Source: Stegostoma tigrinum
Taxonomy: Eukaryota
Direction: 5' to 3'
Assembly (NCBI RefSeq): GCF_030684315.1
Contig: NC_081396.1
Coordinates: forward strand, 5,146,001-5,210,000
Length of the DNA stretch: 64,000 nucleotides
Part shown: positions 1 through 64,000 of the stretch, one piece after another
Layout of the letters: the number at the start of each line of letters is the position of its first letter
How positions within the stretch are numbered: the stretch's first letter is position 1
Notes under the pieces: generated by a model
Databases searched by the model: none
What the model was told of the DNA's origin: nothing
Seen by the model: the letters and a program-made list of their open reading frames with translations, nothing else
Program-made: the position numbers and the translations under genes

Positions 1-116
1 TCTGGTCCACTGGAGCAGTACCAGATGATTGCCGATTGGCAAATGTTATTCACTCGTTCAAGAAAAGGAATTTGGGCAATCCTTGGAATTACGGAGCAGG
101 TAATCTTACTTCTGTG
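1..116 (+). mobile_element. CR1 LINE ORF2 fragment (degenerate)
   Basis: Translates with lesions to VPDD.RLANVI..FKK.N.GNP.NY....LTSV, the typical CR1 pre-RT motif. Confidence 0.75.
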
Positions 117-236
117 ATAATGGGAACTGCAGATGCTGGAGAATCTGAGATAAGGTGTGGAGCTGGATGAACACAGCAGGCCAAGCAGCATCTTCGGAGC
201 ACAGAAACTGACGTTTCGGGCCTAGACCCTTCATCT
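117..236 (-). mobile_element. Penelope-like element terminal repeat with near-complete hammerhead core
   Basis: GGATGAACACAGCAGGCCAAGCAGCATC...CTGACGTTTCGGGCCTAGACCCTTCATC, shared with the 39832 and 51064 elements; the 39832 copy continues into a GIY-YIG ORF. Confidence 0.7.
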
Positions 237-1474
237 ACTTCAACAAGTTTTGGTCTTCAGGTCTTTCACCACGCTTTCCCCCATCCCACACATCAGGTCT
301 TGTTATCATTGAATCAAAGAGTTTTGCAGCATGGAAAAAGTCAATGCCCAACGTAATCACATGCAAGATTAGTTTCACCTGTCCAGTTCTGACCCATATC
401 TGTCCTAACCTCTTGTTCACGTAATTATCAAAATGTTTTTTTAAATGTTGTAATTGTGAACACGCCAACCATTTACGTTGTTACGCAATAATAGTTCCCC
501 TTTCCAGCCATTCATTCTTCTATATTGATCATGACTCCAATTGTCTTTTACTTCCTTTTGGATCCATCTCAACTTATAGTTTATACCTTACACTGGAATC
601 CCTTCGCTAGCTTCTGCATAAAACCAACTGTTTCCTCACTACCACCAGTTCTGAAGAAGGATCGCCGAAGCCAAACATTTGTTTCTCTTTTATCATCATA
701 GATGATGCCAAATCTGTTGTGCATTCTCAGCAATTCCTGTTTTTCTTGTAGAAAAATGTGAATTGGCCCCAGCTACTTATGATGCTTTTGTCTCTAGTTT
801 AAAAGGCACAAAAATTTCGATAGAGCCCTTCTGGTTTTGCTGTTGGTGCTATCAATAATTCCTCATCATTTTAACGTTTGTACAAGAACAACAAATTGCC
901 CTCCCCTGGCCAGGGATGAAACCTAGCTTACAACAGTGCAAGTTCCAAATGCGAACCACTAGGCCACCAGGGAAGATGACACCCTGGCTTGCATCCCTTT
1001 TTAGTGATGCAGCTTTTGATTTCTTTACAAGAATTATTTTCTCCTCTAGGGCAATCAAGTCATCGAGTGTTACAGCGCCAACAAGGCCCTTCAGCCCATC
1101 GTGTAAATGCCAGTCATCACCATGCATCATTTCTCATCTAAGTTACCAGCACAGGGCCCGTAGCCATGTGCATTCTGATGCAGGAGGGCTCATCTAATTA
1201 GTTCTTCACTGTCTTGAGGATTGCAGTGGAAGACAAAGAAAGCTCTTTCAGCCAATGTTAGGAACAGTGGCTGTTCACTGGACCATAAAATCCACAACAA
1301 CCATCTTGAAAGTCTGAAGTCTTTCTCTGTGTTGTTCCTCACTTTTGCAAATGTGTCACTCGGTGTTAGGCTTTCTTTCAATGTCCATGAGCAGCACTTG
1401 GAAAGGTGCATTTGAGCTTACATATATTGCACAAATGTCACTGTCTTTGCAGTGGTGAAGCAAAAAGAGACAAA

Positions 1475-2315
1475 ATAGAATAGAATAGAATGGTCTTCAT
1501 TGCCAAGTGCACTCGACTGAGTTCAGTGAAAAGCTCATGACATTTGATGCCATCCTAATTACAGGATAGCTAGGTACAGATACTTAGGCAATTATTACAG
1601 AGTTGGGAGAGTAAAACTAAAATCAACCGAGAAATACAAAGTTTTTAAAAATACTCAAATTACTCAAAGTCCAGAATAAGATTAAACACATCGTTAAAAA
1701 TTGCACATGAAACATTTGTTAACTCTGAGTCCATGCCAGCCCGACTTCATAACTGGAGGCTTTGCTGCATCCCCGCACTGGTCTATTTCGAGAAACCCGC
1801 TACCAGGGCACGTCCATCTGTGCCAGCCTGGATTCAGACTTCCTCCCAGGTCAGACTCTGGCCCGAGGCTTCACCAACAGGACTTGCCTGTGGCACTTGT
1901 CATCTATGCAGGCCAGGGTCCTGGCTCGGACTGCCTTCTGCGCTGGGCTGTGTCCCTCGTCTTGCTTCCAGGACTCATCTCTCAGTCTGCCCTGTGCTAG
2001 GAGTGCCTCCTGTGTCAGGTTCCGCCTAACGATTGACCTTTGGGTCCACCTCCTAGGCCGGCTTAGACTGAGTCTGCCTCTCGACAGGCTCTTGCCCGCT
2101 TCTCATTTCAAGGATTTTCCTCCCATGCTGGCATGGTCATTGAGTCGACTCAAATAGCGGGATTGCCTACTACATTCTGCATTTCCTTGGGGTAAGTTTA
2201 AGGAGTTGGAAGTTGGTGAGGGTGAGGGGAAGAGAAAACTGGAAAAAAAAAGGATAAATAAGAAAGATAAAGGAAAAAGAACTGACAAAGCAGAGGATCT
2301 CCAGCTGGAGCGCCG
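1475..2315 (-). mobile_element. probable non-autonomous non-LTR retroelement
   Basis: (TAGAA)n tail at 1475-1491, GC-rich body, abrupt end against a V fragment; family not recognised. Confidence 0.35.
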
Positions 2316-2415
2316 CACACAAAGTCGTTCAGGAAAAATCCGAGATACTTCCTGAAAATGTATGTCACTGGGATTGAAGAGGAACCTTCAGATGCAGCAA
2401 AAAGGTTCTCTGTGG
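2316..2415 (+). pseudogene. TCR V fragment (FR2-CDR2-FR3), paralog of V1
   Basis: Reads RKNPRYFLKMYVTGIEEEPSDAAKRFSV and aligns with 3285-3375 and 17475-17565. Confidence 0.7.
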
Positions 2416-2975
2416 TGATCTTCCACTGAAATCTTGATTTGCACCAAATACGTTTCCTCTTTGATTCTGAAGAAGGGTCACTGCACTCTAAACGTTGTCT
2501 CTGCTTTACTTTCACAGATAAGGCCAGATCGATTAATTTTCTCCAGCAATTTCTGTTTTATTTCAGATTTAAAATAGACACCTTTTTTCTTTAATTCAAC
2601 CTGATGTGGTGTTATTGATTAAAGATTTGAAACACTTATGTTCGTTGATTTTTGTGTTTCTTTCCCCCCAGAATCCACACCGTCATGAAAAGCTGGAAGG
2701 AGTGACAGACAATTGTGCGGGCAGTGACAGACATGAATGGTTGATAAAATGATTCGATTGCCTGAAAAAATCATTGAGAAATGGAAAGATTAGGTAAAGT
2801 AATTTTATGCAACTGTCATTGATTGGAGAATAACTGTTATTGTTTCTGATAAAGCAACAAATCCTGAACCTGAAAAACTCTGTGCACGTTCTCGTTTGGC
2901 AAGTCTGATCCTGAACTGAATTGACATATGGAGCACCATCAGCATTACTTTCTCTAAAATGTCCCACCTAACATC

Positions 2976-3502
2976 ATGTCTTCCCTGTGTACTTTCTTCA
3001 TTTTAGCAGTCTTCCAGTCTGTTGAATCTGTGGTGAAATAGTTAATATATCATACAGGAATTGTACATTCTTTCTGTGTTTTCCCATGGTTTGTCAGCTC
3101 AGCTTGCACAATCCTGGGCATCACGAGGCAATTTAGCACGATGCATTTGTGTTATAGCATTGGGTGGCCAGGATTTGGTGCAACAGGATTTATCTGAATT
3201 AGCGATTCTAGAATCTCAGAGAGTGATACTCGAGTGTAAGTACACACAGCTGCCCTTCTCTTGATTCTGTTCTGGTACACAAATCAACCCAGGAAAAATA
3301 CAAGATATTTTTGGAAGATGTAGGTCAGAATGGTTGAAGAGAAAACTTTAGGAGTAGCAAACAGGCTGTCTGCTGATTTAAATAAAAAGAACAAAACGGT
3401 TCCTTTACGTACCTTTGTGGTCTTTCTGTCCAACAGCATGGTGTACTTCTGTGTCATGAGGGACAAATTGATACAGAGATATGTCGATCATTTCCAAAAA
3501 CA
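2976..3502 (+). pseudogene. TRAV/TRDV-like V pseudogene (V1a)
   Basis: Leader-like MSSLCTFFILAVF at 2976; exon 3158-3463 ALGGQDLVQQ..VILECKY../LFWY../..VYFCVMRD with frameshifts and a stop; RSS CAAATTG-23-CCAAAAACA (3464-3502). Confidence 0.85.
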
Positions 3503-3533
3503 CCCTCCTCCGCACCGAGAGTTCCAGTAGTGT

Positions 3534-3547
3534 CCAGCAGAGGGTGC
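3534..3547 (+). promoter_or_regulatory. CTCF-like motif just 3' of the V1a RSS
   Basis: CCAGCAGAGGGTGC vs core CCASYAGRKGGCR; paralog CCAGTAGAGGGTGG at 17695-17708. Confidence 0.5.
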
Positions 3548-3639
3548 ACTCACGCCAGTAAAAAGAAGCAATTATTTCACCTCCGCAGACTCCTTCGGTG
3601 AAAAATTGTAGGCCCCCGATGGTGTGAAAATAGGACATT

Positions 3640-3925
3640 CAGTCCACCGAGTCCTCGCCAACCCCCAAGTAGCAGCTCAACCAAATGAACCCTTCCCCCG
3701 TGTTTTCCCAGTCAAATTCAGATGGATTTGTCATGCCCAGGCAAATCAGGATGGTCAATCCACCCAACCTGCCCAATTTTGGACTGTGGTAAGAAGCAGG
3801 GGTATCCACGGGAAACCCACCGTGATGTTGTCCAACTCCACACAGATAGTCGCTCTAGGCTGGAATTTTACCTGGGTTACTAGCGCTGTCGGCAGCAGTG
3901 TTCGCCACTGAGCTACCATGCCACC
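3640..3925 (-). mobile_element. HE1/V-SINE-like tRNA-derived SINE
   Basis: CAATCCACCCAACCTGC..TTTGGACTGTGG..AACTCCACACAGA..CCACTGAGCTACC; paralog ~17800-18066. Confidence 0.7.
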
Positions 3926-4044
3926 CGAAGGGCATACGAAATCACAACAATGATCAATGGAAGTTGATGATGACCGATGGACTAATATTACTTTATTCCA
4001 ACTCATGCATTCACTGGAACTGGCATTTGTAAATGTATTTACAG

Positions 4045-4310
4045 AACAGAAATCATATAATCCCTCCAGTATTGAAGCAGGCCATTCGGCCCATCTCGAC
4101 AACACCACGCCTCCAAAGAACATCCTACCCCACCCCTGTAACCCTGCATTTCACATGGGTTGCCAATTTAGCTTCCACAATCATGGACATCGCGAAGCAA
4201 TTTAGCGTGACACATCCACCTAAACTGCATATCTTTAGATTGCAGGTGGAAACCAGCATGCCTGGGAGATACCCACACTGCCACGGGGCGAATGTGTAAA
4301 CTTTACATAC
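4045..4310 (-). mobile_element. HE1/V-SINE-like SINE (5'-truncated)
   Basis: GGCCATTCGGCCCATC..GCAATTTAGC..ATCCACCTAAACTGCATATCTTT; paralog ~18190-18440. Confidence 0.65.
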
Positions 4311-5161
4311 TTGATGACTTTTTTTTCTGTTGGAACAGTTTCTCTGTGTATAATGTTTGTCAACCTTTTCATATCTTAGCTGTCATTTACCTCCAACCGA
4401 GTACAGTGGTCTCTTCATTGGATCAATTTAATGGGGCTCTATCGGTTATTCATCCACTAGTAATGTATAATGAGTATATTTTTCAAAGGACTGACACCGA
4501 TCTTTAAAATCAACCCCAAAGAAAGAGCCCCTCAACGTCAATTGCACCTGGATGTTCATCCAACAATGCTGTGTATTCAGTTTTCAGGAACAATCCCGGA
4601 CAATTATTCCCAACTCCCACCAAACAAAAACAAACCTGATCCATTCCAAATGGACAATCTCCACTACGCGTGCTGGTTCACAAATGCTCTCTCAGCTTCA
4701 CAAATGCCATCCATTACACAACCGTGTCTCTCTGCACAATGTGACAAAGGTCACCTGGCCTATTTCTAGTGACAAGTTTATCAAAGCCAAACGCATCAAC
4801 AAGCTCATTCTGATTTGTGACTGTGAAGAAAATAAACAAAAGATCTTCATCTACATTGCCCCTGTATTTCTTTGAGTTGAATACTTCAGACGAAGGAGCA
4901 GGCCGTCAGATTTATTCGAGGGCAGGTTGTCTCTATTTACCCGGTTTTTCGCTGTTCAGTAGAATGTGAGGTTAATGTCAGAAGCACTGGGACACGAATG
5001 ACGCTGAACCAATCATATGCAACGTTTGTCGCTACTTGCTGTGATGGTGTAGATATCAGGCCATTCTCAGCGAATGATCTCGTTTTTTTTTCTCTCTCTC
5101 TTATTCTTACTTTTCAGATTTATGTGATACAAACAAATCCCCACGAACCACATCAACAGTG

Positions 5162-6297
5162 ATGCACTTCTCTATTTTCACGCTAATCTCGGTGACATTC
5201 ATCGTCAGCAAGAAATTTAAGGCTGAAGGGAAGCGTTTGAGTTCTCTGTTAATAAGCGTGAGCCAACTCAGTATTTTATTCAATAACTATTAAACTCTGG
5301 CTGCGTTATACTTGAGCTATTGTGAACCGATTTACGTCATACTTTGCAAGAAGGAGAATGGAACTCAAACATAAAAAGAAGAACTCAATGATGAACCCAA
5401 TATTCAGAGGTAATCGCATTTAAAACTTTGACGCACACTGCGATGCTTCATTTGAGTCATATAACGATACGAAAGGAATAGAAAAATGTAATCACGGTTT
5501 TGCTTTAGAATATGGAAATCACTGTGTTAAGGATTGTTTGAGTCAGACCGTGACGTCATGAAGGGGGCGTCAGTTAACGAGATGAGAAAGAAATGGAAAG
5601 ATGAACAAACAGCTAAAACTAGAGCAACTGCATAATGGATTCTCATGTGGCTTGTTAACAAGGATTTTGCCCAGTTTTTCTGAAGTCTGTTTTATGTTCA
5701 AATGTAAAGCAGATATTGCAGGGAATGTTTAATGTCTGATAACGTCTCGCAGAGAAAACGGAACTAAAACAGTTTAGTGTCCTTGTTTAAAACTGAGTTC
5801 GCCGGCATACGGAGTACTTTGCACTATTTTTTTCAAGTCGTGTACACATTCCTGTCTCATTTCATGGAAGTGCAAGTATTTTTATTTCCAATCAATTCGA
5901 ACTTTCAACGGAAATTTCAATCAATTGCTTATGCTTTGTCTAACCTTGTGTTCCAGATTTGAGCGATGGAGTTTGTGCTACTCAGAGGGAGCCCTCACAC
6001 ACAAACAAAGGGAGAAGATGTCACTTTAACATGCATCTACTGAGATAGTGCTTATTACTTGTTCTGGAATCGTCAGTACTCTGGCTGTCAGCCCGAGTTC
6101 GCAGTCCAGTGGCTTGAGGGCGGCAGTGCTGAATTTAAGGAAGATTTTGCTCAGAAGCGGTTTTCTGGTACAGTCCAGCAGTTAGAAAAGTTGTACCAAT
6201 TAACGATCTCAGAGGTGCTGCTGTCTGACAAGGCAGTCTATGACTGTGCAACAACCCCCACAGTGACAGGAAGGAACGAAGACCACGTGCAACAACT
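5162..6297 (+). pseudogene. TRAV/TRDV-like V pseudogene (V2a)
   Basis: Leader MHFSIFTLISVTFIV 5162-5207 with GC donor; exon 5957-6258 with frameshift and TGA, GEDVTLTC..YYLFWNRQ..LSDKAVYDCA; RSS CACAGTG-23-GCAACAACT (6259-6297). Confidence 0.88.
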
Positions 6298-7269
6298 GCT
6301 GCACTTTTCCGGGTCGCAGCTGCCGCCTGTTCAGGGACATTTAAAACTCGCTTTCACACGCTGACACTTCTATACGTCCCTCTGCGGGCAAAAATCCGCA
6401 CAAACATCAGTTAAAATCGTTCGCATCGATTATTGATTCTGATGGTGACACCAACCATGTAAAGGAGCAAACGATGTTGATGTGGTGAAATCCGGGAACT
6501 GGCAACAGCAATGGAAAAAGCAAATGCTTCAGTTGGAACGCGATATGCCTCCATCTGGCAGTTTCTGAAAGACCACTCTGCAAAGTAATAATCAGCTTTT
6601 TATTTGAAATATAAATTTGCAGTAGCCACTGAAGCCTACCCAGTGAAAGACCTAAGAATTGTTATAATCTGATTACAGGTGCCTCATTTTCTAAAACACA
6701 AAAATGCTACACATATTAATACTAATCATCTATAATACCAGCAGGCGCAACGAAAAAGTCGTCATGATAGAGTTAGAATCTAATGAGAAGGGATCAATAC
6801 AAAAACACAGGCCTGATACTCTCCAGGTTCCCAAACGGCTACTCAATGATCAGAAACCAGGCCGAGGTCAAAAGCCAATTTGAAATCTTGTCAAATAGGT
6901 TGAAGGAATTGCTTTTGGAAATGCCAATGCTCCAGATAAGTCTGTCAGTGTTGTTGTCGTTTTAGAACGCTTCCCGCAGTGTCCTGTAGCTGTTGTTTTG
7001 TGCAATTTCCTGACTGGTTGGAAAACAATGCCAGATATTATAGAATCGACAGCGATTCGATTGTCATGACTTTAATTTGTTTGGCATAAATTCTTGAATT
7101 ACATATTTGCATTTGATTTCAAAATGTAATCAAATTGAAGTGAGGAGAGGAAATCTGGCCCGCAGCTTGTTAATTACTTTTGTTTGTTTGACCTCTGCGC
7201 ATTCTGGTATATTTAGGAATTAAATCCTACTCTCGACTTTACCAGGCGTACTTCGTAACAGCAGAATGA

Positions 7270-7308
7270 TGTTTATGTACGGGCTGCTTTCTTGTTCGAG
7301 TCAATGTG
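7270..7308 (-). other. 23-RSS of V3a
   Basis: CACATTG + 23 nt + ACATAAACA. Confidence 0.85.
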
Positions 7309-7846
7309 TGTCTCAGCCCACAGTAATACACCGCGCTGTCAGACAGCTGGAGCTCATCAATGGTGAAATTCCCTTCTGTTTTCGAAGTCTCCAGAGCTGC
7401 AGAAAATCTAACGCCAACGCCATTTGCTCTGACGATATTTCCATATTTATGTATGTAGAGCAAGAATGTTGGCGATTTACCCGGGTCCTGACGATACAAT
7501 TGCAAAGAAAATGAACTATCGCTGGTCGAATACATGAAACGAATGGACACAGAATCTCCTTCAGTTCGTATCACTGTAACCGGCTCCTGTGAGACTGAGT
7601 CTGCACATTCAACGCCTGCAAAAAAAAGGAAAGGCAATGATAAAAAAAGGAAAGGCAATGGTGTAAAAAGGACAATTATTATCAATGTTACAAAATTAAG
7701 GGCGTCTATATTTTAATGCAGGGAAACGCGGGCAAAGGAATGTTTGGTCTTCCCAGCTTGCATGCAAGTGAACATTTTCGATTCAGAAAATTACCAGTTA
7801 AGAGAAATGTGGCAGTTAGGAATGAGTAGAAAGTAAGAGCCGACAT
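7309..7846 (-). CDS. TCR alpha/delta V segment (V3a): open ORF but Cys23->Phe and Trp41->Leu; leader 7795-7846, V exon 7309-7615
   Basis: Leader MSALTFYSFLTATFLLT + GT donor, AG acceptor, ADSVSQ...LSDSAVYYCGLR, followed by an RSS. Confidence 0.85.
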
Positions 7847-10439
7847 GTTTATAATGATGAGTTTTAAAAGAGGGAGCTAAAGCTGAACTGTTTCAGTTCA
7901 GAGCTGATGGTGGATTTGAAGTTAAATTGCTTCAGCTTAGTTTTCGGAAGATGTCAAGTCATATCCGGATTCACTGCTGATTGGTTCATTTCTGAAAGAG
8001 ACACCACTGGACGTCTAATCAGCTCACCACTACTTTGTTTTGGAATCAATAACGTCAGTAAACTAGTCGCAGAAACACAGAATCGGACGATCAGAAGGTC
8101 ACTTGGCCCCTTAAACCGGCTCTGCCATTAAATCGGACCATTTGTGATCTCTGATGCATCCATCCTCCTGCATAATCTCGGATTCCCTTTCCCGTTAAGG
8201 GCATTCATTTCTCTATCGACATAAACTGTCTGCTCCATGTGGTATAACAGAATAATGACTTGGACGTTAACTCTGATCCGCGTTTTAAAATGTATCGATC
8301 CTTGAGTTTGGCCATTGATAGGTGAGAGTAAATGTTTTTTGCAGTTTCGATGAAAAGTGTTATACGATAAACATTAGACACAGAGGCTATAGACAAGAAT
8401 TTTAAACAGATTGCAACACAGAGAGAGAGAAAAAAATCTTTGAAAAGCTGGTCTTTCAGAGTTTTGAAGGCATGTACGACTGAAAATGGAGGTTACTTAC
8501 CCGGCTAAGTGAGGGGGTATGCTAAGAGTCTCTTTGGGGTTTTATTTTACAGACTGACTGTGCTTGTATCACAGTGTGGGCATTAATGCATTGCAATGCG
8601 TGGTAGAGACAGACAGGAGCCCCGGCGATATTTACTAAAACTGTTTCTTGTCTTCTTCGAACTTCGTGCAAAACAAGTCAGAAAACCCCAGAAACATATT
8701 TCCCTTTCCCTTGCCGAATTTCCTCAATACATATCTCAGAGTGTCTCCGGGATATTGAATACACCAGAAGAAAAGTTGGTTCACTGTATTTTTTTGTGAA
8801 GATGTAATTCAGTTTTGGCGAATGTCATTCATGAACTTTCAACAGAAATGGATCTTAGGAAACTGAATCCCGTCTACACGTTCCTGTAACAAACATTGTC
8901 AAAAATACATGTGATTAAAAACATTAAAACACATAAACACCTGAAAAATATTTCACATGTACATTGGCACTTTTCTGATGATTAATAGTAAGCCAGAACA
9001 GAGGCAGGCTTCACACACTGGCACATGGCAACATTAATTCAGTGTTCAGTTTGATAATATTCTGAATGTTCAGACATTTGTAAAAGCTATAAATGGCCGA
9101 GCAACACCGTGCTTTAAACAGCGAAGTTGTTATGAATCTATAACATATTGTCCCAAGGAAACAGGTGCAACGGAACAAATCTTGACTGTTGTCAACATTA
9201 AGACAGTAGACAATAAGACAGCTTCTTTGCTGAAATAAACAGATATACGTTTCGTCCCTGATCACTGATTATTGGGCACTACAGTCATTGGAGAAATTTT
9301 CGAAACAACTTTTCAGAGACCTGGTCACGCACCCTCAGAAGAGGTGAGGCTTCAATGCAGTCTCCGTTTGCACGATTAGAACACTTCATCGGAGACACAT
9401 ATTAATAAATCAGAGTACATTCATCTGCCCTGATGGAAAAATTCAGAAGTGCATTTTCTCCATATAGGCAACAATCACTGAATCAGGACAATGCAGGCCC
9501 TCCACACAGCCAGCAGCATCTGCTAAGAATATCTAGAGTGAGAGTGAAATCAAACATATTCTTTCATATGGTACTATCCAGATTCTCAATACATTGCCAA
9601 TTTTGTTAATAATTGCAAGACATATTCCCGATTAACCAAGCAGCGAAGACATTTTATATCTCTTCCTGCACCTCGGTGCATTCCAAGCAGCAGTACAACT
9701 GCCAAACAGACATTAACTGCTCAAAGTTCTCAAAACAATTCTGTTTCAATGGCAAATCTAGTGGTTACACAGTATCAAGTTCCTGTTGTGAAAGAACAAT
9801 CAAAACTGTGCTCAGAAAGGGCAGCGTTTCTACCTTACATGAACGAGGACAGGAAAAATAATTCTAAATTTCAAGAAGTATAAATTTCAACTACAGGAGA
9901 ACACCAATTTCGATTTCACTCCATTAGCTGTTTAGACTGATGATCAGCTGATTACTTAGCTGATTGGATATTGCTTTGAGTCTCTGCCAGTGGAAATAGG
10001 GAGATCAGTTACATCTTCCTAAGACTTGACAGACAGCTATTTCAGTTGGAACACTTTTCTCTTCAAATCTTCTGAGTAAACATGTCGGGGTACATTTTTA
10101 CTTTTTACAAGCTATGACAAAGCGTCACATCGACTTGAAACTTTAGCTTGCTCTCTCTCCACAATTGCTGCCTGGTCCACTGTGATTTCCAGCATTTTAT
10201 ATTTTGATCTGTTTTACTTAATCGTCACCTCTTTGTTTATATTATCTGGTAAATTCCAAAGTTATATTTTCTCAGATAGTCTATTTAATTGGAAGCCTGA
10301 AATATTAACACGTTGATTTGAAATGAAGGAATCTATGTTGATGACTTCTGGCCCAATGTCTTATTCGCAACATGTAACCAGATTACTTATGTGAAAACAA
10401 GCATTTTGACAAAACATTAAGACGAAAAGTTCCAGCTTG

Positions 10440-11440
10440 ACATAGATGTTGGTGTGTTCGCCGAGCTGGGGAGTTCGATAGCAGAAGTTTCTTCCCCTTA
10501 CAAGGTGACATCCTCAGTGCTATGGAACTTCCTGTGAAGAGCCGTTCGTGCCAGTTCGACTTTACACAGTCTGATTTTTGCTGCTTCCAGCGGATGCCAG
10601 TTCTGGCTGTGCATTGTAATGTTCGCTATATCGGGTCTAATTCAGAGTGTTTGTTGATGGAGTCAGTGGATGATATCAAAGCCAACAACAATGCCCTCGT
10701 TGTCCTCCATTTGACTTGTCCAATGGTAGTACTATCCCAGTCGAAAGTGTGGTTTTTCTCGTCTTTGTGTATTGAAACTGAGGACATCTTATCTCGTCAT
10801 TTAGTTGTTCACTGGTGTTCATGAATGTGGGTTTCTTTTTGCCTGTTTGTCCTACTTAGTGTTTTTTGTGGTCTCGGCATGGTATCTGCAGACCACATTA
10901 GTCCTGTCCATGAGATACATTAGGTCTTTAACTCTGTCAGTTACTGTGTGGCTGCTGTTTTCTGTGCTGCCATGATTCCTAACACTTTGAACATAGAACA
11001 TAGAACATAACAGCACAGTACAGGCTCTTCGGCCCTCGATGTTGTGCTGACCTGTCATACCAATCTCAAGCCCATCTAACCTACACTAGTAGTCTGGCTG
11101 TCAGTTCTGAGATGTTTCTTTTTCTAATATATGGAATATTGGCTATTGTTTTGGGTTTTGGTATGTCCTGGTTGCATTGTCTGTTGGTTGGCATCTGTGA
11201 ATGAAGCTGCCAGGCTATACCAAACACTTCAAAGCACAGCCGGAACAGGCACCCATAGGAAGCAGGAAAAACCACACCATTTAAATTCCAACCGGTAGAA
11301 GGCAATAGCGCTCCAAAGATGCTCCAAAACACAGACGACGTTACCTAGTAAGTGGATGAAATGTCTGCTACCAAACATCCGAGCATGGTGAAAACACTAA
11401 CAGTACAACCATCGAACAAGCTACCAATCTTCACTCAAAC
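10440..11440. mobile_element. Old Penelope-like element with inverted ends; CR1-type 3' tail inserted at ~10990-11090
   Basis: Minus strand reads GIY-YIG-type HEHQ..TKR.D...FDWDSTTIGQ..REF; degenerate hammerhead-bearing ends on both sides; (CATAGAA)n CR1 tail. Confidence 0.65.
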
Positions 11441-11787
11441 TCCGATTGGCAGCTCATGTTTAGCACTTTGGTTTCAATTCTTTCATTTAAAAGACACAGG
11501 ACTCATTAACCTACTAATAATCCACAAATGTCCTCTACCCTACATCAGGTGTTGGTGAAGATCTAATCCCATTCGAACGCACTGGAAGTTCGATGAAACA
11601 ATTTGAATGAATCATATGATGCTCTGCCTTTTTGCAGCAGTGCATAATGTGACATTACTTCTATTTTTCCTGACACACATTCCTATTTATGAAATTTGTA
11701 AATGGTGTGTCAAAAATATTCGGCTTGAAAGAATCACAGTGGAATATACTTTATCTTCTCTCGACACAGCATGTACTACTCTTTAGA

Positions 11788-11995
11788 TAACAAGTTGTGG
11801 AGCTGGATGAACACAACGGGCCAGGCAGCATTAGAGGTGCAGGAAAACAGACGTTTCGGGCCTGGACCCTGAAGAAAGTTCCAGACCCGAAACATCAGCT
11901 TTCCTTCTCCTCTGTGCTGCTTGGTCTGCTGTGTTCATGCAGCACCACATCTTGTTAACTCAGACTCCAGCATCGGCAGTTCTTACGATCCCTGA
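11788..11995. mobile_element. Small inverted pair of Penelope terminal repeats
   Basis: GGATGAACAC..GACGTTTCGGGCCTGGACCC followed by its reverse complement CCCGAAACATCAGC..GTGTTCATGC. Confidence 0.6.
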
Positions 11996-12566
11996 TGTTC
12001 TCTTTGGAGCCTTATTACAATCACTTCTTCACACAGTTGATTCTGTTGGATATCAAACAGAGCCCATTCTGTATTTCAATTGTGAAACTTCCATGCAATC
12101 AATATATCAAGCAATTATTGCAGAAGCAACACAAACTCAGACAGAATTCCCTGAGATTATTATCTCTGGTGTTTGTTTTGATGAATTCTCTCAAATCTGT
12201 GGATAGAGGAGTGAGGCATCTCACTTATTGTCGTTATTCAGTCTGCCGTTCCTGTTAATCGGAAGCAACTGTTTCAGAGATAACGTACCAAGCAGCAGGA
12301 TTTCGATTTATAAAATGTTAAAAGAACCCCAGTGAAATGAAATTCCATGGTTATGGATAAAAGTCACTGAATAGTGGAACGAGAATTGAAGATACTGGAC
12401 AAGTTTGTTGGGGGAAAATCGGAAGCATTTAAAAAAAAGAGTAAACAGCTGTTTCTCTCGCTGTAAGACTCTGCTCTGTGACTCATTTTCTAGAGCTGAA
12501 TTGTTTTGTTTTTTGATCCTTTGCATCAAAGCCCCTTCCAGTGAGCTCTGGCTGACGCTCTCAGTG

Positions 12567-12606
12567 AGTTTTTGTAGGGGCCGTGCTATAACATTTCATC
12601 GGTGTG
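12567..12606 (-). other. RSS of V4a (24-nt spacer, variant heptamer)
   Basis: CACACCG + 24 nt + ACAAAAACT. Confidence 0.8.
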
Positions 12607-13080
12607 GGCTTCATAGCGCATAGATACATGGCGGAGTCAGAGAGGATGGCCTTGTGGATTGCTAACTCAGTAATCTTCGTGGATTTATTAAATGTGGCAG
12701 AGAATCGGTCCGACAAATCTGGATTTCTGTTTTCAGTCCCTGCTATCACTATGTATACCATGTACTGTGGAGGCTGCCCCGGCAGCTGATTGTACCAGTA
12801 AACAGAAGGGCTGGAAGAGCTTGTCTTCAAATTGCAGGTTAGTGTGACATTGCTGCCCTCTGTAACCGTCATTTCTGAATCAGGCTGTTCCACTTCATCT
12901 TGCTGGCTCCATTCTAACCGAAAAGAAACAAAATTCAAAATTGTCATTCGTGTAACTGCTTAACAAATAATTACATTAGGTTGCAAACATCTATGTTGGG
13001 GGAAATGGAATGTTGCTAGGAAGGAAACACTTACTGAAAAGAGTGATAATGATGAGAAGTGGTGTGAGAAGGTTCCTCAT
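12607..13080 (-). CDS. TCR alpha/delta V segment (V4a), apparently functional; leader 13035-13080, V exon 12607-12913
   Basis: Leader MRNLLTPLLIIITLF + GTAAGT; QQDEVEQ..VTLTC..VYWYNQ..LSDSAMYLCAMKP with both Cys and Trp intact. Confidence 0.9.
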
Positions 13081-15078
13081 GGTGCACTGTGTGATTATAA
13101 TTCAGCCGTCTGGAAAAATCATCGATCCAAGATTCCTGTTCAGAGCTGTTCAACTCAATGACTATCAGAGTCGGCTGCTGCGATCGCTCAAATAACAGAG
13201 GGAAGTGAAAGCGCGTCAGAGTCATAGCAGCAAATTAAATCTGAGAGAGGAACAAACGCAGACTCACTTCTGAGTGAAAGCATTGCTCTGTGTGAGAGCA
13301 GAAACTGTGCAACAACACTCAGCTGCATCCGGATCTGTGACTGCTCGGATGTCTGTGACCTATTTACGCACCCCCCACCAGCAACAGAATCACTGAGGAA
13401 CAAATATAAGGGAATGGAATAAAAAGTCACGAATTGTATCGTACAGCTTGAAGTTGTTCGGTCCATTATGTCTCTACTTGCTCTTTGAAACATTGATGCA
13501 ATTAATTTCAGAACCGTAGCTCTTGCCACATTCTGTGATTGTGCAAATTTTATTTCTTTCTAAGTGTCTCAACAATGTTATTCTGAATGTTATCGTTGAC
13601 TCTACTCCTACTTAGATCAGAAATTCTAGATTATAATAGTGTTCAATGCAAGTAAGCAAGGTTGATTTTGTCAATTCTCCTGAACGTGTTCCTTAGGTTA
13701 CTGAAATCTATATGCCTGAAAATAATTCGGTATGATCAATTCCATTCAACCAAATTTCAGGCCTCAGCAGCTTGGTAAACATTTTTTTAATCTTACGTGG
13801 ACACGAGGAGAATATTATTGTCTTTCCTTCATTGTTCATGATTCATGTGTCTGATCATCTTTTGTTTCTCAAAATCTGCAATTCCCTGTCCCACACAAGC
13901 TGTCTGACCTCTGGGCTAAACTTCAAAATTCATATCCACATTCCTTTCTGCAGTCCCAATTTTCTCCCTCTTTTTCCGTCCTCTGACTGTCATCAGTTAT
14001 CGAGTTCCTGCCTGTGTCCTGCGAATGAAACAAAAGAGACTGATCCATGATTTTGGATCTGCAGAGAATCTTTGTCATGCAAAACAATGTACACGGCTGA
14101 CAAAATTCTTCCCTGGTTCTGTCTTAGTGGTGAATATGTTCTTTCACCACCATGTTCTTCACGTTTCCTGCTTGGGAAATGGAGATTTATTCACTGTGTA
14201 CAAACTCGTAAAATTAACATGAATTCATAGCTTAAAAAGCAAAAGCAACAAACACAGTGACAAAGCAGCTCTCCCAAATTCAGTAATGGTTGAGCATCAC
14301 AGGTGAAGATATCACACTGTGCCAGGAGGAAGATGGTGGGAGGGAGTCAAAGAAAAAGACTGTGACCATCTGGGAAGAATCATACTAGACGCATATGCCA
14401 TCTATTTTATTTTCTCTTTTGGTCTTTACAACGGAACTTCATAATAAAGTATGCATATTTTTAAACAATGGGGATTGGAATCGCCCGGGCACCGGTAACG
14501 GAAGAGATAGAGATATCCCCCGAGAGTGAGAAAGGTCTGCAAAGTGACTGACCCCCAGAGAGGAAGGATATCCCCTGCCTCTATGAGATTCTTTTGCCTT
14601 GCGGCCGTTCCTGGGTCCTTGAGAATAAATTGAAACGAGAAAACAGATTCAATTTTATGCCAAAGTAAACTCTGGGCGAATCTTCGGGCACTTCGTGAAA
14701 GTTAGTGCGAGAAATTAAGGTCGGACATAAGATTCACAAGTGATGAGAGCAATTTTATTGAGGCTTAAACACGCTGCATTGACCACTTGAGTACTGTCGT
14801 GACATGGAAACGTGTGCAAACGGTACTCATATAGGCTGCTCTGAAAAGCATTTCCCAGCTGTGTCCCTGTGCACTCGGTGTAAAAAGAATCAGCACATTA
14901 ACCACATTAAGTGACATTGGTGCGCCTTGGTTTTCTTTTCTGAAAATGTCTGTATTCATTGGAACAGAACTTACTTAGTGCAAGACACAAAGAAACACCA
15001 GAAACGGAAGCCAACATTTAAACTTTGCTTCGAAGAGACAGAAAAGGAAACCCCACGCTCGACAATAGCATCCCTCAA

Positions 15079-15092
15079 GCGCCCTCTAATGG
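15079..15092 (-). promoter_or_regulatory. CTCF-like motif
   Basis: GCGCCCTCTAATGG (revcomp CCATTAGAGGGCGC); paralog GTGCCCTCTAATGG at 29014-29027. Confidence 0.55.
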
Positions 15093-17216
15093 ACAGCTAT
15101 CGCCAGTACAATGAGATATCAGAACAACAGTGAGGCGAGACATTCAGGGCCCTCAATTCTGACCTGACAATATTCGATCCTGGGTTAACACTACGCTCGA
15201 TATGAGATTTTCACCTATTCCGGACAGATTTCCATTCATTTAGAAACTAAATGTCTGCATCTCAGACTTCATCATTCACCAAGGATCCACAAGCCTGTGG
15301 GCTGGAGAATTCGAAAGAGGCACAGGACTTTGCCGAATGAAAATGCCACGCATCCACTCGTTAACGCCACAAACCTGCACGACGTGATTCAGGGACAGCA
15401 TGGCAGAGCTGCGCCAGGGCTGCACTGGATAATGTGTCTGATCACAAAACATGAGATGTAGCTGGAGCTGCTTCTCAGATGAAATGTAATTCACAAGCTT
15501 TCTCCCATTTCTTCACTCGCTGGTGGCATGGGCAATTCATGTTGCACTGTAGTTGCAGTTTCAATACTAAAGTTTGAAAAAGATACCCATTTCAAGTATT
15601 AATTCTTGCCTGTGTTTAAATCATTTTCATCCATTTGTCAAATGAAGGAGGCCTTACTTCTGACAGAAAATTTTAGAAATGTATCCAGTCGCACTTTGCC
15701 TGCACCACCTCCAAAAAGTTTTCATTCAGTTTCCAAGATTTTAAGTTGACCTGCTGTCTGTCCTCACTCTGAAATCATATTCGTTGAAGTATTCCACATA
15801 AAGAGAATTATAAACCTGACAGACGAAAAACGGGACAAAACTCTCTCGCGAATGCAAGTCCCATGGAGCTCATTTACACATTCACAACATCAACTTTTCA
15901 AACAAATGAAGGAACATTTCTGGGGTTTCAAGAAGTTGGTATGACATTTATTTGGGACTCTTTCATTCGTTGCTTGTCCAAATGCGTTTGGAGTTTCAGT
16001 GAGTGAGATAAAATCTCACTTTTCTGCTTTTTCCTGTTCTCTATTAGTGTGATGTCGTGGAGAAAGAACCATTAATGTGTGCGTGTGAGAGAGAACCATT
16101 GATAGGTATTTTTGAATTCAATCACTTCATAGAATTCTAAGTAGTAGATCCAAGTGCACGAAGGATCTTTTTTATGTAAATTTGCGATGGGCATACATCA
16201 AAGGGAAAATATTTTAACGTTTCAATGGTTACTCATTGACTGAGAGCTCTGTTTGGAGAATATTTTCTTGAACCCATTGAAAACCTGGGACTCGGCTCCA
16301 AAGACTGCAGATGGGATGAATAGAATGACAGATTTGTCCTTTGAATATCTCTTACTACCAACCTTTAGATGGCCAATTGCATCACAGATACAACAAATGT
16401 TTTTGCAAAATCCTTGAATGCAAGCTGTCAGTGTGTGGAAGGTTCTAATTTAAAATAGCGAGGTCTGGAAGACTTGCTTCTGCAATGATGAGCTGGCTAA
16501 ACTTATTTATTTCCACTTGAATCACCATTTTAATTGTCTTCTTTGAAATGTTTCACGTGTTTTGACACAGATATTTTAGATTTGACATTGTTATTCTTGA
16601 GACGTTCAGTTTCATCTGTTGTTTTACATTCGTTTTTGCACTTCACTTGCACCAAACATGTTTTCCCTTTGATTCTGAAGAAGGGTCACTGCACTCTAAA
16701 CTTTGTCTCTGCTTTGCCTTCAAAGATGAGACCAGACGCATTGAGTTTCTCCTGAAATTTCTGTCTTGTTTCAGATTTAAAATATGCATCTTTTCTGATT
16801 TTAATCCGATGTGATGAGATGTTATTTTCAAATGTGTAAAACATTAATGTTTGTAGTTTTCAGTGTTTTACTTTCCCCGAACCCACGCCGTCATGAAAAG
16901 CCTGAAGGAGTGGCAGACAGATGTACAGGCAGTGACAGACACTGATAAAATTGGCAGGATTGATCAAATGAACGAAATGCCTGAAAAATCGCATTGAGAA
17001 AGAGAAAGGATGAGAGATAGTAATTTTATGCAACTGTCATTGATTTGACAATATCTGTCATTGGTTCTGACAAAGCAGAAAATCTTGTTCTAGGTTTTGC
17101 GCTCCTAAGATGCTGCTTGGACTGTTGTGTTCATCAAGCCCCACACTTTGTTATCCCTGAAAAACTCTGCTCACTTTCTTCATAAGCAAATTCAGACCCT
17201 GAGCATGGTTAACATC

Positions 17217-17665
17217 ATGTTTTCCCTCATGTGTTTTCCATATATTAGCAGTCTTCCAGTTTGCTGAGTCTGGTGTAAAATACAAAGTGTGTCATCCAGG
17301 CATTATACGTTCTCCCTGAGTTTACAATCATTCTGCATTTGTGTTATAGGATTGGGTGGCTAGGATTCAGTGCCACAGGGTTTATCCGAATTAGCAATTC
17401 TAGAAATTCTGACAGGACACTTGAAAGTAAATACACACAACTGTCCATTTTCGGATTCTGTTCTCGTACACAAATTAGCCCAGGCAAAATCCAAGGTACT
17501 TTCTGAAACTGTAGGTGGCAGGGCCTGAAGGGATAACTTTAGGATTGCAAACAGGGGCTCTGCTGATTTAAATATTTGGGCTCCTCTGTTGCATGACACA
17601 GTTTATTTCTGCACCATGAAGGTGTACATTGATATCGAGATAGGTCGCTCATTTCAGGAAACTCC
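17217..17665 (+). pseudogene. TRAV/TRDV-like V pseudogene (V1b)
   Basis: Paralog of V1a; exon from 17350 with early TAG, FR3 deletion, ..VYFCTMK, heptamer decayed to TACATTG. Confidence 0.8.
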
Positions 17666-19301
17666 CTCCGCCACACCGAAGGTTCCAGTAGTGTCCAGTA
17701 GAGGGTGGGCTAAAACAAATAAAAAGAAGCAATGATTTCATGTCAAAAGACACCTTCAGCAAAAAAAAGGTAGAATCTCCCTGGTGTGGAAATAAGACAT
17801 TCAGTCCATTGAGATCTCATCAAAATATACCCCTGCGCTGTGTTTGACCAGCCAAATTCAGAGACCCTGCACATGTCTGGAGAATTTAGAATGACCAATC
17901 TATCTAACCAGCACAACTTTGGACTGTGGGAAGAAACAGGTGCACCATTACAAAACCCACTGTGATTATTGCCAACTCGACCCAGACAATCGCCCCAGGC
18001 TGGAATTGAACCCGGGCTATTCGCGTTTTGGGTAGCAGTGTTAACCACTGAGCTACTGTACCACCCAAAGGGCATAAGAAATCATATCATTGATCTATGG
18101 GAGTTGATGATGACAGAAAGACTAATGTTCTTTTACTCCAACTCATCTACTCACTGAAACCGACATTTGTAAATTTATTTACAGAATTGAAATCATAGAT
18201 TCCCCCAGTATTGAAGCAGGCAATTTGACCCATCACGTCCGCACCATCCATCTGAAAAGCATCCCAGCCCAACCGTGTAACCCGGCTTTTCCCATGGATT
18301 ATCAACCGATCTTCGACAATTCTGGATAAAACGAGGCAATTTAGCACAACACATCCATCTACTCTGCACACTTTTAGATTATAGTAAGAAACCGGTGCGC
18401 CTAGAAGATACAAACACAGATATGGAGCGAATGTGCAAGTTTTATGCCGATTTTATGACGTTACTTTATCAGTTGGAGCAGTTTCTCTGTGTGTGATATT
18501 TGTCAATCTTTCCACATCTTTGCTGACATTTCCCTGCAACAGTGCACTGTGGTCTATTCATCAGGTTTATTTGATGGAACTCTATTTCTGATTCATCCAC
18601 GAAGAATGTATAATGAGTATATTTTTCAGAGGGCTGACACAGATCTTTAAAAGAAAACTCAAAGATAGAGCCCCTCAACGTCAATTGCACCTGGATGTTC
18701 ATCCAATGTTGACATGCATTTTGTTTGCAGGAACAATCGTGGACAATTATTCCTACTTCCCAACAATAAAAATAAACCTGATACATTCCGAGTGGACGAT
18801 CTCCACTACCCATGCTGTTTCACAAATGCACTCTCAGCTTCACAAATGCCATCCGTTCCATACCTGTGTCTCTCTGTTGGAAACAACAGAAGTCACATTG
18901 TGTATCTCTAGAGGTACGTTTATCAAAGCCAAATGCATCAACAAAACCATTCTGATTAGTGAGCGTGAAGAAAATTAACAAAAGATCCTCATCTACGTTG
19001 CACATCTTCTTCTTTGAGTAGAATATTTCAGATTAAAGTGCACACTGACAGATTTATTTGAAAACAGGCTGTCGGTATTGACCCGGTTTGTCACTGATCA
19101 GTAGAATGTGAGGTTAATGTCAGAACTACTGGGGCATAAATGACGCTGAACCAATCATATGTAACGCTTGTAGCTACTTGCTGTCAACGAGGTGATATCA
19201 GACCATTCTCAGCGAATGATCTCAGGTCTTTTTTTTCTGTCTTTCGCTACTTTTCATACTTTTGTGAATCAAGCAAATCCCCAGGAACCAGATCAGCAGT
19301 G

Positions 19302-21123
19302 ATGCAGTTCTCCATTTTCACGCTAATATTGGTGGCATTCATTGTAGGTAAGAAATTTGACACTTTAGGGAAGCGTTCAAGTTCTCTCCTAATAAGTGTG
19401 AACCGAATCAGTTTTTTTTTCATTAAATATTAGTCTTTGGTCGCGTTACCCTTGAGCTATTTTGAAATTATTCAAACCATATTTTGCATGAAGAAGAAAG
19501 AAACTCAAAACATTAAAATAATATTTATAAACATAGAACATTTAGAACATAGAACATTACAGCATAGTACAGGCCCTTCGGCCCTCGACGTTGTGCCGAC
19601 CTGTCATACCGATCTCAAGCCCATCTAACCTACACTATTCCATCTACGTCCATATGCTGATCCAATGACGACTTAAATGTACCTAACGTTGGCGAATCCA
19701 CTACCATTGCAGGCAAAGCGTTCCATTCCCTCACTACTCTCTGAGTAAAGAAACTACCTCTGACATCTGTCCTATATCTTTCACCCCTCAATTTAAAGCT
19801 ATGCCCCCTCGTGGTCACCGTCACCATCCTAGGGAAAAGGCTCTCCCTATCCACCCTATCTAATCCTCTGATTATTTTATATGTTTCAGTTCGGTTACCT
19901 CTCAACCTTCTTCTCTCTAATGAAAACAGCCTCAAGTCCCTCAGCCTTACCTCGTAAGACCTTCCCTCCAGACCAGGCAACATCCTAGTAAATCTCCTCT
20001 GCACTCTTTCCAAAGCTTCCAACTCCTGCTTATAATGACGTGACCAGAACTGCACACAATACTCCAAGTGCGGCCGCACCAGAGTTTTGTACAGCTGCAG
20101 CATAGCGTCTTGGTTCCAAAACTCGATCCTTTTATGAATAAAAGCTAAAACACTGTATGCCTTCTTAACAGTCCTGTCAACCTGGGTGGCAACTTTCAAG
20201 GAACATTAAAAGAACCCAATATTCAGGTGTAATCGCTTTTAAAACTTTGATGCACACTGCGAGGCTTCATTTGAGTCAGAATAACGATGCAAAAGGCAAA
20301 AAAAGGCAGTGCTGCTTTCGCTTTAGAATATGGATCAAACTTTCTTAAGGATTGGTTAAGTTAGACCATAACGTCATGAAGGGGACGTCAGCTAACCAGA
20401 TGGTGTAGAAATGGAAAGATGGACACGCACCTAAAACTAGAGCAATGGGATGTTGGATCTCGTGTGGCTTCTGAGCAAGGATAATGTCCAGTTTTTCTGA
20501 AGTCGGCTTAATGTTCCAAAGTAAAACAGATATTGCTGAGGAAGTTTCATGTCTGGCATTATCCTGCAGAGGAAACGGAATTAAAACAGTTTAGAATCCT
20601 AGAGGCCTTGTTAAAAATTGAGCTCACCGGCAAATGGAGTACTTCACACTTTTTTATGTCGTGTTCACATTGCTGTCTAATTTCATACCACACCAAATGC
20701 AGGTTTTTTTTAACCATCAGTTAGATCTTACAAATGAAATTTTAGTCAATTACCTATGCTTTCTTAACCTTGTGTTCCAGATATGAGCGATGGAGCTTAC
20801 GTTACTCAAAGGGAGCGCTCACTCACACAGACAGAGGGAGGAGATGTCACTCGAAACTGTGCCTAACCCGATAGAAGTTATTACTTGTTTTGGCATCGTC
20901 ACTACTCTGGCAGTCAGCCCGAGTTCGCAGTCCGGAGGCTTGAGAGCAGCAGTGCTGAATTTAAGGCAGAATTTGCTCAGAAGTGGTTTCTAGTAAAGTC
21001 GAGCAGTCAGAAATGTTGTACCAATTGACGATCTCAGAGGTGCTGCTGACTGACATGGCTGCCTATTACTGTGCAGCAATCGTCACAGTTTTAAGAATGA
21101 ACGAAAACGTCGTTGAAAAAACT
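19302..21123 (+). pseudogene. TRAV/TRDV-like V pseudogene (V2b), CR1 in its intron
   Basis: Leader MQFSIFTLILVAFIV + GTAAG (19302-19347); exon 20781-21083 with TAA and frameshift, ..LTDMAAYYCAA; heptamer CACAGTT at 21084. Confidence 0.88.
19519..20201 (-). mobile_element. 5'-truncated CR1 LINE
   Basis: ORF 19630-20199 LYKTLVRPHLEYCVQFWS..LFSLERRRLRG..FFTQRVV; (TTCTATG)-like tail; AACATTAAAA flanks both sides; absent from unit A. Confidence 0.92.
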
Positions 21124-21520
21124 GCTCCACTTTTCTGGGCCTCAGCTGATGCCTGTTCAGGGCTATTTAAAACTGACTCTCACACGCTGACACTTCTGCT
21201 CTTTCCCGTGGGCGCAAACTTCCAGCATAATCCACACAACCATCAGTTAAAATCCTTCACGTGAGTTATTGGTTCTTATGTTGACACTGATTGTGCAAGT
21301 GAGCAAACGTTTGCTGTTTATTTGGGGGAAATACGGGATCTGACAACTCCAGTGTAGAAAACAAATGAGTCAGGTGGAATGAGAAATGTCCTTGTCTGGC
21401 AGTTTCAGAAAGTTCCTTCTTCAAAAGGACAAACAGTTTTTATTTCAAATATAAATTTTGTAGTAGGCACTGAAGCCTACCCAGTGGAAGCCCCCAGAAT
21501 TGGAATAAACTGATTACAGA

Positions 21521-22162
21521 TCTGGATGTGAGTTTGCTCGCTGAGCTGGAAGGTTAGTTTTCAGACGTTTCATCACCATTCTAGGTAACATCATCAGTGA
21601 GCCTCCGACGAAGCGCTGGTGTTATGTCCCGCTTTCTATTTATCTGGTTGGGTTTCCTTGGGTTGGTGATGTCATTTCCTGTTCTTTTTCTCAGGGGATG
21701 GTCCATTGGCTCCAAGTCAATGTGTTTGTTGATGGAATTCCGGTTGGAATGCCATGCTTCTAGGAATTCTCGTGCATGTCTCTGCTTGGCTTGTCCTCGG
21801 ATGGATGTGTTGTCACAATCAAAGTTTGATTGGGACAACACATTCATCCTAGGACAAGCCAAGCAGAGACATGCACGAGAATTCCTCGAAGCATGGCATT
21901 CCAACCGGAATTCCATCAACAACCACATTGACTTGGAGCCAATGGACCATCCCCTGAGAAAAAGAACAGGAAATGACATCACCAACCCAAGGAAACCCAA
22001 CCAGATAAATAGAAAGCGGGACATAACACCAGCGCTTCGTCGGAGGCTCACTGATGATGTTACCTAGAATGGTGATGAAACGTCTGAAAACTAACCTTCC
22101 AGCTCAGCGAGCAAACTCACATCCAGAACCTCAACCTGAGCTACAAATCTTCTCAAAACTGG
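21521..22162. mobile_element. Penelope-derived ~600-bp near-perfect palindrome
   Basis: Mirror ORFs on both strands (centre 21824), GIY-YIG C-terminal FDWDNT.ILGQAKQRHAREFLEAWHS, TSD CTGATTACAGATCTG (21510-21524, 22163-22177); absent from unit A. Confidence 0.9.
22048..22087 (+). ncRNA. Minimal type I hammerhead ribozyme motif (mirror copy on - strand ~21561-21600)
   Basis: TCA-CTGATGA-T-GTTACC-TAGAAT-GGTGAT-GAAAC-GTC-TGA: catalytic boxes, stem II and palindromic ACGT stem III. Confidence 0.7.
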
Positions 22163-22817
22163 CTGATTACAGATCTGTCAATGTCAGAAATATTTACACA
22201 AGTTAATACTGGACATTAATAATATTAGCAGACTCAACGAGAAAGTCATCATGATAGAGCTAGAATGAGCAAGAATCATTATAGAAATAATCTGGAATGC
22301 AGGCCTGGTACTCTCCAGGTTCCTGAATGGCTAATAGATGATCCAAAAACAGATTGAGGTCAAAAGCCGAAATGAAAACATGTCAGAAAGGTTCAAGGAA
22401 TTGTGTTTGGAATTCTAAATCATCCAGCTAAGGCTGTCGGTTTTTTTCTCATCATGGAACGTGTCACGGTGCATCTTTAGCTGTTGGCTTTGCAATTTCT
22501 TTACTGGCTGGAACACAATGTCAGGTATTGTAGAACCGACAGTGATTCGATTGGAATGACTTTAGTTTGTTTGATGTAAATTCTCTAATTACATATTTGC
22601 ATTTATCTCCATAATGTATTCAATTTAAAATGAGGAGAGGAAAACTTGCCCAATGCAGCACCCACGACTCTCGGCTTGTTAATTACTTTTGTTTGTTTGA
22701 CTTCAGTGTATTCTGGTATATTTAGGAAGTAAATGCCACTCTCGACATTACCAGTCATACTTTGTTAGAGCGGGATGGTGTTTTTGTATGGGGTTCCTTC
22801 TTGTTCGAGTCAATGTG

Positions 22818-23328
22818 TCTCTCAGCCCGCAGTAATACACCGCACTGTCAGACAGCTGCAGCTCATCAATTGTGAAATTCCCCTCAGTTTTCGCAGCCTC
22901 CAGAGTTGCAGAAAATCGAACGCCAACGCCATTTGCTCTGACGATATTTCCATATTTATGGATGGAGAGCAAGAACGTTGGTGATTTACCCGGGTCCTGA
23001 CGATACAATTGCAAAGAAATTGAATCATCTCTGGTCGAATAGCTGAAACGAATGGACACAGAATCTCCTTCAACTTGTATTACCGTAATCGGCTGCTGTA
23101 AGACAGAGTCTGCACATTTAACACCTGCAAAAAAAATTAGAATGATGTTAAAAAGAACAATTATTGTCAATGTTACGAAATTAAACACATACTTTAATGC
23201 AGGGAAAGACGGGTCTAAGGAAGTTAGGTCTCCAAATATTGCATACAAGTGAATATTTTGCGACTCAGAAAATTACCAGTTAAGAGAAACGCGGTATTTA
23301 GGAATGAGTAGAAAGTAAGAGCCGACAT
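22818..23328 (-). CDS. TCR alpha/delta V segment (V3b): open ORF, Cys23->Phe and Trp41->Leu; leader 23277-23328, V exon 22818-23124
   Basis: Leader MSALTFYSFLNTAFLLT + GT; ADSVLQQ...LSDSAVYYCGLR; RSS CACATTG-23-ACAAAAACA at 22779-22817. Confidence 0.85.
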
Positions 23329-25729
23329 GTTTATAATGATGAGTTTTAAAAGAGGGAGCTAAAGCTGAATTCTTTCAGCTCAGACCTGATGGTGGGTTTG
23401 AAGTTAAATTGTTTCAGCTTAGTTTTAGGACGATGTTGAGTCATATCTGGAGTCCCTGCTGATTGGTTCATTTCTGAAAGAGACACCACTTGACATCCGA
23501 TCAGCTCACTACTCCTTTGTTCTGGAGTCAATAACGTCAGAGAACGAACCAGAGAAACACAGAATCGGACGTTAAGAAGGCCATTTTCCTCTTAAACTTA
23601 CTCTTCCATTTAATATGATCATTTGTGACCTGTGATGCATCCACCCTCCTGCCTCATCTCTGATTCCCTTTCCCGTTAAGAGCACAATTCTATCGACATA
23701 AACTGACTGTTCCATGTGATATAAGAAAATAATGAAATGGACATAAACTCTTATTCAGGTTCTAAAATGTGTCAATCCTTGAGCATGGCAATTGATAGGT
23801 AATAGTTGTAATTGGCTGGTTTCTCAGATTCTTTCCAGTCAGCTGCCTGCAATCTAATCGCCACTAGTTCATAAGTCTTCCTCACCGCCTTGCTCGTTTT
23901 CACATTTTCAGGTATTCAGTTTCATTCTCCCATCAACTAGCTATCATGTATTGGAACGTTTTATCATCCGGAAAAGACAATCCCAAGTAATGATGAAACT
24001 CAAATACAATGATTCCGTCCACATATCGCTGTTGAACTAGACTCCCTTGACATTAAAAATTCTTGTCATTACGTTTCAGGACCATACATATGGAAGCTGC
24101 CGACAACTGTAATAAATGCGGTTATCTCAATATAAACAGTAATGGGCAATGAGGCTCTGCACAGAAAATGGCTAATATCCTGGACACAACATTTCTGAAA
24201 CCACAAAAGTTCAAAAATACTTCACACATGCATTGGCACTTTTCTGATGATTAAATAGTAACCCAGAATAGGGGCAGACTTCACACACTGACACATGGAA
24301 ACCTTAATTCAGTGCTAAGTTTGATAATATTCTGAATGTTCAGATATTTGTACAAGCTATAAATGACTGACCATCAACTTGCTTTAAATTGTGATGGTGT
24401 TGACCATCTATGACATATCATCCCAAGGAAACAGGTGCAACGTGACAATGTCCTATCCTCGGCAGTCGTCAACATTAAGACAGTAGACAATAACGCAGCT
24501 TCTTTCCTGAAATAAACAGATATACACTTCTTTCAAAAACACTGGTACGACATATTGAGCGCTACAATCATTGTAGAAATTTTCTAAACAACTTTTCAGA
24601 CACCTGTTCACGCACCCTCAGAAGAGGTGAGACTTGAATGCAGTCGCTGTATGTATGATAAGTACCCTTAATTGGAGTCTCGTATTAATGAATCAGAGTA
24701 CATTCATCTGCTCTAATGGAAAAACTCAAAAGAGCAGTTTCTGCAGACAGGCAACAATCACTGAATCAGGACAATGCGGGCCCTCTGCACAGCCAGCAGC
24801 ATCTACTGAGAATATCTAGAGAGTGAAATTAAATACATTCTTTCATATGGTACTGCCCATATTCTCAATGCATTGCCATTTTTATTGTTAATTGTCAAAC
24901 ATAATTCCTGTTAACCATGCAGCGAAGGCATTGTATATCTCTTCCTGCACCTCGTGCATTCCAAGCAGCAGTACAACTGCCAATCGCAGACGTTGACTGC
25001 TTAAAATTCTCAAACCAGATCCATTTCAATGGCAAATCTAGTGGTTACACGGTATCAATTTCCCTTTGTGAAAGAACAATCGAAGCTGTGCTCTGAAAGG
25101 GCAAGTTGAAGATTTCCACATTACATGAATGAGGACAGGAAAAATACTCCCAGATTCCAAGTTAAGTTTCAATTTCAACCACAGGAGAACACCAATTTCA
25201 GTTTTACTTTATTAGCTGCTTAGATTGCTGATCAGCTTATTAATTAGCTGATTAGCTATTGCTTTGAATCTCTGCCAGCAGAAACAGGGAGATCAGTTAT
25301 ATCTTCCCAAGTCTTGACAGTCAGCGATTTCAGGTAGAACAAGTTTCTCTTCAATTCTGTCTGCATAAATATGTCGGGGTATACTTTTTACTTTTCACAA
25401 GCTATGCTGAAGGGTCACATCAACTGGGAACTTTAGCTTGCTCTCTCTCCACGACTGCTGCCTGCTGCACTGTGATTCCCAGCATTTTATATTTTAATCT
25501 GTTTTACTTAATCGTCACCTCTTCTTTTATATTATCTGGCAAATTCTACAATTATGTTATCTCAGAGATTCAATTTAATTGGAAGACAGAAATATGAACA
25601 TGTTGATTTGTAATGAAGGAATCGATGTGGATGATTTCTGGCCTGATGTCTTATTTTTAATATGTAACCGGATTATTTACTAAAAAGCATGCATTTTGAT
25701 CAAACATTTCGTCAAAAATTTCCAGCTCG

Positions 25730-25930
25730 ATGTAAATGTTGATGTGTTTGCCGAGCGTGGATGTTTGATAGCAGACATTTCGACTGTATAATTTCGAACT
25801 GGCACAAGAGGCTCCACAACACAGAGTATGTCACCTAGTGCGGGGACAAAATGTCTGCCACCAAATTTCCTAGCTCAGTGAACAGACCAACATCTACAAT
25901 CAGATCCTAAGCTACAAATGTTCACTCAGA
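25730..25930. mobile_element. Internally deleted paralog of the 10440-11440 Penelope element
   Basis: Same flanks and both ends as in unit A, but only ~200 bp long. Confidence 0.6.
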
Positions 25931-26541
25931 CATTGAGTTGCAGCTCGTGTTTAGCACGTTTCTTTCAATATTTTAATTTCAAAGATGATTATTTTTGGAT
26001 GTCCAACATTGCCCATTCTGGATTTCAAATTTGAAACTTTCACTCAATCAATCTTTCAGAGAGTTATTGCTGAAATAACACTTAATTCCGACAGAAGTGT
26101 GAGCTTGTGGTCCCTGGTGATTGTACTGATGAATTCTCTCTCATCTACAAACAAAGAAGTGAGACTTTCCACTTCTTGTCGCTACCCATCTGCCATTGCT
26201 TTTAATGGAAAGCAAGCATTTCTGACTTAACGCACCAAACAGCAGGTTTTACATTAAAACATGTTTGAGGACCTCCAGTGAAATGAAAACTCGATGGATA
26301 TCAATAAAAGTCATTGATGGAGGGAAGAGAATTATAGATACTGGATTTGTTTGTTTTGGGCAATTTCGGAAGCATTTTTAAAAATATAGCTGTTTTTCTC
26401 ACGTTAAGAATCTGCTCTGTGACTCATTCTCTGGAGCTGATTTCTTTTTTCTGTTACTCTGCATGAGAGCACCTTGTGAGCTATAACTGACACTCTCAGT
26501 GAGTTTTTGTCGGGGCTGTGCCACAACTTTGCATCATTGTG

Positions 26542-27016
26542 GGCCTCATAGCACAGAAATACATGGCAGAGTCCGACAACATGGTCTTGCTGACTGCTAA
26601 CTCAGTAATCTTCGTGGATTTATTATATGTGAAAGAGACTCGGTCAGACAAATCTGGATTTCTGTTTTCAGTCCCTGCTATCAGAATGTATACCATGTAC
26701 TGTGGAGGCTGCCCCGGCAGCTGATTGTACCAGTGAACATAAGGGCTGGAATCGCTTGTCTTCAAGTTGCAGGTTAGTGTGACATTGCTGCCTTCTTCAA
26801 CCGTCATTTCTGAATCAGGCTGTTCCACTTTGTCTTGCTGGCTTCTTTCTAACAAAAAAAGAAACAAAATTCAAAATTGTCATTTCCGTAACTGCTCAAA
26901 GAATAATAACATGTAGTTGCAAATATCTATGTCAGGGGAAATGGAATGTCACTGGGAAAGAAATACTTACTGAAAAGAGTGATAATGATGAGCAGCGCTG
27001 TGAGGAGATGCCTCAT
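26542..27016 (-). CDS. TCR alpha/delta V segment (V4b), apparently functional; leader 26971-27016, V exon 26542-26848
   Basis: Leader MRHLLTALLIIITLF + GTAAGT; VTLTC..VHWYNQ..LSDSAMYFCAMRP; RSS CACAATG-24-ACAAAAACT at 26502-26541. Confidence 0.92.
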
Positions 27017-30000
27017 GGTGCACTCTGTGTTTGTAATCAGTCTGGAAAAAAAGCTCCTATCTAAGATCCCTGTTAAGAGCTGTTAAACACGTTGATGAAC
27101 AGTGATGTCAGCTGTGATCTCTCAAACATCAAAAGGGGAAGAACAGTGTGTCAGAGCCACAGCAACAAATTGAATCTGAGAGAGCGTCAAACTCAGACTC
27201 CGCTCAGAGTGAATATATTCTGCTGTGTGAGAACAGAAAACCTGTGACAACCATCAGCTGCATCCGGATCCGATGGATGTTGAGATCATTGTAAACCCAT
27301 TGCCCGCTCAGAAACAGAATCACTGAGGAACAAATCGAGGGGGAGGTAATAAAAGGCCACGAATTTTATAATACAGACTGCAATTTTCAGCCCACTGCGA
27401 CTGTGCCTGCTCTTTGATACAACCATGCAATTAATTTCAGAGCTGGAGCTGTTTCCACATTCGGTAGCTCTGCACATGTTATTTCTTTCAAAGTGGCTTT
27501 ACAATACCATTCTGAAATTTAGCACTGATTCTACCTCCACATACATCGGGAATTCTAGATTGTAATAATATTCAATGATTAAAATAAAGCATTCTTTCCT
27601 TGTCAAATCTGTTGATCTTATTCCTGAGGTTCCCGACCTCCATGCGCCTGAAAATAATTAGCTATGATCAATTCCATCAAACCAAGTTTTAGGACTCAGC
27701 AGTTCATGAAACCATTTGTTAACCTGAAATTGGAAAAAGGAGAATAATATTGTGCCGCCTCACTGTGCATGATTCACATATCTTATCATCTTTTGTTTCT
27801 CCAAATCAGTAAATCCCTGTCCCTCACATGTTGCCTGATCTCTGGGCTGGGCTGAATTTCGAAATCCATATCTGCGGTCCTTTCTCGACTCCCAATTTTC
27901 TCCCTGTTTCTCTATCCTCTGCCTGTTCTCTGTTGCCCAGCACCTGCTTGTTCGTTGCGATTCGAATCAAAGAGACTGATTCAAAATTTTGGATCTGCAG
28001 AGACTCTTTGTCATTCAAAATAATTTACAAGGCTGACCAAAACATTCCCTGGTGCTGTTTTAGTGGTGAATTTGCTCTTTCAACACCATCAAATTGCTTC
28101 GATTCCTGGTCAGGAAATGGGGTTTGGTCTTGTTGCAGAAAATCTTGAAATAAACATGAATTCCTGGCTTAAAACGCAACAAAGACAGAGGCAGAGCAGC
28201 ACTACCAAATTTAGTAATAGTTTCTCATCACATGTGAAGGTATCACATCGGGGCAGGAGGAAGATGGCAAGAATGAGTTAAAGAAATTAACTGCAATCAT
28301 CTGGGATGAACCGTATCAGATAATTATTTACTTATTTTCTCTTTTGATTTTTTTTTCAATGAAACTCCATGCTAAATTATGGGTTTCTTTTGCAATGGAG
28401 ATTACAATCATCTCGAGACCCGCAATGAAAAACAGAGATATCCTCCGAGAGTGAGAATTGTCTATACAGTGACAGACCCTCAGAGAGGAAGGATATTCCC
28501 TATCGGTCTGAGATTCTTTCTCTCTTTGCGGCCACCAACTTCTGGATCCCTCGGAATGAAATGAACTGACAAAACGGGCTCAATTTTAGACTGAAAATAC
28601 TTGGCATTTCTTGAACTTCATTAGAGTCAGAGATGGAAACTAAGATAGGAGATAATATGCAGTCAAGGTGACATCAATTTCATTGAGTCCTAAACACACT
28701 ACCTTAACTAATCGATCACTGTCCTGACAGGGAAACATGTGCAAATGGTGTTCATATCAGCTGCGCTGAAAATTATTTCACAGTTGTGTCTCTGTGGACT
28801 TGTTTGAAAAATAACAACACATTCACCACTTTGAAAGACATTGGTACTTCTTCTTCTTCTGATCAGAAAGAACCAGACAAATGCCTTTATTCATTGGAAC
28901 AGCACTTACTCAATGCAAGACACAAAGATGAACGTGAAATGGAGCCCAATATTTCAACTGTACTTCAAAGAGACAGAAACTGAAACCCTACACTCGATCA
29001 TAGCAGCACTCAAGTGCCCTCTAATGGTCAGTTATCGCCACTACAATGGGACATCTGAACAGGAGTTCAGGGCACTCAATCCTGATTTTACCTCATCAGG
29101 TCCTGGTTTAAGACGCGTCTCAACGTGAGTTTTCCACCCAATCATGACACACCTCCATTCATTTAGAACACAAAATTTCTGCATTTAAGTCTTCATTATC
29201 CACCAAGTATCCACATACCAATGGGCTGGAGAATTTGAAAGAAGCACAGATGTTTCGCATATGAAAACGATGTCCATAATTTTTAACACCGCAATTCATC
29301 ATGGCAAGTTTGAAATAGACATCCACTTCCAGGCCTACCTGTTATAAGTGTTTAAATCATTCCCACATACATATTTTCTGAAGGAGGCCGGACTTCTAAC
29401 AGAAAATTATGGAAATGCATCCAATCGCATTTTACCAGCACCTCCTCCTGAAGGTTGGCATTCAGTGTTCTCAGCAATGTGCTCCTAGATTTTATGTCGA
29501 CCCGCTCTCTGTCGTCATTCTAAAATCAGATTCGCTTCAACGCCCAACATAAAGACCAGTACCAACCTGATGGATGAAAAACAGTGCACAAATTAATCAC
29601 TGATGCAATTCCCATGGGACTCATTTGCAGATTCACAACGTCAAATTTTCAAACAAATGAAGGAACATTGCTGGCATAAATTTCAAGAAGTTGGCATGAC
29701 ATTTATTTGCAACTCATTCACTCGATTGTACAAACAAGTTTAGAGTTTCAGTGAGCGGGTTACAATCTAACTTTTCTGCTTTTCCTGTACTCCTTAAATG
29801 TGAGTTGATATATAGAGAACAATTGATGGGTTTGTTTGAATCCCATCACTTCGTAGATTTCCAAGTGGCGGATCGATGTGCATGGAGCAGTTAGTTTATT
29901 GACAGTTTTCCTGTGGGCTTCCATCAAAGGAAAAATATATCAACACTTCTATGGTTACTCATTGACTAAGCACTTTATTTTGAGAATATCTTCTTGAATC

Positions 30001-30848
30001 CATTGAGAGCTCAGAACTCTGCTGCAAAGACTACCGATGGGGTGAAAAGACTGACAGATTTCTCCCTTGAATATCTCATATCACCAAACTTTTAGAACGC
30101 CAATTGCACCACAGAGACAAAACAAAAGGTTTTTTGCATGGAAGTCCAATGCCAGCTCTCAGTGAGTCCAACCTTCTAATTTAAAATAACGAGTTGTGGA
30201 AGCTGGGCCCCTGCAGTAACTATCTGATTTTACTTGTTTATTTCCATTTAAACCACCATGTTAATTGTCTTCATTGAAATGTTTTGTATGTTTTAATACC
30301 GATATTTTAGGTTTGATTTTTCATTATTCTTGTTCCATCTGGTTTCATCTGTTGTTTTACATGCATGTTTGCACGTTCTGCCTCATCAGATCACGTACTG
30401 CTGATCATCTCCCAAAAGAGTGCCCTTGCTTTGATTTAACAATTCTTTGATTTAACCAATGATTCCAAATATGATCCCGCACCTTCAATATTTAGAACCA
30501 TCACTACTTCTGTAAGCTGGCTGGGACACGGATCTCAGCAGAGATCGTATATCGGCGATCAGAACGTGATAATTACGCTTACCCTCGTGCTGCGCCACAA
30601 CCCAGGGACTGAAACCCATATATACTACAGAAATATTGAGGCATCCATTCATTTATCTTGCCTGTTATCTCATCCCGACCTGGTCCTTCATTTGATACCT
30701 GTTCTTCATTCTGTCTTTCTAACATTGAGTAGGTGCCCCAAACAGTGGCAAAATTAATCAACACAAACTTATAGTCTCTGTTTATTTGCTGCAAAATACG
30801 CTCTCAGTTCCATTCAATATATTGAACCTTATTGTCATTACTGTTCCT

Positions 30849-31482
30849 AGCGAGTTTTGAGAAGATTTGTAGCTCAGGTTGAGGCTCTGGATGTGAGTTT
30901 GCTTGCTGAGCTGGAAGGTTAGTTTTCAGACGTTTTGTCACCATTCTAGGTAACATCATCAGTGAGCCTCCAATGAAGCGCCGGTGTTATGTCCCACTTT
31001 CTATTTATTTGTTTAGGTTTCCTTGGGTTGGTGATGTCATTTCCTGTTCTTTTTCTCAGAGGATGGAAGATTTGCTCCAAATCAACATCAGCTAGCCACA
31101 AAACGACATGACCCACTATCACTGGTATCCTTACATACAGATGAGGAAGGACATCACTTTGATTGTGACAACACATCCATCCTAGGACGATCCAAACAGA
31201 GACACGCACGAGAACTCCTAGAAGCATTGCAATCCAACCGGAACTCCATCAGCAAACACATCGATTTGGAGCCAATCTACCATCCTCTGAGAAAAAAAGA
31301 ACAGGAAATGGCATCACCAACACAGGAAATGACATCACCAACCCAAGGAAAACTAAACAGATAAATAGAAAGCGGGACATAACACCAGTGCTTCATCGGA
31401 GGATCACTAATGATGTTACCTAGAATGGTGACGAAAAGTCTGAAAACTAACCTTGCAGCTCAGTGAGCAAACTCACATCCAG
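30849..31482. mobile_element. Second Penelope-derived inverted-repeat element (same family as 21521)
   Basis: ~230-bp inverted arms with hammerhead boxes; flanked by ATTACTGTTCCT / ATTACTATTCCT. Confidence 0.85.
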
Positions 31483-31699
31483 ATTACTATTCCTGTTTTT
31501 CACACCACTTGAATGGGTCCACGTCACTATCAGTTATTGGTGCACTTTTGATGTGACTTTCCTCATTACCTTGATCCTAACTCTGTTACACTGGCAAAAG
31601 TTGTGTCGAGTAACTAGGGTGCATGGCCATTTACTCACCTGAACTGCAATGGAATAACAGAATCCTTGCAGTAAGAAAAGTCTGTTCAAGTCGACATTG

Positions 31700-31915
31700 G
31701 CTTACCAAAGAGCATCCCAACCCGGCTTCCGCCTTTACCCTCCCCTTAGCCCATGGCCAATCCACCTCACCTGCACAACTTCGGGCTCTGTGTAAATCAA
31801 CGAGCAGATGGGGAGAATGCGCAGACGTCATGCAACCAGTCATTTGACTGGAATTAAACCCAGTCCATGGCACTGAAAAGCAGCAATGATAACTGGTGTG
31901 AGCCATTGAGGCACA
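31700..31915 (-). mobile_element. HE1/V-SINE-like SINE
   Basis: TTAGCCCATGGCCAATCCACCTCACCTGCAC..GGGGAGAATGCGCAGAC..GGAATTAAACCC. Confidence 0.6.
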
Positions 31916-34595
31916 TTTCGGCTTTGCTGTGTTGAAATCACGCATCCACGTCTCTGTGACAAAATGTTAAATAGAGCAGTCGATCATAACTGACTACATC
32001 TTGCAGTAAATCTCTCTTAACTGTAACCATGAAGGGATATTTTTTTAAAAAGTTAATATCCCTACATTCCTGTCACTGTTCATATTATATTTAGCTCTTC
32101 TCAGCTCTTACGACACCAAAGCAGATAATTTTGCAAGTGATACTCATAGTTTTGTTGGAGTGTCTTATTTCGAAGCCACATTTCAGTTGTTACTGTGCTT
32201 CTATGAGAACAGACCTCTTGTTGACCCTTATATACTGTAGATGCTGCATGACCGAGAAAATGGCCACTGCCATGGATACTGTCTTACATTTGCTGACAGT
32301 TATTTCATGTGTGTCAGATGTACACCTGTTAAAATATTTAGTTGATGCAAATAATATGAATACTCTCACAAATAAACTATATACGTGAACTAACCAGACA
32401 CTTAAAAAGAAACAAATATTTAAAGAAGTAAAGAAGACGATATTAGAGATAGCATCATTTACCATTGATGGAGCCAGAAAGATATGTTTGTGGAGAGGAG
32501 GGAACTACAAAATCCACCATCAAAAGCTCTCCCACAGGTATACAGCATTGACTCTCTTTGCCAATGATACAGACTGAAGGCATGACACTGACCTTTTTGG
32601 TCAATGTTGACTATAACTGTTGTGCTTGCTGTGACATAATTTTTCCACCAGACGCTCCGATTCAGAATAAAAGGGAAGCAATCTGAAAGTTTCGTACAGC
32701 TATTTCTGAAGAAAAATGCATGAGTATATCACTGACCTCATTTTTTCCCACTTGCTATTTCATTATTGCTGTTATTAGTAACAAATGTCAACTAAGTTTT
32801 TGTTCTTGCAGATCTTCGTAAAAAAAAATAGAAAAATCTTTCTTCCTTTTCAATTAATAATGGACCTGTATTGAAAGCTAGTCTCAGTAATAGTGACAAT
32901 TAAAATATCATCGTTTACTGTGACACCTCAACTGGACCCCTATTGATCTTGAGTAAAGAGGATTCTGTGATCCTTCCATGATTTCGTGTACTTCAGACTC
33001 CAGGCTCACTGAAATATGATTGAGCTTGATTTACCTTTGAAATATTCGACAAACCTTTCCACTTCAAAGGCAGTGACAGCTGGACAGGAATTGCTGTCCT
33101 TTTGTGTGACCCACACACCTGTGAAAGTTATTATCTAAGTCATGTCTCTGCTTTTTTATAACAAACGTGCACCAAATGCTCTTACATAACATTTAAAGAT
33201 ATTGCTTGCTTTTTAAGCCTGTAAATTTATTGAAATATGATCAAATAGATTGATGGGCTGTGACAGGCTACATACAATGCAACACAAACGTTTACCATTT
33301 ATATTTTTGCACATAACGTTCAATTCGAATGCAACAAATTCCCATACAGTGTCTCCCTCTTATCCGATTTGGAAATATTGATTTACCAAGTCTCTTTGTC
33401 TGGCACATGTCTTTTACAACATCTTCTAATATGCATGTTGCAAGATTTTTAAAAAAAAATTACAGGGTGGATTTCATTGCCTTCAACTTAAAAAAAATCA
33501 TATAACACGTATTGAAATCACCTTGATATATTTCTGCCAAGATTCTGGATTCTTTAGGCTGTTAATTAAGTTTTATGCAACGATTGTTTACTCTCTGAGG
33601 TCATAGTGACCTGTTCCACGATTGTTTCTGTCCTCTTGCTACGTCATATATCTCTTGCTACTGTTGCAAGGTTATCTTGTTTCAACATTTCTTTTGTTTT
33701 GCTGACTGAGAAAACGTTCTTTCAAGAAAGTTTATCAAATCCAGTCTCTGCTCCCAAGGCTAATTGCATACAAATATTTTATTAAATTCCCCAATTCCTA
33801 ATTTACTTACACTTCAACTTTTGTACTGACGTATGTCGGTATGCTTACACATAATTATTTAAAATGCTTCATCTCATGTGGGTCAAATTTTTCCTTCTAA
33901 TTCTTATAAAACTGGATATTTCAAAACAGATGGTTTTCATTCGAACTGTATTATCAGAGTCTTACTGTCTGCATTCTGATTCCATCTTATTGAGACTCTG
34001 AAGCATTTTGTGATCTGCATTGAAAGCCATGATTTGGGCTCTATGAAGTGCCACAGCAGCTAAAAGTTCTTTCGATTGTGTGTGTCAAATTAGAAATAGC
34101 ATCCTAATAGCCATGTTGTCATTTTGCAGCAGTCTATTGCATTAACTGAATGATAACAGAGCAGGTGTTGCTTTGATCAGCGTTTGCAGTGATATCTGTG
34201 TTGGGAAATATTCATTTCCGCACTGGATGTGATTAATTAACTTTCGAGGTGGCAACTAGGCATATCAGGACAGTTTCAGTAACAGTTTGGATCAGGAAAT
34301 GGGTGCTGTCTCGAGACTGGTTCATTAAAAATCTTTCTGTTTTGATCCCTCGCAGCCAACTTGATGGCAATTGCAGTCTGATGTCGAGGACAGAGTGGAC
34401 ATTCACTGTGTATCACCGACTACCCACCGGCAATAAAAGTGTCAGTTTTCCTTGCTATCATCTTTGCAATCATCCTGAACCGAATCACCACCTTTAATTT
34501 ATGTGCATTCTGCTTCTACCACCCTGGGTGAAGATTCAGCAATGTGCTAGACCACCTTCCTCAGGACTGTTCATTTTGGTTGGCATTGGCCTTTA

Positions 34596-35110
34596 CCAGA
34601 TCAGATATTGCACTGAGAAAACTGCATCGCTGGTCATAGGTATAGCCCGTGCTTTGATCCACATGAAAAACATCCTTTATTATTTTATCGATCAGTCACT
34701 GTATTTGGTTAATGGGGTACTCTTGTTCTTCAACATAAAATCAACTTTCTATTGCTTGCTTTCTTGCCATGCCTTCGGCTGGCCGATGATATCTTAACAC
34801 CATTTCTTTCGGTCGTCCTTATTTTTCTGCTCAATACCCTTAACGTGGGACACATTCTGGTGGCTCGACGAGCCCACAAGAGTCTCTGGGGAATCAAAAT
34901 TGGCAGAGACCCAGAATTGGCACACCGCAAGTCGCCCATTGCTTTTTATTTCATAATCTCTCTCAGCTTCCTCTCCTTGTTGGTAATGCGAGGTGAATGC
35001 TACCTCTACATTCAGGTTGCATGTGAAGATCGCTTTACTGGCCTGGATAAAAATGGCATCCAATATATCTTTTAAGAGATGGGAAACAGGCTCTATTTAC
35101 TCAGTTCAGA
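34596..35110 (+). pseudogene. GPR139/142-like GPCR pseudogene fragment (ICL2-TM7)
   Basis: IRYCTEKTASLVIG..LTPFLSVVLIFLLNTLNVGHILVARRA..DPELAHRKSPI across a frameshift; homologous to both intact GPCRs. Confidence 0.85.
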
Positions 35111-36324
35111 AAGGAGCTGTGGAAAGTGTTGACCTTTCCTGTCATTCGGGCCATTCCTTTCATTAAAAAAGTGAGAGAAAAAGAATCACATGTAGTGCCA
35201 TCATTTAATGATCGGCATTCTCTTCCTCATTCTCGATGGAATCAGACATCATGCATTCACCTAGCAGGACTTGAGACATTTTAGGACCATTGAGCAGAGT
35301 CAACATTTCCCTGTTGTGAATATTGAAGGAATGCCGAGCTATCAAATGTGCTGTCTTCCTGGATGAGATCTGAACCACTGACTGTATCCACTCTCTCAGT
35401 TGGACTCTATAATATTTTACAGTTGGCATTCCAAAAAGGACAAGAAATTTCATCTGTGGCTTGCTTAGTCAACATTTGCTTGTCATATATTAGCACTGAA
35501 ACGAGTTTGCTGCTAGGCTCTCCCGATTTTTTATTGGAATTTTGCTTTGTTTGCATTTGATTTTTCATTTCCAATATTTAAAATGAATTTGAAAGAATTA
35601 CTTAATTGTGCATAGAAGGGGTCGTGAGGTCACAAAAATGCTGCATCAATTAATTTTCTTTATTTTTAAAATTTATTTATATCTATCATTTGTTTCTTTC
35701 GATGAAATTTTATTTTAATGTCAACTTTAAAATGGACAAATGCGCCATCTGATCTGAGAGCAAATACAAAAAGACACAAGAAATGAAAGAAATTTCCTTA
35801 GGAATGTAAAGAACTTTTAAAAAAAAGGATTCTGGAGAATGCAGACAGAGTTGGGCATGTGCCCAATTAGTGAACATCATCAAAGGCCATGATTTCAGTT
35901 CCTGGGTCTCTCACCTCTGATCGTATGATGGATGATCTTTGTATAAGTCAATCAAATTGGAGAGTTCTTGTCAATAGTCCTACTAGCTGCGGTTGAGGTA
36001 TTCTGGTGCTGAGAATATCGAAATCTAAGAATCACAGGCAGTTTAATCTGTTCCCAATCATGATAACAAATATGGAGAATATTCCCTCGATTCAGATCTT
36101 GATGGTTAGAAATTAATAAGAATTCATTTATTTTTCAAAATCAGAATTCATTCTGTATTTATATGAAGTGGTTCTGATTCGTGTAAGTAAGCACATATTG
36201 TTTTATTATTTTGGTAATTCGGTAGAATTAGATGAATAATCTTGCAATCTATAGCAATTATAACTAAAATGATTTCGTGGAATATCAATCAAGCAAAGCA
36301 TTCAGCAATATTTGTGCAGAGGTT

Positions 36325-36496
36325 TATAATCAATGCCCGAAGCACATCGTATGCAATGAAGCATCAAGTGCAACACGTGTCCTGGAATTTCCAGCTGTCA
36401 GCTGGAAAACCAGCAACTGACAGTTCTGTAAATTGTGGTTAAGAAAATGTGTCGCAGTGCCTTCCAGTACAATGCAGTCTTCGGGCATTGATTATA
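36325..36496. mobile_element. MITE-like element with perfect 18-bp terminal inverted repeats
   Basis: TATAATCAATGCCCGAAG (36325-36342) / CTTCGGGCATTGATTATA (36479-36496). Confidence 0.5.
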
Positions 36497-36586
36497 CGTT
36501 AAGTGAGAGAAAGTGACATATTTATAGAGAGAAATCACCTGAGTCAATGACATAATTTACAAAGTTAACTGGCAACATAAAACCTT

Positions 36587-37457
36587 TACAGCAGAATACA
36601 GATAGACTGGAGAGTTGGGTAAATAAATGGCAGATGGAGTTCAATCCGGGCAAATGCGAGGTGATGCATTTTGGACGATCAAATTCAAGGGCGAACTATA
36701 CAGTAAATGGAAAAGTCCTAGGGAGAATCGATGAACAGAGAGATCTGGGTGTTCAGGTCCATTGTTCCCTGAAGGTGACAACGCAGGTCGATAGGGTGAT
36801 CACGAAGGCATATAACATGCTTTCCTTCATTGGGCAGGGTATTGAGCACAAGAGTTGGCAGGTCACGTTGCAGTTGTATAGGACTTTGGTTCGACCACAT
36901 TTGGGGTATTGTGTACAGTTCTGGTCGCCACATTACCAAAAGAGTGTGCATGTTTTTTGGAGAGGGTGCAGAGGAGGTTCATCAGGATGTTGCCTGGTAT
37001 GGAGGGTGCTAGTTATGAAGAGAGGTTGAGTAGAATAGGATTATTTTCATTAGAAAGACGGAAATTGAGGGGGGACCTGATTGAGGCCTACAAAATCATG
37101 AGGGGTATAGACAGGGTGGATAGCAAAAAGCTTTGTCCCAGAGTGGGGTCTCAATTACTAGGGGTCATGAGTGCAAAGTGAGAGGAGGAAAGTTTAATGG
37201 AGATATGCGTGGAAAGTTCTTTACACAGAGGGCGGTGGGTGCCTGGAATGCGTTGCCAGCAGAGGTGGTAGACGCAGACACGTTAGCGTCTTTTAAGATA
37301 TATTTGGACAGGTACATGGATGGGCAGGGAGCAAATGGACACAGACCATTAGAAAATAGATGACAGGTTAGACAGCGGATCTTGATCTGCCCAGGCTTGG
37401 AGGGCCGAAGGGCCTGTTCCTGTGCTGTAATTTTCTTTGTTCTTTTCTTTGTTCTTT
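36587..37457 (+). mobile_element. 5'-truncated CR1 LINE
   Basis: WQMEFNPGKCEVMHFG..LVRPHL.YCVQFWSP..LFSLERRKLRGDLIE..FFTQR (frameshifted) plus (TTCTTTG)n tail. Confidence 0.92.
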
Positions 37458-37652
37458 ATTCTTTTAAGAAGAGTGGTGTGAATAACAACATCAGAAATAA
37501 TATTAGAAAGGAGGAACAATTTGTATTGTGGCATTGATAGACATTTCCATATAAAATAACAAAGGGGCAATGTCATGGAGATATGTCCGTGGTGAAAGGA
37601 AGAATTGATGCAGTTAACCTATGATTCACTCTGTTAGTGGAGCTGACTTCAC

Positions 37653-37721
37653 CTGGCATTCCGATTACTTTAAAGTCGCGATAGCAAATGGCATCATCAG
37701 ATATTTTGGTATTCTTTGTAT
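37653..37721 (-). pseudogene. Decayed exon 1 of a GPR139-like gene
   Basis: Aligns to 48334-48403 (ATG->ATA, 1-nt deletion, same CAG/GTGAAG donor); upstream 38040-38260 matches 48730-48950. Confidence 0.7.
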
Positions 37722-39482
37722 TTGTAGTACAAACGCCAGTGCATGACGAACCTCATTGCCAATGATGACGTTTATAGTTGGTGAAAAGCCCACAGGAAGA
37801 TTATTAGATGCTTGATCTTTTACATTGATACATTCATTGGAACAAAACAGACCAATGCCACTGGTGCTCATGGAATGAATTGTTTATCACGTGCGGAGAC
37901 ACTGCTCCAATATGAAATAGCCACACATCGTAGAAATGTCCCTGTTGCATTACCTCAATTAAAAGTAAGATACTTAATTGGATTTTGAGACAAAACAGAC
38001 ATCTTCTTACCGACCAGTTAGAGAAAAATAAATTGCCTTGGAAGACATAACCATCTTCTCTATCCTGAAATGTATTGTGTCTATTTAACCACTTTCCAAG
38101 TGCAATGTGATTTTGAGACCCTGTAAAAGAATTGATTGCATCAACATTGTCGATAGGTTTCTCAAAGTAGTTACAATTCGGGGAGCATGAGCCCAGTCTT
38201 TACTTATTACATAACCACGCCTGGCCAGGTTTGTGCTGCTATATCCAACACAACAGCTCCATACAGTTAGACTCAGTGTGCACATGTCTAATTCAACACA
38301 ATCACTCCAATCGACACATACTGGTTTGGCACAAACATAATTTTAATAAATTTCACAATTTTATATCAGTGTAGATTTGTTCATCAGGAAAAAAGGTCAC
38401 CTCTTGGAAGACCCCATGCCTGCTGGAGGAAGTTGCCTCCAGCTTAGTTGAATTCAATGTGGTCACATGCAAACTGGCCTTGTTTTTAAATGGCGGAGCA
38501 ACATTTGGAGAACAACTACACAGCATAAGGGAATTGTACAACAGTGTAAAGCTTTACTGGTAATTTAGTGAATATCATTGTGATGTGCCATGGCGCTTTG
38601 TTGAAGAAAATTAGCATACTTTATGCAGTATTGATTTGGAATGTTCAGACGCAAAGGAAGGTAACTGTTATTAGTAATAAACTCGATGAGAAAGCTGACT
38701 TACAAAGATTGCACCCCCATCTTTGAACACCCTGATCAATATCTCTAATAACGATGCCAGAAAAGTTGTGTGAAATAATGCCAGACGTGGCATCTCATAT
38801 CGGGTTTCTTTGAGCCCACATACATTTTATTCTGCCTGTACAATACTTTTGTCGTGAAAGAATTGTGCATTTACATCGATAGTCAAAGGCTAAAACATGG
38901 TCACAAACAAAGATAATTTGAAGTCATTTTGCACTGGTACTTGTCCTTCCTGGAGTATCTGAAGAAAATATCTGAAAAGGTGAGATGAGATATTTGGAAT
39001 TTAATAGCAGAAGTGTCTCCAGCAGAATACAAAGTCATTCGAAGCACAAATAGTTTTTCCTTAAAGGAAAATGATTTGACAAACAATTCCTCGGTAATCT
39101 GATACTGGAAATACTCTGGCTGAGAGGAAGGAGCTGCAAAACACGATGAAATCTGAACAACCTCAACACATGACAAAAATAATAAATAAACAACTATTCT
39201 TTCGATCTATCTGCATAACTATCGGTCTGTCTGTCTTTCTATACATCTATCTATCTAGCTATAAAAAGGCAGAGCTTGTTTCATGCCCATCATTTATTTT
39301 TCATGTTGTACACTCAGAAAATCCGATTAAATATGATCCTATAAATTTTATTGGTGATAAGATTTTGAAAATTAATCCATCTTGAAGTTTGTGTTGAAAA
39401 GTAAGTTTTCTCAAATTATTCTTTCTTGTGAAATCCTTGTTTTGGTGAAAGTTTACTGCACGTGGAGACACAGTACAATGTC

Positions 39483-39799
39483 AGATTTTGTAGGACCAGA
39501 TCCACTGTTTGTCTCACAGTACCTGCATTGAACAGTCATACACTCCAGCATCCTCGACCTCAATGAGATCAAGCAATATGTTTCTACCTTCTTTTCTCTG
39601 TCAAATGAAGGAGTATCGTGTCCATTTGCCAAATTACGCTGGCAACTGTAGTTGATAAATGACAGGGGCCCTGTCGGTATTTATCTGTACCAAAGTACAT
39701 CAGCATGAGAATGAAAGGAGAGCCAAGAGTCCAATTCAACTGGATTAACTTCCAAAGATAGCACTTGACCAGCCTGTGTGCTTTGGTTCTCATATAGAA
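39483..39799 (-). pseudogene. TCR V pseudogene with 23-RSS
   Basis: AG acceptor; VLYENQSTQ..VELDS..VLWYR*..LDLIEVEDAGVYDCSMQ; TACTGTG-23-ACAAAATCT (39483-39521). Confidence 0.8.
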
Positions 39800-39831
39800 C
39801 TGCAGTAACAAAAGAGACGTTACTCAAACAT

Positions 39832-40879
39832 AAGATAACAAAGTGTGGAGCTGGATGAACACAGCAGGCCAAGCAGCATCTCAGGAGCACAACAGCTGAC
39901 GTTTCGGGCCTAGACCTTTCATCAGAGACGGGGATGGGGAGAGGGAACTGAAATAAATAGGGAGAGAGAGGCGACTGAAGATGGAGAGAAAAGAAGATAG
40001 GTAGAGAGGAGAGTATAGGTGAGGAGGTAGGGAGGGGATAGGTCAGTCCAGGGAAGATGGACAGGTCAAGGAGGCGGGATGAAGTGTTAAGGCGGAAATG
40101 GAGGTGCGGCTTGAGGTGGGCGGAAGGGATGGGCGAGAAGAAGAACAGGTTAGGGCAGCAGACACAGGCTGAGCTGGTTTTGTGATACAGTGGGGGGAGG
40201 GGACGAGCTGGGCTGGTTTTGTGATGCAGTGTGGGGAGGGGACTAACTGGGCTGGTTTTGGGATGCAGTGGGGGAAGGGGAGATTTTGAAGCTTGTGAAG
40301 TCTACATTGATACCATAGGGCTGCAGGGTTCCCAAGCGGAATATGAGTTGCTGTTCTTGCAATCTTCGGGTGGCATCATTGTGGCACTGCAGGAGGCCCA
40401 TGATGAACATGTCATGTGAGGAATGGGAGGGGGAGTTGTAATGGTTTGCGACTGGGAGGTGCAGTTGTTTGTTGTGAACCGAGTGGAGATGTGCTGCAAA
40501 GTGGTCGCCAAGCCACTGCTTGGTTTCCCCAATGTCAAGGAAGCCACATCGGGTACAATGGATACAATATACCACGTTGGCAGATGTGCAGGTGAACATC
40601 TGCTTGATATGGAAGGTCATCTTGGTGCCTGGGATAGGGGTGAGGGAGGGATACAACATATCATCCTCCGACACTTCTGCCACCTACAATCTACAATCCG
40701 ACACCACCACCCAAGCTATTTTTCCATCCCCACCCTTGTCTGCCTTCCAGAGAGACCACTCTCTCCGTGACTCCCTTGTCTGCTCCATACTCCCCTCCAA
40801 CCCCACCACACCCGGCACCTTCCCCTGCAAACGCGGGAAATGCTACACTTGCCCCCACACCTCCTCCCTCACCCCTATC
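39832..40879 (-). mobile_element. Penelope-like retroelement 3' part with GIY-YIG endonuclease; 40651-40879 is inverted
   Basis: FTCTSANVVYCIHCTRCG..IGETKQ.LGDHF..HL on minus; PPLSAFQRDHSLRDSLV..GTFPCKRGKCYTC on plus; hammerhead core ~39896-39924. Confidence 0.9.
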
Positions 40880-41239
40880 TCTATCAGAGTTGCAACTGGG
40901 AGCAGGTCATTGCAGGTCTTCCTTTTCATGACGATGAAGATGGATCGGATGATCAATCAGGATCTGGTTTTCGGACAAGGATTTGCTGTGAAGGCAACAA
41001 CTCTCAATGACTGTGATGCAGTATAACTTTAAATTCTCCCTGGTTGAGAGAAATTGTGTGTGTGTGTGTGTGTAAGAAATTAGGAGGTCAAAAGGCTGTA
41101 TGTGAAATATCTTATGAGAGATGGGATCAGGAAGATAAGATGATGGGATTAGAAGTTACCAAGGTATTTCACAATTATTTGAGAGTAAGAGGAATTCCAG
41201 GAAAATGGAGGTGCTTCTTTCAGAGGCCAGTTGCGAAAA

Positions 41240-42270
41240 CTGTGTGTGGGGCCAGTGGGCATGGGTGAGGACTTAAATGATTGCTTCTCTCCTGTACTTT
41301 CAGAGGAGAAAGATGCTGTCACTGGGGATTTCAGCTGGGGTTGTGTGTTTCTAGAGCGTGTTGAGATTTATAAGGAACAGAAATGAGTTTTTTTTTAAAT
41401 CAGCGAGCAGAAAGGTGTCTTGATTCACAGAGGTTGATCAGATGCTCCCCGAAGTGCTGTGAGAATCTGGCAGGTGTTTCTCTGGCCACACTTAAAGCGC
41501 CACAAAACTGGACAATCGTTAATGTGGTTCCTTTGTTCAAGAAGGAAGCAGGAATAGACAGAAAATTACAGGCTGGTGCATCTGACATCAGTGATCAGTT
41601 GTACGAAAAAAAAAATTCTGAGAGACAGGGTGGTGAAGAAGGCAAACAGTGTGCTTGTCTTCATTAGTTGGGGATAGAATGTAGCAGCAAAGAAGTCTTG
41701 TTACTACTGGGTAAAACATTAGTTAGTCCACAGATGCAATACTGTTTGTCATTCTAGGCCGCAGAATGTGAAGGACTTGATTACACTGGAGAAAATGCAG
41801 ACGAGATTCAACAAAAATAAGCCTGGGATAAAAAGTTTCATTGAACTTTGCTTTCATTTGATCGATGGGACCTTTAGGATGAAGGGAACGGGATCTGACT
41901 TGGGAATACAAAATTATTAGAGGCAGAGACAGATATGCTGGAGAAATTTTTATTTCTCGCAAGGTAGATGTATTTCAGACAAAAAGGCATAATTTTAAGG
42001 TGAGGAATATGTACTTTAGAAGCAATCTGAGACAAAAGAATATCGCTTCTGGAGTGGACCAATTAGGAAAACTGCTGCTGAGATGTTTTGTAAGGGTAAG
42101 TATTCCCGTAACATTACAGAAGCATCTGTATCAACACACAAAATGCCAGGCCATATTTGACAACGGACTAGTTGCCAGCAAATGGGATTGGTGCAAGTTA
42201 GTCTTTCTTAGTCAGCATAGATATGACAGACCAAACTATCTGTTTCTTTGCCGGGCGATTCTGTGACTCT
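41240..42270 (+). mobile_element. Degenerate, internally deleted CR1 LINE
   Basis: NWTIVNVVPLFKK motif and decayed RT C-terminus/3' UTR. Confidence 0.65.
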
Positions 42271-43968
42271 ACTGAGTTCTTGTTAGCGAAAACCTGTGCA
42301 GATTGAATTTGGGGTAGGGTTTCTCTATTCTCTGTTGCTGGGCATTTTCAATAAATGAACAGTGAATTGATGAAAAATAGTGATGGTGCATTCTTCTTCC
42401 CTCTCACTGCAAATCTCGAATCTGAAGGTTATGTTTTATCACATCTTTGCTCACACACAATAAGGAGGGCAGGTCCAAGGAAATAGAACATGAACAACAT
42501 ATGAAACTGAAAACACAGTAATGAACGGAAACATTGCTTTTAGTTGCACAATTAGTGCAGTCTTCATAATTGTTTTCTCAACTAGAGCAGACAGCATCTG
42601 TATGTTATGGTGGACCCACGATAATTCTAATAAAAAAGAGTAACTTCCATTGAATTAATTCAGAGGTCGGATCACGGAAGTCATTACAACTAATCCCCCA
42701 GCGATAAGAATTGCAGAGAAGTTTGGCTCCCAAATAAAGCTAGTCCATTATAAAACTCCAGGCTTCAAGCTAACAGCATCAGCTGCAATTTCAACTCCCA
42801 TTACACACTATCCTACTTGGAACGATGCGACCATGCATCAGTTTCGCTGGAAAGCCAGAATTCTCCAATCTTCCACTGTTCCTGCTAACTGCACTCTGAG
42901 TTTCCCCACACCACATAGAATGCAGGGGTCCAGAATGGCAGATCAGCAGCACCTCCTTTGGGAAATTCGGAATCAACAAAAATTTTGACTAAACCAACCA
43001 CACTCACGTCCTGTAAAATCATAAATTAAAACAGCAGATGTGAGTTTCAACACAACCTACATCTATAAATTAGGAAACTCCTTCCTTTGTGACTGCAGCT
43101 GTCAGTCCATTTTCAAATGTTGCCATTGAATCCGAGCTAACATTGTACTCTGCCGGCATAAGACAATTGCAGTCAGACAAGATGGAAGATTTTTGAGGGC
43201 ACAGGTGAGAACAGGGATCTTCCAATATCGAACTCTCCTGATATAAAGCGGACACATAGTACTGATACTCAGAATCTTTGTTGTATGGGAGACATACCTG
43301 AGAGATAATTGTGACGAAGTACATTGTAGCGTTTCTTTTATATACCAACCTAATTTGAATCTGAATTTGAAATATCCATAAAACTGAACTTTTTCTTCTT
43401 GAATTCTTTTCTTTTTTCGCATCTGTGTCATGGAGATTCTGCCACACAGCTGCTGTCCTCAGATGATCAGGCAGAAGTAGATTCGATGCCTTAATATGCT
43501 CCTGAGACTTCATCTGGAGTGATTATTATTCGTTATGGTGTCACCAAAATCCAGACTTACAGCTTCTATTGTTTCTGTAGAACACTTGACAGTTAATGAA
43601 TACAAAGCAGATTTTGCAAACCACAATCTCTGTCAAGTTCCACGCAATAAACACATTCACAAATTCAACTATACCTCGGTGGAAGCTGACTGACTCTCCA
43701 ATGATTCACTGAGGTTTAGGAGACTGGAACAGACAGTTGTTTGTACTCAAGTTCTACTGTGCTAATATGTTTTAATTGAGATAGCAGGTGACGATTTATG
43801 TTTACCTTACATTGGATCCTGTCTGAAGTCTTACCACACTCGCTCGTATTTCTGTTCATAATACATTACCCTTAGTCTCTTGCAATTCGGACAAGAAATG
43901 GCGGTTTTGGTGGCAAGATGAAAAATCCTCACAGTTGACATAGAACAGTCCAATTTTCAAACTTCAAA

Positions 43969-46900
43969 TTATTTCAGAAATCGACGCAATGGATATTTCA
44001 GCCCATTCTTTAACTCGACTCTGAATTTGTTCTGGGTTCCAGCATAAATAAATGGGTTGATGCAGGAACACAAAAATAGAAACATAAATCCATTTTCCTC
44101 GAGGATAAAAGTCGATTCACTGAAGTCTGAACGAGAGAAGTAGGAAACGTTTGCAATTCGTACATAGAGAATCGTTATAAAAAATAAGAAATACAACAAG
44201 AGGAAACTGCCTGATATGGCAAAGAGTAAAACAATAGACTTCCTCCGCTTCTCGATCTCTGGGTCGTTCTGATTCTCTCCGTGGCTCTGGGCCCTGAGCC
44301 TCCTCCTGGCTCTATTGGACACAAGAATATATCGAACAGTCAAAGCATTTAACAGTAAAATCAGAATGAATGGGAGAAGAGGGTTGAAAATGCAACGAAT
44401 CAAGTCATATGCGATCCATGCAGGTGATGTATAAAATATTAACTTTGGTTTGCAGAACCAGGGTACATTGTTAAATGTGTACAGAGGTTCATATATAAAA
44501 TACAAAAATGCACTTTTTATAGTGCACAAAGCAGATACGATTCCTATGACGCATGTTGCTGTCTTCTTGGTGCAGTATTTTATCTTCAGTTTCTGACATG
44601 AAATCATGACAAATCGATCAAAGGTGAAAGTGACAGTTAAACAAGTAGAGCTGTCTACGGCAGTGGAAGTTAAGACAGTACGGAGACTGCACACCGGAGT
44701 GATGGACAGGAAACTGTATGGGAAATAAATCCCAGCAATCCGGTTTAGTATTACAGAGGTGACCAGGATCAAGAGATCTGACGCAGCCATAGACACCAAG
44801 TAATAAATCATACAGCTCGCGAGACCGCATCGTTTTTGAGACAGGATCGCAATCACAGTCAAATTAGCTGTAAAAGAAAGATGGAGGCAGAGACAAAACC
44901 AGGCAAATTACTTTGTCAACTTCCATCAAATTGTCCGTTTTACTAGATTCTCTTTGAAGCACAAAAGTTTGTAATATGTATACATTGCACGAGATGTAAT
45001 AGTAAATGCATTTCAAAGAGATATCCAGATTAAAAGCATATGTATTTATCACATAAGGTATGAAGTATTTTGTTGGGTTTTTTAGCAGACAACAAGAATA
45101 ATTCTAAGTTGCATCTAGTGTATAGAGTACAGAGTAAGGGAACCAGAAAAAAAACACAGCCGCAAAACATCACAGAAAATTTTGGAGTAGTTAAATATTA
45201 AAACGATGATCAACGAGCGAGGACGCTTTCAGAAACACGATTAACAGCTCATTGAGGATTAAATCTGGCTTCTTCTAATGAAATATGGTGCCATTATTCA
45301 CTGTTATGAATGTCAGCAATATATTTGCAAAGATGTGTCCTGAAACATAAGGAGGTGTGTGACCAATATACATTTCTGTCAGTTCTGGAAAGAAACGTGG
45401 GCAGGTGTGGAACGATAGCAACATGCTCTTCAGCTTACAGGAAGGATGTTATTAAAATGGACAGGGTTCAGAAGAGATTTATCAAGATGTCCCTGGAAAT
45501 TGGTGGTCTTAATTACAAGGAGAGGCTGCATAGGCAACGACCATTTTTAATGAATTGACTGATGTTGAGGCATGACCTCAGAGAGATTTAGAAAATAATG
45601 AGGGTTATTAATAAGGTGAATGGCAAATGTCTTTTCATTAGGATGGTCAATTTCAAAACCAGAGGAATGTTTTTTTTTAAAGTGAAAGGAGAAGGATGTA
45701 CAAAAGGATATGATGGACATTTCTTTTACACAATGATTGATTCTTGTGTGGAAAGAACTTCCAGCGGAAGTGGTAGTCATAGATAAAGTTACAACGTTTT
45801 AAAGACGTTTAGACAAGTATATGAATAAAAAGTGATTGTACGGATTTGGGCCAAACGCAGACAGATGGAACTACTTTCGTTTGGGATGATGGTGGGCATG
45901 GACTGGTTGGGCCAAAGAATCTGTTTCTGCATTGTAAGATTCTATGACTCCATTATGATAGTGAAGGCTTTTGATATTCAGTTCAGACGTGCTGGGAATC
46001 AGTGCAGTCAATTGTATCTTCACTGAATTGTTTCCAAATTACATATAACATTCCTTAAAAAAGGAAACCATTGCTAAGGGCAGTCATTCATATGTGGTCT
46101 CACAATGTCCTTCATAAATGTAGCATAACCACCCTGCATTCGAATTCAATTTTTCTCATAAGAAACAATTACTTTCATCCCACTTTACAATTTCCTGAGT
46201 GCATCTGCACGCTAACCAGCTTTTGCACAGTTTTAAGATATTACTTTAAGTCTGTTAATATTTTTGACCTCTTCAGCACACTGTAGAGTGTAGTTCCTCT
46301 TCTTGGAATTTTAATTTCTGCTTAGGATGTATCTGCCCTCCTCTTTCTGATCTCTAACATTCCTTTGAAGGCCTACTGTTACATCGTCATTCAGATATCC
46401 ATTATTACAATTTGCCAGTTCACTGACGAGAAGGACGTTCATGTCCTGATTTTATTTATTTCAGTTTGAAAGTATAGACTTAGGCCTGCTCTTCTCTGCC
46501 TTAAACTGAAGGTAAAATACAATCACATTATGATCCCTATGAAGCCTACATTATGGTGTCAATTATTTAGCCAATCTTGCTGAAAAATACACCTTTGGAG
46601 CCAGCTCCATGACTGAATCTAGAGAGAGCTCAGAATCTGTCCAGAAAGCATTCGATGAACTCCTAATCCAAGCCTTTTTTTCTAGTTTGATTTTTTGAGT
46701 CTCTTCAAGATGTGCCCAAAGTTCTCACCAATGTGTAGACCCTGATGTGGATGGGGACAATGTAAGACATTAGTAGCTCCTTGCAGTAGAAGGAAATTCC
46801 GTCTCAGCGAACATAAAATGAGAAGCATCAACAACATTGAATGTGTAAGGGCAGAGTTGAGCTGAAACACTTGAGACTGAAAATAGAAAACAAAACTGCT

Positions 46901-48403
46901 CTGTGTTTCTGGGCCAAGTGGCAAATAACCATCCTGGAGAACAAGAAATACATTTATTTTGTATCAGCCAACAACTTCTCGACTAATAATGACCTTTCAA
47001 TAAATTCAATGGCTTTTTCAATGATCCCAGACTCTCAAATCTGGGAATTACTCTGGCACTATTTGTTTGACATTATGGCGACAAGGCAATGATTCACCCA
47101 CAGTGACAGTTGTCACAAGACAATACATAATAACGCTTCATTGATTGAAGCATTTTTTCTTAATCATCTATCCTTAACTGTTCTTCAGAAGACAGTGGAC
47201 TGCATTTTTGTATCACGCACAACATTTTATTTAGGTTGAATGACAATGCCGCTAGTACGGGGATCAAAATCTTGAAACGTCACGTAAAGATTTCCTGTGT
47301 TGAACTAAACCTCACGTTTACAAAATGTCAAAAAGGCAGCACAGCACCACTTTTCTAAGGGCAACTAGGAAATAACAATAACTGATGTTCCAGCTATTGG
47401 CGTTCACATTCTTCGAATGAATGATTTAAATGCCTTCTCTTTCATTCAACGAACTAGTTCAAAAATAACTTTGTCACTGTTATCACGCCAGTAGCACCAT
47501 TAGTGCCTGTTTGCACCTTAACAAGAAGGCATTAACAGACCATTAGTAATTATAGGAATAACACACGAAATCTGGAATTTCATGCTACTAACAGTGTGAT
47601 AATTCAGTATGAGAGCCAATAGCACGTTAAGTGTCCAATTGCACTGTGATTCTAATACTTTATGTGCCATAAAAGCGGCAATAACAATAAATGTGCATAC
47701 ACCATAATAATTTCGCACCAATTGACCCTCAAAAGCATTGCTAATAATTACAGGATAACAGCATTCAATCGATGGAAAAAAAAACATTCATCACCCGCAA
47801 TGCAGGTGAATAAAGCAATATAACGATGTTTCTACAGTGAGGTGGTCGGATAAACTGGAAGAAAATTATTAAGATAGTGTAATGGCATCTGTCTCACTGA
47901 GGCACACAAGTCTTAAAGAGTAAATTAGGCATCTTGCAAGCAGAAACTGTGCAGATTAACTGTTATACTGACATTTAAATGAGAGAAATTATAGTATGTA
48001 TTTAGTAAAAAAAAATCTCAGTCAATGACATAACCAGCGAGGTGAAGTGATATTTGACGACTGAAACGTCAGCTTTGGTGCTCCCGAGATGCTGCTGGAC
48101 CTGCTGTGTTCATCCAGCTTCACACTTGGTTATCTTAGAAGAAGTATGATGGTGTGAAATAAATACACAACGTGTGTCAGATAAGGGAAAATATATTGAC
48201 TGATAGCGTGAAACATGTAGCTAGTTAAAGCAGAGAAAGTATATATATTTGGGAGTCGTGTTTCTCGCAAAATGAAGAATTGATGCAGTACACCTATGAA
48301 CCACTCAACTATGACAGAAGGCTTATACTTCACCTGGTACTCCGATTGCTGCAACAACTGGATAGTAAATGGCAAACACCAGACCTCTGGGTATTCCGTG
48401 CAT
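43969..48403 (-). CDS. GPR139/142-like class A GPCR, 322 aa; exon 1 48334-48403, exon 2 43969-44867
   Basis: Exon 1 MHGIPRGLVFAIYYPVVAAIGVP + GT, phase-1 join to ANLTVIAIL; 7TM pattern with SMAASDL, FTFDRF, PFILILLLN, NPFIY. Confidence 0.88.
45430..45950 (+). mobile_element. Degenerate CR1 3' end in the GPCR intron
   Basis: YRKDVIKMDRVQKRFIKM..LNYKERL and CR1-type 3' UTR. Confidence 0.75.
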
Positions 48404-49427
48404 TTCTATCACAGGGTCCGGGTGCATTCTGCACTTCACTGTAAAATGATCACATTTGTAGCTGGGGAGTCTACAGGGAGACAATTAGGCATTTGATCTT
48501 TTCCATAGATAACATAAGGTGAAACAAAACAGATCAGTGCAGTTGCTGCTCGAATGATTTTGCTGATAAAGTAGAATGAATTACATGACATGGGCTAAAA
48601 CTGAGTTCAAACATGAAATAGCCAGAGATTGAAACTGGCCCAGTTGTATTTCTCCAGAGAAACGAAAGACCGTCGCCTAGATTATGAGCCAAAAAGACTC
48701 TTGACCAGTCTGTGAAATATAAAAGTCTTGGAATAAATAATCATCTGCTCCCTCCTCAAAACTGTTTTGTCTGCTTGATCATCAGCTAAGGGCAATGTGA
48801 TTTTGAGACCATGTAACTTGTAACTTAATTGATTTCGCAAAAATTGTCTCCTGGTCCCTCAAAGTAGTTACATTCGGGATGCATGAGTTCATTCTTCATT
48901 TCTACATAACGACATCTTCCCAGGTCACTGCTGCTATCTCCAAAGCAGCAGCCCAATTCTGTTATTGAAAATCTGAAGAAAAATCAGAAAATGCCAAAAC
49001 CAGGAGAAAGCTATTGAACATTCGTTCTGGGTCAAAGTTATGCATTGCTGATTGATCATTCTGGGATTCAGAACCCAGTCTATCATACAAAGCAGCAACA
49101 TGCAAAACAGTTTTCTACCATGAATCATCACACAGAAAAAAAAAATCGACACATAATTGACTGGAAAACCGCAGGTCATAACAAGAGCTCTCCATATGAT
49201 ATATCTTCCCACGGCTCCTCTTTTTTCAAACAATTGTCAATAGATGAAAACCCATAACCTGGTTGACACTACCTATGCCATATGTTGCTTACCCTCCCAT
49301 TCTCAATCTACTTACAGTATACCATTTATCTTGGCGCCCTTTGTGCAGCAAGTTAACTGAGCAAACTCAACCAGCAGTCTCCTTCGGTTCAAGAAATGAG
49401 AAAAAAAATCAAGGTTGTCAATAATAG

Positions 49428-49666
49428 TATTTTTTGTGACACACTCCATCTGGGAGAAGGCAGTCATTGTTCTTTCATGGCGAGAGTGGTTCTTGCTAAA
49501 TTGGAATATCGTGGTACACATGCAGAGAGGCACCAACAATGTTGCTCAAAACTGACGGGGGGGGTGTCTCTAAAGTTCAAGTGGTGGAATTGTCATCTTA
49601 AGCTCAGAGAACAAGTTTGTCACTTGACTCTGGGGCGTTTTATTTGTTGAATAAATAAGCACATGA
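49428..49666 (+). pseudogene. Highly decayed Ig-superfamily V relic with short, VNAR-like Trp-to-Cys spacing
   Basis: In one frame GSC*IGISWY..APTMLL..SS*.....DSGAFY; VT(Q)TPS-like start after AG; CACATGA heptamer-like at 49660. Confidence 0.45.
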
Positions 49667-49777
49667 ATACAAATGATAGAAATCTGATTGACAGATTAGC
49701 CAACAGTGCTAGTATTTAATAATCGCTCTCTTATTTATCATTCATTGACATTCTCAACAGTATACCCTGCAGTAGAG

Positions 49778-49778
49778 C

Positions 49779-49853
<75 letters not shown>
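49778..49853. repeat. Compound (CT)n(CA)n microsatellite
   Basis: Directly visible. Confidence 0.95.
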
Positions 49854-49856
<3 letters not shown>

Positions 49857-50239
49857 CTCTCATTCTCATCTGTGGAATGAACAATCAGGGGTCAATTGCC
49901 ACTTTCCTCGAAGCCTCGAATTTAGGCTTGAGCATTTCTGCAGAACGTCTGCATATTTTGTCACACACTCCTTTCGTACAATTCCCAGAATTCTGTCAGG
50001 ACCCAAAACTCTTGTGGCGTCTATTGCCTTCATCCATTACTTACTTTGATGAGGAGTAAATCAAATCAGTTGAGGACACGTATTTGTGATTATAAGTTCG
50101 TTCCAATAAAGAGCATCGATCAGCTGAACTGTACACGTAGATATATGGAATGTCCCAAACAAATACCTTGTGTTCATATTCACCAAAGAAAAGGTATCCA
50201 GTGCAGGATGATCTCACGAAAGGCAATGCCGAATTTCTA

Positions 50240-51063
50240 AGTCCAGTTGCTGTTAAAAAGGAAGAGACGTTGTGCGACTTAAAAAAGTTTTAGTGTAGAA
50301 AAGTCGCCAGATCCTGATGAAATCTATATCAGAATATTGAGAGATGGAAGAGAACAAATTGTTGGAGTACTGAAAATATCATTGTATACTATTTGGCCAC
50401 AGCTGAGGTTCTAGAGGACCAGAGAATAGCCAATATTGTCCCATTTTTAAAGAAGGGGTAATAGAGATAATCCGAGAAATTATAGACCTGTGAGACTCAA
50501 GGTCATTGTAGGGAAATTATTGGAAAAGATTGTCAGGAACACGATCCACGCGCATTTCTAAGCAAATGGACTTACCAGCAATAGACAGATGGATTTTGTC
50601 TGGGGGAGTTCATGCTTTACAAACTTCCTTAAGATTCTGTGAAGTGATGAAAATGATTGATGAAGGTAAAAAGCAGTTGAATTCGTCTACATGGACTTTC
50701 GTAAAGCCTTTGACAAGGTGATTCATGATAGACTGTTACTAAAGTCGAAATGACATAATATCGGGGTGTGTTGGCAAGATGGGATGCAGAACTGGCTCAC
50801 TCAGAGGAGACAGACTGTATTGATGGAAGCATATTTGTTAGAACAAAGACTGCGACTACTGGTGTTTCACGGGGATTAGTGCTGGAACGTTTGTTGTTCG
50901 TGGTCTGCGTAAATGATTTGGAGTAAAATGTAGCTGATGTAATTAGGATTGGTTGACTTGTTGATAGTGAGAAGGATTGTCAGATGTACAGTAGGATGTA
51001 GATCAGTTGGAGGCATGGGCTGAAAAATTTCAGATGATGTTTAATCAGGGCACATATGAGGTG
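50240..51063 (+). mobile_element. Degenerate CR1 RT fragment
   Basis: KSPDPDEIY..RIANIVP..RDNPRNYRPV..YMDFRKAFDKV. Confidence 0.8.
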
Positions 51064-51385
51064 ATAATAAAGTGTGAAGGCGGATGAACACAGCAGGCCA
51101 AGCAGCATCTCAGGAGCACAAAAGCTGACGTTTCGGGCCTAGACCCTTCATCAGAGAGGGGGATGGGCAGAGGGTTCTGGAATAAATAGGGAGAGAGGGG
51201 GATGCAGGCCGAAGATGGATAGAAAAGAAGATAGGTGGAGAGGAGAGTATAGGTTGGGAGGTAGGGATGGGATAGGTCAGTCCAGGAGGTGGGATGAGGT
51301 TAGTAGGTCAGAAATGGAGGTGCGGCTTGAGGTGGGAGGAAGGGATGGGTGGGAGGAAGAACAGGTTAGGTAGGCAGAGACAGGG
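51064..51385 (-). mobile_element. Penelope-like 3' terminal fragment with hammerhead core
   Basis: Close to 39832-40170; revcomp CTGATGAAGGGTCTAGGCCCGAAACGTC. Confidence 0.8.
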
Positions 51386-51817
51386 GTGTAGGGTTGTGTG
51401 ATTGAGGGACTGTTCTGTTTGTTTTCTCCGCCATTCACTAGGTTCATGACTGATCTGAAGGTACATCAAATCTGCATCAAGTGTGATCTACAAACCATTT
51501 CGTACGTCTTGCTAAATTGTGCACACAACTATTATGCTGAAATGCTCGAGAATGAGCTCCAGGTTTCCAGCAAAGGAACAGGCGATGCATGCCCTCGTGT
51601 GACCAAAATAGGTATAGAGGCATGAAGAGAAATTATGACATCATCAGTCAAAAATAATTGCACCAAATACAGAGGCAACGGAGGTACAGTCAATGGAATG
51701 AAACGTGTTAGGAGATCTACATGTAATAATGAGCCAGCCCCAGTGCCACAAAAGCGGAGGCAAAGCTTTGTTGAACAGATTTCTTCTTTTAAATGCTGCC
51801 CAAACATCCCAAAATAG

Positions 51818-52172
51818 GGGCGTCAATGTAGCTCAGTTGTTAGGATTGCGACTTCTCATGTTCAGGGACCCAGTTTTAATTCCATCCTTGGGAGGCAGCC
51901 TCTGTGGAGTTTGCATATTCTCCCCATACCTGCGATGCTTTCTGCCAGATGTTTCAGATTCGTCCCACAGTACAAAGATGTGCAAGTTGGATGGATCGGC
52001 CATGCTAAATTAAGCATGTTTTGGGGATGGGTAGGTTAGCTGCATTAGCTGTATGAAATGCAGGGCTACAGGCATTGGTTAGGATTTTAGGTTTGGGTGG
52101 GATGATCTTCAGACTGCTTACATGGATCATTTGGCCAAATCGCCTATTTCCACACTGTACGAATTCTACGGA
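51818..52172 (+). mobile_element. HE1/V-SINE-like SINE, near full length
   Basis: tRNA-like head GTAGCTCAGT..GGGACCCAG, core GTGGAGTTTGCATATTCTCCCC..GGCCATGCTAAATT, CR1-like tail. Confidence 0.75.
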
Positions 52173-53505
52173 TCCATTGACTTTCTGGTTGCCACTTAAT
52201 GCTCTCATATTGCATTTGTGAGTTGTGTAGAGTAGGGAGGCTCAAATCAATCATTAATCGATGGAAACAATGTGCAATATGCATCTCTATTCATGAAGGG
52301 TACAGGAAACATTTGCTAAAATGAGCAAAAGAGTTTAGTCTTAAGTTTTTTCCCCTTCTACTGGGAGATTAACAAATCATTGAGTCAACAGGCTGTCTGT
52401 TTGATCAGGTCACACCAGTAAAAGGGCAAATATCAAACTCTTGCCTCATTCCTGTGACGGAAATTAAGTGGAAGCTTCCACTGACATAACAAGGCCCTTC
52501 CCAATATCGTGTACATCAAACTAATTCAGCATGAAACTCACATCAGGTTCGTAGGGTTGCTCATGGGACGTGGGTGGGGTTGGGGGATTTAGGCCCTAAC
52601 GTGGATTTCACCCTTTTCAAAATCATTCCAGCCCCGTCCTCATCCCATGACAAACCCTTCCTCTCATCCAGCCTCTTTGGCTTCATCCAACCAGTCCAGC
52701 TTCTCTCCTACCAATTCACTCCGCCTAACTCACTGACCAATCCCCAGCACTTCCTACCTGCACTCATTTATCACTATCCCATCTCCCTTTTCCAGGACCC
52801 CTACTCTTCTCTCTATTCATTTCTGACCTCCCTTCACCACTCCCATTTCTGAAGAATCGTTCCAACCCCAAAGACAACTTTGATGCTGCTGACCTGCTCT
52901 GTTCCTAAAGCTCCACACTGTGTACTCCATTACTCCATTACCTGCAGTTCTAACTATCTCTGGCACATCCAATGGGGTTACTGTCCGTCAACATATTCTG
53001 AAAATGACTGTTACAGAGAAAAGCGGAACTAACTGTTAAATATTTCAGTCATGAGTGTTTTTCAAAGCAATATATGTGCAGATATTCAATCGAAATCCAA
53101 CGAGTAAACAGAGCAGAATCTTATTTTACTCTCTAAAATGACCCCACGAATTCTTCCAAGGTATATTCAAACTGTAAACATTCCCCTTTCATTTCTTCGT
53201 TATCCTGGAATTATTCAATGTTTCAGATTTTCCGTTTCCCTATTTCCGTTTGAGGGTAATTCTTGAATCATTTCTTTTCATCGTCTATTCTGTCATGTGA
53301 TCGTGATCAGAACACGTGCTTTTACTTAATCCCAAAAAAACAGTTGCCGACCTCTTCAGGCTGTGTTTTCTTTTTTTAAAATTAGAGGGGAGACATATTG
53401 AATAGCTCCATATTGAACAAAATGACTTATTAACAGAGTTGTTCATATGTTGATACAGATGTAATGCTCGTAACAAACGTCTATTTTTAATCTCTTATAT
53501 TCCAG

Positions 53506-53812
53506 TTCTCTAACGTCCAGGAGTCGACCTTTACAACCTTTGCTGCTGGTGACCATGTTATTTGAAGCTAAGAATACAAAGGGTTCTGTCAGTATGCAGT
53601 TTATTGGTACAGTCCATCCCCAAGACAGGCTCTGAAATATATCTACGTCAAAAACACACTTCACAAACAAGAATAAAAGAAGAAACACTGCCCTGTAAAG
53701 ACTTGCAGCTTCCATTGATCCTGCTGTGAAAACCAACCAGTTTAAGATCTGTAAAATACAACTGAGAAACCCCTTTGTTTATTACTGTGTACTGAGTCGG
53801 CATATCAGCACA
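53506..53812 (+). pseudogene. V pseudogene resembling the NAR-TCR supporting V-delta (CDR1 cysteine, no leader found)
   Basis: After TTCCAG acceptor: QESTFTTFAAGDHVI*S*EYKGFCQYAVYWYSPSPRQALKY../..ASIDPAVKTNQFKICKIQLRNPFVYYCVLSR; stops and frameshifts. Confidence 0.75.
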
Positions 53813-54100
53813 CATAGTGAGACAGAGGATAGGGAGAACTCTGCAAAAACTCAAACACGATGGGATGACAGATACAGTGATATAGATCCCGGAGAGATCT
53901 GTGAAAAACTCGAACATGTTGAGGATTCTCTAAACAATGATGTAGAGCCCAGAGAAAACTGCCCAAGAAACTGAATATCTTGAAATCACTGGCACCGTGA
54001 TACAGAGCCCTGAGAGAGCTGTTCAAAAAAAAACTTGAAGATTGTGAGGAAGAAAAGGATACGCATTGATAGACAGCAAAGATTGAGCTGTACAAAACTT
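53813..54100 (+). repeat. Tandem array of five 23-RSS-like units
   Basis: Heptamer-like at 53813, 53873, 53933, 53993, 54062, each followed 23 nt later by an A-rich nonamer-like motif. Confidence 0.8.
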
Positions 54101-56649
54101 GACTATAAAGTTTTGTGGAAGAGGCCTCTGGGGCACCAGCGAACTGAATCTGCAAGGCCTTGTTTTCTTTCCTGTTTTTGCTTGTTCACATTTGATCGCT
54201 GAAACACGTTCGTCTTAGGATCAATACTGTATTCGTGATACTTATCAAAACTTGCATCTTACCAAATGATTATTTTAACATCATTCAGTGCACAATATAG
54301 TCTGGTGTATTTTACATAGGTGTATGCGGATTCAACAATAGCTTTCCAAATTTAATTTTGAAAAAAATAATGAACAACTCAAGTACGCGCATTTATGGGG
54401 GAGCAGCAAAGATACCAAAAATAATTAGATGACTCCTAGCCGGAGTGGAAACTTGTACAAATAAAATTTCTTCATTTTGCCCGATTCTATGATAAGATAT
54501 TTCTATTTCTGTTTTCCTTGTGGAAAGAAAAAAACATAAAGAAGCCTTCGAACAGCAATAAAGCAATTACTTCCCAAGAGGTACTTCTGTGAGTTCACCG
54601 AACTATGTACAATCAATACCCCCAAGAAATTCCAATAGGAATCATAGATTTAGTGAAAACTTTTGTCACGAAAAATAGACTTTGTCAGTTTAATACATCA
54701 CGGGAGCTTCTGCTTGACTTTCGTTCTGTTTGACTCTTACTGTCTAACAACGGGGTCAAACTTTTCTTCAAGTTTCCATTCGTTTTAGTTTTAATATGAA
54801 ATTTGATGTCATTTCTGCATCTATGGTGTGATTATCATGACAACGTGTCTTAAAGGCTCGCAACTGTCAATTGGTTTTCATTTGCGCAGGTTTGGCTGCG
54901 GTTTTCCTGTTACTCACTGGAAATTCCCTCTTCCACATCTCTGACAATTTCAATTCCTTGCAAACCATCGGCTGATTCTCTCCTGTGTTCACTGAGAGCA
55001 TCTTTGTTTGGGTTTTACATTAAGAACAATCTTCAGGTTCGGGGCAAGCTATTTAACCCATAACTAGAAAGCATGTGATTCTCCCCCACTCGAGCCAATC
55101 CCCGATTCACCCACGCTGAACTATTGCCTCATGGAACCCATGTCTTTCTACTCCTTTATCCACCCTATGTTTATCTTCACGACTCAGTCCGCATCTCAAT
55201 GGGATCCACGTGTCGTGCACATTTGTGCAGAAATATTCTTCCTCATATGTTTTATTCTGCGATTGGCAGCTCTTGGTTGTAGACCCATCCTCAAAACAAA
55301 GTGGCTCCACATCCAACACGTTGAACACACTCATAATTTAAATGATTTCCATGTATTTACCTTCTGCTTCCATATTACCATGAGAAATGAAGTCCGGCCA
55401 GCTCAAACGGTTCAAATTGGTGTAATCTGCAGCTGATCACCTTTATTTCAGGAGTTTAGGAAGGCACAGTTGAAATGATACGAACAGAAGAATTACAAAG
55501 ACAGGAGGTCAGTCGAAGTTCCGAACCTGTTCCACCATTCAATATGATCATGAATAATCATCTACCTTCATGTAACCATCCAGCAATATAACAAAAATAG
55601 CTGATTCAGTTGTTGTACGAAAAAAAGACAAGCTGCTGACTACCCACAGCCTCTGCCCTGTAAGACAACTTGACCATTAATTATGCTTGAAAAACAACAC
55701 CTCTCAATATTCCAAACTCATCCCTGACTGGAAATCCATATAAATATCCACAGCCCTTTCACTTAAATACAAACTTTCAATACCTTGCCTACATGTTGAA
55801 GTTTTCATGTTTCTTTCTTAGTGTGGAAAGATTGTAAAATAATGGTTTGTATAAAGGCAATTGGAATTAATACCAACTGCAATGTATCTGCAATAGGTAC
55901 CATTTGCCTGAAGCATTTTTTTTGGCCTGAATAGCAATGTATCACAACCCCTTTCTTTCCTCCAAGTAGTGCTGTGTTGGTTTCAGATATTTTGTAATTA
56001 ATCTGTTCAAAGATGCTATTACATGCCTCTGGATCAGGAGTGACTTGAACCCGGGCTTCCAAATGCAGATATAGGGACACTACTGTTGTGTCACATGAAC
56101 TGTTTCTATTTGGATCAGTTTGTAGGTTACGAATTCACATCACTTGCTTTCAGTTGAGATCGACTGTACAGCAGAGAGTGATAAAGAGAGCATGCAAGAA
56201 TGATAGAGGACAATGAAGAGAGAAATATTTCATGACATAAGTGGGATCACAGAATTTCTTCACCAACAGAATGATGTATTGGATGAAGTGAAGAAGTTAA
56301 ATGAACCCACTTGACAGTTGACAGTCTGTTTTGGAGTTCTGATATTCATAATATCTGCTCACATATTCAGCCCGGCACCGCTTTTATCCAAACAGAAAAT
56401 TATATTCCCAGACCTTATTTATAAAGCTGTTGCATTTCCTGTTTAGCTGCTTGAGGTGACACTGAAGGCAACAAAAACTGACAATGAACACTAACTGGAA
56501 ATTGTACAACACGTGGGTTGCAGCATCACATTCCCTCTGTGGCAGTCACAGCAGTCCAGAATCCACCAAAAACAAAAAAACATTATATTTCCTTAAATAC
56601 TGCATTGCTTCAAGTCAGTCACAAGTTCCCTCGTTTCATTGTGTTGGAA

Positions 56650-58380
56650 GTAGTGACTGCCTCTGCAAATGATGCCCAAGATACGAGATGGTCTGTCCTA
56701 GATGATGTCGAACTTCTTGAATGCTGGTGGGCCTGCACTCATCTAGGCAAGTCGGCAGTTTTGCGCCATTGTTTTCAACTGTGTATTATAGATAATGGAC
56801 ACATTTCGTGGGAGCGGGGTGGTCAGCCTATCAGTTATTCAGTACCTTTGCCTGGCCTCTGTTTTAGATTAACTTTCATTTCTCGTCAATGTTCTCTTTT
56901 AGCTGCAGCATTAATCTTGCTAGTCAAATTCAGATTCGTCCATTCATTGCCATCAGAATTTTGATAATTAGGAATTCAGTAATGCTAATGATGATGAACT
57001 TTAAGGGACGATAATTAGATTACATATTTTGGAACAGATTTGCACTGTATCATGCATGGTGGCACGGATGTTCTTTGTCATCGAATACAGCTGGATACAC
57101 AATTGTAAGGTACAACATTTGTTAGCATTGCTCTATGCACATAACGCAGGACAAATCCAATCCCAAAAACTTCCTGATCCGTGTTCTCTCACAGTGATGG
57201 AAGGCATCGTTAACAGAGCTAAAAACAAGAACAGGGAAAATAACAACCTGCTAACTGATCTGAAATTTGGGCTATGCCATTTCAACTCAGCTTGACTGCT
57301 TTACAGTCTTGGTCTAAATAAGAATAAAAGAGCTAGACTCCAGAGGTCAATTGACATCAAATGACATTTAACCAAGCAAAATATAATAAGACTTACTTAA
57401 TCTGCAATAGTTACAGTGATATGTCGCAGAAATAAATACAATACTGGATTGCTAAGGCCAATCATCTCAGGGGCAGGAAATCACCACAGGCTTTCATTGG
57501 GTCAGTCTTCAATGTCAAGACCTGGTTTTCTGCTTCTTCAAGGATCTTCACTCCATTACATTGTTAGAAGTGTGGATGGTCGTCGATGATTACACAATGT
57601 CCAGCATTCAATATTGACCACCTGGTTAAGAATGCAGGGAATCTTGTCTGCAGCAAGATATGGATGTCATTCAGGTTTGCAATATTAAGTGAAAATAGCA
57701 TGCGTACTGCACAAGTTTCTGGATGTGATTCTCGCTAATGAGAGGGAATTTAAATATCGCCTCTTTATAACCAATGATTTCCATAGCTGAATCCATGACT
57801 ATCCATATCCCGGGTTAACATTTACAAGATATTTTAATAGACTGGCTAAATGAATACCATGGCAAAAAGACCATGCCATGACACTTGTAATTATGTGGGG
57901 ATATACTCCTTTGTTTTCCTCAAAATTTCCACATATCCATCATCGTTTACAAGGAAAAAGTCAATAATACGATGGAAAACATCCGACTTGAATGATGAGT
58001 CCAGTTCCAGCAGGAATCACGAAGCTTGACGCTGTCAAATATGATGAATCTATGTGTTTGTTTCCTAATTACTATCGTTGATATTCATTAAAATCCCCAC
58101 TGATGCACTTTAGGTGCAGAGTCGTCCATGTACAAAATGAAAACCACAAAGATTCCTCGCACAGCACCTTCCACTTCTGCTAACTCCACTATTTAGAAGG
58201 ACTCGATCAGCTACACATATGAACAAGAACACATCTAATTTCTCCTCCAAATCACAGGTAATCCTGAATTCAAACCTTTGAGGTTTCTTCACTATTGCTT
58301 GACCAGAAAAGATGAAACTCTGCTCCTTACTGCTCTTCAGATGCTCTGTGAACTTCATCAGTTCCAGAAGGGAGTTCACC
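56650..58380. mobile_element. Old LINE (CR1/L2-group) RT remnants in both orientations
   Basis: Decayed QG..IG..FN and (F)VDDYT RT motifs near 57490-57600; inverted related piece ~56650-57060. Confidence 0.45.
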
Positions 58381-59361
58381 CTCCCACTTTCTCTTCAGAA
58401 GTAATTGCTGGCCAAACCAGTAACGACTGCAACCCCTGAAAGAACAGCAAACATTAAAAACAAAAGCAAAGTTTCACGAAAACTCAGCAGGTCTGGCAAC
58501 GTCTGTAAAGGTAACAAAGAAAAAACCGAATTAATGTTTCGGGTGCAGTGATCCTTCCTCAGAAACGTTTACTCTATCTTATACATCACAGACGCTGTCA
58601 GACCTGCTGAACTTGTCCTGAGCTTTGGTTGCTGACTTATCGCATCCATACTTCTTTCGGGTTTAATTTAGTGAAAAATGAAAACATTGTTACATAATTA
58701 TTGATTATTCACTTGACTTTGTCTTCTTAATATGGCATCGAAAGTTATACTTCGTTAAATTACTAGCTTCTGCCCCTCTTTACATGACACGAGCACGTTC
58801 TCTGACTACATTTTGTATCCTGTCATTATCATTGTGAGGCTAACCCCTGTAACTTTAATTTATGTGTGTTTAATATGAATGGTGTGGGAATGTCCTCTAT
58901 TGTATCAATGAAACTTCTGTTATGTAAGTATATTAACAGAATGTGATCACCACGGTCATCATCATCCTCACTTCCTCTATTGCAATCACATTGTTTTTCA
59001 TCTGTCCTCATAGTCAACGATATTCCTTCATTATGTCACAGAAGCAAAATCCCTCAGGGTAAGCACAAAGTTGATTTACCAAAGTATAAGCATACCATGT
59101 TCAAAGCTGCAAGGATCAACATACGACATCGAAAGACTCGACAGTCGCCTCACAAGATCTTCCCAATGTTTTAGTATCTGATAAGTAGAAAGTGACAATA
59201 GAATCTGTTTGCTCAAAGAACTCGAAATATCTGGGGAATCTAATTAGCTCCCTGTAGATTTTGTGCAAGCATAAATTGGCACATCTCTGAACCTGTCTCA
59301 GACATTCTCTGAGACTGACAATCAATAACAGAATCGCTTCATATATATAATAAAAAAGAAC

Positions 59362-61380
59362 ATGCACGGGAGAATAACTGGTCTAGTTTATGCAATTTAT
59401 TATCCAATTCTTGCTGGCACCGGAATCTCAGGTGAGTCATTGTACTGAATATTTAATTGTGGAAATCACTGTTTTATGAAGCTGGTGCAATCAATTACAA
59501 TTTAAAATACATCATAATAATCCAGAAATATCTGCGGCAGTGAGATTTAGTCAGGAAAATTTCAACACCTATTCTACTAATTAAAACGTTTTAAAATTGG
59601 GTATGATAATAACCCATCACTAATGGAAATAAACATTGGATATTTGGCCAGATATTCAAAATTTTGCTCAGGAAAAATGTATGTGCTATTATTGACCTTC
59701 AAAGAAATGCAAACATGTGGTTTAGTTGCTAGATTGTTTTTCAGAGGGATTTCACATGAGTTCAAATTGGACAAATATCAGTTGTTTTTTTTATCAAATA
59801 AATAACTCTGCAATTAAAACCTCATATCAGTATCAATGGTAATCTTGAATTATAGATTGACTCAAAATAAAACTCCACCTGGAAATCTACTTCAATCTCC
59901 TTCAGTATACGCTCTGGTAGTTGAATCTTCATGACCTCCTGACTTAAGTTTAAAAAAGAAATTGGTTCACCACCATTTTCTGATGGGCAAAATATTGTGA
60001 ACCAAAATAAGTTTGTCCTTCAATGTTGACCATATCCCACATATGAATAAATCAAAGGTACTTTTGGGTGAATGGCACCAAGAATGTGAAAGCAACTGAA
60101 CAGATGAATCAATGCTCATGAGCCTTGAATGTGACTTGATTCCAGTATTACCATGTGGTTTTTAAATTATGATTGTAGGTTTCCTGAAGAAAACATGACA
60201 CACCAAGCCTGTTAGATTTGGATAAAATATGCATTTTAAATTATGTGTGTCGGCTTTGGAATTTACCTTATAATATGCATCAGAATCATATGACATTTAT
60301 ATTAAAGGTAAAACATAAATGAAAATCGGCACTTTTATGAGCATGATGAAGTTGCCACTGGAATTGCAAAAAAAAAGCTTCAGTTTCCTTCCAGAAACGA
60401 TGCCAAATACTAATATTTTACAGATTAATGCGTCTGGTAAATACCTTACTTTTGCCTTGCTCATTTTAGTAAATTTGTTGGCGATCGTGATCTTCTCCCG
60501 AGCAAGATGTGGTCTCTCTGGATGCGTCACTCGGTATCTGGTGTCCATGGCAGTGGCGGATCTACTGGTAGTTATTAGTGCTGTCATATTCAATCGGATT
60601 ACTGGCATTTATTTCCCAGTTAGTTTTATGTCTTTGACTCCAGCCTGTACTATCAGTACTGTGATCATCTATGCAGCCACAGAAAGTTCTGTCTGGTTAA
60701 CTGTTGCTTTCACCGTTGATCGATCTATCGCCATTTGTTGCCAGAATCTGAAAGCACAATTTTGCACAGAGAGATCAGCGGCTGTGGTCATAGGATTAGT
60801 CAGTTTGTTGAGCTGCTTAAAAAGTATTCCATGGTACTTTATGTATGAACCACTTTACAGAATTAACAACGTGCCATGGTTTTGTAATGTAAAATCAAGT
60901 TTCTATACTTCACTAGCATGGACAGCCTATGACTGGTTTGCACGTGTTTTAAATCCGGGCCTGCCTTTCCTCCTGATTTTCCTGCTCAATGCTCTGACTG
61001 TTAAACACATCCTTGCAGCCAGTAAAGCCCGCAGGCGCGTACGGGCTAACAGTAGCAGTAGAGAAAATCAGAGTGACCCAGAGATGGAGAGCCGGAGAAA
61101 GTCCATTGTATTACTTTTCACCATCTCAGGAAGTTTCATTCTCTTGTGGATGACGTATGTGGTAAATTTCCTCTATGTGAAAATTAAAACGGAATCTTAT
61201 TTCTCAGGGTCCAATTTCAATGATCCAAGATTCATTCGGCAAGAAAGTGGAAACATGCTTCAGCTCTTGAGCTGTTGCACCAACACTTGTATTTATGCTG
61301 TGACTCAGAGAAAATTCAGAGAGGAAATGAGGAATGTAGCAAATTATGTTTGGAAACGAATTTTTAAAACAATACATTAG
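59362..61380 (+). CDS. GPR139/142-like class A GPCR, 326 aa; exon 1 59362-59431, exon 2 60470-61380
   Basis: Exon 1 MHGRITGLVYAIYYPILAGTGIS + GTGAGT, phase-1 join to VNLLAIVIF; SMAVADL, FTVDRS, PFLLIFLLN, NTCIY. Confidence 0.9.
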
Positions 61381-62506
61381 AAAAGCTATTGGTGTTTCTT
61401 TCACGTATGTGTGGAATTGTACTTTGTTGTTATTATATTCTTAACCCTGTTGACGCAGGTTAAATGATGCTTGGAAGGTGACGAGAAACATCGTGCCAGG
61501 TTTTTCATTCCTTTTCACTGATGTGGCAAGAACAAACACAAAATCGATGGGGGTAAATCACGGCTAGTTTGTGTTTGGAGGTTTGTGCAATAAGCCTTTC
61601 AATTCTGTTCCCATCCATCATTTGATGTGCTCTTTTAATAGAGTGACAGAAAAGAGCAGAATATGATTTGGTTCATCCAGCCTTGTGACAAGAAAATGAC
61701 CCATCTTATTTTACAATCTATGAGTTTCTGTCTCGGACATCCTGAACAAATGGAATGGCTACAGTTTACTGATGTGGAAATTCACAGAGTCAAATTTTTG
61801 CCTGAACAAATTTCACTCCATGTGAACACAAATTTTTATTTTCCTGTAACTGTGATACTTATTTGCAGAACTTGCAGGCAGGAAGTCAGCCTCCTAGTGT
61901 CTATGTTGCAAAGCATGACAGAATGTTTGTACATGTATTTGAGAAAACTGCCAACTTTTTGAAAGTTCCGAAACTGCAAGCTCGTTCAACCTCATATGCA
62001 CCTTGATTCTGTGGGCACCACATTTGCTTTACAACGCTTTTTACCCATGTCAAAATTCATTATTCGAAAGAGAATTTAATTTGATCTGCTACAATTGTCT
62101 CCAGTTGTCAGTGGTCAGATAGTTGAATTCAGTCCATCTGGCACTTAAAAAGTGAACACAAAATACAGTGAAGTCTAATACATGTGTTACTGTCCTCTGC
62201 TGCAGAACCTGCTATGGCTCAAATGAATGTGACACAGTAAAATTAACACTTGCTTTTGATATAAAGCAGTGAATATGCACAGGTACCTCATGCCAACAGA
62301 AAGAGTGAAATATGAAGCTGTCCAAATATTACCCATTTGTTCCCTTATCTTTCAAGAGTTAAAATACAGAATGATTGTAGAATGATCCATGAAGTGACAT
62401 TTATTGCTTTCCAACCTGCTTCCCCATTCTCAGCTAAGGTCTTGCCGAAATCATCTAATTTTAAATTTACTGGTGTTTTGTCAGACAGGTGTGAAAAAAA
62501 ATCACA

Positions 62507-62531
62507 GAGAGAGAGAGAGAGAGAGAGAGAG
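62507..62531. repeat. (GA)n microsatellite
   Basis: Directly visible. Confidence 0.9.
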
Positions 62532-64000
62532 AACGGCCCACAGTAGAAGTGATTGCTCTCAAGACAATGCAATCTTTGCTCCCATGTGACAGCAAACTTC
62601 AGTGGAGGGCAGGAGGCAAGTAATCTGGTGGTATGAATCGCACGAGCCACCAAGTAGGATTACCCTTCTGTTATTTTCAGTCGATTAACTTAGCTCCCAG
62701 AATGTCACTGCAACAGGCTTCAGGTTGTTGTGTTCGTGCCACATACCGTCAACTGGTTGACGCATTATAATTTAAGTGGGAAAGTTAAAGATAATCATCC
62801 AACCTTTAGCCCTTAAATGACAAATCTTCCCTGCATCATGTAAATGCGAGATGATTACGATTTTTCACCGAGCAATTTCCCTGTTGACATCCACGGGCAG
62901 TTTAATCACTGGCATCCCACAATCTGTATGCTGGAGGTTATCTTTGACAAAAGATTAAAGTGAATTATGCACGTGAATGCAAAGTCGTCTCGGCCAAAGC
63001 AAAGGTTGCGCTGATACCACAAATGTTTTCAAACCACTTACGACTGACTAGTCCGGAATGTGTAGGTATACTTCCTACCATCGTCAATCGTGCAGGCCTA
63101 ACTTAAATTCTATATCATCCATGACAAACCTATCCAACTATTTATTACCCATTTACTTCCCTCCAGTCTCTGGCAACTTGAACATAATAGGCACCATTGA
63201 CAGATTGAAGTTGAACATTCTTTCAAAGCTTCTTCACCAGCTCCTTCCAAACACAACAGTTTTGAAGGGAAATGGCAGGAATAGCATGGGAGAAGCAGAA
63301 CATGAATGTGTTTTCTGCAAGGCCACAATCAGTCTCGACATGAACACCAATCACCTTTCCTTCGTCACCACTGGCTCTAACTTCTGTAATTCAGCAATAA
63401 TGGGCTCTCGTTCTATCTACATCACACGAATTTTAATGCTTGAATGGGAAAGGACATAACTATTTTGTGGAGACCTGCAATAAGTTCGAAATAATTGTTG
63501 ACTTTCCAAATATGCTTAAATCCCCAGAGTGAAGAAATTCAATTTCCCCATACACTGTTTGACCGTCTGCTTCCTGTTCTTCTATACACCATTCTTCTGA
63601 AGAGATGATTCCTGTCTTCTATCGAAAAAATGCACACATTCTTCCTTTGATTCCTATTATTCTTGCCTCACACTTTAATGAATCACTGCAGTCCATGGTG
63701 TAGCTATATTGAAAATGATGTTAGGAGATGAGGTTGCAGAACTTTAACTCACCACGACCGAAGAAATGATTTTCATAACTCGAAGTCATGAAGGTAAAGG
63801 AGAACATGCACAAAACATTGCCTTGCGTTGGCTTCTCTCCACCATCTAGGCAGAACGTTGTGAGTTGAAAGGTACTGATGAAAAGACATCCCTGAGTTTT
63901 GACTAGACATGTTGTAGTTGGCAAAGTTTGTTGTTTTGTGGTATGGAGTGGCTCGGTGCGAGGTCTTAAATGTGATCGATCATGCACCCTTCGAGTACAG

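What the first reader, a model, noticed from the sequence alone, without database searches (positions are those of the whole stretch)
53506..53812. Leaderless V with CDR1 cysteine: possible stranded NAR-TCR supporting V-delta
Seen: a V exon with an extra Cys in CDR1 (GGG TTC TGT CAG TAT, TGT at 53587) six codons before the conserved Trp. No hydrophobic leader exon is evident in the preceding ~500 bp. It lies about 26 kb from the last intact V, between two GPCR genes, and the ORF track shows only its 3' end. Established: shark NAR-TCR uses a leaderless supporting V-delta with a non-canonical CDR1 Cys, downstream of an IgNAR-like V-D-J. Inference: with the relics at 49.4 kb and 53.0 kb, this may be a decayed NAR-TCR cassette, or a derivative recruited into another multi-Ig gene.
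Basis: partly seen in the sequence, partly recalled or inferred. Interest (0 to 1): 0.72.

Follow-up and report, generated by a model that had tools for sequence, protein, structure and literature searches.

The report
Orphaned dead shark NAR-TCR support V
This is a broken copy of the 'support' half of a known shark two-domain T-cell receptor whose partner half is missing from the DNA in front of it, so it is most likely a dead relic; the one oddity, shared with its intact relatives, is a row of repeated gene-cutting signals behind it whose use is untested.

Summary
The family call is right and the cassette reading is wrong. 53499-53812 is a pseudogene of the NAR-TCR supporting V-delta family. 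It has the CDR1 Cys and no leader, and it groups with 13 paralogs. Eight paralogs sit 3-8 kb behind a NAR V-D-J. This copy has three stops in its 5' frame (one replacing Cys1), frameshifts, a lost acceptor and a CAT heptamer. No NAR V or J remnant lies upstream: about 3 kb was deleted, and the 'relics' at 49.4 and 53.0 kb are flank and intron DNA. An 86% twin 76 kb away shares the damage. Such a row follows 13 of 14 family members and 0 of 23 other V segments. Its heptamers are more decayed than its spacers, and 7 of 8 usable-looking extras lie behind a stop, so function is unsupported. One transcript contig ends exactly at a third signal, a weak hint. The scan noted this row before on other DNA.

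The parts
53499..53812 (+). Pseudogene exon of the NAR-TCR supporting V-delta family (leaderless; stops at 53563, 53569 [Cys1 site] and 53674; frameshifts; acceptor AG reads AT at 53497-98)
53587..53589 (+). CDR1 cysteine codon (TGT), the family hallmark
   Evidence: present in 50 of 52 supporting-V halves among the proteins held
53813..53851 (+). First 23-RSS; heptamer CATAGTG, so the conserved CAC is lost
   Evidence: CAC rule from the PMC12711392 abstract
53873..54100 (+). Four further degenerate 23-RSS-like units at +60, +120, +180 and +249, each behind a linker of about 21-30 nt (family-wide RSS row)
53010..53498 (+).
52551..53009 (.). Deletion junction: about 460 bp, largely a dispersed-repeat fragment, in place of about 3.1 kb that holds leader, NAR V, D and J in the paralog
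52172..52550 (+). Flank homologous to DNA ending about 230 bp upstream of the NAR V leader ATG in the C55:2.040 Mb cassette
43969..44907 (-). 7TM-like ORF (312 aa) on the same duplicated block; its homolog also lies upstream of the 2.040 Mb cassette (83% over 959 bp). Context, not part of the receptor

Best explanation
This is a broken, leaderless V exon of the shark NAR-TCR supporting V-delta family with no NAR V-D-J left in front of it, most likely a dead relic that can neither rearrange well nor be expressed. In a working cassette (shown in paralogs: leader-NAR V-RSS, D, RSS-J-donor, intron, supporting V-RSS) the NAR V-D-J is rearranged and spliced onto the supporting V. That V is itself rearranged to D-delta/J-delta, and its CDR1 Cys is thought to pair with a Cys of the NAR V (recalled from the literature, not tested). 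Inferred history: an ancestral GPCR-plus-cassette block lost about 3.1 kb (leader, NAR V, D, J) at a site now holding a repeat fragment, the orphan V decayed, and the block was then duplicated 76 kb downstream. The row of extra 23-RSS copies came with the family. It is most likely an old tandem duplication of RSS plus linker that mostly drifts, with only the first copy under clear selection.
For: Tree: 14 family rows form one side of a branch (92/98; 90% of bootstrap trees) against 13 conventional V and 10 NAR-type V rows; window plus twin 99/100. Eight paralogs have NAR V and J 3-8 kb upstream, and the one NAR V tested hits only shark VNAR structures, 5 of 5 at E<=1e-14. Named shark, ray and sawfish protein models join NAR V-J to this V type. 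Contig 3 of run X1 goes from the J end (L060:1718) directly to the V start (4492). Lesions. Absence of NAR V/J upstream. Breakpoints. The twin is colinear from 41.5 to 58.6 kb at 80-90% and shares the TGA, the Cys1 loss, the 1-nt insertion and the CAT heptamer. Row: in 34 extra units of the 8 complete cassettes heptamer identity is 0.65 against spacer 0.79, and 10 of 34 start with CAC; the first RSS shows 0.96 against 0.74. Usable-looking extras occur in 7 of 8 cassettes and 3 of 5 solo or broken copies, p=0.51.
Against: No sequence labelled NAR-TCR by its source was retrieved, so membership rests on anatomy and on the description in PMC1845163, not on clustering with nurse-shark cDNAs. The family branch has ultrafast bootstrap 92, below the starred threshold. 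Against pure drift of the row: 7 of 8 complete cassettes keep at least one CAC-starting extra signal, usually the third unit; read-through tails of whale shark, epaulette shark and sawshark models show a second unit; and one transcript contig stops one base before a third heptamer. The heptamer-versus-spacer figures come from ungapped matching, which penalises unit edges near indels, and four cassettes are recent sisters.
Confidence: 0.88

Rival explanations
1. The exon is dead, but the RSS row of the family is functional. Extra 23-RSS copies would dock RAG or be cut, raising the chance that the supporting V is joined, or would allow a distal signal to be used first and a proximal one later to a downstream J-delta. 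That would give a second try for a chain that needs two in-frame joints.
For: The row follows 13 of 14 family members and 0 of 23 other V segments; 8 of 750 shuffles give a unit. It is present beyond this species (7 protein tails from 3 other genera run into a second unit). 7 of 8 cassettes hold a CAC-starting extra. X1 contig 3 fits to L060:4925, the third heptamer starts at 4926, and 43 letters run on unlike the stretch. Eleven J-like segments follow the single D.
Against: Extra heptamers are more decayed than their spacers. There is no enrichment in complete cassettes (p=0.51). The 43 loose letters were not seen and may be a diverged repeat unit of that species. That contig's NAR D-J part is unrearranged. 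It is one contig of one run.
Confidence: 0.2
2. The extra signals act as a germline switch for CDR3 length: joining at the second or third RSS would add about 20 or 40 residues to the supporting V.
For: The V frame stays open past the second unit in 6 of 8 cassettes (stop at +94 to +100), and the 5.784 Mb cassette has a perfect RSS at +61 in open frame.
Against: 7 of 8 usable-looking extra signals in complete cassettes lie behind the first in-frame stop. The named full-length models with V, J and C (P0014, P0019, P0038) have short CDR3s, although these are gene models and not shown to be cDNAs.
Confidence: 0.06
3. One reading: a cassette decayed in place, with NAR V and J relics at 49.4 and 53.0 kb, or an exon recruited into another multi-Ig gene.
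For: The exon is of the cassette family and sits at the syntenic place behind the same GPCR-like gene as the 2.040 Mb cassette.
Against: Profiles find no NAR V or J in window 44001-53500 but do find them in the decayed 1.706 Mb copy. 49222-49361 aligns to DNA about 2 kb upstream of the paralog's leader, and 53010 onward aligns to intron. 49250-49720 matches only itself and the twin in the genome, 2 of 2 candidates. The frame and acceptor are broken.
Confidence: 0.04

Closest known systems
NAR-TCR supporting TCR-delta V of cartilaginous fishes (Criscitiello et al. 2006, not held; as described in PMC1845163 passages and Fig. 3 legend)
   Same: Leaderless V exon, CDR1 Cys, 23-RSS; paralogs lie behind NAR V-D-J and are spliced to it.
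   Different: This copy is a pseudogene with no NAR V-D-J upstream. The tandem RSS row was not mentioned in the passages read.
Elasmobranch antigen receptor complex, TCR alpha/delta linked to IgH isotypes and NAR-TCR (PMC12227049, passages)
   Same: TCR V segments, NAR-TCR cassettes and IgNAR-like V exons lie interleaved on one contig.
   Different: The passages read give no cassette-level census, orphan supporting V or RSS detail; its table S1 and supplements were not opened.
TCR-mu supporting V of marsupials and monotremes (PMC3457774, passages)
   Same: A second, supporting V domain under an antibody-like N-terminal V.
   Different: Convergent according to that paper; VH-related, germline-joined or joined V to J, and not homologous to this exon.

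Membership tests
NAR-TCR supporting V-delta gene family (by descent) | No leader exon; preceded by the intron from NAR-J | tested here: met
   53010-53498 is colinear with the J-to-V intron of the 2.040 Mb cassette
NAR-TCR supporting V-delta gene family (by descent) | Conserved extra Cys in CDR1 | tested here: met
   TGT at 53587-89; 50 of 52 homologous halves carry it; feature from PMC1845163
NAR-TCR supporting V-delta gene family (by descent) | Clusters with the V exons that lie behind NAR V-D-J, apart from conventional TCR V | tested here: met
   DNA tree of 37 rows, support 92/98
NAR-TCR supporting V-delta gene family (by descent) | Clusters with published nurse-shark supporting V-delta cDNAs | not testable with these tools
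   No sequence labelled NAR-TCR was returned or 56
Working NAR-TCR cassette | Leader-NAR V-D-J directly upstream | tested here: not met
   No remnant in window 44001-53500; about 3.1 kb missing against the paralog
Working NAR-TCR cassette | Open V frame with both canonical Cys, intact acceptor and CAC heptamer | tested here: not met
   Stops, Cys1 site TAA, acceptor AT, heptamer CAT
Working NAR-TCR cassette | Same locus as D-delta, J-delta and C-delta | tested here: met
   One C hit at C55:947141-947413 (-), with a D and 11 J-like segments at 950.9-961.1 kb; the delta label is inferred from the D and from 45% identity to the C of P0014
Conventional leader-bearing TRAV/TRDV | Own leader exon, no CDR1 Cys, single RSS | tested here: not met
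   Separate branch; 0 of 13 conventional V have extra RSS copies

The most novel reading that the evidence does not exclude
The supporting V-delta genes of sharks carry an old, family-specific ladder of 23-RSS copies that RAG really uses, either as extra docking sites that favour these distant, inverted segments or as nested signals that let the supporting V rearrange more than once. This would offset the low odds of getting two in-frame joints in one chain. This pseudogene would be a fossil that kept the ladder after losing its NAR half.
Probability: 0.2. Interest if true: 0.7.

Novelty: new member of a known kind. Interest (0 to 1): 0.3.

Why it matters
The exon itself adds little: it is one of at least four solo supporting V copies in a locus with eight complete NAR-TCR cassettes, and it shows birth and death of these cassettes, here by loss of the NAR half. 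The RSS row matters more. One signal per V is the rule, and this family breaks it in 13 of 14 copies here and in other sharks. If the extra signals are cut, it would be a built-in second chance or a usage booster for a doubly rearranging receptor, and it is directly testable in repertoire reads. My conservation tests did not support that.

Tried and rejected
(1) Relics at 49.4 and 53.0 kb as NAR V or J: blastn, tblastn with 31 NAR halves, HMM and nhmmer profiles, a supporting-V profile and a genome search were all negative. (2) NAR half displaced downstream: tblastn with 9 two-domain proteins over C55:5.210-5.2555 Mb found only one conventional V piece. (3) Linkers of the row as D segments: the D-delta found does not resemble them by eye, and no strong 12-RSS was reported inside the rows. 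(4) CDR3-length switch: 7 of 8 usable-looking extras lie behind a stop. (5) Selection on extra heptamers: not seen. (6) Named NAR-TCR cDNAs: not returned (one search had no candidates). (7) The PDB search with a supporting V gave only generic antibody V hits among the 60 shown of 281. (8) Sequencing runs: no RNA holder was on record among the 5 listed; 3 of the 5 were laid, on a paralog and not on the window copy, so the expression of this copy was not examined, and the loose end of X1 contig 3 stays unseen. (9) Papers not held: PMC1458790, PMC7909615, PMC3222143, and a DOI and a PubMed id recalled for Deiss et al. 2019. The 'TAILV' search returned noise. (10) Rows left out: the 1.721 Mb copy was but not in the tree or the control count; the 1.706 and 1.721 Mb copies were not. 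One search stopped after 9 of 13 rows, and one search repeated the signal count for all 13.

Full report
Observation. The V exon is real. TGT at 53587-89 lies six codons before TGG at 53605-07. Alignment to paralogs puts the true exon start at 53499, where the family acceptor (..CAG|ATTCC) has become ..TAT|ATTCC. The 5' frame holds TGA at 53563, TAA at the Cys1 codon (53569) and TAA at 53674, and there are several 1-2 nt indels. The first RSS (53813-51) begins CAT; the abstract of PMC12711392 states that CAC is strictly conserved (abstract and outline only). A profile of 52 supporting-V halves finds no V between 26.8 and 53.5 kb; its only signal there, at 49485-49568, has iE 2.4.

Family. A DNA search of the own genome gave 8 of 8 scored matches, all on contig C55. 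A protein search added more (150 of 287 candidates scored, so counts are lower bounds). Eight paralogs (C55 2.040, 5.397, 5.539, 5.606, 5.644, 5.681, 5.740, 5.784 Mb) have a NAR V with RSS and a J with a 23-RSS, a DGSG-type motif and a splice donor 3-8 kb upstream. A D with 12-RSS was read in three of them. The NAR V of the 5.397 Mb cassette matches only shark VNAR structures, 5 of 5 hits at E<=1e-14. Source-named models from many sharks, a skate and a sawfish join NAR V-J to this V type, and some continue into J and C. Two models named Stegostoma tigrinum are identical to paralogs over the supporting-V exon. In run X1, a relative whose RNA status is a guess, one contig joins the leader to NAR V and another joins the J end (L060:1718) to the supporting-V start (4492). 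PMC1845163 (passages and figure legend) gives the defining traits: no leader and a CDR1 Cys. The Cys is in 50 of 52 halves held. In a tree of 37 V exons, the 14 family rows, including the window copy, form one side of a branch (92/98), apart from 13 conventional and 10 NAR-type rows. No sequence labelled NAR-TCR was retrieved, so clustering with nurse-shark cDNAs is untested.

What happened here. blastn with four cassettes, tblastn with 31 NAR halves and protein and DNA profiles find no NAR V, D or J upstream of the window copy. The same profiles find the decayed cassette at 1.706 Mb (E 4.5e-98 and 1.1e-64). The window is colinear with the 2.040 Mb cassette from the shared 7TM-like gene (83% over 959 bp) to 52550, which maps about 230 bp before the paralog's leader ATG. 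It resumes at 53010, inside the J-to-V intron. About 3.1 kb is therefore missing. In its place stand about 460 bp, mostly a dispersed repeat (52 hits in 31 of 84 sequences; class not determined). Whether the repeat caused the loss is inference. The twin at 5.275 Mb is colinear over 41.5-58.6 kb at 80-90%, also lacks NAR V and J, and shares the TGA, the Cys1 loss, the 1-nt insertion and the CAT heptamer but keeps its acceptor. So the loss and the main lesions came before that duplication (inference).

The RSS row. Four more 23-RSS-like units follow at 53873, 53933, 53993 and 54062. I saw them, before consulting earlier notes. Copies of a V's own first RSS (at least 23 of 39 identical, within 400 bp) follow 13 of 14 family members, 0 of 13 conventional V and 0 of 10 NAR-type V. 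With a family consensus all 15 members tested have at least one unit, against 8 of 750 shuffles. Of 26 protein tails of 25 residues or more, 11 hit the row. One is from this species and three cover only a first signal. Seven, from Rhincodon, Hemiscyllium and Pristiophorus models, run into a second unit. The row is thus old and family-specific. Tests of function were mostly negative. In 34 extra units of complete cassettes the heptamer is 0.65 and the spacer 0.79 identical to consensus, and 10 of 34 start with CAC; the first RSS shows 0.96 and 0.74 (ungapped matching, sister cassettes not independent). CAC-starting extras with at most 2 mismatches in each motif occur in 7 of 8 cassettes and 3 of 5 solo or broken copies (p=0.51). 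Seven of the 8 such extras in cassettes lie behind the first in-frame stop, which argues against a CDR3-length switch. The window copy has none. One result points the other way: X1 contig 3 fits up to L060:4925, the third heptamer begins at 4926, and 43 letters run on unlike the stretch. That is where a RAG coding end would fall, but the letters were not seen and a diverged repeat unit would look the same.

Mechanism and odds. Shown: family anatomy, lesions, absence of the NAR half, the row and its specificity. Inferred: order of events, silence of this copy, drift of the row. Recalled and untested: the inter-domain disulfide. I put 0.88 on a dead orphan supporting V. For the row, taken separately, I put about 0.2 on use by RAG as docking or nested signals and 0.06 on a CDR3 switch. 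The single C hit, its D and 11 J-like segments are on the minus strand at 947-961 kb, so these plus-strand cassettes would join by inversion if the assembly is right.

Literature and earlier notes. Read as passages: PMC1845163, PMC12227049, PMC5931798, PMC3457774 and PMC6795676; abstract only: PMC12711392. None of the passages mentions stacked signals behind the supporting V. Searches listed no paper on it. The primary papers (Criscitiello 2006 and 2010, Deiss 2019, Ott 2021) are not held, and no supplements were opened, so 'undescribed' is not established. Earlier notes of this scan already report the row in this genome (e1-9816335) and in others (e1-9586413, e1-8592395, e1-9206692, e1-9524918). 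They are leads, not support. The idea that the row helps joining rather than lengthening the loop also appears in e1-8592395.

Verdict. A pseudogene of a known family, orphaned by deletion of its NAR half; not a working or decayed-in-place cassette and not a recruited exon. Interest 0.3, nearly all of it from the family-wide RSS row.

Noticed in passing
G000:C55:947141-961074 (L059, L079, L080): The only C hit, with one D and 11 J-like segments, is on the minus strand. All eight complete NAR-TCR cassettes (2.04-5.78 Mb), the window copy and the nearest conventional V segments (971-1100 kb) are on plus. If the assembly is right these V segments join by inversion.
   Followed up: partly
L045 (C55:5.554 Mb), L047 (C55:5.702 Mb), L002 (C55:5.275 Mb): Three more solo supporting V copies with no NAR V or J within 9.5-11.9 kb upstream. 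The 5.702 Mb copy has an open frame and CACAGTG heptamers at +0, +60 and +180.
   Followed up: partly
L008 (C55:5.784 Mb), L029 (5.740 Mb), L066 (5.637 Mb): Among the complete cassettes, the 5.784 Mb supporting V has Ala in place of Cys1 but keeps the CDR1 Cys and has three near-perfect signals. The 5.740 Mb one has Asp in place of the CDR1 Cys. The NAR V at 5.637 Mb carries a stop.
   Followed up: no
RSS rows of the 5.397, 5.539, 5.606, 5.644 and 5.681 Mb cassettes: Units tend to alternate between better (0, about +120, about +240) and worse (+55 to +61, about +180) signals, which suggests duplication of a two-unit block.
   Followed up: partly
L060:1170-1718 and 4492-4925 (run X1 contig 3): A contig of a related species starts upstream of the unrearranged NAR D, runs through J and is joined to the supporting V: a likely sterile germline transcript (RNA status is the tool's guess).
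   Followed up: partly
window 3267-26870: Seven conventional TCR V segments: four on minus as two duplicated pairs (7.3/22.8 kb and 12.6/26.5 kb, the latter pair with 24-nt RSS spacers) and three broken ones on plus (3.3, 6.0 and 21.0 kb).
   Followed up: no
window 21581-22067: A near-perfect inverted repeat: both strands give almost the same 160-aa frame.
   Followed up: no
G000:C55:2930129 (L050) and 8054857 (L054): IgNAR-like V exons without the NAR-TCR Cys in strand A-B lie on the same contig.
   Followed up: no
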